Shown one piece after another: positions 1 to 64,000 of a stretch of 64,000 bases of DNA. A program made the translations under genes and the position numbers. The DNA comes from Macrostomum lignano (lineage: Eukaryota): NCBI GenBank assembly GCA_002269645.1, contig NIVC01002070.1, positions 62,001 to 126,000 of the forward strand. Direction: 5' to 3'. The notes under the pieces were generated by a model. The model was given only the letters and a program-made list of their open reading frames with translations. It did not search any database and was not told the DNA's origin. Numbering within the stretch: the stretch's first letter is position 1; every line of letters starts with the position of its first letter.

Positions 1-689
1 GCGGCATTACCGGCGAAGCAGCAGCAACAGCAGCAGTCTAAGCCTCATCAATCGTTGGCTAAATTTGCCAGCTTCGTGGAGAATCCGGACAGGTTCAGCG
101 GCAGTTATCATGCCCGCGGTGCGCTGCTTCGGGAACGTCTGCGCTGCGTTCGACAGGTAAGTAGCGATAGCCTTTTTGATCGTTTTAACGCACTCATTCA
201 AACGCTCAAACAGTGTACAGCGGCCTTGACTTTCTAATAATTGTCAAGCATGTACACTACATGCATGTACGAGTACACGACAACCCCCCCCCCCTTGGAA
301 AATTTTCCTGCACAAAAGCCCCAAATGAATGTGTTTGCGCACGGAATCACCACCCCGCAGGCCTACGAATGCGTGGAAGCCTGTAGGCAGTCACTGGTCG
401 CTCAGATCGCCGACCTGCAGTCGCAGCTCGCCGGCTGTCCCGGCAGCTTTGATGACGCCAACGGCAGCGGCGGCCCAGCTTCTGTTGCAGCTTCATCTTC
501 GTCGCTGCCTTCAACCGCGATGCTGCGAGCGGTTCTGCCCTGCATTGGCGATGCTAACGGCGCCACGGCGTCGCGGCAACCGCAGCGGCTGGCCGCCTGC
601 TGGCTGATCAGGAGGCGCGAATCCAGCAGCTGGAGAGGGAGAAGTCGCAACTGCTGCGGACCCTGCTGCAGGCTCAGACTCTAGGCTAG
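1..689 (+). CDS. 3' part of a coiled-coil protein resembling the Suppressor-APC-domain (SAPCD) family; exons 1-156 and 361-689, apparent 1-nt frameshift near 593
   Basis: Open frame from base 1 ends CAG|GTAAGT at 156/157. The acceptor CCCCGCAG|GCC at 360/361 is phase-compatible. The peptide LLRERLRCVRQAYECVEACRQSLVAQIADLQSQ and, after a frame change, EARIQQLEREKSQLLRTLLQAQTLG* resemble from memory the SAPCD2 segments ..EVLLQGLEMMARGRDWYQQQL.. and ..ERITQLEQEKSALIKQLFEARAL. The family call is recalled similarity, not a search. Confidence 0.5.
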
Positions 690-789
690 CTTAAATCTGA
701 TTGATTCATTTTCCTGGGCTTAACACTAGCAAAAACCGCCGACAGAAGCCTTTGAAAGTTAAGTTGCTAGGCAAAATATGTAAAATCGT

Positions 790-1250
790 CTATGGCCAGC
801 CCTGCTGACACGGATTGGCATAACAGAGTGTTACAGTGGCAGCGATAGTCTATGGCCAGCCCTGCTGACCCAGCTGGCAGGCACGGCTTGTCATAGCAGA
901 GTGTTAAAGTGGCAGCGATAGTCTATGGCCAGCCCTGCTGACCAAGCCCGCAGGAACGGCTTGGCATAGCAGAGTGTTAAAGTGGCAGCGATAGTCTATG
1001 GCCAGCCCTGCTGACCAAGCCCGCAGGAACGGCTTGGCATAGCAGAGTGTTAAAGTGGCAGCGATAGTCTATGGCCAGCCCTGCTGACCAAGCCCGCAGG
1101 AACGGCTTGGCATAGCAGAGTGTTAAAGTGGCAGCGATAGTCTATGGCCAGCCCTGCTGACCAAGCCCGCAGGAACGGCTTGGCATAGCAGAGTGTTAAA
1201 GTGGCAGCGATAGTCTATGGCCAGCCCTGCTGACCAAGCCCGCAGGAACG
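790..1250. repeat. 73-bp tandem repeat, about 6.5 copies
   Basis: Unit CTATGGCCAGCCCTGCTGACCAAGCCCGCAGGAACGGCTTGGCATAGCAGAGTGTTAAAGTGGCAGCGATAGT starts at 790 (shorter copy), 850, 923, 996, 1069, 1142 and 1215. Confidence 0.95.
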
Positions 1251-3075
1251 GAATTTTTCATTTCGTTTTAATTATCGATTTTATGCAACTGTCTCATTTA
1301 TAAAATGAATCTGCCAATAGCTGTTTTCATTCCACATCTTTCAACTTTTGGGAGTTCTGTTCGCTGGATTTGTACATTCACTCTGCTCTGATTGGCTGGG
1401 CGATTATGTACTTAGTTAAACTATATCAGACTTTTTAGCCTTGCATTAATCGTGGCAATCTCTCAATACAAGCCTATTTGCTTCTCTGTGAATCTGTTCG
1501 TATTGATTTTTATCTATTGTCTATCGTTTGCACAATAGCAATGCATTATAAGATTCACTGTTGCTTATCTGAACGCAGATTTGTATATAGGTAATAACTC
1601 TTAATTTTTGTACCTTCCCTGTCATATCGGCGTTTTTATTCAATATGTCAATGTGTCAAAACAATAGTTCAAACCGGCTTTTAGTTTTGCAGTGCAATAT
1701 GTTTGGGTTTTTTAAATCTCCAAAATGCAGGGCAATATTTTTCTTTTGTCCCTGCAACATTACTTTGCGCAGCTGACTCTGCTTTTCATTATTTAATACA
1801 TTTATTACAGACCAATAATGGCACATATATTATTTTCTTTTCGGTTCACTTATAATCTGGTTCCTGTGTTAAGTTAACTCACTGTTATTTTTTTAAGATA
1901 CATACTGTGCGACGCTTTTTAAAGTAATAAAGTCGATTTTGCGACTAAACTACTGTCTATTCAGTAGTATGAAAATTATCATTTTTTCAACCCAATTAGG
2001 AAACAATTAACACGATCAAATTGGGTGCAAAATGTAGCAGCTATTGTTGAGAATTTTGCGCTTTGTTGAACCTACAGTTTATTAAAGACAGACAGATGTT
2101 GCTGCTAGTTTGGCACCGGCACTTGCTTTAGTTGCCAATACGGGCACTAAATTAATAATTAATTTGCAGTATTTTGCTAGCAACAATTCAAACGCAGAAA
2201 CGGCCGGGACAGGCAGTCACGTGCGCGCTCGGAATTCAGCAGAAAAATTCAATAACTAAAGCAAACAGAAGCTAACAGACAGACAAAAGCAAAGTTTAAA
2301 AAATGGCTACAAAAAGAGACGAGAAAACTCTAACTATGCCAGACCCGCATCCAATGCAAGCAAGAACGTGTGACACACTTAAATAAATTCTTCCACTGAT
2401 GTCACTTGAGTACATCAATTTCAGAAACTGACAGAGGGTTTATTAAGATTACATATTGAATGAGCTTAACATCAGCAAGATAGTGTAGAGAGAAGATTAA
2501 GGGAGAGTCAGATAGTTATGAAATTATTGTAGTATGCAATTATGACTAATCGTATAAAGTAAATATAAATCCAGCCTCAACACACAGACACGGGTAAACA
2601 AAACGATTAGGAATATGCATATGAATGTTACTTACGGGAACAAAATTAGTGCTTTGCCGAATACATAAAGAATTTTATTTCATTAAAAAACCATAAACTG
2701 CAGTACAAATTGATAAACGCGCTGTGCTCTCGCAGTGTGCAAATAGTGAGACCACACAGGTACGTTTACAGGGTTGCTTGTAAACTCGAAGATCTGCGGT
2801 TTTTAGAAGGCCAGTTTCTAGAGAAAATACACTATAAAGATCGGAAATGTTTATCTCTTCTTCTTAAAGCCAAAAGTTAAATTAAACAACTAGGAAAGGA
2901 AGAAAATTTCATTTTTCCAGGAAATAAGCCTTCTAAAATGTACATAATCCGAGTTTTACTCCAGCGGCCGTTGGATGCAAAAGTTGAATTATACGTTTAG
3001 AGTAAAAACACTGACTGCAACTGACCGCGGCTTGGGATTGGGAATCAGCCAAGTCGGCCCGCTCGCGCTGGTCAC

Positions 3076-6000
3076 TCACAGCTTGCAGAGGCAGAAGAAC
3101 AGCGGCAGCGCCGCGGCCACTGCGATGAGCACCGGCAGCAGGGCGGTGGACGCCGGGTCCGCCTGGTACGGATCTGAGGCCTTCGGGCCGGACACCTTCC
3201 GCTTCCGCCTCGTGGCCTCCTCGTCCTCTACCGAGGCCGCAGCCGGCGCGGGCTCGTGCGCCGCGTCCGGCACCGCCTGGTCCAGGTCGCCGCCCTCCAG
3301 CGGCTGCTGGCCGCCAGGGATCGGCGGCAGGCGCGGCACCTCTTCGATGCTACCTGCTCGGCGATGCGGATTAAGGAAGAATTCCATCGCCTGTCACCTG
3401 CGAGTTTGATCCTCCTCCGCAAAATCCCAATGGGGAATTTAATTCCATCTGCAACTCTCAGATCCGAAAATCCCAATGGGCAGTTTGATCCCATCTGCAA
3501 GTCTCAGATCCGGAAATCCCAATGGGGAGTTTGATCCCATCTGCAGGTCTCAGAGCCAGAAATCCCAATGGGGAGTTTGATCCCATCTGCAGGTCTCAGA
3601 GCCAGAAATCCCAATGGGGAGTTTGATCCCATCTACATACCAGAAAAGCTTTAGAAAAATTGGTCCGACAAAAAAACGCAGCTCACCTTTGATCAACACG
3701 ATGGCGTTAATCTTGGGATTATCCCGGTCGCCTTTGACGAACTCCAACGACAGGCGCCGATTGTAGAACTGGGAATTGTCGCTGCCGACAAACAGGCGGT
3801 CGCCTTTCACCCGGAACGGCACGATCTCGTCGTGAGCGACTCCGCGGCCAACTCTGGCGAAGATGTCCAGTCCAGAGACGATCACATGCTCGCTGTTGAG
3901 CAGCACGTCGAATACCTGATTGTCATTGTTAGGAATCATGTATATTACTCTACAGACAGACTAACTATTTTAAGTAATACAAGTAGAATAAAAAGTTAGA
4001 GCGCCTGGAAATGTTACAAAGGATGTCCAGAAAGTTTTAAAACTTAATCCCAGAGTTGCGATTGTCCCGAAGATGGCGATTTGTTTTAAGGTTTAAATTT
4101 AATTGATTTGACTCTTATAGTTTTATTTAGTTTTAATACAGTATTGATTTAATTTGTTTTATTTTTCCAAACTCGATCACTTAAAATACTATGTATCGCA
4201 CCACTAGGAATACAAAATATATCAATTGCGTAAAAGCCCCCCCCCCAGGGCTGAAGCGCAGGGCCTTTGTTTGCCCATTACTTATCGAATGAAATGAAAT
4301 GCGATTGTAGCTGCTAGCATTTTTGCGCTGGGATTACAGGTGTAAAAGATTTTGTTAATATAATTATTGATTATTGACATAAAATACCTAAATTGAGTAC
4401 AAAGTAGACATTTTTCTGACTATAAAAATTATTGACCTTTTTAAAAAAATATGACTTCTTAACTTCTCAAGTTTGTCTTGTTGGGATCTGAAACAAATTT
4501 CAGTCCAACAAAGGTTATGAAGGATAAAGACAGAATATGTGTGCTACTAATAGTAGTAATAATAGTTTTAAGTAATAGTCAGCAATAATATTGAGCATTT
4601 TGTTTGTATTTTTAAACAATCAAAAAAATATTGAATGATAATTGTTTTAATCATCTTCTAATGTTTGCCAATAACATTCATGTTTAATTTGTGTACATTT
4701 TTAAACTGAGAAATAACATTCACTTTTAATTTTGCTTATTTGTTTAAATGTCTTTTATCTCAAAATTAAAATTGACTGAGTTCCAAAATAGTATAAAAAT
4801 GGAAATCTTTTTAAAGACTTACTGAATTTTCGAAATAAGTAGAAGGAAATCATACTGTATCTACTGAGTGCAGAATACTAAGGAGATCAAAGTGAAACCA
4901 AGTAGATCTCAGAAATACATATAAAGTATGTATTAAGTAAGTAGAGTAAGTAAGTAGGCTGTGACCCTCTAATCTTGGTAACACTAAAGGACTAGATAGT
5001 TGAATACCTAGATAACTAATACTAAGAAATCTACAAGAATCTAAGAGACACATAAGAATCTCTAAGCCAAAAAAACAGTATGGTAAAAAAAAACAATGAA
5101 ACACTACCAATACATGGTAAGAATGCTACTCAGAAGAAGTAAGAAATATTTGGACAAATACTAAGACACATACTGAGACTTGTTATCAGATTTATACTTA
5201 AACCAATTTTAAGACCTACATAGACCTATATTCAGATGTTATTCTTAAGGATTTATGCTTAGGAGATAATCTAAGGAAATTAAGTTCAGTTTGTAACTAG
5301 AAAAAATACTTGTTACAACTTGATGGCAGCTTTTTGGATTTGCAATATAGCCCTATTATAAGTTTGGTGGCATTAGTGAGATTTAAGCAAAGGTCTACAA
5401 TAGTTTTAATATTACCACTGTGACATATAAACTAAGGTTCAAGAATTGATAAACATATTCATTCTCTTTGATTTTTCATCATGAGCAAAATAATTTCTAC
5501 TTATTACACTAATGATTTTGGAATTTAATAGATCATATATTATAGATGGTTTTTTAGAAAGCTAACTTCAAATTGCTATCAAGTGTATTTTACTATATTC
5601 ACTTTTGTTTTGTATGCATGTGCAAGCGCTTAATGCTACTAATAGTAATAATAATAGTTTTTGTAAATAAATTTGTCAATAATAATTTTGAGTTTAATCA
5701 CTCAAGAATAATATTCACATATTATTTGTTTTAATCTTCCAACATTTAATAATAATATTCATATAAAATTTGTATATATTTTTAAACCGAAAACTAATTT
5801 TAGCCCTATTTGTTTTAATACTGCATATATCAAAATTAATATTGATCAAGTCTTAAAATAGTATAAATAGACGGGATCTGGCCAAAGAGCCACCAACTTG
5901 GCTGATTGCCTGTTCCTAAATTAGTCTCAAGTCTTACTACTTGTTGAGCTTTAAACTGTTACTTAGAAATCTTTTCAAGACTTAGTAAATTTTTCAATTC

Positions 6001-9000
6001 GAAGAGTGAAGTAGAAGTTAATCATACCACAGATACTACTGATATGCAGAATACCAAGGAGATTGAAGTGAAACAAAGTATATCTCGGGAATACATATAC
6101 AGTATTGAGAAGGCCATGACCCTCTAATCTCGGGAACGCCTAAAGGACTGGACTAGACGATCAGATACTTAAATAACTGCAAAAGAATTACAAGGAAGAT
6201 CATTCTGAGAAATACATTCCAGGCCAATAGTAGACCACTCGGCATATACTAAGAATGCTACCAATACATATACTAAGAACGCTACCAATAGAAGTAGATA
6301 CTTAGACTAATCCTTAGACATATACCTATACTTATTCTTAGACTTATACTTAGACTGATACTTATAGACTTATACTCAGACCTATTCTAAGAAACATTTC
6401 TCAGATTATTCTAATATTGATAAACCCATAATTTGAAGTGTGAAATTATTATTAGAGACAGAAGTAACCCCTAGGACAACTTTGGTGGCAGCTCATAAGA
6501 TAAGTGACTAGGCAAAGGCTAACAATTAGGAAGACAGAGCGAGCATAGGCCTAGCACATGCAAAAATATCACCTTATTATTATGCATTTGAACTCTATGT
6601 GATACAATTTTCTAATATATTTTGTTTTAAAGTTTGTTACAATTGGTTTTTAGCAAAATTGAAAAATGTATTGCATTTTTTGAAAGTTTTTCATCTTGGG
6701 CCATAGGTAGTCTAGTGCTGTATATTCCTACACACAATATATAACAAAGTTCTAGGAAGTTGAGTACCATATATATAGTAAGCAAAAAGGAGCCCACTAA
6801 GATTTTTTGATATGCACTATTATGACACATGGGAATTTTTAGGCCACTACCTGGTCTATCCATTGTCTATCCCTTGAATCTCTTCTAATATATCTAAATA
6901 TACTATATATTTAATCTAACCTTTATGCATGTGGCATATAAGATAAAATAGATTGTTCAATATTAATCTAATTAAAGTAGACCTATAAAACTTAAATTAT
7001 ATATAGAATATAGCCTAGGTTGTGGATTGTGTAGTAGTATATGCTGTAACAAGAATCCTAGCTCATCTAAATATATGCCAGTATATGCCAAAAACAAAAA
7101 ATTCCCTAAAATGTATGCCAAAAATTCCTCATAAAAAGTCATTTGGTTTTCATGAGTAGAGTTTTCTAAGAAAGGCTTTTGTATGAAGTTTTTTTAAAAA
7201 TTATGAATTTTTCCATTTTAAACAAACTTAAAATTATACCTACATAAATAATGATGCAAAATTGACATTCTTTAGTTTAAAAATTTAAACTAATTTTTTT
7301 ATTGTTAATTTTAAAGAAGCAAACTTTTTATATCATAGACTTTTTAGACTATACAAATTTTCCTTTACTTTATGGTAAAAATGTTGATTTACATTAAAAT
7401 TTTCATGTATAGCATGAATTTATTAACCAAAATTTATACACCAAAAAAGTATGGTTGTGTTACTTGTGTATGCCAATAGTGTATGCCAAAAGTGTGCCAG
7501 GGGCTGTGTATACCAATTGTGTATGCCAAGGACTTAGGGTTGTTATTTTGTATGCTGGAAAGGTTTTGGCATACATGCATACCATCCGCAACTTGGAATA
7601 TAGCAAGAATTCAATGTAAACTTTAGATAATTTGTATATAGTATAGTATTAGTGGTGTTATATATTAAATATAGAAAAATATAGAAATAGTTATATAAAT
7701 TCAAATTAGGGACAGATCTAAGGGAGGGCTAAGGGAGCCATGCCCCTCCCAAAACCTAGTCCTAGGCCTAGCTAAAGCCAAAGATAACAGCCATACTTTT
7801 TTGGCCTACGGCTACAACAAGACATTTATTATATGCTAGGTCTATTTTCCAATATTGCCATTGGGTTAAATAGTGCTTAGTATAGCCTATATAGGTAGGG
7901 ACTTCAGTGAGTTATAAGAAGTGCGTGCCAATGGCAAAAAAGTAAGAAAAAAGTCCAATTTTTCAAGGGCGATTTTAAAGAAACTATAGAAGCCAGGATG
8001 AAAGTAAAATATGCATTTAAAAGGTAAAAAGGAGCTCTTTCAAATGACACCAACTGCAAGTCTAGCTTTGTTATACTTTTTGCACTGTCTATTTTTAAAG
8101 TTGACCATTTTTTAGGAGGAATATAAAATTGAAGCCAAAATGAATAAAAAAACAGTGGTTCAGAAAATGCTTTTTCTTAGCTGCAATGTGTTTCTTATAA
8201 TGGAAACAAAGGTTTTATAGTGTAAAGGGATAATTTAGAAACATTTTTCTGGTGTTAAAAAAAATTTTTTTTTCTTTTAATGCCCATATGGCTCTATGCA
8301 AAATTTCAAATCCAAAATTTTCCATGAAATCCTTTTCCTGCATTGTTTCTCTTTATATTTTTCATTACCTATTGACAATACAAGCACAGTAAAAAAAACC
8401 GCTTGCCAATAGCTATAGGCGCAAAAATTTTGTGGAGGTTTCTTTTTTTGATACGTTTACATGTAAAATACCCATTGAAACGTGTATTTCGTGTTTTTTG
8501 TGAGACTCTGCCTTCCGGCAAACTAGTTCTCTGTGTCATTTAACTAATTCTGCTATGCTGAACACGATAGGCAAAACCGTTTTTTAATAAACCCATGCGC
8601 AAAGCCTGTACAGCACATTACATTGCAGTTGGGGTGTCTGTCATGCATTAAAAATTTAGGGCAAGAAGTAGAATAGTATTATAGTAGGTAAAAACCTGAA
8701 CAAAATGACACTAGCCTTGTATAAATTAAGCAAGCAGAACAGATGCTATTGTATTTTTAAAATTGCAATCATTGCGTATCTGGTTAAAATAGTCAAAATT
8801 TCATACACCCATCCTGTTTCAATTAGCTTAGCAACTTGGGCATATAAAATAATATTAAAATATATAATTCATACAATTAACACTAAAAAACTGAACAAAA
8901 TGACACCAAGCACAGTCATTTTGGTTGGCTAGAAAATTAATTACAAGTGTTCAAAGACAAAAAGCCAACTTTTTGGCCAAAAATGATCACAAACCGTAAT

Positions 9001-9699
9001 GTAAAAATTCCATTGGCTAAAGGCACAAATCGGGGTTACTAAAATAGCTGTAGTTTCCTTATTACTCAACCAAATCACTAAAGTTTGGCCATTTTGGAAA
9101 TGGGAAAGTAAGATCTATCTAGTGAAATAGCAGCCTATAACAATTTCTGAAATTTAATTTTCTCACTGAAGTGCCTAATATAGGCATAGCTTGGCCCCTA
9201 GCTCTATGCCTAGCTGTAACTACAAGCCTAAAATAAATTTTGACTATACTTTTCAGATTGTTTATTCTATATGAAGGTATAAAATTAAAATAAAACTGTG
9301 TCTAAACCATGAAAAAAAGTAATTACAATTATAATGAAAAAAATTTATGGTTATTACCTTCTGATTGGGATTTGCAAACCATACTTCTGAAAATTTCAGA
9401 ACAAGTACATACTCGCCATCTCCAGGAATTGGTAATTCATATGTAAAACTTGATGTATGATACCTTTCAGTTTGGTATAATATTTGATCCTGAGGAACAA
9501 CTCTTCCTATTTCTAAGTTTCTGCCATAATCAGATGGTATGCCAACACTTAATGTGTCCCGTTCGTAGCGAATTCCGTGAATATCTGTGTGCTCTTGCCC
9601 ACCACAGTTAACAGCGTATATAACATCAAGTGCATGTGTTAGGGAACATGTAATCAGCAAGAGAAAAATGGTGATAACATTTATCGGTAGCATGTCCAT
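3076..9699 (-). CDS. MLEC: Malectin (ER lectin), 282 aa; exons 9699-9358, 3915-3687, 3353-3076
   Basis: Signal peptide followed by VIYAVNCGG..HTDIHGIRY, ILYQTERY, GEYVLVLKFSEVWF..PNQK|VFDVLLN.EH.IV..LDIFARVGRG.AHDE, then DNPKINAI, an acidic stretch, and the C-terminal anchor DPY..DPASTALLPVLIAVAAALPLFFCLCKL*. GT-AG junctions with phases 0 and 1 join in frame. Confidence 0.95.
3420..3635. repeat. 47-bp tandem repeat in malectin intron 2, about 4.5 copies
   Basis: Unit AATCCCAATGGGGAGTTTGATCCCATCTGCAGGTCTCAGAGCCAGAA. Confidence 0.9.
4540..6500. repeat. Old, diverged tandem duplication of about 1.1 kb in malectin intron 1
   Basis: Collinear similar blocks: CTACTAATAGTAGTAATAATAGTTTT (about 4545) vs CTACTAATAGTAATAATAATAGTTTT (about 5637); GCAGAATACTAAGGAGATCAAAGTGAAAC (about 4870) vs GCAGAATACCAAGGAGATTGAAGTGAAAC (about 6046); GACCCTCTAATCT in both. 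Confidence 0.65.
7015..7596. mobile_element. Degenerate MITE, hAT-like, 582 bp
   Basis: 8-bp TSD AATATAGC at 7007-7014 and 7597-7604. Imperfect 12-bp TIRs CTAGGTTGTGGA / TCCGCAACTTGG (9 of 12 match). Repeated subterminal (G/A)TATGCCA motifs at both ends. Confidence 0.55.
7896..9177. mobile_element. Non-autonomous TIR DNA transposon, 1282 bp, in malectin intron 1
   Basis: 16-bp TIRs TAGGGACTTCAGTGAG / CTCACTGAAGTGCCTA (15 of 16 match). Direct repeat ATATAGG at 7889-7895 and 9178-9184. No transposase ORF seen. Confidence 0.75.
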
Positions 9700-9802
9700 T
9701 TACTAAAAGAAGTCTTTAAAACAATTGCCAACAACAATTACAATTACCATACCAACCAGTCAAAATTCGACCTGAAGAAAGAACTCGAGATGTCGAGATG
9801 AT

Positions 9803-11307
9803 TGTAACATATCTGCGTATGTAATTTAAAAGTAAATAATTTCGTATTTACTCTTATTAGGTTGTATTGGTATTATACTATTTATATTGTATTTATCTCA
9901 CTGTACTTTTTACTGTATGTAATTTATGTTATTTTGCAAGATAATTTTATAATGAAACTTTTGTTTTAATGACTGATAAGTAACCAATATAAATATAAAT
10001 CATCGATTGTTAATAAGAGTTCGCGCTCTGACTTGGCACTCTCGACGGCTGAAAGTTCAAGTGTTAGTATCGGCGATTCATTTCGTTACAATGGCGACCA
10101 CGCCAGGACTCGGATTCCATGAAGGACTCCGCTGAATCTTCTGATCGACCGCAAATGTACAGCAACGCAGCCAATCACATCAGCATGCAGCGCGCGTCCA
10201 GCTAGCCGACGCCAACCAGTATGTCAGCCAGCCGCGAGCCAGGCCAACAAAATCACAGGTGCCGAAGATGCTGCCAAAGGACAGGTGCTGCAGATACTGT
10301 CAGTCGCTGAGTGATTTCGAATATTATATTTGTTTTCTTAAAAGCATCTATGTTCAAATACAATACTAGCTGTAGAATGTACATGTAGATGTGTACCCAG
10401 TTCAGAGCAAAATTTTGTTTTTAAATTTGTAATTTTGCTGTTCTAACCTAAAGTCCAGAACCAGGAAGCTGCATTTTCCAATTCCTATGCTTTGTTGATT
10501 GATTTTAATGTAATTGTACTTAATTGTTAATTTGTACTTACTGTAATTCCTTCATATGTACTTTATACTGTATTTTGGCAATTGCATATATGTACTTTAC
10601 TTTTCAAATAATTTTCAATGTTGTACTGTATTTTCTTGTGTTTTGTAAGGTTTCACCCAATGGCAGTGTATCACAATAGTGTGCACAGGCAATTCCTTTC
10701 ATTAATAAAGTGTTTTTTGCTTCATTCATGCTGTGCTCTGCACTGGTTGTGGTGGGGAGAACCCGGGGCTCTGCTAACCCTGTTGGGTTCTGGTTTTTGT
10801 GTTGGTTAACTAGCTTCTCTTTTGGTCCAGACCATTGTTTTAAAATGTGTTCTGTCACCTCATTGCGACGTCTAGTTGGGAATGCGAGTTCAATCTTTTT
10901 TTGCTCAAAATTTAGCATGTACTGTATATTTAATAGTTATTTTCTATACTTTGTATTCTACTCTTTTGTTAATTGTACTTTTGACAATGTGGACATTGTT
11001 TTTTCTAAGAGGAGGATAATGTAACATATCTGCGTATGTAATTTAAAAGTAAATAATTTCGTATTTACTCTTATTAGGTTGTATTGGTATTATACTATTT
11101 ATATTGTATTTATCTCACTGTACTTTTTACTGTATGTAATTTATGTTATTTTGCAAGATAATTTTATAATGAAACTTTTGTTTTAATGACTGATAAGTAA
11201 CCAATATAAATATAAATCATCGATTGTTAATAAGAGTTCGCGCTCTGACTTGGCACTCTCGACGGCTGAAAGTTCAAGTGTTAGTATCGGCGATTCATTT
11301 CGTTACA
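9803..11307 (+). mobile_element. Complete non-coding LTR retroelement (TRIM-like), 1505 bp
   Basis: 288-bp LTRs at 9803-10090 and 11020-11307 with termini TGTAAC...GTTACA and no difference seen by eye. PBS TGGCGACCACGCCAGGACTCG at 10092-10112. PPT AAGAGGAGGATAA just before 11020. 5-bp TSD ATGAT at 9798-9802 and 11308-11312. No gag/pol in the 929-bp interior. Confidence 0.93.
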
Positions 11308-13781
11308 ATGATGCTTTTTGACTAGAGTTTCTTGGAAGGGTTAGAAAGGTTCGTTAAAAACGACCAAAGTAATGCACAACACATTTTTACTCAAGACTAA
11401 AAACTACTATATTCACAACCATTGGCATTATCCCCAATACCAAATTCTTAACTCATTTGCATGTACTTATAAAGTCAGTAAATCTAAGTAAATAGGGTTC
11501 GTAGAACCGACATATTCAGGATAACTAAATTTCGAAGAAGATAACGGCACACAAAATATCAGGGGCTACATGGGGCTTAATAGCAAACTGGAAGAAAAAA
11601 TAAAATTTATTTGGTGTTAACTTAGGGCTGACAAAATACATTGCTTGCCTGCTTCATTTTCTAAACATGTATTCAATAAACATTAATTTATTGCACATGT
11701 ACACGAGTAACATGTACAGTATACAACAGAATATGTTTTGTTTGTACTATCGATCTTTAATCTCAATTTTAATTGTATCGTGAAATCAGGAGCTTGTTTC
11801 TTTTGGTTGAAAAAAGAATGGGGCTGGTTCCCTATTAAAAGCGGTTCTTAGGATCGGACACGTTTGACAATCTCGACCGCAGGTCACAGAGTCACACATA
11901 ATTATATTCTAATCCCTCGATCCGAACATTTAATACATTTAATTACGTGTGATGATGACTTACTACTGTGAGCTCCACGATGTTAAGGGGTGCAGGGTTT
12001 CGAGTGATTACGCTGCGTATCGATCATTATCGTGCGTAGTAGTTTGTACAGTACAGGTACGCATTGCACGTAGTGTACATTCCCTCGATCAGGCCGTGCT
12101 GGTAAGTGCCACTTGGCCACTACAGCGAGTGGTGTAGCCTCACTCAAAAAACCGTGACGTGACTATCAGATTCAGGAGCATTTATACACAGCCATATTTC
12201 ATATTTGTGCATTGAATCGGTAAATTCGGTCGACTAACAGCGCAATATACATGTAGCTATAGCAGTTTTGATAATAAAGTTGCAAGCAATTCACCAGGCT
12301 TCTTGAAATTTGGTGATCCGAACTCAATAAAGGGCCAAGGGATCATTTTAACTCAGTCCTATTCACATGCACACCTAGGCTTTAAAATGTACTTCGGAAT
12401 TAAAGGAATTCTGCCATATGGTTTTGTAATGAAGCTATAGATTTATGAAGAAAAATACTACTTCTAGCTACTCAGATACTGAGCATGCTAGTCATTTTTT
12501 GATGACTAACCCAATAAGAATAACGAAAAGTTAAGATAAGAAAAAGCATAAAATTATAGGTAACAGTGACTATTATATTATATTATTATTTTGACTATTT
12601 TATTTGAATTACAAATGAACACATAAAGATGTTAATATTCTTCTGCGCAACTCGTGAATATGCAGTATAAATACACCGATCGTTTCGTAGTATAGTTTAA
12701 AGGAAAGAAAAAGTGACTCTTGCAACACGAAACAAGAATGAAAATGCTTCTTCGGCTGATCGGTTTCTAATTGAAAAAACAAAAGCTAGTACGTTACGAT
12801 GCTAAAATATTAATATACACGCAAATTGGAAGGTGCTGATTTTGCTAAATATTTGTTAAAGCATAGAATTGTGCGTATATTGGCAGAATACGCTTAAACT
12901 GAAACGTAAAAAACAAATGAGCGATGCATAAAATGCATTGCAGCCGTTTAATAACAAATGCAGACAGACGGTTGTCCAGTAATCTTGGGGCTTGTACTAT
13001 AGCTATGCCTGTTTCCTGAGCACTTGGAAATACGAGTTACTTTGGTGGCTGTTTCGCTTTCGGATGCTTAATAACATAATCGTACTGTAATGTACAGAAT
13101 CTTAATCAGGATAGGATCTGACAGGGGCCGTAAGCAAATTCTCAATGAATTTATTATCCAAATTTCAAAACAGTGAAGCAGCCCAATGTGTTTAGCAGAG
13201 AACGTGGAGAACAGACAGCTTATCAAAACAGTAGAGGCGTTGCTTTTTTTAAAGCAAAACGTTTCAAATAAACAAGCTAATAGCATGGAAGCAGCGCAAG
13301 TCGATTATTGCACATGCAAGGCAACCAGAGAAAAAATGGTTAGATTTTATTAAAACACAAACGCTTATTAATGAGTAGGCTCAACAGCTTGTGAAAAACT
13401 GGAGTAGATATTCAGATGAAAATAAAATTAACAGCCAAAGCATAGCTGAAGAGAGCTTGGCCGATTATTACAAGCCAATCGCTTAAAAATAAAATACAAT
13501 CGGACTACGAGCGTAGCAGCGCACAGTGCATGGCCTGGACTTCTCTAGAGCATTCTGTACGCAGTTTAAATAAATAAAAGTAAATTTTATCCACACGCAC
13601 TACTGGACTACTGAGTTGAGTAGTTTGCCAGTAAATGCTCAAGCTACAGACATGCACGCTGCTACACGCTAAAACAGTGAGCCTCTCTTTAAAAAAAGCG
13701 AGCAAAACAAACGAACAAATTAAATACCTGACGGCAAATTTACGCAACAGTTACTGACCAAATCAGCGTCGCACACCGGCT

Positions 13782-16700
13782 TCACAGGTAAAACAGCCGA
13801 TCGCAGATAGCCTCAGCTGGCTCTGTGGCAATATTCTGGCCCACCATATAGACCAGTTTGTGCGCGTACTGGCACGGGGCGGGCACGCGGATTGAGCCGG
13901 CCCAGTTGTAGTACAGATGGCAGCTCCGGAATGTGAGCTGCTGAATCTCATCAACTGGAATGTCGCCAGCGCACTCGACCACGATGTAATGAGTTGGCGT
14001 GACCGTGCCCTGGGTTACATGCTGAGGCACGAGAAAGAAGTCCATCATCTCGGGCCGTGTGATGGAGTGGTCGAGCACAGTGCCTGCGGGGCGAGTGGGA
14101 GAATAGAAGTGGCTTAGAGCGAACAGGGCAATATTTGGAGAATTTCTCTGGGCAATATTTGGAGAATTTCTCTGGATAATGTTTGGAGAATTTCTCTGGA
14201 TAATATTTGGAGAATTTCTGAAGGCAATATATGGAGAATTTTTCTGAATTTGGAGAATTTTTCAGGGCAGTATTTGGAGAATATCTCAGGTGCAATATTA
14301 GGAGAATTTCTTAGGGCAATATTTGGAGAATTTCTCTGGTTAATATTTGGAGAATTTTTCTGGATAATATTTGGAGAATTTCTCTGGTTAATATTTGGAG
14401 GATTTCTCTGGTTAATATTTGGAGGATTTCTCAGGGCAATATTTGGAGAATTTTAAATTCATCAGAGGTCAGCCATGCCGCAATTCTTAAAAAAACATTT
14501 TCTTTACAATTTAGGGCAACGTTTATAAAACAGTGACAAGCTAAGGTAGGCTTCAGGATGTTGCTATCAAAATAGTTGAAGTGCATCATCATACCTGGCG
14601 GCGGATTTGAAAAGTTGTTGCCCTGAAGCAGGAACAGGCGCTGGTTGATCCTCTTCTGGACAACCATAAACACCAGCTTGGGCCGGTAGCTCGGGTCGTA
14701 GCCTCGGATAGCGGCATATATAGCCTTGACTTCTTGCTGCTGCACTTCGCCGATCTGCTTATCGGAAACGCCGTCGCGAAAGACAAAGATGACGTTGGGC
14801 GGAGCGCCGACAGTCTGCATGTATTTTGCTATCTGGCTTTGCACAATAACACGCATCGAGTCCAGGATCTCCTGTCCATGGCGCTGGGTGGCAACTCGCG
14901 AGTACCAGCGAGTGCAGGCCTGGTCCACAGAGGCTACTATGCCAGTGTAGGACGTGGTGCGCGCTTTGTCGGCGTGGTAGACATCAATTCCGAGCATCTG
15001 TGAGAGCGAATGAGGATGGGAATTGGATTCCTTATAACTAGAAATAAGCGTCACATGGTGGATAGTGTCATTTGACTGCTAATGGCTTGGCTGTCCACAA
15101 TCTAGGTTTGGGTTGGGGTTAGAGTAAAGGTTCATGTTTAGGTTAGGGTTTGGAATTAGGTTAAGTTTAATTATACATGCGCAACACCCGGCCAATTCAG
15201 CTAGGTGGCGAGAGGTCTGGCCAAGGTTAGTCGCAGAAACGCCGACCCAAAGAGAACAGTAGTAATAATCAGATGACGAGGCATTTTGCCTTAATAATAC
15301 AGTTATAGTTACTCCCACCGTTTACTTAAAATTACGTTAGTTTCTTTCATAGGTGCAGTTTTGGTAAAAAAGTAAGTTGCACGGCTGGGTGGAATCTCTA
15401 AGTTGGGCATGTATGGTTTTAATACTAGAGTTAGGTTTAAGGTTAGAGATAGATTGGCAGTCTAATGTCATGGGCAGTTAATTGTCGTAGACCCGCTATA
15501 TAGATAGTATGCTGATTCTCAAGCATTTGGAAGTCCCATCGGCCCAAAGTTGAAACCCGCTATGTCCCATCGAATTATTCTACGCTTTTAAGCTCTTGAA
15601 TCGCGGAAAGTTTGCAGGGTGTGCAATAAAAATTAGCTAAATCTGCAGTAGGAATTTTGCTCACCATGAATCGATCGTAGGGAATTTCGATGCCCCACAG
15701 GGCGCCGCCAAGCTTGACGTTAATCTGAGCGGCAACGTTGACGGCCACGCTGCCCATCTTCTTGGGGTCGCCGATAGTCTTGGTCCACAGGCACTGGCTG
15801 GGGACCACCAGCTCGGTGCAGCACAGTCTCTTCACCATGTTATATCGTTCCTCGCGCTGAGAGGTGAACACGGCGCAGACCAGATTCAGGTCCGTGGTGA
15901 AGTGCTGCTTGATGGCCTGCTGGTACTGACCGGAGCTGTCATTCGGCAGGGCTACGGTGCTGGGCTGGGCAACTGTGATGCCCATGGCGCGGCATTTCTT
16001 CATCATGGTCTCGCAGAACGAGGCGATGGTCCGCTCCTCCCTGGCCGGATAGACCACCAGCCACTTCAGCAGCTTGCCGTCAATCAGCACCCGGTTGTCG
16101 GCCAGGGCCCGCTTGAACTCGCTGGTCTGGCCGACCGGCACGGGGGCGAATGGGCCGCGGCCTCCGCCTCCGAACAGCACCCGCTCGTTGACAAAGCGGC
16201 GGGCGGGCACCACCTCCGGCTCCTCCAGCAGGCGCAGGCCCCAGGCGTCCAGCAGCTGGCGACACTCCGGCCGGTTGTTGATGGTCTGGACGAATTTGCG
16301 CAGCTCCATCAGGCGGCGGTCCGGGGACAGCTGAATGGAGAAGGTTGGAGAATTTAAAGTACAAACGAATTCTGGTGCCGCAGGAGCCTTTCTCAACTCA
16401 GACTCAACTATCATGGGAACAAAACACAGCAATGCCACTAACCTTGGTGAACTTGGCCAGGTCGCGCATAAGGCGAAAGTCTCGCCGCATCGCATCGGTT
16501 AGGCCGGTGACGTAGCAAAGCTCGGGCACCAGACAGATCTGGCGCTGTTCTAGAGTTTTGCCGTCCTTGCCGCGGACAGGCTTGGACCGGCTAATTAGCA
16601 GAGGCTGCTGCGGATCCTGGATCTCAATGTTGTACGCTTGTCTATAATAATCTAGGAACGACATCTGTGTGCCATTCCGCTCAAACGTGTGCGTGCAGTC

Positions 16701-17876
16701 CATTGAAGTCTCTACCTGGTCAACGCGCATGATCTTATTATTGTAGCGGGTCACAACCGACGTGCCAACAATGGCGTCTGTCATGTTGGAGAGGCTCGTC
16801 CCGACAGACTGGAACAAGTCGTAGACAGTCTGAGAGCGCACTACTCGGTGGCTGGACTCGATCATGAGGCGGAGGCCGCCGTCAACGTGGCTCACGGAGG
16901 TGATGTAGCCAGGCCAGACCTGCAGGAAAAATATTAAATCAATTAAACAGGATTTTATAATAAATTAAAAAATTCTAAAACAACTCACCTCCATTTGGTG
17001 ACCAGGGACTCGTTCGCCAGCGTGCGGATTATAATAATGTCTACGGACTTCAATCAGGTCCATCCGAGCTTGAATAGAGCGAAAAATAATGTTGTAGACG
17101 CTGGGCAGGCTGGATAGGGTAGCCGTGCCAACTAGTTGCAACTGCACCGCAACTCTCATGTTGCCCGAGGCGGCCTGGTAAACGGCGCTCTCCCTGGGCA
17201 GAGGCCTGTTAGTGTACAAACTGTTCCCGGACGGAACTCGGCCAGGAATCTTCTGGAACTCCGGATCCTGGATAGACAGTACCAGCCTGTCCCGCTGCAT
17301 CCTGGAGTCGACACTGGGGTTGAAGGTGATGCTGTACTGATACACCATCGTGTCCGCTCCTTCAACGCGCAGAAAATTAGTCCCAACAGTGACTCGCTGG
17401 CCAGTCTTGCCAGTCTTGTCTTCCGGACCGACGCGTCCGATTTGAGGTCGCCGGGTCCGCTCAGGCCGAGCCGCGGCGGCCGCCGGATGCTGGGTAGGCG
17501 CGCCCTGAACGCTCATGCGGCTCATTGCCTCTGGCAGAGCGGCGGTCGCTGCTGCCGCGGCAGGGGGGACTCCGCCACGGCCAAAGCCGCGACCAAACGT
17601 GGAAGCGGCTGATGGAACGGCGCCGCCAGTAGCCGCCGAGTCTCCACTTGGCTGTGGAACGGCGCCCCGGCCGAATGCGGAGATGCCGCGTCCAAACGCA
17701 GGCGCAGCGGGTCCAGGCGTGGCAGCTGCCGACACGCCAGCTTCCTGAGGCGCTGCAGTAGACCTGGCCCGGCCTATAGAGGGCTGCTGGGCAGCAGCAC
17801 TAGGGTTAGAAGTGTCTGACTCCTTAGCCAGCCCGATAAGCAGGCCACGACCAAGCTGGCCGCGTCCAAAGCTCAT
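13782..17876 (-). CDS. piwi: PIWI-clade Argonaute, 911 aa; exons 17876-16989, 16919-16443, 16330-15665, 14997-14595, 14083-13782
   Basis: N-terminal GRG repeats; G..G....V.TNF; VWPGYITS; PAZ domain (VVTRYNNK, SFLDYY, QPLLIS, LVPELCYVTGLTD); MID domain (RYNMVK, PSQC, QINVKLGG); PIWI domain (GIDVYH, FRDGV, VVQKRIN.R, PGTVLD, YYNWAGSIRVPAPCQYAHKL); C-terminus DRLFYL*. All four introns are GT-AG with phases 0,0,0,1 giving one frame. The specific paralog is not assignable. Confidence 0.97.
14125..14455. repeat. About 22-bp tandem repeat in piwi intron 4, about 14 copies
   Basis: Unit approximately GCAATATTTGGAGAATTTCTCT. Confidence 0.9.
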
Positions 17877-20800
17877 TTTTTAGTTAAAGAAGACTATTAA
17901 GCGTTCAGTTCAAAGCAGTTCAGCAGTTTAAAAGCAGAACTGTGCAGAACAATGCATTCATGCAAGCAAAAAAACTTATAAAATTAGGTGCTTATAAATA
18001 GCTTGACTGAAAAAAAGACCATGTGAATACACTGTAAACTAATTATCCTGCACTATTGCAATTGAGAATACTATGACCAAAGCTGTTACTAATGTCAAGC
18101 AGTATTTGGAATAACTTAGATAAGGCATTATTTGCAGGGACTGGACTTTAAAGAGGGTCTTGTGACTTACAAATATGCATGAAAAGGCAGATTTGAACAA
18201 AGTGGATGTTTTGCAATCAAACTTTTTAATATAATATAATATACTGAAATGCAACTTTCAATTGATTACAAAGTGCAAGTTGTAAGTCATGCAACTGTCA
18301 CAACAAACAAGGTAATATTTGAACAAATTTAAAAGCAAAACTGAAATTTGTGAATTGGGGATTCAGCATTGGCAATTTGGCAATGGCATAATAGCAAAAA
18401 ATCATTATGCCATTTTGGCATAACAGCATTAAAATCATTATGCCATTTTTAATTTTGACATGTCATGGTATGCCTAAGACACAAAAAACCCAGACTGAAA
18501 CCATGGTAAGCCATCTATTTTTATACTTATAACTACTGTTTGTTATTGCTTTTTTACCTATATGACTACTAGTAAACCAGTTTTACTAGTTGGTTGGAAA
18601 TTAATAATCTATTACCAATCTTTTCATTGAATCTATTATAACATTGATCTTTTAACTGAATAGACTATAATTTTCAAAAGAATAATTAAACATGTGGAAG
18701 TAAATTTATATGGCAAAGTTGAGTATTTGCAAAAAACTTCATTTTTACTAAAATTTGCCTTTTAAGTTTCACAAATACATATTGGCAAATCATGGCACCC
18801 TCACGAAGGCTTTATGGCTATTATTTATAATAGTTATTATAATAACAATAATACAATGATTGCTAATAGGGCATAATAAATGTCTACTTATAATTTTATA
18901 AGACTAAGCCTAAGACTAAATGAATGAATAGCAAAGAATAACTATAATCATCTTAAGATAGTTAAATGTCATAATCTAATTAATGATATGAAAATACCTA
19001 AGAAGACTATGCCAATACTTTAAGGGTCAATGACAATTCATTAGGTTTATTTATGATAACAAGACTAGACCACTCTAATGTTTAATTAAAAACACTTGTT
19101 ATTTGCATAATGCCATGTAAATATTGCTAGTGTTACTTATTCAATATTGTATAAATAATACTATCACTATTTATACAGTAACTAACATAAATACTAGTAT
19201 AATATATGGTAATATATTTAAACTATAGTCTAGTTACATTGATTTACCATAGTCTATCATTTTAAAGGCAAATGTTTCTAATTTTTTGTAAATACCCTTT
19301 TTGACTTTGCATAATTAATATTATTAACAAGCACTAAGTTATAAATAGACATAAATGGTTTCCAGTTCATTTGTCTATTAAGAAAAAGGGGAGAAAGAAA
19401 AGGAATGGGATAAAAAATACTTAACAATACCTTTGTTAATATTGTTAAAACACTATAAGTTCTATAATTTTAACAAACTATTTCAAGATATACAAGTAAT
19501 ATCTAGACAATAGAAAGAACTTGATAAACTTGATTAAAAATATCAATAATTTGTTTCTTTTTCAATAATTCTCAAACACAAGAAAATATGTTATTTTAAA
19601 TCTATAGTTGTTATATATTATTCTTCATTTATTTTAAACCTTTTTCTCTAATAGCATGTCTAAACTAGGCCTAGTCTATAGTTTTGATTGTAGATTAGTA
19701 TATATTAATTCCGGTCACCTTGTTGGTATGCTAGAACTAAAAAATGAATTAACTATATACTTCAAATTCAAAGTTGTAGACTTTAAAAATGCATCTTTTT
19801 ACTTTTGCTCTTTTCAAAATGAATTTATTATTCATTTAGAATAACAAACTTAAATATCATGCACTTTTGCAACATTTATAAAAAAATAAATATAAGAGAA
19901 AAATTTGCATATTAGATAGGCCTATACATTGATATATATATATATCAATATATATTTGTTATATGCCAGGAAATCTTGGTATATATAATGTTTTCCAAAT
20001 GATAAGGCCTAGTATAAATTATTATATTCAAAGAAACTAACCTTTGCAACACTTTAATCAACAAAAAGATTGTTGAATAGCCTTATTTTATACTTAGAAG
20101 AATAAAAATATTTATTAGGCCTATTTTAGCATATTTTTTGATACATTGTGCATAAAGCTTTAATTTGTATGCCAAAGCCTATATTCATTTATTGACATGT
20201 AGGCCTATAGCTAGAATATTAATGTGTAATTTTAAAAATACTTAAAATCTAATAAATCTGGATTAAATCAAAAATTAAAATAATAAATAAATTTTCTATA
20301 CCTTTTGTAGGCATTTTTTAAATTTAAAACTATGCTTTATTTTACTTTATATTGTCAATGAAAACTGTCAAAAAATCAATTAAAGCTTTAAAATAATAGT
20401 AAAATGCTATTTTGAATTAAACTATTTATTTTTAGATTATTAAGCCCTATGTTTTAGGTAACCCATTGTGAGCTAAATTTTTCTGATTAGCTTTTGCTTG
20501 GCCTATATATGCTAGGCCTACTATGCATTAAATTAAAAATTTTCTACTAGACTTTTATTGTATTCCATTTGTGCTATTTTGCATATTTTTTTTATTTATA
20601 TGTACATTGCACTGGAATTTTTTGCTATAATGTATACCTTCCTGAGTATGTCTCCTATCTTACTCTACATTTACACCCCCATTTCCCCATTTCAGAACTA
20701 GTTAGCGATTAGATTGATAAGGAAAGGTCTGTAGTGTAAAAACTAAGTACATACGTCATAAAGTGACTGTTTCAGAATACATCACATCACCATGGCATAC

Positions 20801-21327
20801 GATAAATATTTTTATATATTATAAAAGCAAATAAAATTGGACTAAAAAGAAAAACTCTAAAAATAGCGTATGCCAGCTAATAAAAGCAGTTAGGACACAG
20901 TCTAACTGTGCGATTTCGTGACACGTAGCCAACACAGAGCTAGAAACAGTTCTGTGCTGAGCCAGCGAATTAGCGAATATTTCTACAGGCTGTTATTTAA
21001 TACGAACGAATAAGAACTGAGCAAACCAAAGTATTTTACACTCAGTAAAACAATGTTAAATTATTTTTTTTCTTTTTTTTCTACTGACAAGTGCTTCTGT
21101 TAGAAACAGGCTAAAAAGCAAAAAAACTTTTGTCTATAAAACAACTGCTCATTATTTTAAAGACCCGAAGAGTATCAAAGAGAACTTTATATCCTTTGAT
21201 ACAAGCAAAGTTCGGCAAGCAGACTTCGGCAAGCAAATTTCCGCAAGCAAATTTCATAGACCCATTATCTCAGTTACCAATGCAAGAAGAAGCTAGCTAG
21301 AGAATTAAATTATAGAACAGGGGTAAC

Positions 21328-21690
21328 CAGGGGCGTCGCCACCGGGGGGGGACGACATGCCCCCCCCCAGTAAAAGTTATGGGAATTGACAATACCAATG
21401 CTTTTGTCCCTCCCCCCCCCACCCAACCTCATGACCCATTATGAAAATCAATAATTTTGCTTCAGGGTGACAAAATATCGTGCCTGCGGCGCGAAAATGA
21501 GTACCTGCGGCGCTAAAAATGAGTGCCTGCGGCGCTAAAATGAGTAGGCGCTAAAATGAGTGCCTGCGGCGCTAAAATGAGTGCCTGCGGCGCCAAATGA
21601 GCGCTGACAACACCGATTCAGAAAGTAATGTACATGTAGAACTCTTGGCTTTGTCCCCCCACCATAAAATCCATATGGCGACGCCCCCTT
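21328..21690. mobile_element. hAT-type MITE, 363 bp
   Basis: TIRs CAGGGGCGTCGCCA / TGGCGACGCCCCCTT. 8-bp TSD GGGGTAAC at 21320-21327 and 21691-21698. Internal short repeats of GAGTGCCTGCGGCGCTAAAAAT. Confidence 0.85.
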
Positions 21691-23756
21691 GGGGTAACTT
21701 AAACTTATAACTTTTTTATCTCAAGGCCCAGATAGAGAACCTAGCGCATGACTGTGGGCCTGAGGAGGGGAGAGAGAATGAAGAGAGATAGGAGAAAGGA
21801 GAGGCGAAGGAATAAAAGAGAAGAGAGGAGAAAAAAGGATAGATGAAATAGGATTTTAGAGAGTGGAGAGCTAGAGGAGAGAGAAGAGATGAGAAGAAGG
21901 GAGAGGAGAGAGGATCGATTTTACAAACCAGAAAGTAGATTTTTACCATCGAGCTAAGCTGTGGCGAATTCAAATAATGAGGCTTTAAGGCGCAAAGCGG
22001 TGGCGATCTTTTGTTTAGTCTTTGTTTGAAATTCAAAATGCCTAATATAGAAAGTGTTTACGTGTACGCGGAAATTTCTCGAAGCTGAGTACAAGTACAA
22101 TAAAGCATCAAAAAATTAAATAGCCATTGCTTAATGGTCTTATAAAGTGCATTTCTGATTGAGATAATCAATGCATGGTTATACATGTACCATTTGGCCC
22201 ATGCTCCATGTGCTTTTAAATGGCAGCTTTCTGTTTGAAAATTTTTCGTATGATCGTATCTAATATCTGAAACATTGAAAAAAGAATAAATTTAATCAGA
22301 TTTATTTAACTCATTTAACTTATTTAAACACGAATCTAAGACCACAGATACGAATATCTAGCTGCGCTATATAATCCCACAGATACTATTCTCATGTTTA
22401 GCTGCTCAGTAGTATGAGCGTGAAAAGCAAAATTTATAGCTCGTAATTAATTGATACATTGAATAATTAATTGCAAAAATAATTAATTGACGTTGTCTAT
22501 ACAATCATAAGTCAAACTTACTTTTTTATTCATTCAGTAAACAAGTAAGACAGAGGACAGAAAATGAGCAATAATATGATTCACACATGCAGTGAAATCA
22601 TAATTACTGCAGTATTGAAAATGAAATGACCTTGTTAATTAAGCTATGAGTCTTCATTTTCTGAGCCACTGCACTCAGATTTCTCATTGCACGACGACCC
22701 TATGCAGTGGTGGTGCAGCCGTAGGTGAGCGAAAGTTTGAAACACTTGATGGAGCACTCGCGTGTGATGCAGCCTGCAGGCAGGCAGTGATACTGCAGTG
22801 CCCGGAGGTGATATACTTCGTACAAACCCAGCTGTCTCATGGCTAAATCATAAAGCTGGTGGTCAGGGCTAAACGCGGCTTCTATCTTCATAAATACAAC
22901 AGCAATAGAGCTACTGGCGGAATGCATGCGAGTAGGTATTGTGCTGGATTTGAGCCCCCTCCCGCAGGTGGGCGGATGTTGCAAGCAAAGAGTTGCACAG
23001 CTGACAGTGAAGAACGCAGCTTCGCTTCCTCGCGATACATGTGCTACATCCATGTCAGTGTTGCCAACAGATCGCCGAGCTGTTTCCGGTATTCGGAAAT
23101 GCGCACGTCTTTGGGGTTGCTATGCGGCGATGGGGTTCCGGCATCTCTGCGATAGATTATACGTGCTGGCTGCAATCAATATTATTGAGTCGCACTGACT
23201 GTGAAGGCCTTGCAAAGGCCCAAAGGCCAATTAGCCTGTCTTTTTCGACAATTGTGTTTCAATTTTTCGGTCGGTGCATGAATCGCACGACTGACGCAAT
23301 GTCAGAAGCAGATCCGTTTGACAATTCTCGACACACGCACCCGCGTCTTGCGACAGATTTTTCGGGCAAGAGAGGCGAACAGTTGCTGAAAAAAATGCAG
23401 CAGTAATTAGCTAGTATTTTTGCACCTCGAGTCGATGCAGGCCTGCATGCTGTCTCTGAAGCTAACCTGTGCCTAACAATTAGGCAGTTGAGTCACGTGT
23501 TCCCTTCTCTGCTCACCAGTTCCGCCTGATTTTGGAGCATTCCGTGAGCAACTGAAGGGTAAGAGTTGAGAAAATATAAAATGCAAAATGGATTTCACAG
23601 TGTTTTACGCTCGCAACACAAGATTACGGTACATATGTCTCCCGTTCTAGACATCTGAACTCCAAAGGAAGCAAGCTGTGTTTCGTTCGTGCGTTTAAAT
23701 GACCTTAATACCGTGCCTCGCATACTGGTTTGTATCTTCATCTGTTCATATCCGTC

Positions 23757-24221
<465 letters not shown>

Positions 24222-24477
24222 TAGCGATTTGAATCCAGATGAAATTAAAGCAACAAATGCTACGAGTACTGATTGCAATGTCAAGACAAGCCAATGCTTG
24301 GATTTCCTTTAACTCTGCGATTGGCCCTCCAGCTGCAGAGCGAATCAAATACGTCGCTTCCGTTAATACAAGCTATTACTATTTATAACGCAGGAGAAAT
24401 CACAGAAGCAGGCAAGAGAGAGTCTGTGAGATCAGACACCGGCTCAGCATCTTGAGGATCAACAGAAATAACTCCAG

Positions 24478-27400
24478 ATGGCATTCCCGTTGGTACAATC
24501 GGAATTGCGGCCTGATCTTCAGCCTTCTTCGTCCTCTCTGGCGCGGCGGATTCTGCTGCTGATGCTGCTAGCGCTGACCTGGCCTCGGCAGGCTGCAGCA
24601 GCAGGCCTTCGGACGGGAGTGTATCCCGGGGACCTGCTTCTCGGCGGCCTGTTCCCGCTGCACTACGCCAACCTCTCCGCCGGGCCCAACAACCGGTGCG
24701 GCCGTCTCAATCCGTTCGAAGGCGTCCAGGCCGTGGAGGCGACGCTGTTCACCCTGGAGCAGCTGCGCCAGTCCCGATTGCTGGCTGGCGGCCTTCAGAT
24801 CGGCGCCCTCCTAGTCGACACCTGCCAGGATGTCGATGTGGCACTGACGCAGTCGCTTAACTTTACTAACGCGCTGGCGGCTGGAGCTCTGCGCCGCGGC
24901 CTCATCCGCTGCTCGGCCGGCGGCCGGCCTGAGTTCGTTGCCAGCGCCGGTGTCGGCGGCGGCGGCTTCGACGGCGTCATCGGGCTTCTCGGAGCCGCCG
25001 AGAGCGACGTCACGGTCGCCATTGCCGGATTTATGAAGCACTTCCGGGTGCCGCAGGTGAGTGCTGGCCTTTCTTCAACACTGAACGCACAACGATTCGT
25101 GTCACTCATTGAGTCTCATTTCGTGTCTAACACACTGTCTCACCCTGTGTCACTCATTGAGTCTCATTTCGTGTCTAACACACTGTCTCACCCTGTGTCA
25201 CTCATTGAGTCTCATTTCGTGTCTAACACACTGTCTCACCCTGTGTCACTCATTGAGTCTCATTGTGTGTCTAACAGTGTCTCACCCTGTGTCACTCATT
25301 GAGTCTCATTTCGTGTCTCAAAAGAAGAAGATTTACAGTAGCCGGGCTACTGAAGTTTTAAGAGTACTTTTGCGTGTCGGAGATCTGGGGCACTGGGGAG
25401 GGGGCAGTTCGGAAGCTTTGCCGCTCTGCTAATCGAACTGCCGAAATCTATATTTTTGAGCTGAGGTTATAAACTCTCGCCGGTGCAGTGCATTTCTAGC
25501 ACCGACTGCATGCATATTATTGAGCATTTCCGCATCCTTGATGAAAAGTATTCAAATTCAGGTGAGGAATCGATGCCCTCCCACAGCCAGTGCAGCCACC
25601 GCTGCTTTTACCTGTAATAGACTTTGGAACCGATCGATTCGGAACTTTTCATCAAGAAGAAAAGGAGAATCGAGAAATAAGTTGTTGATGGCACTTTACT
25701 CTCGTAAATACATTGGTTTTCCACTGAAATAACAAACTGGCAGTGGCTTCCGTGTCTTTGACGAATGCCGACTCCTTCACAAGCACCGATGCCTGCAGGC
25801 TGTTGACCTCCCGAGCACCGGTGCCTGCAGGCTGTTGACCTCCCCGAGCACCGGTGCCTGCAGGCTGTTGACCTCCCCTAGCACCGATGCCTGCAGGCTG
25901 TTGACTTCTCCAAAACACCGGTGTCTGGAAGATGTTGACCTCCCCAAAGCACCAGTGTCTGGAAGATGTTGACCTCCCCAAAGCACCAGTGCCTGGAAGA
26001 TGTTGACCTCCCCAAAGCACCAGTGTCTGGAAGATGTTGACCTCCCCAAAGCACCAGTGCCTGGAAGATGTTGACCTCCCCAAAGCACCAGTGTCTGGAA
26101 GATTTTGACCTCCCCAAAGCACCAGTGTCTGGAAGATGTTGACCTCCCCAAAGCACCAGTGTCTGGAAGATGTTGACCTCCAAAAAGCACCGGTGTCTGA
26201 AGATGTTGACCTCCCCAAAGCACCAGTGTCTGGAAGATGTTGACCTCCCCAAAGCACCAGTGTCTGGAAGATGTTGACCTCCCCAAAGCACCAGTGTCTG
26301 GAAGATGTTGACCTCCCCAAAGCACCTGTCTTGGCAGGCTATTGAGCCCCCAACAAAGCACCGGGGCCTGCAACCTTATCCAATCCAGCATAGTCTGTTC
26401 AGAAAGCCATTGACTGAAGCAATCGATAGACGCCATGACCGTCCGATAATGCAGTGCGATTGCAGCAACTGGAAATTACTGAGCTGTGGAAGGATTCGTA
26501 GATAAATAATAAATAAAAGTACAGGCCCTGTCCGGGAAATCAGGAGTCGGCTGGAAATAATGGGAAGAAAAGGGAACGCGAAAGATTGCGGGGGGAAACA
26601 GAAGCGAGAGTGAAGTCAGCAGCTGCTTCAAATATGCAAAAGCAGAAGACCTGCCTGAGCGCTGAGAGTAAACACGAGCGCTGAAAGAGCCTTCTGCTGC
26701 TACCCCACACAGGTCATTAATCTCCAATTCAAAATTCTCAGGCGTGCCGAGCACAGAGTAGGGGCAAGTTTGCCCTTCCATAACTGCCTCAATGTGAACT
26801 TTATTCGCTCAGCACTGTTCCTTTCAGATCAGCTACCTGTCAACATCTTCGATCCTGAGCTCCAAGGAGAAATATCCCTACTTTCTGCGCACCGTTCCGT
26901 CCGACTCCAACACGGTGCGAGGCATTGTTGATCTGCTCAGGTGAGTCACGTTTGACCTGCTCAGGTGAGTCATGGTTGACCTGCTCAGGTGAGTCACGGT
27001 TGACCTGCTCAGGTGAGTCATGGTTGACCTGCTCAGGTGAGTCACGGTTGACCTGCTCAGGCGAGTCATGGGTAGACCTGCTCAGGTGAGTCATGTTTGA
27101 CCTGGTCAGGTGAGTCATGGTTAACCTGCTCAGGTGAGTCGTGGTTGACCTGCTCAGGTGAGTCACGTTTGACCTGCTCAGGTGAGTCATGTTTGACCTG
27201 CTCAGGTGAGTCATGTTTGACCTGGTCAGGTGAGTCATGGTTGACCTGCTCAGGTGAGTCATGTTTGACCTGCTCAGGTGAGTCGTGGTTGACCTGCTCA
27301 GGTGAGTCATGTTTGACCTGCTCAGGTGAGTCATGGTTGACCTGCTCAGGTGAGTCACGGTTGACCTGCTCAGGTGAGTCATGGTTGACCTGCTCAGGTG

Positions 27401-30400
27401 AGTCATGTTTGACCTGCTCAGGCGAGTCATGTTTGACCTGGTCAGGTGAGTCACGGTTGACCTGCTCAGGTGAGTCACGGTTGACCTGCTCAGGTGAGTC
27501 ATGGTTAACCTGCTCAGGTGAGTCATGTTTGACCTGCTCAGGCGAGTCATGGGTAGACCTGCTCAGGTGAGTCATGTTTGACCTGGTCAGGTGAGTCATG
27601 GTTAACCTGCTCAGGTGAGTCGTGGTTGACCTGCTCAGGTGAGTCACGTTTGACCTGCTCAGGTGAGTCATGTTTGACCTGCTCAGGTGAGTCATGTTTG
27701 ACCTGGTCAGGTGAGTCATGGTTGACCTGCTCAGGTGAGTCATGTTTGACCTGCTCAGGTGAGTCGTGGTTGACCTGCTCAGGTGAGTCATGTTTGACCT
27801 GCTCAGGTGAGTCATGGTTGACCTGCTCAGGTGAGTCACGGTTGACCTGCTCAGGTGAGTCATGGTTGACCTGCTCAGGTGAGTCATGTTTGACCTGCTC
27901 AGGCGAGTCATGTTTGACCTGGTCAGGTGAGTCACGGTTGACCTGCTCAGGTGAGTCACGGTTGACCTGCTCAGGTGAGTCATGGTTAACCTGCTCAGGT
28001 GAGTCATGTTTGACCTGCTCAGGTTAGTCATGGTTAACCTGCTCAGGCCGGGCGGGTTCATACCCATGACGGCCAACCCCAAGGCGCAGAAAGTGTACAT
28101 GCTTGTCTGTTAGAAAGTCAGGACCGCTGTACACCCTGAGTGAGCGTGTGCGTGAGTGGGAGTCTGTGTGTGTCTGTGTCTGGGCACCTGATGCCCGGCC
28201 TTCCAGCCATTTTCTTCCATGGAATTTTCTCAATAAAGCTCATTTTATTTTGGCTGTCAGTCCAGACATCAGACTCGTTAGAGCTCCATGAACTGCATGC
28301 TTTGAAGGGCTACCCCTGTGTTTTGGGAGTTGCTTTCGATTGCTTGAATGGTTATAGCGAGCGAAGCCAGTGTTTCTCTCAAAGGAGGGGAGTTCTCAAT
28401 GCGGAGCTCACTGGAATTCGAACCGGGGTAGCAGGTGTCCGAAAGCACGGCAGGAAAACCCTTGCCTGCTTGTTAAAACATTTTTTCGTGGAAAATTTTC
28501 TTTAAAACTTGCTACTCTTTTTAGTCAGTTTCTTTTAGGCTTTCACAAGCTCGAATCATTGTTGACCCTCGAACTTGAAGTAGAAATTAAAGAGACTGCA
28601 CGAGGGCCTGCTGAGCAAAGCTGGGGTTCATTCTTGTATCCCCTTTGTAAGTCTTTTTTTAAACACTGTAGGTCGTTTGTCTTAAACTTCTCCTCAGCTT
28701 GAGTTCCAGTTCTCATGAAATTCTCACCGGCTTGAGTTCCAGTTCTCATGAAATTCTCATCAGCTTGAGTTCCAGTTCTCATGAAATTCTCACCGGCTTG
28801 AGTTCCAGTTCTCATGAAATTCTCACCGGCTTGAGTTCCAGTTCTCATGAAATTCTCATCAGCTTGAGTTCCAGTTCTCATGAAATTCTCACCGGCTTGA
28901 GTTCCAGTTCTCATGAAATTCTCATCAGCTTGAGTTCCAGTTCTCATGAAATTCTCATCAGCTTGAGTTCCAGTTCTCATGAAATTCTCACCGGCTTGAG
29001 TTCCAGTTCTCATGAAATTCTCATCAGCTTGAGTTCCAGTTCTCATGAAATTCTCATCAGCTTGAGTTCCAGTTCTCATGAAATTCTCACCGGCTTGAGT
29101 TCCAGTTCTCATGAAATTCTCACCGGCTTGAGTTCCAGTTCTCATGAAATTCTCACCGGCTTGAGTTCCAGTTCTCATGAAATTCTCACCGGCTTGAGTT
29201 CCAGTTCTCATGAAATTCTCATCAGCTTGAGTTCCAGTTCTCGTGAAATTCTCACCGGCTGGAGTTCCAGTTCTCATGAAATTCTTATCGGCTTGAGTTT
29301 CAGTTTTCGTGAAATTCTCCTCAGGTTGAGTTCCAGTTCTCATGAAATTCTTATCGGCTGGAGTTCCAGTTCTCATGAAATTCTCATCAGTTTGAGTTCC
29401 AGTTCTCATGAAATTGTCACCGGTTTGAGTTCCAGTTCTCATGAAATTCTCATCAGCTTGAGTTCCAGCTCTCATGAAATTCTCACCGGCTTGAGTTCCA
29501 GTTCTCATGAAATTCTCACCGGCTTGAGTTCCAGTTCTCATGAAATTCTCATCAGCTTGAGTTCCAGTTCTCATGAAATTCTCATCAGCTTGAGTTCCAG
29601 TTCTCATGAAATTCTCACCGGCTTGAGTTCCAGTTCTCATGAAATTCTCCCCAGCTTGAGTTCCAGTTCTCAAGAAATTCTCATCAGCTTGAGTTCCAGT
29701 TCTCACGAAATTCTCACCGGCTTGAGTTCCAGTTCTCATGAAATTCTCACCGGCTTGAGTTTCAGTTCTCATGAAATTCTCATCAGCTTGAGTTCCATTT
29801 CTCATGCAATTCTCACCGGCTTGAGTTCCAGTTCTCATGTAATTCTCACCGGCTTTAGTTCCAGTTCTCATGTAATTCTCACCGGCTTGAGTTCCAGTTC
29901 TCATTAAATTCTCATCAGCTTGAGTTCCATTTCTCATGAAATTCTCACCGGCTTGAGTTCCAGTTTTCATGAAATTCTCACCGGCTTGAGTTCCAGTTCT
30001 CATGAAATTCTCATCAGCTTGAGTTCCAGTTCTCATGAAATTCTCATCAGCTTGAGTTCCAGTTCTCGTGAAATTCTCACCGGCTGGAGTTCCAGTTCTC
30101 ATGAAATTCTTATCGGCTTGAGTTTCAGTTCTCGTGAAATTCTCCTCAGGTTGAGTTCCAGTTCTCATGAAATTCTCACCGGCTTGAGTTCCAGTTCTCA
30201 TGAAATTCTCATCAGCTTGAGTTCCAGTTCTCGTGAAATTCTCACCAGCTTGAGTTCCAGTTCTCATGAAATTCTCACCGGCTGGAGTTCCAGTTCTCAT
30301 GAAATTCTCACCAGCTTGAGTTCCAGTTCTCATGAAATTCTCACCAGCTTGAGTGTGATATAAAAGCTGATGCCACTCCTGTATAAAATATAAAAAAGCT

Positions 30401-33400
30401 TTCTTTCTGCGACATCCATGTTTGATTTCGCGCACTTCTCACAGTCACCCTCCTGAGTCCTCTCTAAGCAAACAAGCAAATCTACAAGATAGATCTCGCA
30501 GGCGAAGAATCTGTGTCAACAGAATCCCACGAGAAAATGGGGGTTTCCACAGCCTTGTACGAGTGCAAAACGTTCAAGCGTTTACTTCTGGCTAGCGGCT
30601 TCCTGATAGCCACTTCAGCAAATTTCTTATATTGCAGCCAGGAAAACTCAATTTTCCTCCCGTCCTCACTCCTCGAGTTAAAATCGGAGACAAGCGCCAA
30701 GTCTTGAGCCGAATTTCTGTCACGGTGCAGCTTTAACTTGATGTTTTGCACTTCTTCCTACCCAACCAATCTCTATGCCCGCACTCCTACCAGCCGACAC
30801 CGCAGACAGGCCCAGAAGATTGACCGAGAAAAAGCGATCCCCGAGGGGTCCGACAGCCAATAGATTTTGCTTGGGTCAGCTTGCGTTCCGCTCCTCTTTG
30901 CACTTTTAAATGCTGCATGTTTCCTTAAGCAAACCGGAAATATTTACTAATTCATGGAATCGCTCATAAACTGCAACTCACGAACTTTCAAAGCTCATGA
31001 TCTCATTTATGAGCTAAAAATCATGAGCTCATTATCTTATATACGAGTATGAGCTGTCAATCACGAGCTCATGATCTCATTTATGAACTGTCAATCATGA
31101 GCTCATGATCTCATTTATGAACTGTCAAGCACGAGCTCATGATCTCATTTATGAGCTGTCAATCACGAGCTCATGATCTCATTTATGAACTGTCAATCAT
31201 GAACTCATTATCTTATATACGAGTATGAGGTGTCAATCATGAGCTCATGATCTCATTTATGAACTGTCAATCATGAGCTCATGATCTCATTTATGAACTG
31301 TCAATCATGAACTCATTATCTTATATACGAGTATGAGGTGTCAATCACGAGCTCATGATCTCATTTATGAACTGTCAATCATGAGCTCATGACCTCATTT
31401 ACGAACTGTCAATCTTGAGCTCATGATCTCATTTATGAACTGTCAATCATGAGCTCATGACCTCATTTATGAACTGTCAATCATGAGCTCATGACCTCAT
31501 TTATGAGCTGTCAATCACGAGCTCATGATCTCATTTATGAACTGTCAATCATGAACTCATGATCTACACGAGTATGAGGTGTCAATCATGAGCTCATGAT
31601 CTCATTTATGAACTGTCAAGCACGAGCTCATGATCTCATTTATGAGCTGTCAATCACGAGCTCATGACCTCATTTATGAACTGTCAATCATGAGCTCATG
31701 ATCTCACTTATGAACTGTCAATCATGAACTCATGATCTCATTTATGAGCTGTCAATCATGAACTCATGATCTCATTTATGAACTGTCAATCATGAGCTCA
31801 TGATCTCATTTATGAGCTGTCAATCATGAACTCATGATCTCATTTATGAACTGTCAATCACCTGATCACTCGAGAATCAAAGACTTCCCCATTCGCTGGC
31901 TCGCTGCAGGCAGCAGAACTGGACCTACGTCCACGTGGTCTACGACGACACAAACTACGGCACAACGGCCTTCAACGTGTTCGAGCAGCTCATCGAGTCG
32001 GAGACCTCGCCGAAGACTCGGCACGGTCGGATCTGCATCTCAACTAAGATTAAAATTGACAGCTCGGATTGGGAGGCGCCAGACTACACCAGGGCTGTGC
32101 ACGAGAACCTCCTGGCACCGTCCAATGCCAACGGTGAGTGCCGACCGCGGATTTCATTATGAATTTTCTCATTACGGTGAGGAATCATCTATGGGGGATT
32201 ACGGCGAGGAATCCAAGAGATTAGGGCGAGGAATCTATGGGGATTACGGCGAGGAATCCTAGGGAAAACGGCGAGAAATCCTAGGGATTACGGCGATGAA
32301 TCCAAGTGATTACGGCGAGGAGTCCAAGAGATTACGGTGAGGAATCCTAGTGATTACGGGAGGAATCTGGGAGAATTTAAATTGGAATTCAGGGGATTAT
32401 GGCGATGAATCTATGGGAATAACGGCGAGGAATCTAGGGGATTACGGCGAGGAATCCAGGGATTACGGCGAGGAATCCAAGGGATTAGGGCAAGGAATCT
32501 ATGGGGATTACGGCGAGGATTCCAAGGGGTTAAGGCGATGAATCCATGGGGATCACGGCGAGGAATCTATGGGGAAAGCGGCGAGGAATGAAGAAATCGA
32601 TGGAATCGAGGTGAAGAACAGGTGATTATGGGGTAGAATCTAGGATATTAAGGTCAGTAGTGCATAAGATTAAGGCAGGGAATATGGGCGATTACAGCGA
32701 CCTCTCGCGACCTCTCTCCCACGCGCTGACCCTCTCCCTAATCACCGATATATTGGGCCCAGTCTGACTTTATCATTACGCTAGTACCTGGGTGTTATTA
32801 CCATTGACTGCAAGCCAGCAAGCCCGTGTCTTCCACAAGCGGCAGCCGGGGTGCCATAAATTCGAAGAATAAGTAAAGATCTGCCAATCGAAGCAAACAG
32901 ACTGCGTGTTCGAGGAAGGATGCGATCCTTATCTGACCAGATCTTGCAGACGAGCGAACTGGTAGAGTGCGAACGGCCTGCTGGAAGCTGGGGAGCCTCA
33001 TTAGGAGCTGGGATGGGGCTTGAAGACCGCGATACTGAGAAAGGGGCTCTGCTAGATACCAGAGGGTAGACAAAGGGGAGGATTTCGGGTAGATTAGGGG
33101 AGAGGGTAGATAAGAGTAGAGACGAGAGAAAAGAGAGTAGACAAAGAGAGAGGAGAGAGAGAGTAGACGAGGGGGAGGAGAGAGAGTAGACAAGGGGGAG
33201 GAGAGAGAGTAGACGAGGGGGAGGAGAGAGAGTAGACAAGGGGAGAGGAGAGAGGGTAGACAAAGGGAGAGGAGAGAGAGTAGACAAAGAGAGAGGAGAG
33301 AGAGAGTAGACGAGGGGGAGGAGAGAGAGTAGACAAGGGGAGAGGAGAGAGTAGACAAAGGGAGAGGAGAGAGAGTAGACGAGGGGGAGGAGAGAGAGTA

Positions 33401-36400
33401 GACAAGGGGAGAGGAGAGAGTAGACAAAGGGAGAGGAGAGAGAGTAGACAAAGGGAGAGGAGAGAGAGTAGACAAGGGGGAGGAGAGAGAGTAGACAAAG
33501 GAGAGGAGAGAGAGTAGACAAGGGGGAGGAGAGAGAGTAGACAAGGGGAGAGGAGAGAGTAGACAAAGGGAGAGGAGAGAGTAGACAAAGGGAGAGGAGA
33601 GGGAGTAGACAAGGGGGAGAAAAGAGAGTAGACAAAGAGAGAGGAGAGAGAGAGAGTAGACGAGGGGGAGGAGAGAGAGTAGACAAGGGGAGAGGAGAGA
33701 GAGTAGACAAGGGGAGAGGAGAGAGTAGACAAAGGGAGAGGAGAGAGTAGACAAAGGGAGAGGAGAGAGAGTAGACAAGGGGGAGGAGAGAGAGTAGACA
33801 AGGGGAGAGGAGAGAGTAGACAAAGGGAGAGGAGAGAGAGTAGACGAGGGGGAGGAGAGAGAGTAGACAAGGGGAGAGGAGAGAGTAGACAAAGGGAGAT
33901 GAGAGAGGGTAGACAAAGGGAGAGGAGAGAGAGTAGACGAGGGGAGAGGAGAGAGAGTAGACAAAGGGAGAGGAGAGAGAGTAGACAAAGGGAGAGGAGA
34001 GAGAGTAGACAAAGGGAGAGGAGAGAGAGTAGACAAGGGGAGAGGAGAGAGTAGACAAAGGGAGAGGAGAGAGAGTAGACAAGGGGGAGGAGAGAGAGTA
34101 GACAAGGGGAGAGGAGAGAGTAGACAAAGGGAGATGAGAGAGGGTAGACAAAGGGAGAGGAGAGAGAGTAGACGAGGGGGAGAAGAGAGAGTAGACGAGG
34201 GGAGAGGAGAGAGAGTAGACAAAGGGAGAGGAGAGAGAGTAGACAAAGGGAGAGGAGAGAGAGTAGACAAGGGGGAGGAGAGAGAGTAGACAAGGGGAGA
34301 GGAGAGAGTAGACAAAGGGAGATGAGAGAGGGTAGACAAAGGGAGAGGAGAGAGAGTAGACGAGGGGGAGAAGAGAGAGTAGACGAGGGGAGAGGAGAGA
34401 GAGTAGACAAAGGGAGAGGAGAGAGAGTAGACGAGGGGGAGGAGAGAGAGTAGACAAGGGGAGAGGAGAGAGTAGAAAAGGGGAGAGGAGAGAAAGTAGA
34501 CAAGGGGGGGGGCCGTAGCCCAGTGGTAGCGTAGCTGCTCTGGTGTGCCGCGACCCAGGCTCGATTCCAAGTGCAGCCACATTAATTTGGGGCTGAATTG
34601 GAATCTCGGCTTGGCTCTGCTTGTGCAATTAACGGCCTTGAGAGCCAACCCCCCCAAGGCGCAGTGAAGTGTACATGCCTAACAATTGATAAAGTTAGGG
34701 CCGCTGTACACTCCTGTGTGAGTGTGTGCCTGCGTACGTATCCGCGCGCTTGTATGCCTGCTCAGGGGAGTCGGCGGAATGGGCAGTAATGCCTCTCGCC
34801 GGTTGTGTGCCTATGTCGCTTAAAGTGCGCCAGGGTGCACACAACCCCCCTGCCTCTAATAATAGACAAGGGGAGAAGAGAGAGGATAAAAAATGGCAGA
34901 GGTCACCCACTTCTCTAGAACTATTTTCAGAATCCCTAAAGACGGCACACATTATTGCGACAATTTGTTGAGAGAAGAACTAGAAAGTAAAAGAAAAAAT
35001 ATTGAAAGAAGACTTACAAAAGCTTCTTGCTTCGTAGCTTTTGTTAGGTTTCGCAAATTGATTTCTGGATCTCTGGATAATCTTGATTGATATTTTTACT
35101 GAGGCGAGAGTTGAGCTCAGAGTTAAGAAAAGTTAATCAAACAGTAAAGTGCGCATGCTGGTAGAGAGATCCTGGCTGATAGGATCCAGTGGACAAGTGA
35201 GAAAATCTTAGGGCACTTCGCAGTTCAAACCCTGCCGTAGGTCAAGATGCAGGCTTTCTGCTTTTTCTGCTTTTTAGACTGGGTACTTTCTGCCATGCCC
35301 AGTCTGTCTGGTGCGGTATTAGTAGGTTTACTCGGAGTTAAAACTAAAATTGGTTGATTTGGAGAATCCCCTGCTATCGAAGAACTTCGTGATTTAAATT
35401 CGAAGCTTCCATCTTAGATAAGGCATATCTCAGATAAAGTTAGTCTCGACAAAATCCACAGCACATCCAAGCTAAAAATAGACCCGAAAAACCCCTCACC
35501 CGTCCGCCGTAAGCTGCAGCGCATCTCAGCTAAAAATAGACCCGGGAAAACCTCTCACCCGTCCGCAGTAAGCTGCAGCGCATCTCAGCTAAAAATAGAC
35601 CCGGGAAAACCCCTCACCCGTCCGCCGTAAGCTGCAGCGCATCTCAGCTAAAAATAGATCTGATAAACCCCGCCATACTCGACAGTCGTCCTGGTGCTGC
35701 TCTCGCAGCCAACCCTCACGGCCTTCTTCGACGCGCTGATCGCTTGTCGCCGACGAGGAACCCTTGCCGAGGCGACGGCATTAGTGACGGAGCCAGAGAC
35801 GGAATTCTACGCGGACATCCTCATCGATGAGGCGGAAGCTAGCGCCGAGACGGCCAAAGCGGAGGACGAGGCCGAATGGCGGAGCCGAGTAGCCAAACTC
35901 GACCGTCTGGCCTGGATCGGCACGGACACCTGGTCGATGCGACGACTTAAAAGGCACGAGGAGCTCAGCTTTCTCAGCCGCTCCATCGTGCTGCTGCCGC
36001 GGACCGCTCACATACCCGGATTCGCTGAGCACATGGTCCGTCTGAGACCGTCGAGCCGGCCGGAGAATCCCTGGCTGCGCGAGTGGTTCGAGGAGGAGTG
36101 CGACTGCACCTACGGCGGCCACGGCGGCAGCGGGCTGGACTGCGCGACAATCGAGGAGGAGTGCAGCGGGCGGGTGTTCGCTGGTGAGATTGGCTGCTCT
36201 GCCCATTCCGCAGACTCTTGAGCACAGATGCAAGCGCGCCAATACTGTACTCAAGCACACACTCACACACTCGCTCACACAGGGTGTACAGCAGCCCTGA
36301 CTGTCTAACCGTCAGGCATGTACACTCTCAGTGCCTTGGGATTTGGCCCTCCAAATGGATGTAACCACGTAGCGGAATCGAACCAGGGTTCGTGTGGCGC

Positions 36401-39400
36401 GAGAGTCAGATGCGTTCACCTCTGGGCTGCTCTGCCCCTTCGCAAGGTCTTTCATATACTCGTACTCACGGTAGTGGGTTCTGTCTGTGCAGTCTGTGCT
36501 GCCATGGGACAGTGCTCATAAAAACCCAACAGCTTAATTAATATGCCCAACACACCGCAAGGTTTCACGGAGCTGCCATCGCTGCACTTCGTGTCTGACG
36601 CGGTGCACGCCTTCGCCCAAGCGGTGAAGTCCATCCAGGCATCCGTGCTACCGAGACCGCTCACTGCCCAGCTGGTCACAGGAGACCTGCTGATGAGCCA
36701 CCTGAGGAATGTCAGCTTCACTAGTGAGTGATTTTTGCCTTTGGCTAACTTTCAAATTTCTATGAAGAAGGCATTGATCTTTTCTAATAAAAGATCAAAA
36801 TATTCTTATCAAGGACCGTTGGTTTTATTGTTTCTTAAAGTCTAGAAGATGGGTGAGCATCGACTTAAGCGAGGCGTTGGCGAGTTCCTCTCTCAGCCTG
36901 GGTTAAAAATTGGGATTCTAAATAGGGTTTTCAATGAAAATTCGACATGGGAGAGTGTGCATTGGGAGAGTGTACATTGGGAGAGTGTACATTGGGAGAG
37001 TGTACATTAGGAGAGTGTAAATTGTGCGAGTGTACATTGGGAGAGTGTACATTGGGAGAGTGTACATTGGGAGAGTGTACAATGGGAGAGTGTACATTGG
37101 GAGAGTGTACATTGGGAGAGTGTACATTGGGAGAGTGTACATTGGGAGAGTGTACAATGGGAGAGTGTACATTGGGAGAGTGTACATTGGGAGAGTGTAC
37201 ATTGGGAGAGTGTACATTGGGAGAGTGTACATTGGGAGAGTGTACATTGGGAGAGTGTACATTGGGAGAGTGTACATAGGGAGGGTATACATTGGGAGAG
37301 TGTAAAAATGGGAGAGTGTACATAGGGAGAGTGTACATTGGGAGAGTGTACATTGGGAGAGTGTAAAAATGGGAGAGTGTACATTGAGAGAGTGTACAAT
37401 GGGAGAGTGTACATTGAGAGAGCGTACAATGGGAGAGTGTACATTGGGAGAGTGTACATTGGGAGGTGTACATTGGGAGAGTGTACATTGGGAGAGTGTA
37501 CATTGGGAGGTGTACATTGGGAGAGTGTACATTGAGAGAGGGATCTGCGACGGCACGGCTATTCAACTTGTACATGCATGTGTGTGTGGGCCGCTGTACA
37601 CTCCTGTGTGAGTGTGTGCCTGTGCGTATGACTGCGTACGTATCCGCGCGCTTGTGTGCCCGCTCAGAGGAGCCAGCGGAACGGGCAGTATTGCCTCTCT
37701 CTTTTTGTTTGACAATGTCGCTTAAAGTGCAGTGCGCCAGGGTGCTACTAGCGGAGGCCGTAATGTACATTCGGGAGTGTACATAGGGTTATTGAGCCAA
37801 GCCGGTAGGCGACAAGGGAAATGTCAAATATAACAGGACAGAAACCAGTCTGGGTGAGAGAATATTTCCAATTCTTTGCAAATTCTCCTGCCATATTGAA
37901 TGGAATATGGCATTGAATTTCAGCAAATAAAACGGCGCTTCTCGTTGAATCATTATTAAAAGAAATCCGATACGTTATTCTCGGGCCAAGCTGCTGTTTG
38001 CCCATAGCTCTTCCAATCAATAAAGTCCTACTTTGTACTTTAATCTGCCTCTGGCGAATTGCAAGCAGGTATATTGGGAGGTATGGAATGGCGCCAGTTG
38101 GATATCGATGGCGCCAATTGGATATCGATGGCGCCAATTGGATATCGATGGCGCCAATTGGATATCGATGGCGCCAATTGGATATCGATGGCGCCAATTG
38201 GATATCGATGGCGCCAATTGGATATCAATGGCGCCAGTTGGATATCGATGGCGCCAATTTGATATCGATGGCGCCAATTGGATATCGATGGCGCCAATTG
38301 GATATCGATGGCGCCAATTGGATATCGATGGCGCCAATTGGATATCGATGGCGCCAATTGGATATCGATGGCGCCAATTGGATATCGATGGCGCCAATTG
38401 GATATCGATGGCGCCAATTGGATATCGATGGCGCCAATTGGATATCGATGGCGCCAATTGGATATCGATGGCGCCAATTGGATATCGATGGCGCCAATTG
38501 GATATCGATGGCGCCAATTGGATATCGATGGCGCCAATTGGATATTGATGGCGCCAATCGGATAGCGATAGCGCCAATTGGATAGCGATGGCGCCAATTT
38601 GATAGCGATGACGCCAATTGGATATCGATGGCGCAATTGGATATCGATGGCGCCAATTGGATATCGATGGCGCCAATTGGATATCAATGGCGCCAGTTGG
38701 ATATCGATGGCGCCAATTTGATATCGATGGCGCCAATTGGATATCGATGGCGCCAATTGGATATTGATGGCGCCAATTGGATATCGATGGCGCCAATTGG
38801 ATATCGATGGCGCCAATTGGATATTGATGGCGCCAATTGGATAGCGATAGAAGCGATGGCGCCAATTTGATAACGATGACGCCAATTGGATATCGATAGC
38901 GCCAATTGGATATCGATGGCGCCAATTTGATAGCGATGGCGCCAATTGGATATCGATGGCGCCAATTGGATATTGATGGCGCCAATTGGATAGCGATAGC
39001 GCCAATTTGATAGCGATGGCGCCAATTTGATAGCGATGACGCCAATTTGATAGCGATGACGCCAATTGGATGGCGATGGCACCAATTGGATATTGATGGC
39101 GCCAATTGGATAGCGATAGCGCCAATTTGATAGCGATGGCGCCAATTTGATAGCGATGACGCCAATTTGATAGCTATGGCGCCAATTGGATATCGATGGC
39201 GCCAATTGGATATTGATGGCGCCAATTGGATAGCAATGGCGCCAATTTAATAGCGATGGCGCCAATTGGATGGCGATGGCGCCAATTGGATATTGATGGC
39301 GCCAATTGGATAGCAATGGCGCCAATTTAATAGCGATGGCGCCAATTGGATGGCGATGGCGCCAATTGGATATCGATGGCGCCAATTGGATAGCGATGAC

Positions 39401-42400
39401 GCCAATTTGATAGCGATGGCGCCAATTGGATATCGATGGCGCCAATCTAATAGCGATGGCGCCAGTTGAATAGCGATAGCACCACAGAGATTTTTCTTGC
39501 TATTAAAAAACTCGATACTTCAGTCTCCAGCTTTGCGCAGCGGTCTGCTCCCAGCTATCATCTGGTCTGCTGCAGTGGCATCAACTGCTGCATTATTGAC
39601 CAGACCTCGGGCACTGATGACATTTAAAATCTCTACTTTTAGATGTCATCATATTTTGCCTCGAGAAGTCGCCAACTGAGCAAAAAATGGACAAGATTAG
39701 CTAATTAATACTCTTGCTGACTTGGCATTTTGAGTCTCCAGCTTGCGTGCGAGCATCTGCATATGGATGAGCTGCGGAGCCGCGGCTTTTTTGAGGCATT
39801 CGAAGTTTTTTTTTATAGACAGAATTTTATCTACCCTCCTCTGTCTCTGCCTCGTTCCTGCAGGGTGTTGAATATCAATACTCTGTTTCTCGCTAACAGA
39901 GCTCCTGCTCCCCGCCCTCAATTACAGTCCAAGTCTCATCCCCTCCCTTTGATCTTCGTTACTCAACTCTTTTTGCTTTTATCACCGACATCGGGGCATC
40001 CCTGAGCAGGTGACCTGTCAGCTGATCTCACCTCTCCCTCTACCTCCCGCTCCCCTGCCTCTCCCTCTCACTCCCCTGCCTCTCTCTCTCACTCCCCTGC
40101 CTCTCTCTCTCACTCCCCTGCCTCTCTCTCTCACTCCCCTGCCTCTCCCTCTCACTCCTCTCCCTCTCCCTCTCACTCCCCTGCCTCTCTCTCTCACTCC
40201 CCTGCCTCTCTCTCTCACTCCCCTGCCTCTCTCTCTCAGTCCCCTGCCTCTCCCTCTCACTCCCCTGCCTCTCTCTCTCACTCCCCTGCCTCTCTCTCTC
40301 ACTCCCCTGCCTCTCCCTCTCACTCCCCTGCCTCTCCCTCTCACTCCCCTGCCTCTCTCTCTCACTCCCCTGCCTCTCTCTCTCACTCCCCTGCCTCTCT
40401 CTCTCTCACTCCCCTGCCTCTCCCTCTCACTCCTCTCCCTCTCCCTCTCACTCCTCTGCCTCTCTCTCTCACTCCCCTGCCTCTCCCTCTCACCCCCCCT
40501 CCCCCTCCCTACCTATGATTTTATATCCATCCCTATAACAGTCCGTTCACACAGCAGTTCACCAGAGAGCGACCATATGCATATAATGATTATACAGTCG
40601 CATCAGCTACATTTTCGCCAGGCGAGCTTGCACGCAAAATCATCTTTCCATGACTCCCCTGCATCTTCTGCTTAAAGTTTTTTAAAGCCGACACAGTCTT
40701 TGCCGCGTGTGTCTCCCTAGCATAAAAACTAAAAAATACCAAATATTTATTGCCTAGTTGGAAAGGCGCATCAACTCCATCAATATTTCCATTGACAGCG
40801 GGGTCGCGAGAGCCAGCCCGCCCCCTGCAGTCTCCGGCTCCTCTATCAAAGGCGCCGCATGGCAACAGCTGACCTACCCAGTTCAGAAGGGACAGACATG
40901 TCCCAATCGGTAACTTCACTTGGGCCCGATGTTGTCCATCTTTCCCTCATGTCGCCTTGTTCGACCAGAAGGTTCAAAAACTGAATGCATGTGTGGCTTC
41001 AGCTCTTCAGAATTTTAATTGCCTCAACATTGCGTTTCTATGGAAAGTTTTTTGAAGGCTCAAATTTGGCCTAACTGACAATGCAAAAATATAAGACAAA
41101 AAAGCCAAGATTGCTGTTTAACTTTTGTTTAAATCCCTCACAGAATGCACAGGCCAAGGGTTCAAGTTTCATAACGGTGTGGACGGGCCTCCAGAGTACT
41201 CGATCCAGTATTACAACGCCTCCATCAAACGCTGGATCACTGATGGGACTTACATTGGTAAGCAATGAAATTCTGGAGTTCCGCTTGGATGCTTAATCCC
41301 TTCTATAGATTGTTCCATGCAGAATTTCCAAATACGTCTAGGAGATGATCCGAAAAAATCATAAATCCCAAAGCCAATCTCAGATCCCATCAATCATAAA
41401 TCCCTAAGCCAATCTCAGATCCCATAAATCATAAATCCCAAAGCCGATCTCAGATCCCATAAAAATCATAAATCCCTAAGCTAAAATCAAATCCCATAAA
41501 TCATAAATCTCAAAGCCAATCTCAGATTACATAAATCATAAATCCCTAAGCCGATCTCAGTTCCCATAAAAATCATGAATCCCAAAGCTAAAATCAGATC
41601 CCATAAATCATAAATCTCAAAGCCAACTTTAGATCCCATAAATCATAAATCCCAAAGCCGATCTCAGATCCCATCAATCATAAATCCCAAAGCCGATCTC
41701 AGATCCCATCAATCATAAATCCCAAAGCCGATCTCAGTTCCCATAAAAATCATGAATCCCAAAGCTAAAATCAGATCCCATAAATCATAAATCTCAAAGC
41801 CAACTTTAGATCCCATAAATCATAAATCCCAAAGCCGATCTCAGATCCCATCAATCATAAATCCCAAAGCCGATCTCAGATCCCATCAATCATAAATCCC
41901 AAAGCCGATCTCAGATCCCATCAATCATAAATCCCAAAGCCGATCTCAGTTCCCATCAATCATAAATCCCAAAGCCGATCTCAGATCCCATAAATCATAA
42001 ATCCCAAAGCCGATCTCAGATCCCATCAATCATAAATCCCAAAGCCGATCTCAGATCCCATCAATCATAAATCCCAAAGCCGATCTCAGATCCCATCAAT
42101 CATAAATCCCAAAGCCGATCTCAGATCCCATAAATCATAAATCCCAAAGCCGATCTCAGTTCCCATAAAAATCATGAATCCCAAAGCTAAAATCAGATCC
42201 CATAAATCATAAATCCCAAAGCCAATCTCAGATCCCATAAATCATAAATCCCAAAGCCGATTTCAGATCCCATAAATCATAAATTCCAAAGCCAATCTCA
42301 GATCCCATAAATCATAAATCCCAAAGCCGATTTCAGATCCCATAAATCATAAATCCCAAAGCCGATTTCAGATCCCATAAATCATAAATCCCAAAGCTAA

Positions 42401-45400
42401 ACTCAGATCACATATTTCAAATCTAATCTAATATTTCCTATTATTATTCTATTATTATTATTCTATTATTATTCAAATATTTCTATATTTCCATATCTCA
42501 AATCTACGCTCGTAATAGTTCATAAATCCCTAACCCGATCTCAGCTGTGTGAGATCCCAAATCACAGATAGCAAACTTCTTTCTTCATATTTCTCTCCCA
42601 AAATAACTTTCCAACAGGCACAAGGAATTACACTGAGCGCCTGGTTGTGGGGAACCAGCTGGCCTCCGTCATCTCCAGCTTCCCTGAGTCCCGTTGCGCC
42701 AACGATTGTGAGAGTGATGAAGCAAAACAGTTCCCCACCAGCAGCTGCTGTTGGATCTGCATCAAATGCGGCAGGTGAGCCTTCAGTGGTCATGACAGCG
42801 GTCATGTCTGTTTTTATGACGATGTTCATGCCTGTTTTTATGACGATGGTCATGTCTGTTTTTATGACGATGGTCATGCCTGTTTTTATGACGATGGTCA
42901 TGCCTGTTTTTATGACGATGGTCATGCCTGTTTTTATGACGATGTTCATGCCTGTTTTTATGACGATGGTCATGTCTGTTTTTATGACGATGGTCATGCC
43001 TGTTTTTATGACGATGGTCATGTCTGTTTTTATGACGATGGTCATGTCTGTTTTTATGACGATGGTCATGTCTGTTTTTATGACGATGGTCATGCCTGTT
43101 TTTATGACGATGGTCATGCCTGTTTTTATGACGATGTTCATGCCTGTTTTTATGACGATGGTCATGTCTGTTTTTATGACGATGGTCATGCCTGTTTTTA
43201 TGACGATGGTCATGTCTGTTTTTATGACGATGGTCATGTCTGTTTTTATGACGATGGTCATGTCTGTTTTTATGACGATGGTCATGCCTGTTTTTATGAC
43301 GATGGTCATGTCTGTTTTTATGACGATGGTCATGCCTGTTTTTATGACGATGGTCATGTCTGTTTTTATGACGATGGTCATGTCTGTTTTTATGACGATG
43401 GTCATGTCTGTTTTTATGACGATGGTCATGCCTGTTTTTATGACGATGGTCATGTCTGTTTTTATGACGATGGTCATGCCTGTTTTTATGACGATGGTCA
43501 TGTCTGTTTTTATGACGATGGTCATGCCTGTTTTTATGACGATGGTCATGCCTGTTTTTATGACGATGGTCATGCCTGTTTTTATGACGATGGTCATGCC
43601 TGTTTTTATGACGATGGTCATGTCTGTTTTTATGACGATGGTCATGTCTGTTTTTATGACGATGGTCATGTCTGTTTTTATGACGATGGTCATGCCTGTT
43701 TTTATGACGATGGTCATGCCTGTTTTTATGACGATGGTCATGCCTGTTTTTATGACGATGGTCATGTCTGTTTTTATGACGATGGTCATGTCTGTTTTTA
43801 TGACGATGGTCATGCCTGTTTTTATGACGATGGTCATGTCTGTTTTTATGACGATGGTCATGCCTGTTTTTATGACGATGGTCATGCCTGTTTTTATGAC
43901 GATGGTCATGTCTGTTTTTATGACGATGGTCATGCCTGTTTTTATGACGATGGTCATGCCTGTTTTTATGACGATGGTCATGTCTGTTTTTATGACGATG
44001 GTCATGCCTGTTTTTATGACGATGGTCATGCCTGTTTCAATGACGGTTTCACAACCGCTTACATGACTCTGATCATAACCTATCCAATGACCACAAAGAT
44101 GACCGCTTAGAATTCTATCCAACCAAACACTGTGGCCAGGTACGACATTGTGGCTCAGCCTCAGCGCCCGAAGTCAGCGACGCACGGTGAGCCGCAGCCG
44201 CAGCCGCAGCCGCAGCCGCAGCCGCTGTCTTTCGCGGCCTCGGGTCGGCAGGTTTGCCAGACCTGCCCGAACGGCAGCCAGCCGGACCCCGAGCGGCGCA
44301 GGTGTCTGGAGCTGCCGCTGGCCTGGAGCGGCTACAGCCATCCGCACACAGTGCCAGTGGCTGTCATCTCGGCACTTGGGCTGGCAACTACAGGAGCCTT
44401 CGGCCTGGTGTTCCTGAGCAAGAGGGACACGCCACTCATTAAGGCTTCAGGTAAAGCACTGCCCGTAGGGGGTCGCTGGGGGTTGGACAGAATGCCAGAT
44501 TATCTATTAGTGACGTCATTCACCTCTGCTATCACCAGTTGTGACGTCATTCACCTCTGATATCACCAGTTGTGACGTCATTCACCTCTGATATCACCAG
44601 TTGTGACGTCATACACCTCAGCTATCACTAGTTGTGACGTCATCTAACCTCTGATATCACAAGTTGTGACGTCATACACCTCAGCTATCACTAGTTGTGA
44701 CGTCATCTAACCTCTGATATCACCAGTTGCGACGTCATGCACTATCGTCTATGCTTAGATCTGTAGGTATGCACCCAGAGCACAGAAGTACAGATGGGGG
44801 TCACAGCTACAAGACTCTACATCACGACATTTGAAATACTAAAATTTAGTTTGAAATTGATCTCATATAAAAAGCCAATCAACCGATTAGTAAGCCCGAA
44901 TTCATGGACTCAAAGCTTTGATCAATTAATTATCGTCCAGTCTGCATTTTTTTCTCTCTGAGATTGGGATTGGCCGAAACCCGAACGGAGCAATTTCATG
45001 AAATAATTTAGACTCAAGCCTGACGGACTTACAGGGGGAGTTGGGGTGGGTGCGGACCCCCGCTGAGCTCGGACAAACACTGATTTACCCATATCGCAGC
45101 CATGAATTATGCAGCCGCGCTGCCAGCCAGGCAGGGAGCTCGGGCTTGCGGGAGGCTGCCAACTCGGATTGGCCACCATCCATTGGAATGTGGATCTAGG
45201 ATCTGGGATCTAGGATCTGGGATCTAGGATCTGGGATCTAGGATCTGGGATCTAGGATCTGGGATCTAGGATCTGGGATCTAGGATCTGGGATCTAGGAT
45301 CTGGGATCTAGGATCTGGGATCTAGGATCTGGGATCTAGGATCTGGGATCTAGGATCTGGGATCTAGGATCTGGGATCTAGGATCTGGGATCTAGGATCT

Positions 45401-47951
45401 GGGATCTAGGATCTGGGATCTAGGATCTGGGATCTAGGATCTGGGATCTAGGATCTGGGATCTAGGATCTGGGATCTAGGATCTGGGATCTAGGATCTGG
45501 GATCTAGGATCTGGGATCTAGGATCTGGGATCTAGGATCTGGGATCTAGGATCTGGGATCTAGGATCTGGGATCTAGGATCTGGGATCTAGGATCTGGGA
45601 TCTAGGATCTGGGATCTAGGATCTGGGATCTAGGATCTGGGATCTAGGATCTGGGATCTAGGATCTGGGATCTAGGATCTGGGATCTAGGATCTGGGATC
45701 TAGGATCTGGGATCTAGGATCTGGGATCTAGGATCTGGGATCTAGGATCTGGGATCTAGGATCTGGGATCTAGGATCTGGGATCTAGGATCTGGGATCTA
45801 GGATCTGGGATCTAGGATCTGGGATCTAGGATCTGGGATCTAGGATCTGGGATCTAGGATCTGGGATCTAGGATCTGGGATCTAGGATCTGGGATCTAGG
45901 ATCTGGGATCTAGGATCTGGGATCTAGGATCTGGGATCTAGGATCTGGGATCTAGGATCTGGGATCTAGGATCTGGGATCTAGGATCTGGGATCTAGGAT
46001 CTGGGATCTAGGATCTGGGATCTAGGATCTGGGATCTAGGATCTGGGATCTAGGATCTGGGATCTAGGATCTGGGATCTAGGATCTGGGATCTAGGATCT
46101 GGGATCTAGGATCTGGGATCTAGGATCTGGGATCTAGGATCTGGGATCTAGGATCTGGGATCTAGGATCTGGGATCTAGGATCTGGGATCTAGGATCTGG
46201 GATCTAGGATCTGGGATCTAGGATCTGGGATCTAGGATCTGGGATCTAGGATCTGGGATCTAGGATCTGGGATCTAGGATCTGGGATCTAGGATCTGGGA
46301 TCTAGGATCTGGGATCTAGGATCTGGGATCTAGGATCTGGGATCTAGGATTTGGGATCAAACAATCAAAAGTAACTCAAGCAACCCACTTACCGCAGGCC
46401 GGGAGACATCTGCGGTGCTGCTGGTCGGGATTTTCCTGTCCTACCTGTGCCCCTACCTGATGCTGCTGAAGCCGCACCTGGTGGTCTGCGCGCTGACCCG
46501 CCTGGCCCCCGGCCTCTGCTTCACCGTGTGCTACGCGGCCATCCTGGCCAAGACCAACCGCATTGCGCGTATCTTCCAGGTGTCCGCCAGCTCCTCCAAG
46601 CGCACGAAGTTCACCAGCCCGATCTCGCAGCTGTACATCATCGGCTCCATGGTGGTGGCCGAGCTGCTCATCCTGGCCGTCGGCCTCGTCGTTGACACGC
46701 CACGCGCCGTGGTGCGCGAGTCGCACGAGGTCCGGGCGCTCGAGTGCAGCGGGGTTCGAGCCGCGCACCTCAGCACGGGCATCTCCTTCCCCATCGTGCT
46801 GCTGCTGCTGGCCACCCTCTACGCCTTCAAGATCCGCAAAGTCCCGGACGGCTTTAACGAAAGCCGCATGCTGGCCTTCGTCAACTACGCCAACTGCACC
46901 GTGGTGATCATCCTCATTCCCGTCATGTTCGTGCTGGACAGGGAGGCAAGTCTAATTAATCGCGTGTCTTTGATCCCGTGTCTTTGATCCCATGTCTTTG
47001 ATCTCGTGTCTTTGATCCCATGTCTTTGATCTCGTGTCTTTGATTCCATGTCTTTGATCTCGTGTCTTTGATTCCATGTCTTTGATCCCGTGTCTTTGAT
47101 CCCGTGACTTTGATCCCGTGTTTTTGATCCATGTCTTTGATCCCGTGACTTTGATCCCGTGTCTTTGACCCCATGTCTTTGATCCCGTGACTTTGACCCC
47201 GTGTCTTTGATCCATGTCTTTGATCCCGTGTCTTTGATCCCGTGACTTTGATCCCGTGTCTTTGATCCATGTCTTTGATCCCGTGTCTTTGATCCCATAT
47301 CTTTGATCCCGTGTCTTTGATCCATGTCTTTGATCCCGTGTCTTTGATCCCATGTCTTTGATCCCAGATCCCAGATCCCTGAAATCAGATCTCGGATCCC
47401 AGATCTCAGATCCCAGATCCCAGTTCCAAGATCTCAGTTCCCAGATCCCAGATCCCAGATCCCAGATCTCAGATCCCAGATCCCAGATCCCAGACCCCAG
47501 ATCCCAGATCCCAGATCCCGGATCCCAGATCATAGAGGCATAGAATACATCCGCAGGATACAGTACCCATTGCTCAGCTGCATGCCAGCCAGACTAATCT
47601 GCACTAATGGACCGATCAACATGTGGTGACTGAAAATGGGCTTTTTCCTGTTCCTGAGCCCTAGCCACCCACACCGTTAATCCCCAGCTTTGCCGAGCAC
47701 TCTCCTCACCCAGTGCTGGCTGCTGGCACCAGTGCTGAGTTGCGTCTGCCAACAGACTCGCCCTCACTCTGCGAGAGTTTTTTCTACTCAGAATTCCGTC
47801 AAAAATTCCCTCCTCCATTTCCGACCCGAAAGTGCATCTCCAGTTGAGGGTCTGCGAGCTTGAGACAGAGATTGCGGAGCCGGGGTGCAGACATGCATGA
47901 TTAATGATGCAATTAGATAGATAGATAGATAGATAAGAGAGATAGATAGAG

Positions 47952-47993
<42 letters not shown>

Positions 47994-48939
47994 TAGATAG
48001 CGAGAAAGAGCGAGCGAAGCGAGCTCTTTCGAGCTTGCTTGCCGCAGCCAATCAAGCTGAAAGCACGCACACAAGATCACCGGAAACAATTAAGGCAGCT
48101 GGAAAGCCAATGGGCGCTATCTATAGATAGATAGGTAGGTAGATATGCCATAACGAAGACTAAGACTAACCAAACCATGATTCCCCCCGCCAAGGTGCAG
48201 ACCGGGGTGGTGATCTGCTACGGCATGCAGCTGTCGGCCACGGCGGTGCTGCTCGGCCTGTTCCTGCCCAGGATTTACATCGTGATCGCGCGGCCGGAGA
48301 AGAACACGAAGGAGGCCATCATGTGCCGGGCAAGGTCGCAGGGAACGCTCAACAATGCAAAATACTCGCAGGCTGAGATTCGAAATTCCCTCAGTGAGAA
48401 TTCTGGCACGCATGGCCCTTTGATGAGTTTTCTCGCCTCATTTTTTGGAAAGACATGGAAATTAGGATGACGCAGCACCAAATCGATTAATTATTCTGCA
48501 TCGTTAATGCCAATCTCCTTCATCATCCAACCGAGCAGGCTCCATCGCCCACGACGCTGCCAGCACGGTGGACCCGACGATCCCAGCATCTCCGGACACT
48601 GTCCGCTGCCTCAGCGACTCCGGCCGTTCGAGACGTCGAGACAACGGCGGCAGGCAGCTCCGCCGCGAGAATTCGGACCCAGGCAGCGGCCGCCGAAAGC
48701 AGACCGTGCAGCAGCAGTCGGGCTGCGACTGCCGGGTGCACAGAAACGCGTCCTTCACCGACGCTGGCACATCAACGTCCATGCAGCTGCACCGGCAGCA
48801 GTCGCCGCCGCCGTGGACGTCGGCCGAGACAAGAAGGAACAAAGCCGACAACGGACTGGAGGCCGACGGCGTCAAATACTTTTTCGAGTCACCGGAGTCG
48901 CCGCAGTGGGACTGCGCCCAGTTCACCACCACAGTCTGA
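24478..48939 (+). CDS. Class C GPCR, metabotropic-glutamate-receptor-like, about 1101 aa. Exons 24478-25056, 26828-26940, 31910-32133, 35686-36183, 36562-36723, 41144-41257, 42618-42774, 44140-44450, 46398-46945, 48195-48393, 48539-48939
   Basis: Signal peptide; Venus-flytrap motifs GDLLLGGLFPLH, DTC, VPQ|ISYLSTS, YFLRTVPSD, NWTYV, WIGTDTW, NPWLREWFE, FVSDAVHAFA, DGPPEY; 9-Cys domain (SRCANDC, CCWICIKC, CQTC, C); 7TM motifs TPLIKASGRE, AILAKTNRIARIF, RKVPDGFNESR, LFLPRIYIVIARPEKN; C-terminus TTTV*. Exon phases chain without a frameshift. The exon 5 and 10 acceptors and the exon 10 donor are less certain. Confidence 0.9.
25098..25320. repeat. 48-bp tandem repeat, GPCR intron 1, about 4.5 copies
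   Basis: Unit GTGTCACTCATTGAGTCTCATTTCGTGTCTAACACACTGTCTCACCCT. Confidence 0.92.
25785..26330. repeat. About 34-bp tandem repeat, GPCR intron 1, about 16 copies
   Basis: Unit CCCCAAAGCACCAGTGTCTGGAAGATGTTGACCT, grading into a shorter variant at the 5' end. Confidence 0.93.
26933..28045. repeat. 24-bp tandem repeat seeded on the exon 2 donor, about 46 copies, with a 481-bp higher-order duplication
   Basis: Unit TGACCTGCTCAGGTGAGTCATGGT. The rare variant CATGGGTAGACC recurs at about 27067 and 27548. Confidence 0.95.
28060..28200 (+). mobile_element. 5'-truncated copy of the tRNA-derived SINE family
   Basis: CCAACCCCAAGGCGCAG..AGTGTACATGC..CCGCTGTACACCCTG matches the SINE body at 34645-34725. 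Confidence 0.6.
28696..30354. repeat. 33-bp tandem repeat, GPCR intron 2, about 50 copies
   Basis: Unit GCTTGAGTTCCAGTTCTCATGAAATTCTCA(CCG/TCA). A distinctive variant block recurs at about 29255 and 30080. Confidence 0.97.
30990..31862. repeat. 34-bp tandem repeat ending about 45 nt before exon 3
   Basis: Unit TCAATCATGAGCTCATGATCTCATTTATGAACTG, containing the palindrome TCATGAGCTCATGA. Confidence 0.95.
32175..32600. repeat. Degenerate repeat of about 22 bp at the start of GPCR intron 3
   Basis: Unit approximately GGGGATTACGGCGAGGAATCTA. Confidence 0.85.
33060..34508. repeat. Purine-rich 23-26 bp tandem repeat, about 58 copies
   Basis: Unit approximately GAGTAGACAAAGGGAGAGGAGAGA; extreme purine strand bias. 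Confidence 0.97.
34509..34860 (+). mobile_element. tRNA-derived SINE
   Basis: Head GGGGCCGTAGCCCAGTGGTAGC has an A-box (34516-34526) and a B-box GGCTCGATTCC (34558-34568). The body is shared with copies at 28060, 36240 (inverted) and 37580. Confidence 0.75.
35470..35660. repeat. 58-59 bp tandem repeat, 3.3 copies, ending about 25 nt before exon 4
   Basis: Unit GCTAAAAATAGACCCGGGAAAACCCCTCACCCGTCCGCCGTAAGCTGCAGCGCATCTCA. Confidence 0.92.
36240..36438 (-). mobile_element. tRNA-derived SINE, antisense, in GPCR intron 4
   Basis: Reverse complement reads GGGGCAGAGCAGCCCAGAGGTG...CTGGTTCGATTCCG... followed by the CCCAAGGC..AGTGTACATGCCT..GCTGTACACCCTGTGTGAG body. Confidence 0.7.
36948..37530. repeat. 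15-bp tandem repeat, about 39 copies
   Basis: Unit GGGAGAGTGTACATT. Confidence 0.97.
37580..37790 (+). mobile_element. 3' body of the same SINE family
   Basis: GGGCCGCTGTACACTCCTGTGTGAGTGTGTGCCTG..CGTACGTATCCGCGCGCTTGT..ATGTCGCTTAAAGTGC matches 34698-34835. Confidence 0.7.
38088..39480. repeat. 20-bp palindrome-rich tandem repeat, about 70 copies
   Basis: Unit GATATCGATGGCGCCAATTG; homogeneous at the 5' end and decaying towards the 3' end. Confidence 0.97.
40030..40510. repeat. Pyrimidine-rich 21-bp tandem repeat
   Basis: Unit CTCTCACTCCCCTGCCTCTCT. Confidence 0.95.
41358..42412. repeat. 35-bp tandem repeat, GPCR intron 6, about 30 copies
   Basis: Unit CATAAATCCCAAAGCCGATCTCAGATCCCATCAAT. 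Confidence 0.95.
42788..44040. repeat. 24-bp tandem repeat filling GPCR intron 7, about 52 copies
   Basis: Unit TCATG(C/T)CTGTTTTTATGACGATGG, starting about 14 nt after the exon 7 donor. Confidence 0.97.
44510..44740. repeat. 31-32 bp tandem repeat containing TGACGTCA, about 8 copies
   Basis: Unit TGACGTCATTCACCTCTGATATCACCAGTTG. Confidence 0.92.
45192..46358. repeat. Essentially perfect 14-bp tandem repeat, about 83 copies
   Basis: (GGATCTAGGATCTG)n, a dimer of a 7-mer, ending about 40 nt before the exon 9 acceptor. Confidence 0.99.
46966..47531. repeat. 14-bp (TCTTTGATCCCGTG)n followed by 7-bp (CAGATCC)n, at the start of GPCR intron 9
   Basis: The first array spans about 46966-47362 and the second about 47363-47531. 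Confidence 0.93.
47905..48000. repeat. (GATA)n microsatellite
   Basis: Imperfect GATA run. Confidence 0.95.
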
Positions 48940-49007
48940 CTGTCGGGCAGAGGCCGACCCCGGATGCGCTTCTCTAGCAACCATGGCTGGTTTCCATGGA
49001 GATGCGC

Positions 49008-50470
49008 AATTGATAGAGCTGATCTATTGATCTCTATGATTGATTGATAGAGCTGATCCATTGATCTATGATTAATGATAGAGCTGATCGATTGATTTAT
49101 GATTAATTGATAGAGCTGATCGAGTGATCTATGATTGATTGATAGAGCAGATCTATTGATCTCTATGATTGATTGATAGAGCGGATCCATTGATCTATGA
49201 TTGATGATAGAGCTGATCGATTGATTTATGATTAATTGATACAGCTGATCGAGTGATCTATGATTGATTGATAGAGCTGATTGATTGATCTATAATTGAT
49301 GATAAAGCTGATCGAGTGATCTATGATTGATTGATAGAGCTGATCCATTGATGTATGATTGATGATAGAGCTGATCGATTGATTTATGATTAATTGATAG
49401 AGCTGATCGAGTGATCTATGATTGATTGATAGAGCTGATTGATTGATCTATAATTGATGATAAAGCTGATCGAGTGATCTATGATTGATTGATAGAGCTG
49501 ATCGATTGATTTATGATTAATTGATAGAGCTGATCGAGTGATCTTTGATTGATGATAGAGCTGATCGATTGATTTATGATTAATTGATAGAGCTGATCGA
49601 GTGATCTATGATTGATTGATAGAGCTGATTGATTGATCTATAATTGATGATAAAGCTGATCGAGTGATCTATGATTGATTGATAGAGCTGATCCATTGAT
49701 CTATGATTGATGATAGAGCTGATCGATTGATTTATGATTGATTAATAGAGCTGATCCATTGATCTATGATTGATTGATAGAGCTGATCGATTGATAGAGC
49801 TGATGATCTCTATGATTGATTGATAGAGTTGATCCATTGATATATGATCGATTGATAGAGCTGATCCATTGATATATGATTGATTGATGGAGCTGATCCA
49901 TTGATATATGATTGATTGATAGAGCTGATCCATTGATATATGATTGATTGATAGAGTTGATCCATTGATCTATGATTGATTGATAGAGCTGATCCATTGA
50001 TCTATGATTGATTGATAGAGCTGATCCATTGATCTATGATTGATTGATAGAGCTGATCCATTGATCTATGATTGATTGATAGAGCTGATCCATTGATCTA
50101 TGATTGATTGATAGAGCTGATCCATTGATCTATGATTGATTGATAGAGCTGATCCATTGATCTATGATTGATTGATAGAGTTGATCCATTGATCTATGAT
50201 TGATTGATAGAGCTGATCTATTGATCTCTATGATTGATTGATAGAGCTGATCCATTGATCTATGATTGATGATAGAGCTGATCTATTGATCTCTATGATT
50301 GATTGATAGAGCTGATCCATTGATCTATGATTGATGATAGAGCTGATCGATTGATTTATGATTAATTGATAGAGCTGATCGAGTGATCTATGATTGATTG
50401 ATAGAGCTGATCCATTGATATATGATTGATTGATAGAGCTGATCCATTGATCTATGATTGATTGATATTA
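49008..50470. repeat. About 32-bp tandem repeat starting about 70 nt after the GPCR stop codon, about 45 copies
   Basis: Unit GATAGAGCTGATCCATTGATCTATGATTGATT. Confidence 0.96.
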
Positions 50471-51257
50471 ATCAATTATTCTGTGATTGGTAGGTAAGAG
50501 CTGATCAATTGATTAAATTTACATTAATGGTGCATGACACAATGAATAATTCATCAAGCAATTCCCTGTTGTTACTATTTCCCAAAACGCCGTATTTACG
50601 CCTCTCGTACACGCGACACGTCCGCAAGGCAAAGTCGTAATCTACATTCGTAATCCCAAGAAAACAGCCGTTTTTCTTGTTGTCAAAGTCCTGCAGCAAC
50701 GCGTTCCGCGCCCAGGAGCCCGCATTTCGATCTGTGCGAAATAGCACTAGAAATGCATATTTACTTAGCTAGTGAACGCCTGGCACTTGCAGCTGCGGAA
50801 CACCTCGAGAAAAATTTACAATGCAATCATTTAAATTCGTGCGTTTTTAACTACACACTCTACTTAAAGTAGAAGAAATCTACGTTGAAACAAAATAAAA
50901 AAGTATAAGCTACGCGGCCGAAATGTTTTATAACTAATAATTGCACTTATGTTTGCATAGAAATGGGTTAGCAGGCTTGCGTGCATTTATTATCAATTAC
51001 TATAAGTAGTTCTTGCGCGAATAACGGTTAAAACAGCTAGACGATTTCTAAAGTAAGAAAATTAGGAGAACAACTAATTTACAGCGACTGGGCTACTTCC
51101 ACATGCTTGCCTGGTTGACGGGGCAGATATTTGTACAGCTATTGGCATATTGGTTCATAACAATAGGAATGCTGGATTGGATACTGTTAATTCCACTTTG
51201 AGCAGGAGCACTGTACGAGTATGAGATTGGTGCCGCTGGAGAGCAGATAGACAAGCT

Positions 51258-51350
51258 AGTCTGTCTGTTTTAGTGTTTTTCTTTAGTGTCGGTCCGTCTG
51301 TCTGTCTTTGTGTCTGTCTGTCTTTGTGTCTGTCTGTCTTTGTGTCTTTG

Positions 51351-51395
<45 letters not shown>

Positions 51396-51625
51396 TATTG
51401 TTTGTCTTTAGTCTCTGTCCGTCTGTCTGTCCATGTGTCTGTCTGTCTGTCTGTCTTATTGTTTGTCTTTAGTCTCTGTCCGTCTGTCTGTCCGTCTGTC
51501 TTTGAGTCTGTCTGCCCGTCTGTCTGTCTTAGTGTCTGTCTGTCTGCCTTTATGTCTGTCTGTCTGCCTTTATGTCTGTCTGTCTGCCCTTGTGTCTGTC
51601 TGTTCTACTGTCTGTGTGTTTACGT
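51258..51625. repeat. Degenerate (CTGT)n-rich tract
   Basis: Interrupted CTGT/GTCT runs with an internal duplication of TTATTGTTTGTCTTTAGTCTCTGTCC. Confidence 0.85.
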
Positions 51626-53055
51626 GGACTTTTTGGAAGTTCAGTAGCCTCGTTAGCTGGACCACCCGGTGTAGGTAGACCACTTAGGTGGACCACCAAA
51701 TAATTTTGTCTCTGGTGGGGTTAAGACGTTGATGAGGATCTCAAATTAATGTCAGGCGGGTCAAGAAGGGCTCTAGCAATTTTGGAATGTCTAGCATGGT
51801 TTTTTCCAAAGTTATTCGCATTTCAGTTTAGCTGGACCTCCAGCCTGGTCTACCTAAACCGAGCGAGTCTGGTCCACGTAAACCGAAAAATTTCAGAAAA
51901 TTTTTCGAAAATCGTCTGTTTGTGTCTGTTTGTGTCTGTTTGTGTCTGTTTGTGTATAGCAGTTATTAAGCATAGATTCGATGCAAAACTGAATTTTTTT
52001 ACATATCATTACCTTACGAACAAATGGCTATGTTAACATCATATTATGACCGCCACTGGCCTTAAAACAATATGCGTTAAAATTCTTTGACATTCAAGTA
52101 GGTACGCAGGTTAATTTAAAATTCTGACAACCTCGTATGCGAAATGAATTTTATATAGTAAACTTTAAACTCCATTTAATTAGCTCAGTTCCAGCAATTC
52201 CGGTATCGTACTCTGAGCAGAGACTCACAGAGTAAGACACCAATGTAAAGAAATCCAATTTACTAACCAGATCAAGCGATAAAGACTCCGAGACAAGAAA
52301 GATATTTAAGTGAAGCTTAAACAATATTCTTCAATGACTTCTCAAGAACTCCCAGTGGTCCTTGATAGCCACACTGTGTAAATGAAAATTTCTGAGGCTC
52401 TACCATTACACAAGAAAAAATTAATAGCAACTTCATAAATTAAGTGCTTGCCAACTCTATCGCAAACACTATGGGATATCTTGAAGAAGAAGATCCTAAG
52501 CTGCAGCCTTTTAAGTGCAAAGTTGAAGATGCAATTTACCTAATTGAAAAGGGCCATTCATACATGTACATGCAAAATCAAGAGGACGCAATTAAGAAGG
52601 GCCTTTTAGCTAGAAATTGGGTCTCTGAATCTCTAGCAAAAGATCGACTTGATTGCGGTCCCAGTAAAACTAAGAACGCATTAACAGTCGGCCTAACACT
52701 AACTGTCTGTTTGGTCCACGTAAACACATTTGCAGGAGTATAGGGTTGGAACAGACAGACAGACAGACCTCCCTTTCTATAATTGGCTGGTTAACACTTA
52801 GGAGGAAAGATCAACCCCAACGATGGGACCGACCTCAGCCAATAGGAAACCCGCAAGGGTTCTGAAGGTAAGACTGTAGAGAGAGGGATATATAATGTCT
52901 AAGCGGGTGGTCCCCGTAAACCATGGCGTAGTTAGACCACACACAGACAGTTTTATAAATTAGAACTGATTCTATTCACACTTATTAGGTCTAACATTAT
53001 TTTCCATACTCTAAGTTTCATCTATAGATAAATTTATTGTGCCAAGCAAGATATA

Positions 53056-56000
53056 ATGACCCGAAAAAAAAACAAAAAGGACGCCAAGCCTAAGCCTAAG
53101 GTAAAACCTAAAAAAACTGCGACGCAAAAAGCCACTGCAAAATCGACGAAGGCCGCATCGCCTGGTGAAAACCGACAGTCTGCTCGCAAAACCATCGACA
53201 CCGAGTCCAGAAAAGTGAGTTTCGTTTGATGATCTCAAAATAGCTAATTGCAAGGCCTATCTAACCTACAGACACAACTGAAGCAGCTCTCTCAGTCTGT
53301 TTGGGGCTTTGGCTCACAGAGCTGTCTTGAAAGTTTAGTGCAGGAATGCTTACGTTTCTTGGAATGCAATCAGAACAGATTCTTAGAAAGCGAGCTGGTC
53401 CACCATGAGATCAGAATGTCTGCACTGTGTAAATGAATGGTCTCTAGGCATTCCGACTCAGATTATCGCCTAGTAGTGCTGTAGAGAAGGTGGTCCACCT
53501 AACCTACAGACACAACTGAAGCAGCTCTCTCAGTCTGAGGGTCACACGGATACACTGCAGCGGTTTTGAATTTAAGCTTCCGACTTTGACTTGTCTTTTT
53601 ATTCTCTAACTTCCTAGGAGCCTGAGGTCGAATTTCGTTCTCCTGAGCTCGACCAGTCTGACGCTTCGAAAAAGTTGAAATCGCGCTCTACGTCTGCATC
53701 ACGCCTTGATGAAGGCGCTCAGTCGCACAACGCTACCGCGGATGCAGGCGCTACTCCAGCCTCGAAGAAGGCCGCATCGCCAGGTGAAAATCGTCGGTCT
53801 ACTGGCAAATCCGTCGACACCGAGTCCAGAAAAGTGAGTTTCGCTTGATGATCTCAAAGTAGCTAGCTGCAACTCAATTGCTGTAGAGAAGCTGGTCCAC
53901 CTAACCTACAGACACAACTGAAGCAGCTCTCTCAGTCTGTTTGGGGCTTTGAATCTTGGAAGGTGGTCCACCTAACCTACAGACACATCTGAAGCAGCTT
54001 TCTCAGTCTGTTTGGGGCTTTGACTCTTATAAGGTGGTCCACCTAACCTACAGACACAACTGAAGCAGCTTTCTCAGTCTGTTTGGGGCCTTGGCTCTCA
54101 GAGCTGTCTTGAAAGTTTAGTGCGGGAATGTTTCCGTTTCTTGGAATGCAATCAGAACAGATTCTTAGAAAGCGAGCTGGTCCACCATGAGATCAGAATG
54201 TCTGCACTGTGTAAATGAATGGTCTCTAGACATTCCGACTCAGATTATCGCCTAGTAGTGCTGTAGAGAAGGTGGTCCACCTAACCTACAAACTCAACTG
54301 GAGCAGCTCTCTCAGTCTGTTTGAGGGTCACACGTAGGGATGTCGACCCCGGGGAGTGCTCCCCGGGGCCCCGGGGAGCTTGTCGGGGAATATTCCCCGG
54401 GGAATTGAACCGGGGACCCCGGGGAGAAAAATGCATTTTTAACCTAATTTTTGCCATTAAAATAAGAAAATAATTCACAGAGAGCTGATTGAAACTCTGT
54501 CTATGCTTTTCTTACCGCATAACTGCTTATCTCAATGTAAAATTTCAAACGCAACACACGTTTGAATGTTTTTTCACTACGAGTCCTTCAATCAAGCAAA
54601 TTTCACCTAAAAACCCGTCAGGAAAAAGAAGCTTTACTGACTACTGTGTTGGTCTGCGTTGACGGCTTGACGGAATTTGACGCAGGCACAGCGCTGCGTC
54701 CTGCGGACGCATGGGGGTGTCATACAATAACAAAATGCTCCCTATTAGACAAGGACAATGTCTGCTAGAAATAAAAATTTTGATTTTAAAAACAGTCTCA
54801 TTCATTAATTATCCTCCCACGAGCGTAGCTGCTGAGCATGCATTTTCCGCCTCCACACCACAGTCTGGACTCCTTCTGACAAAGGTGCACGCACGATTTG
54901 ATGATGCCACGTTGTCAAATACAGTTTTAAATAAACACAAGCTCCCCGGGGTCGACATCCCTACTACAACCAAGGGATATAGGCATTTCTTAGGAGCCAT
55001 TTAAATTTTAAAGTGATCTTATGCGAATTTTAATGTTAAAAGCTTCATGCTGTAACTAACTAATTTAGTAGGATTGCATTGTAATCAGTTATTCATTAAT
55101 TTTTCGCTATTTTTACAAACCATCCCACGTTGTCTTGACTCTTGATTTGCCATCTACTGTTATAACTGAGCCTGAAGACTTGTCTATACAGAGGACAGTG
55201 TTTTGAATCTCTGGCTAAACTGTCTCTCCTCTCTGCGCCTCTCCACTCGCGGGGTACAGAGAAGGCTATTAAAAAGTTATTCCAAAACACTGTACATTCG
55301 CTATGTACATTAAGCCCAATCGCCTGACCCTTCGTCTGGGGGGTCTGGGCTGGTGGAATGAGTGAGCGGCACAAACAACAGAAAAAGCAGACAAACTTCA
55401 CATGCTTACAGTTTCTGTCCTGATTGAGATACAGAGTTGAGACTTTACATTTAGATAGAGAATGAGTCAATAAAGAATTGCGTCAAATTTGAAGTCAATC
55501 GCTTCACGTGGAGCAAGCTTATGACAGCCGAAAGTTAGTCATTTTAAACCTATTTACACTCCTTTGCCCAGATCGGGAAAGAGAGGCAGGCGGGCGGAGG
55601 TTGGGGTGGTTGCCTCGCTGAAAAAACAGTTAATTTTAAAGTGCACAGCGCCTTTCAGGATTAACTTTGAGACTTGAATTTTACACGGTTGAAAGGATCG
55701 GTAGAAGTGGAGCGGCGCTATGGAGGATTTAGTAAAAAATCGCGCATTTTGAGCAGTTTTTGCACTTTTAGGTAGGAAGACTTGAGTTTAGGAAATTTTA
55801 AGGTAGCCTAAGACATTCTCCGTAGTAAATTTAGGGCGGGTGCAAAAGTTATCGTAATTTGGTTGAGCGGTTTGGGACTTGGGAGTCCATAGCAAAGTAA
55901 TTTGTACACAGACACACACGCAGACAGAGTTTTCATTTTTATAGGTAGAGATTGTTTAGTTTTTACCCTTGCGCCTTGAACATGTAGTCTAAAGCTAAAA

Positions 56001-59000
56001 TCAAAGTTTAAAATGCCATTTAAGATCTAAGCCAAAGTTATTCGCCGTTTTTAACTTATTTTTAATTTTCCCCGGGGTCCCCGGGGAATGACAGTAAATT
56101 CCCCGGGTCCCCGATAAGAATATTCCCCGGGGAATCGACATCCCTAGTCACACGGATACACGGCAGCGGTTTTGAATTTAAGCTTCCGACGTTGACTTGT
56201 CTTTTTATTCTCTAACATCCTAGGAGCCTGAGTTCGAATTTCATTCTCCTGAGCTCGACCAGTCTGACGCTTCGAAAAAGTCGAAATCGCGCTCTGCGTC
56301 TGCATCACGCCTTGATGAAGGCTCTCAGTTGCACAACGCTACCGCGGATGCAGGCGCTACTCCAGCCTCGAAGAAGGCCGCATCGCCTGGTGAAAATCGT
56401 CGGTCTACTCGCAAATACGTCGACACCGAGTCCAGAAAAGTGAGTTTCGCTTGATGATCTCAAAGTAGCTAGCTGCAACTCAATTGCTGTAGAGAAGCTC
56501 TTAAAAGGTGGTCCACCTAACCTACAGACACAACTGAAGCAGCTCTCTCAGTCTGTTTGGGGCTTTGACTCTTATAAGGTGGTCCACCTAACCTACAGAC
56601 ACAACTGAAGCAGCTTTCTCAGTCTGTTTGGGGCTTTGACTCTTGGAAGGTGGTCCACCTAACCTACAGACACAACTGAAGCAGCTCTCTCAGTCTGTTT
56701 GGGGCTTTGACTTTTATAAGGTGGTCCACCTAACCTACAGACACAACTGATGCAGCTCTCTCAGTCTGTTTGGGGCCTTGGCTGTCAGAGCTGTCTTGAA
56801 AGTTTAGTGCGGGAATGTTTCCGTTTCTTGGAATGCAATCAGAACAGATTCTTAGAAAGCGAGCTGGTCCACCATGAGATCAGAATGTCTGCACTGTGTA
56901 AATGAATGGTCTCTAGGCATTCCGACTCAGATTATCGCCTAGTAGTGCTGTAGAGAAGGTGGTCCACCTAACCTACAGACACAACTGAAGCAGCTCTCTC
57001 AGTCTGTTTGAGGGTCACACGGATACACTGCAGCGGTTTTGAATTTAAGCTTCCGACGTTGACTTGTCTTTTTATTCTCTAACTTCCTAGGAGCCCGAGG
57101 TCGAATTTCGTTCTCCTGAGCTCGACCAGTCTGAGGCTTCGAAAAAGTTGAAATCGCGCTCTGCGTCTGCATCACGCCTTGATGAAGGCGCTCAGTCGCA
57201 CAACGCTACCGCGGATGCAAGCGCTACTCCAGCCTCGAAGAAGGCCGCATCGCCTGGTGAAAATCGTCGGTCTACTGGCAAATCCGTCGACACCGAGTCC
57301 AGAAAAGTGAGTTTCGCTTGATGATCTCAAAGTAGCTAGCTGCAACTCAATTGCTGTAGAGAAGCTGGTCCACCTAACCTACAGACACAACTGAAGCAGC
57401 TCTCTCAGTCTGTTTGGGGCTTTGAATCTTGGAAGGTGGTCCACCTAACCTACAGACACATCTGAAGCAGCTTTCTCAGTCTGTTTGGGGCTTTGACTCT
57501 TGGAAGGTGGTCCACCTAACCTACAGACACAACTGAAGCAGCTCTCTCAGTCTGTTTGGGGCTTTGACTTTTATAAGGTGGTCCACCTAACCTACAGACA
57601 CAACTGAAGCAGCTCTCTCAGTCTGTTTGGGGCTTTGACTTTTATAAGGTGGTCCACCTAACCTACAGACACAACTGAAGCAGCTCTCTCAGTCTGTTTG
57701 GGGCTTTGACTCTTAAAAAGTGGTCCACCTAACCTACAGACACAACTGAAGCAGCTCTCTCAGTCTGTTTGGGGCTTTGACTCTTGGAAGGTGGTCCACC
57801 TAACCTACAGACACAACTGAAGCAGCTCTCTCAGTCTGTTTGGGGCCTTGGCTCTCAGAGCTGTCTTGAAAGTTTAGTGCGGGAATGTTTCCGTTTCTTG
57901 GAATGCAATCAGAACAGATTCTTAGAAAGCGAGCTGGTCCACCATGAGATCAGAATGTCTGCACTGTGTAAATGAATGGTCTCTAGGCATTCCGACTCAG
58001 ATTATCGCCTAGTAGTGCTGTAGAGAAGGTGGTCCACCTAACCTACAGACACAACTGAAGCAGCTCTCTCAGTCTGTTTGAGGGTCACACGGATACACTG
58101 CAGCGGTTTTGAATTTAAGCTTCCGACGTTGACTTGTCTTTTTATTCTCTAACTTCCTAGGAGCCCGAGGTCGAATTTCGTTCTCCTGAGCTCGACCAGT
58201 CTGAGGCTTCGAAAAAGTTGAAATCGCGCTCTGCGTCTGCATCACGCCTTGATGAAGGCGCTCAGTCGCACAACGCTACCGCGGATGCAAGCGCTACTCC
58301 AGCCTCGAAGAAGGCCGCATCGCCTGGTGAAAATCGTCGGTCTACTGGCAAATCCGTCGACACCGAGTCCAGAAAAGTGAGTTTCGCTTGATGATCTCAA
58401 AGTAGCTAGCTGCAACTCAATTGCTGTAGAGAAGCTGGTCCACCTAACCTACAGACACAACTGAAGCAGCTCTCTCAGTCTGTTTGGGGCTTTGAATCTT
58501 GGAAGGTGGTCCACCTAACCTACAGACACATCTGAAGCAGCTTTCTCAGTCTGTTTGGGGCTTTGACTCTTGGAAGGTGGTCCACCTAACCTACAGATAC
58601 AACTGAAGCAGCTCTCTCAGTCTGTTTGGGGCTTTGACTTTTATAAGGTGGTCCACCTAACCTACAGACACAACTGAAGCAGCTCTCTCAGTCTGTTTGG
58701 GGCTTTGACTCTTATAAGGTGTCCACCTAACCTACAGACACAACTGAAGCAGCTCTCTCAGTCTGTTTGGGGCTTTGACTCTTAGAAGGTGGTCCACCTA
58801 ACCTACAGTCAAAACTTATGTACTGTTTAGGCGTTTCCGTAATGGAGTAATATGTGAGAAATTTTTTTTTATTTTAGTTTCTACAGGGCTGTTTGGTCGA
58901 GCAGTTTACATTGGATTCTCTTCGAGGGAAGCGAGTTTTTTTTCTGTACGGCGAAAGTCAAAAGCGACAAAAGAAGCTGGAATCTGCCGTCGTCTATTAT

Positions 59001-62000
59001 GGCGGAAGCGTTGCTTCGTTTTTTTCAAATGAGGTGTGTAGTTTTTGCAATGCATTCGTTGTTTTTGTTTGTTGCTTGTTAATAGGGCAGATTAGAGACG
59101 TTGATAGATTTTTTGTAGCTATGGGCTCGTATTTTTTGCTTTTCCAGGTTGATTTAATCATCGCTGACGATTCCGCTGTCTCCATTGAAGCTAAACAATC
59201 TTTTTCGGAGTTTTCTAGGGGTTTCACCATGCAGCAGAGAGCCGTTACGCAAACTTCGAGTTCGCAATGCAGAATTGTCAAAACATTCGAAGATATTTTG
59301 ACGAAAGCTCGCTTGCTGCAAATACCTGTCTACACTCCGGCAATATTTCGAGATCGAATTCGCGATCAAGTTTCTCAACACGAGCTGTGCCAGAAAACTA
59401 TTTCTTCAGGGAGGTTTGCCGAAGAAGATCGGAATTTGACCCCACCGGCCGTTGTTGTTACGGATGCCCAGCATTTGCTGAGACCAATCTTCAAAGATAA
59501 CATTGATGTCGTCGACATTTTTGCAAACCCAAGGGCTAATAATAACGATGAAAAAAATCGTCAAAAGCCTGACGGCAAAGAAAAACGGAAAGGTCGGTGT
59601 GAAAACTGTCGCGAAGCCTACGACGACTTTAATCAGCACATAACATTAAGCCAAAAGCACCAAGATTTCGTTTCGAATAAAAAATTTTTTACTGAAATCG
59701 ACCAAATCATTTCAACTCTTCCGACGCTAGACAGCGCCCTAAATGAAGCGACTCAAAAGGCTACCGCTCCTATGACACATCATGACACGAAAAAACCGGA
59801 TTCGAAAGCACTACCTAACATATTTCAGCAAAATGACGGTGATAGACGGCAAGCCGCATCGCTTGGCGAAAATCGTCAGTCTGCTCGCAAATACGTCGAC
59901 ACCGAGTCCAAAAAAGTGAGTTTCGTTTAATGATCTCAAAATAGCTAGCTGCATGCAACTCAATTGCTGTAGAGAAGTTCTTAAAAGGTGGTCCACCTAA
60001 CCTACAGACACAACTGAAGCAGCTCTCTCAGTCTGTTTGGGGCTTTGACTTTTATAAGGTGGTCCACCTAACCTACAGACACAACTGAAGCAGCTCTCTC
60101 AGTCTGTTTGGGGCTTTGACTCTTAAAAGGTGGTCCACCTAACCTACAGGCACAACTAAAGCAGCTCTCTCAGTCTGTTTGAGGGTCACACGGATACACG
60201 GCAGCGGTTTTGAATTTAAGCTTCCGACTTTGACTTGTCTTTTTATTCTCTAATTTCCTAGGAGCCTGAGGTCGAATTTCGTTCACGCCAAATCGAACGC
60301 ACTGGTGCCTCAAAAAGAGGGCGGAAATCGCGAAGCCGTTCGCGCTCTGCATCACGCCTTGATGAAGGCGCTCAGTCGCACAACGCTACCGCGGATGCAG
60401 GCGCTACTCCAGCCTCGAAGAAGGCCGCATCGCCTGGTGAAAATCGTCGGTCTACTGGCAAATCCGTCGACACCGAGTCCAGAAAAGTGAGTTTCGCTTG
60501 ATGATCTCAAAGTAGCTAGCTGCAACTCAATTGCTGTAGAGAAGCTGGTCCACCTAACCTACAGACACAACTGAAGCAGCTCTCTCAGTCTGTTTGGGGC
60601 TTTGACTCTTGGAAGGTGGTCCACCTAACCTACAGACACAACTGAAGCAGCTCTCTCAGTCTGTTTGGGGCTTTAACTCTTAAAAGGTGGTCAACCTAAC
60701 CTACAGACACAACTGAAGCAGCTCTCTCAGTCTGTTTGGGGCTTTGACTTTTATAAGGTGGTCCACCTAACCTACAGACACAACTGAAGCAGCTCTCTCA
60801 GTCTGTTTGGGGCTTTGACTTTTATAAGGTGGTCCACCTAACCTACAGACACAACTGAAGCAGCTCTCTCAGTCTGTTTGGGGCTTTGACTTTTATAAGG
60901 TGTCCACCTAACCTACAGACACAACTGAAGCAGCTCTCTCAGTCTGTTTGGGGCTTTGACTCTTGGAAGGTGGTCCACCTAACCTACAGACACAACTGAA
61001 GCAGCTCTCTCAGTCTGTTTGGGGCCTTGGCTGTCAGAGCTGTCTTGAAAGTTTAGTGCGGGAATGTTTCCGTTTCTTGGAATGCAATCAGAACAGATTC
61101 TTAGAAAGCGAGCTGGTCCACCATGAGATCAGAATGTCTGCACTGTGTAAATGAATGGTCTCTAGGCATTCCGACTCAGATTATCGCCTAGTAGTGCTGT
61201 AGAGAAGGTGGTCCACCTAACCTACAGACACAACTGAAGCAGCTCTCTCAGTCTGTTTGAGGGTCACACGGATACACGGCAGCGGTTTTGAATTTAAGCT
61301 TCCGACTTTGACTTGTCTTTTTATTCTCTAACTTCCTAGGAGCCTGAGGTCGAATTTCGTTCCCGCCAAATCGAACGCACTGGTGCCTCAAAAAGAGGGC
61401 GGAAATCGCGAAGCCGTTCGCGCTCTGCATCACGCCTTGATGAAGGCGCTCAGTCGCACAACGCTACCGCGGATGCAGGCGCTACTCCAGCCTCGAAGAA
61501 GGCCGCATCGCCTGGTGAAAATCGTCGGTCAACTGGCAAATCCGTCGACACCGAGTCCAGAAAAGTGAGTTTCGCTTGATGATCTCAAAGTAGCTAGCTG
61601 CAACTCAATTGCTGTAGAGAAGCTGGTCCACCTAACCTACAGACATCAACTGAAGCAGCTCTCTCAGTCTGTTTGGGGCTTTGACTTTTATAAGGTGGTC
61701 CACCTAACCTACAGAAACAACTGAAGCAGCTCTCTCAGTCTGTTTGGGGCTTTGACTTTTATAAGGTGGTCTACCTAACCTACAGACACAACTGAAGCAG
61801 CTTTCTCAGTCTGTTTGGGGCTTTGACTTTTATAAGGTGGTCCACCTAACCTACAGACACAACTGAAGCAGCTTTCTCAGTCTGTTTGGGGCTTTGACTT
61901 TTATAAGGTGGTCCACCTAACCTACAGACACAACTGAAGCAGCTCTCTCAGTCTGTTTGAGGGTCACACGGATACACGGCAGCGGTTTTGAATTTAAGCT

Positions 62001-63344
62001 TCCGACTTTGACTTGTCTTTTTATTCTCTAACTTCCTAGGAGCCTGAGGTCGAATTTCGTTCCCGCCAAATCGAACGCACTGGTGCCTCAAAAAGAGGGC
62101 GGAAATCGCGAAGCCGTTCGCGCTCTGCATCACGCCTTGATGAAGGCGCTCAGTCGCACAACGCTACCGCGGATGCAGGCGCTACTCCAGCCTCGAAGAA
62201 GGCCGCATCGCCTGGTGAAAATCGTCGGTCTACTGGCAAATCCGTGGACACCGAGTCCAGAAAAGTGAGTTTCGCTTGATGATCTCAAAGTAGCTAGCTG
62301 CAACTCAATTGCTGTAGAGAAGCTGGTCCACCTAACCTACAGACACAACTGAAGCAGCTCTCTCAGTCTGTTTGGGGCTTTGACTTTTATAAGGTGGTCC
62401 ACCTAACCTACAGACACAACTGAAGCAGCTCTCTCAGTCTGTTTGGGGCTTTGACTTTTATAAGGTGGTCCACCTAACCTACAGACACAACTGAAGCAGC
62501 TCTCTCAGTCTGTTTGGGGCTTTGGCTCTCAGAGCTGTCTTGAAAGTTTAGTGCGGGAATGTTTCCGTTTCTTGGAATGCAATCAGAACAGATTCTTAGA
62601 AAGCGAGCTGGTCCACCATGAGATCAGAACGTCTGCACTGTGTAAATGAATGGTCTCAAGGCATTCCGACTCAGATTATCGCCTAGTAGTGCTGTAGAGA
62701 AGGTGGTCCACCTAACCTACAGACACAACTGAAGCAGCTCTCTCAGTCTGTTTGGGGCTTTGACTCTTAAAAGGTGGTCCACCTAACCTACAGACATCAA
62801 CTGAAGCAGCTCTCTCAGTCTGTTTGGGGCTTTGACTCTTAAAAGGTGGTCAACCTAACCTACAGACACAACTGAAGCAGCTCTCTCAGTCTGTTTGGGG
62901 CTTTGACTTTTATAAGGTGGTCCACCTAACCTACAGACACAACTGAAGCAGCTCTCTCAGTCTGTTTGGGGCTTTGACTTTTATAAGGTGGTCCACCTAA
63001 CCTACAGACACAACTGAAGCAGCTCTCTCAGTCTGTTTGAGGGTCACACGGATACACGGCAGCGGTTTTGAATTTAAGCTTCCGACTTTGACTTGTCTTT
63101 TTATTCTCTAACTTCCTAGGAGCCTGAGGTCGAATTTCGTTCCCGCCAAATCGAACGCACTGGTGCCTCAAAAAGAGGGCGGAAATCGCGAAGCCGTTCG
63201 CGCTCTGCATCACGCCTTGATGAAGGCGCTCAGTCGCACAACGCTACCGCGGATGCAGGCGCTACTCCAGCCTCGAAGAAGGCCGCATCGCCTGGTGAAA
63301 ATCGTCGGTCTACTGGCAAATCCGTCGACACCGAGTCCAGAAAA
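53056..63344 (+). CDS. Predicted repeat-exon/DBF4 chain, 3'-incomplete. Exons 53056-53214 (H1-tail-like); 53618-53833, 56224-56439, 57091-57306, 58161-58376 (72-aa module); 58887-59033, 59148-59915 (DBF4 core); 60262-60486, 61340-61564, 62040-62264, 63120-63344 (75-aa module)
   Basis: Every module exon has a polypyrimidine tract plus CCTAG|GAG acceptor and an AAA|GTGAGT donor, is a multiple of 3, is stop-free and is phase 0-0. The DBF4 exons are also phase 0 at their outer ends. That all exons form one transcript is inference. Confidence 0.6.
54335..56146 (+). mobile_element. Non-autonomous hAT transposon, 1812 bp, with a transposase dimerisation-domain remnant
   Basis: TIRs TAGGGATGTCGA / TCGACATCCCTA. 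8-bp TSD GTCACACG at 54327-54334 and 56147-56154. The empty site GAGGGTCACACGGATAC is present in sister units. Subterminal CCCCGGGG motifs. The peptide PPTSVAAEHAFS..SGLLLTK...R.DD resembles the hAT C-terminal motif. Confidence 0.92.
58887..59915 (+). CDS. DBF4: DBF4/ASK/Chiffon (CDC7 kinase activator) core; intron 59034-59147
   Basis: Motif N (LRGKRVFFLY..KKLESAVVYYGGSVASFFSNE|VDLII, SRG, DIL.KA), motif M (LTPPAVVVTDAQHLLRPIFK) and motif C zinc finger (KGRCENCREAYDDFNQHI..SQKHQDF) appear in the canonical order. Confidence 0.85.
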
Positions 63345-64000
63345 GTGAGTTTCGCTTGATGATCTCAAAGTAGCTAGCTGCAACTCAATTGCTGTAGAGA
63401 AGCTGGTCCACCTAACCTACAGACACAACTGAAGCAGCTCTCTCAGTCTGTTTGGGGCTTTGACTCTTAAAAGGTGGTCCACCTAACCTACAGACACAAC
63501 TGAAGCAGCTCTCTCAGTCTGTTTGGGGCTTTAACTCTTAAAAGGTGGTCAACCTAACCTACAGACACAACTAAAGCAGCTCTCTCAGTCTGTTTGGGGC
63601 TTTGGCTCTCAGAGCTGTCTTGAAAGTTTAGTGCGGGAATGTTTCCGTTTCTTGGAATGCAATCAGAACAGATTCTTAGAAAGCGAGCTGGTCCACCATG
63701 AGATCAGAACGTCTGCACTGTGTAAATGAATGGTCTCAAGGCATTCCGACTCAGATTATCGCCTAGTAGTGCTGTAGAGAAGGTGGTCCACCTAACCTAC
63801 AGACACAACTGAAGCAGCTCTCTCAGTCTGTTTGGGGCTTTGACTCTTGGAAGGTGGTCCACCTAACCTACAGACACAACTGAAGCAGCTCTCTCAGTCT
63901 GTTTGGGGCTTTGGCTCTCAGAGCTGTCTTGAAAGTTTAGTGCGGGAATGTTTCCGTTTCTTGGAATGCAATCAGAACAGATTCTTAGAAAGCGAGCTGG

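Follow-up and report, generated by a model that had tools for sequence, protein, structure and literature searches.

The closest described system to the locus reported here is the polymorphic mucin system SmPoMuc of the flatworm Schistosoma mansoni. It is built from ~1-kb genomic repeats, each made up of a single exon and the intron sequence on either side of it, with simple repeats in between (PMC2576457). Identity between the intron parts exceeds 94%, the units undergo concerted evolution, differences in exon type are maintained between clusters, and transcripts vary in how many repeats they contain (PMC2576457). Iterated exon-intron units also make up the spider Flag silk gene, whose introns are described in a later paper as more homogenised than its exons (Hayashi and Lewis 2000, cited in PMC2576457). 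A region of the Macrostomum lignano genome, which we analysed in a window of 64,000 nucleotides (contig NIVC01002070.1, positions 62,001 to 126,000), resembles SmPoMuc in being a flatworm gene with exon-plus-intron units and concerted evolution. The SmPoMuc exons, however, are 27 bp long, encode a secreted mucin and are confined to a single side of the gene, whereas the M. lignano locus, known from genomic sequence, has exons of 216–225 bp, encodes the nuclear cell-cycle regulator DBF4 and carries arrays on both sides of its core. As in Flag silk, the introns are the more uniform part: unique intron segments diverge by 0–3.7% over the whole array (96–100% identity), against 12.5–14.8% between the two exon types, A and B. 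Flag silk is, by contrast, a structural protein, and its array does not enclose a conserved catalytic-partner domain.

Orthologues of DBF4, such as vertebrate DBF4/ASK and insect Chiffon, contain motifs N, M and C followed by a long and poorly conserved extension. The tails of these proteins are encoded by a single large exon or by unique sequence, not by near-identical tandem exons. Since exon-intron tandem arrays are known from SmPoMuc and Flag silk, M. lignano DBF4 adds a new example to an architecture already described; the original prediction, which held that no exon-array form was known, stands for DBF4 as far as we found, but not for the architecture. We found no paper linking Macrostomum with DBF4 in the literature, and the portion of the eLife 2016 supplements consulted contains no DBF4 entry.

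The locus is the M. lignano gene for DBF4, the regulatory subunit of Cdc7 kinase, and lies within a tandem array of recent origin whose units combine exon and intron. Regular-expression matching and translation across positions 53,056–64,000 recovered eight module exons, all on the + strand, in units with the same segment order and one exon plus flanking introns each, which matches the pattern of coding-VNTR genes. The four exons upstream of the core are of type A, with 216 nt or 72 aa each (A1, 53,618–53,833; A2, 56,224–56,439; A3, 57,091–57,306; A4, 58,161–58,376, identical in sequence to A3). Downstream lie at least four exons of type B, with 225 nt or 75 aa each (B5, 60,262–60,486, RS/K-rich; B6, 61,340–61,564; B7, 62,040–62,264; B8, 63,120–63,344), and the array runs on beyond the end of the window. 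These numbers and lengths are those originally predicted, as is the presence in every unit of a stop-free phase 0-0 exon with strong splice sites: the acceptor tctctaac(t/a)tcctag and the donor gtgagtttcg fit the consensus and are identical in all eight copies. Frame 1 is free of stops in every module, its limits being the TAG of the acceptor and a stop 12 nt beyond the donor. Frame 2 is likewise open in five of the eight, so an open frame by itself is weak evidence, and we rejected the argument that it alone proves coding. The only difference in exon length is a net 9 nt between A and B, which agrees with the prediction that indels fall in introns or preserve the frame. As all exons are phase 0-0 and multiples of 3 nt, the gain or loss of a unit never breaks the reading frame.

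The array is preceded by exon0 (53,056–53,214, + strand), which comprises 53 codons from an ATG at its start (MTRKKNKKDAKPKPK...) and has an in-frame TAA 27 nt upstream. Its final 24 codons and donor are homologous to the tail of the modules. The tail AAS.GENR..DTES.K, followed by GTGAGTTTCG, is common to the ends of exon0 (53,214) and of the last DBF4 exon (59,915), for the latter of which it had been predicted. By eye, TATA-like and CCAAT-like strings can be seen 100–215 nt 5′ of exon0.

The array introns (53,215–64,000, + strand) consist of a 58-nt segment (I5), two to seven copies of a 71-bp minisatellite, zero to two 181-nt ‘B’ segments with further 71-bp copies, and an 81-nt segment (I3) that contains a pyrimidine tract and ctaac. 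Repeated units had been expected at a period of ~1 kb; the units are there, but their period is not fixed, varying from 700 to 1080 bp because the number of 71-bp intron repeats differs. One unit reaches 2606 bp because its intron, between A1 and A2, holds a non-autonomous DNA transposon of 1812 bp (54,335–56,146, no strand assigned). This element carries TAGGGATGTCGACCCCGGGGAG as terminal inverted repeats, with an additional copy of the repeat inside it at 54,942–54,964; it is flanked by a target duplication of 8 bp (GTCACACG) and is without a long ORF. Target duplications of 8 bp are typical of hAT elements. The 71-bp units were themselves considered as exons and rejected, since the implied intron would be just 20 nt. 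A search of the whole window against Rfam returned no family match, and the spliced-leader sequence is absent from the window.

The units show concerted evolution. When an A unit is compared with a B unit, 27 of the 34 differences fall inside 60 columns within the exon. Unequal crossing-over and gene conversion would reshape the array, with the 71-bp minisatellite of every intron as their seed.

The DBF4 core is introduced by 78 nt of unique sequence (58,809–58,886, + strand), which starts at the point where a 71-bp repeat breaks off, immediately behind CCTAACCTACAG, contains in-frame stops TAA and TAG (58,875–58,877), and ends in the acceptor tttctacag. Core exon 1 (58,887–59,033, + strand; 49 codons) carries a BRCT-like motif N. 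Core exon 2 (59,148–59,915, + strand; 256 codons) carries the motif-M-like segment VVVTDAQHLLRPIF and, at ~59,583–59,720, a zf-DBF zinc finger of the CCHH type (motif C); it is homologous to the module tail from ~59,850 onward, lacks a stop codon of its own, and has a consensus donor at 59,916. The 114-nt intron between them (59,034–59,147, + strand; GTGTGT...CAG) is in frame and stop-free, so that its retention would not break the ORF. The predicted DBF4 identity was borne out by the zinc finger, which matches all 45 positions of the Pfam profile (PF07535; E 2.5e-14, 53.5 bits against a cut-off of 24.8), and by phmmer matches of the core in the PDB to yeast Dbf4 (7pt6_9, E 3.1e-05) and human DBF4 (4f99_B, E 3.4e-04). 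The Pfam BRCT profile matches core residues 12–63 just below its cut-off (20.2 bits against 21.3, E 7e-4), and a sub-threshold phmmer alignment in the PDB pairs the core with residues 144–183 of yeast Dbf4. A HMMER search of a representative library with the 49 residues of core exon 1 retrieved UniProt models P0001 and P0002 and one weak BRCT-like match. VVVTDAQHLLRPIF sits 38 residues N-terminal of the zinc finger and resembles the V-x-V-x-D-x5-R-P pattern of human DBF4 motif M, the segment that binds Cdc7; a phmmer search of the PDB with this segment gave chance matches to XLF only. An AlphaFold2 model of P0003, run on the single sequence without an alignment, had a pLDDT of 37.7 and was unusable. 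Binding and activation of the Cdc7 kinase are predicted functions of the product.

The splice junctions discussed here are read from the sequence or come second-hand from UniProt gene models. Three such models from the older ML2 assembly, P0001, P0002 and P0003, join the core to the first B module, the only module that they include. P0001 and P0003 are the entries named ‘DBF4-type domain-containing protein’ of M. lignano, and are 100% and 99% identical to the core. P0003 matches the window exactly through the core and B5, and the core intron is spliced out in P0001 and P0003. The predicted junction 59,915 to 60,262 is crossed by both of these models, in which B5 follows the core, and by P0002 in a shifted frame. 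The three models represent at least two loci, whose core copies differ by 1 residue in 305.

These models bear on two other readings of the locus. In one, the modules would be pseudo-exons of a non-coding satellite, and the mRNA would read through 59,916 (…DTESKKVSFV) to the TAA at 59,928–59,930 and be polyadenylated in the next intron. The frame is indeed uninterrupted from 58,878 to that TAA (listed as an ORF at 58,893–59,930, with an ATG-initiated genomic ORF at 59,121–59,930), the open frame of the modules is not special given the openness of frame 2, and yeast Dbf4 likewise ends right after motif C (residues 655–700 of 704). Against this stand the splicing of 59,915 to 60,262 in all three models, the absence of AATAAA or ATTAAA 3′ of 59,916 within the window, the uniform consensus splice sites of the eight modules, and the private substitutions among B5–B8, all three of which are synonymous (binomial p 0.019). 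We regard the pseudo-exon reading as very unlikely. In the other reading, a 1.04-kb DBF4 fragment would have been captured by an unrelated repeat-exon gene, with the functional DBF4 elsewhere and this copy a chimera or pseudogene. The unique block 58,809–59,849 does have two non-homologous junctions, one inside a 71-bp repeat and one inside a module exon, as if it had replaced part of a unit, and it lacks start and stop codons of its own. However, our searches recovered no DBF4-like M. lignano proteins besides the three models, all of which run from core to module at two or more loci; searches of protein databases found no module-only protein; and the core ORF is intact and nearly invariant between copies. 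Capture by another gene seems highly improbable to us. A word-index search with the A and B modules gave no match, not even to P0001, for which low-complexity words are probably to blame.

No in-frame ATG is available to the core in cis, a TAG lies at 58,875, and the first methionine of the spliced core is residue 77, past motif N. All three models start precisely at base 58,887, yet they extend one module in the 3′ direction. About 30% of M. lignano genes, and 85% of its neoblast genes, are trans-spliced to a leader ending in ...TTGCATG, at acceptors with the motif [T/C]TNCAG (PMC8629364). The acceptor CTACAG/G at 58,887 fits this motif, but [T/C]TNCAG occurs 70 times in 53–64 kb, mostly within the 71-bp repeat, and so has little specificity. 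All flatworm leaders reported in the literature, as a later paper summarises it, end in an AUG that can initiate translation (PMC12582326, citing Cheng et al. 2006). Because the leader ends in ATG and the acceptor at 58,887 is in phase 0, trans-splicing there would give M-GCLVEQF without any upstream module. The locus resembles flatworm mRNAs that use the 3′-terminal AUG of the leader as initiator in its phase-0 acceptor and in the lack of an upstream cis AUG, and differs from them in that leader use at 58,887 is deduced from the sequence and the boundaries of the models. If transcription began at exon0, the strong cis donor at 58,377 would compete with trans-splicing. The shared ends of the ML2 models might also stem from a collapsed transcript or from contig breaks and not from true mRNA ends.

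The account that we favour runs as follows. The main mRNA would start by spliced-leader trans-splicing at 58,887, with the leader AUG as start codon (M-GCLVEQF...), and pass through the two core exons with motifs N, M-like and C. Donor 59,915 would then be joined in cis to successive type B exons (75 aa each), the number of which in the mRNA we can only infer, adding a serine-rich, RS/K-rich and probably disordered C-terminal tail of variable length, with the stop codon beyond the window. Under tandem duplication, the last exon of the array would be expected to open like a B module before its sequence departs from that type. Exon0 and the four A exons would most likely lie outside the main DBF4 message, either as parts of a minor long isoform from a promoter near 52.9 kb or as decaying copies. 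Taken as a whole, this account is in our judgement about as likely to hold as to fail.

The original prediction envisaged a single gene with a promoter 5′ of 53,056, in which exon0, four A exons, the core and at least four B exons are all cis-spliced, giving disordered arrays at both ends of the protein. Every junction would be in phase 0 within an open frame of 946 codons; exon0 offers an ATG, an upstream in-frame stop and the TATA-like and CCAAT-like strings; and 58,887 is the sole cis acceptor for the donor at 58,377. In frame 1, exon0 and the A modules have positive codon-usage scores, and the exon patch that separates A from B shows a net length difference of 9 nt that keeps the frame, between flanks that are homogenised. 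Yet exon0, the A modules and the junction 58,376 to 58,887 occur in no model and in no protein of a 5.8-billion-protein database, and the three models begin exactly where the upstream exons would have been joined. Nor do the retained ORFs, splice sites and codon score of the A modules speak for use, since copies only 2–5% diverged are expected to keep intact ORFs and splice sites whether used or unused; units this young would persist in this state without selection. We consider the two-sided cis-spliced gene unlikely.

The private changes among B modules are 3:0 synonymous to nonsynonymous, and only frame 1 of the B modules has a positive codon-usage score. Changes among the A modules appear neutral-like, with 2 synonymous against 8–10 nonsynonymous (Fisher p 0.02–0.035 against B, on very small counts), and A2, the most diverged copy, has five private nonsynonymous changes and no synonymous one. 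The claim that working exons flank DBF4 on both sides is supported for the B side, by the models and the synonymous changes, and doubtful for the A side. The downstream B modules probably lengthen the C-terminal tail of DBF4, and the upstream A modules are probably skipped in its main message.

The modules had also been described as basic on both sides of the core. This was not the case for type A, with a net charge of +1 (pI 8.4), and applied only to exon0 (+15) and type B (+8, pI 11.1). Overlapping RS/SR dipeptides number 11 per 75 aa in B, including KSRSRSRSASR, and five to six in A. No Pfam family matches the modules, and their [ST]P sites are all minimal, with a full [ST]Px[KR] site in none. 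The pattern of LEDGF-binding motifs is E-x-E-x-F; a motif of this kind in EPEVEF was considered and rejected because the register does not fit. The chromatin tether or phospho-switch originally proposed is hypothetical, and a function of the tail in nuclear or chromatin targeting, or in phospho-regulation, would be a guess. In a further version, each terminus would derive from a copy-number-variable array of near-identical symmetric exons, with acidic or neutral A modules forming the N-terminal tail and RS/K-rich B modules the C-terminal one. Unequal crossing-over, exon skipping and the use of either a cis promoter or spliced-leader trans-splicing at any phase-0 acceptor would then tune how long and how charged the disordered tails of this essential replication-kinase activator are. 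This version strikes us as unlikely.

DBF4-Cdc7 fires replication origins, and DBF4 should therefore be needed for the proliferation of neoblasts and germline in M. lignano, a transgenic stem-cell model. Should an exon array indeed encode the tail, a single recombination step could lengthen or shorten a disordered region in an essential regulator, and tail length may differ between homeologous copies in the polyploid M. lignano genome. The locus also stands as a clean candidate for a gene that depends on splicing to obtain its start codon. For annotation, it illustrates that coding exons can lie in satellite-looking sequence of this repeat-rich genome, and that repeat masking and short-read transcript assembly leave DBF4 with neither start nor stop, as seen in the three UniProt models.

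The alternative messages can be told apart by their predicted junction sequences. Splicing of an A module to the core would read ...GAGTCCAGAAAA joined to GGCTGTTTGGTC, whereas the leader would read ...TTATTGCATG joined to GGCTGTTTGGTC; the core-to-B junction would read ...GAGTCCAAAAAA joined to GAGCCTGAGGTC and yield the peptide DTESKK-EPEVEFR. Diagnostic k-mers were derived for the junctions of leader to core (TTATTGCATGGGCTGTTTGGTCGAG), A module to core (GAGTCCAGAAAAGGCTGTTTGGTCGAG) and core to B (GAGTCCAAAAAAGAGCCTGAGGTCG), and for sequence specific to A (TCTCCTGAGCTCGACCAGTCTGA), to B (CGCCAAATCGAACGCACTGGTGCC) and to exon0 (AAGCCTAAGCCTAAGGTAAAACCT).

The exon-intron array predicted around DBF4 is real: eight in-phase modules with uniform splice sites were located on the plus strand. 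The series starts with an ATG exon (exon0, 53056-53214), followed by four type A module exons of 216 nt (starts 53618, 56224, 57091 and 58161), the two unique exons of the DBF4 core (58887-59033 and 59148-59915), and four type B module exons of 225 nt (B5-B8; starts 60262, 61340, 62040 and 63120). All modules share the acceptor tctctaac(t/a)tcctag/ and the donor /gtgagtttcg (slash, splice junction). Exon lengths are all multiples of 3 nt and phase is 0-0 throughout, while the module frame ends exactly, at the acceptor TAG on one side and at a stop 12 nt inside the intron on the other. The introns follow a fixed plan, running from a 58-nt segment (I5) through two to seven copies of a 71-bp minisatellite and an optional 181-nt B segment with further 71-bp copies to an 81-nt segment (I3). 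Units measure 700-1080 bp, apart from one lengthened by a transposon. The array is still running at the window end (64000), and searches for its elements 5′ of 53215 and on the opposite strand of the window found none.

By sequence similarity, the middle of the array is DBF4. A protein search with the translated core retrieved two M. lignano UniProt entries 100% identical to the query, which assigns the window to this free-living flatworm, and a third entry was reached via cluster look-up. In Pfam, zf-DBF was matched over its full length (E 2.5e-14) and a BRCT match at the core N-terminus fell slightly below the cut-off; the zinc finger is alignable with PDB chains of Dbf4 from yeast and DBF4 from human. 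The sequence VVVTDAQHLLRPIF, 38 residues N-terminal of the zinc finger, resembles the Cdc7-binding motif M; sequence searching gave no confirmation of this assignment, and a single-sequence AlphaFold model of the DBF4 protein yielded no usable structure. The core supplies neither its start codon nor its stop codon. Directly 5′ of 58887 the frame is interrupted by stops; after splicing, the core has no Met before residue 77, past the BRCT-like motif N; and the last core exon carries a consensus donor at its 3′ end. The 114-nt core intron (59034-59147) is in frame and stop-free, and its retention would add 38 residues within the BRCT-like domain with no truncation. The sole AATAAA in 56200-64000 (59676-59681) sits inside the DBF4 coding exon, immediately 3′ of the zinc-finger segment; it is part of an A6T6 run where UniProt model P0001 reads KKNF and the window KKFF.

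The original prediction joined exon0, A modules, core and B modules by cis-splicing into one long DBF4 mRNA, and its C-terminal half is likely. The three UniProt models (P0001, P0002 and P0003), which derive from ML2, an older assembly, and represent at least two loci, all splice the core to one B module at exactly 59915-60262; P0003 is identical to the window and P0002 is frame-shifted. B5-B8 show three private nucleotide changes, every one of them synonymous, against ~27% expected by chance (binomial p 0.019). With the window's Argonaute gene and the DBF4 core as training set, the codon-usage score exceeds zero in frame 1 only. We hold with fair confidence that the B modules are coding. DBF4 could also be read here as a captured fragment, but the module junction is present in every DBF4 model found, which argues for a working gene. 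Neither AATAAA nor ATTAAA was found in the downstream array. P0002 splices out a 232-nt GT..AG intron within core exon 2 (59597-59828), losing the zinc finger and shifting the frame; this frame (+2) is open across all four B modules and closed in three of the four A modules.

In the A modules the ORFs and splice sites are intact and the codon score is still positive, a state that needs no selection because their divergence is only 2-5%. Their changes (2 synonymous versus 8-10 nonsynonymous) show a neutral ratio, which contrasts with that of the B modules (Fisher p 0.02-0.035); in copy A2, all five private changes are nonsynonymous. Searching with exon0, the A modules and core exon 1 retrieved only known DBF4 models, via the core exon, and no annotated protein with exon0 or an A module. 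The A modules are thus weak candidates for coding sequence, and the N-terminal half of the long form is doubtful.

All three UniProt models start at the first base of the exon at 58887, though they reach into a module on the 3′ side. Trans-splicing affects about 30% of M. lignano genes and 85% of those specific to neoblasts; it adds a 35-nt leader, CGGTCTCTTACTGCGAAGACTCAATTTATTGCATG, and its acceptors are enriched for the motif [T/C]TNCAG (PMC8629364). A passage in PMC12582326 citing Cheng et al. (2006) states that AUG, a possible start codon, ends every reported flatworm leader. The acceptor at 58887 (CTACAG/GGC) is in phase 0, and a leader joined there would give AUG-GGC-UGU..., that is M-GCLVEQF. 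Such leader addition would account for both the absent start codon and the UniProt model boundaries. The motif has 70 matches in the region, because each 71-bp repeat holds CCTAACCTACAG, and were transcription to begin at exon0, trans-splicing at 58887 would face competition from the strong cis donor at 58377. On balance, we incline slightly towards a main mRNA start at 58887 over the long form. Within each repeat, CCTAACCTACAG comprises a branch-point-like CTAAC and then a CAG fitting the trans-splice acceptor motif; the junction of array and unique DBF4 block lies directly after this CAG in the repeat copy at 58786-58808.

Unique intron segments diverge by 0-3.7% over all units, with I5 identical in eight of nine copies, and 27 of the 34 differences between an A and a B unit fall within 60 alignment columns inside the exon. 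This patch (SPELDQSEASKK-LKSRSASASR versus SRQIERTGASKRGRKSRSRSRSASR) has pS 0.56 and pN 0.31 in one alignment; by eye, it can alternatively be viewed as three in-frame indels (+3, +12, -6) plus a replaced 24-nt stretch. Because introns are more homogenised than exons and exon types are kept apart, the pattern points to concerted evolution through unequal exchange and conversion. SmPoMuc and Flag silk are described as showing this same pattern (PMC2576457); the architecture adds a further case to an established kind, the exon-intron array. The most diverged tail copies are, as expected, those at the array edges, namely the tails of exon0 and of the second core exon, each with its intron start. 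On its 5′ side the unique DBF4 block (58809 to ~59849) abuts a 71-bp repeat broken off after position 23, and on its 3′ side it reaches to the onset of tail homology. Either DBF4 was inserted into an array, or the array expanded through duplications that broke within DBF4's last exon and within the exon after it.

The predicted basic character of the modules on both sides holds for exon0 (strongly basic, net +15) and the B modules (net +8, pI 11.1, SRSRSRS) and fails for the near-neutral A modules (+1). Exon0, A and B segments are probably disordered, since Ser+Thr make up ~25% and hydrophobic residues <10%. Each has two or three minimal [ST]P sites, and in no case is the residue at +3 basic. 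A role in targeting to the nucleus or to chromatin, or in phospho-regulation, would be a guess.

The transposon in the A1-A2 intron (54335-56146, 1812 bp) is a non-autonomous DNA element with an 8-bp target duplication (GTCACACG), perfect terminal inverted repeats of 22-23 nt (TAGGGATGTCGACCCCGGGGAG) and subterminal repeats rich in CCCCGGGG. A third repeat copy lies inside it (54942-54964), and its insertion point is the exact start of I3.

Tandem Repeats Finder returned 67 rows for the window, covering dozens of distinct arrays, consistent with a genome more than half repetitive, of which 15% is simple and tandem repeats (PMC5730564). The Argonaute/Piwi-family gene (14431-17876, minus strand) has long ORFs in which PAZ (E 2.8e-29) and Piwi (E 6.3e-32 and 6.6e-11) were matched; its introns are few or short, and it lies in a GC-rich island (57% GC) with AT-rich DNA on either side. 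An ORF at 24478-25302 (plus strand) encodes an ANF_receptor ligand-binding domain (E 1.6e-08). The following ~27 kb (25000-52000), which may be introns of a receptor gene or a satellite-rich region, are nearly all successive distinct tandem arrays of 0.2-1.7 kb each, with periods of 4 to 95 bp.
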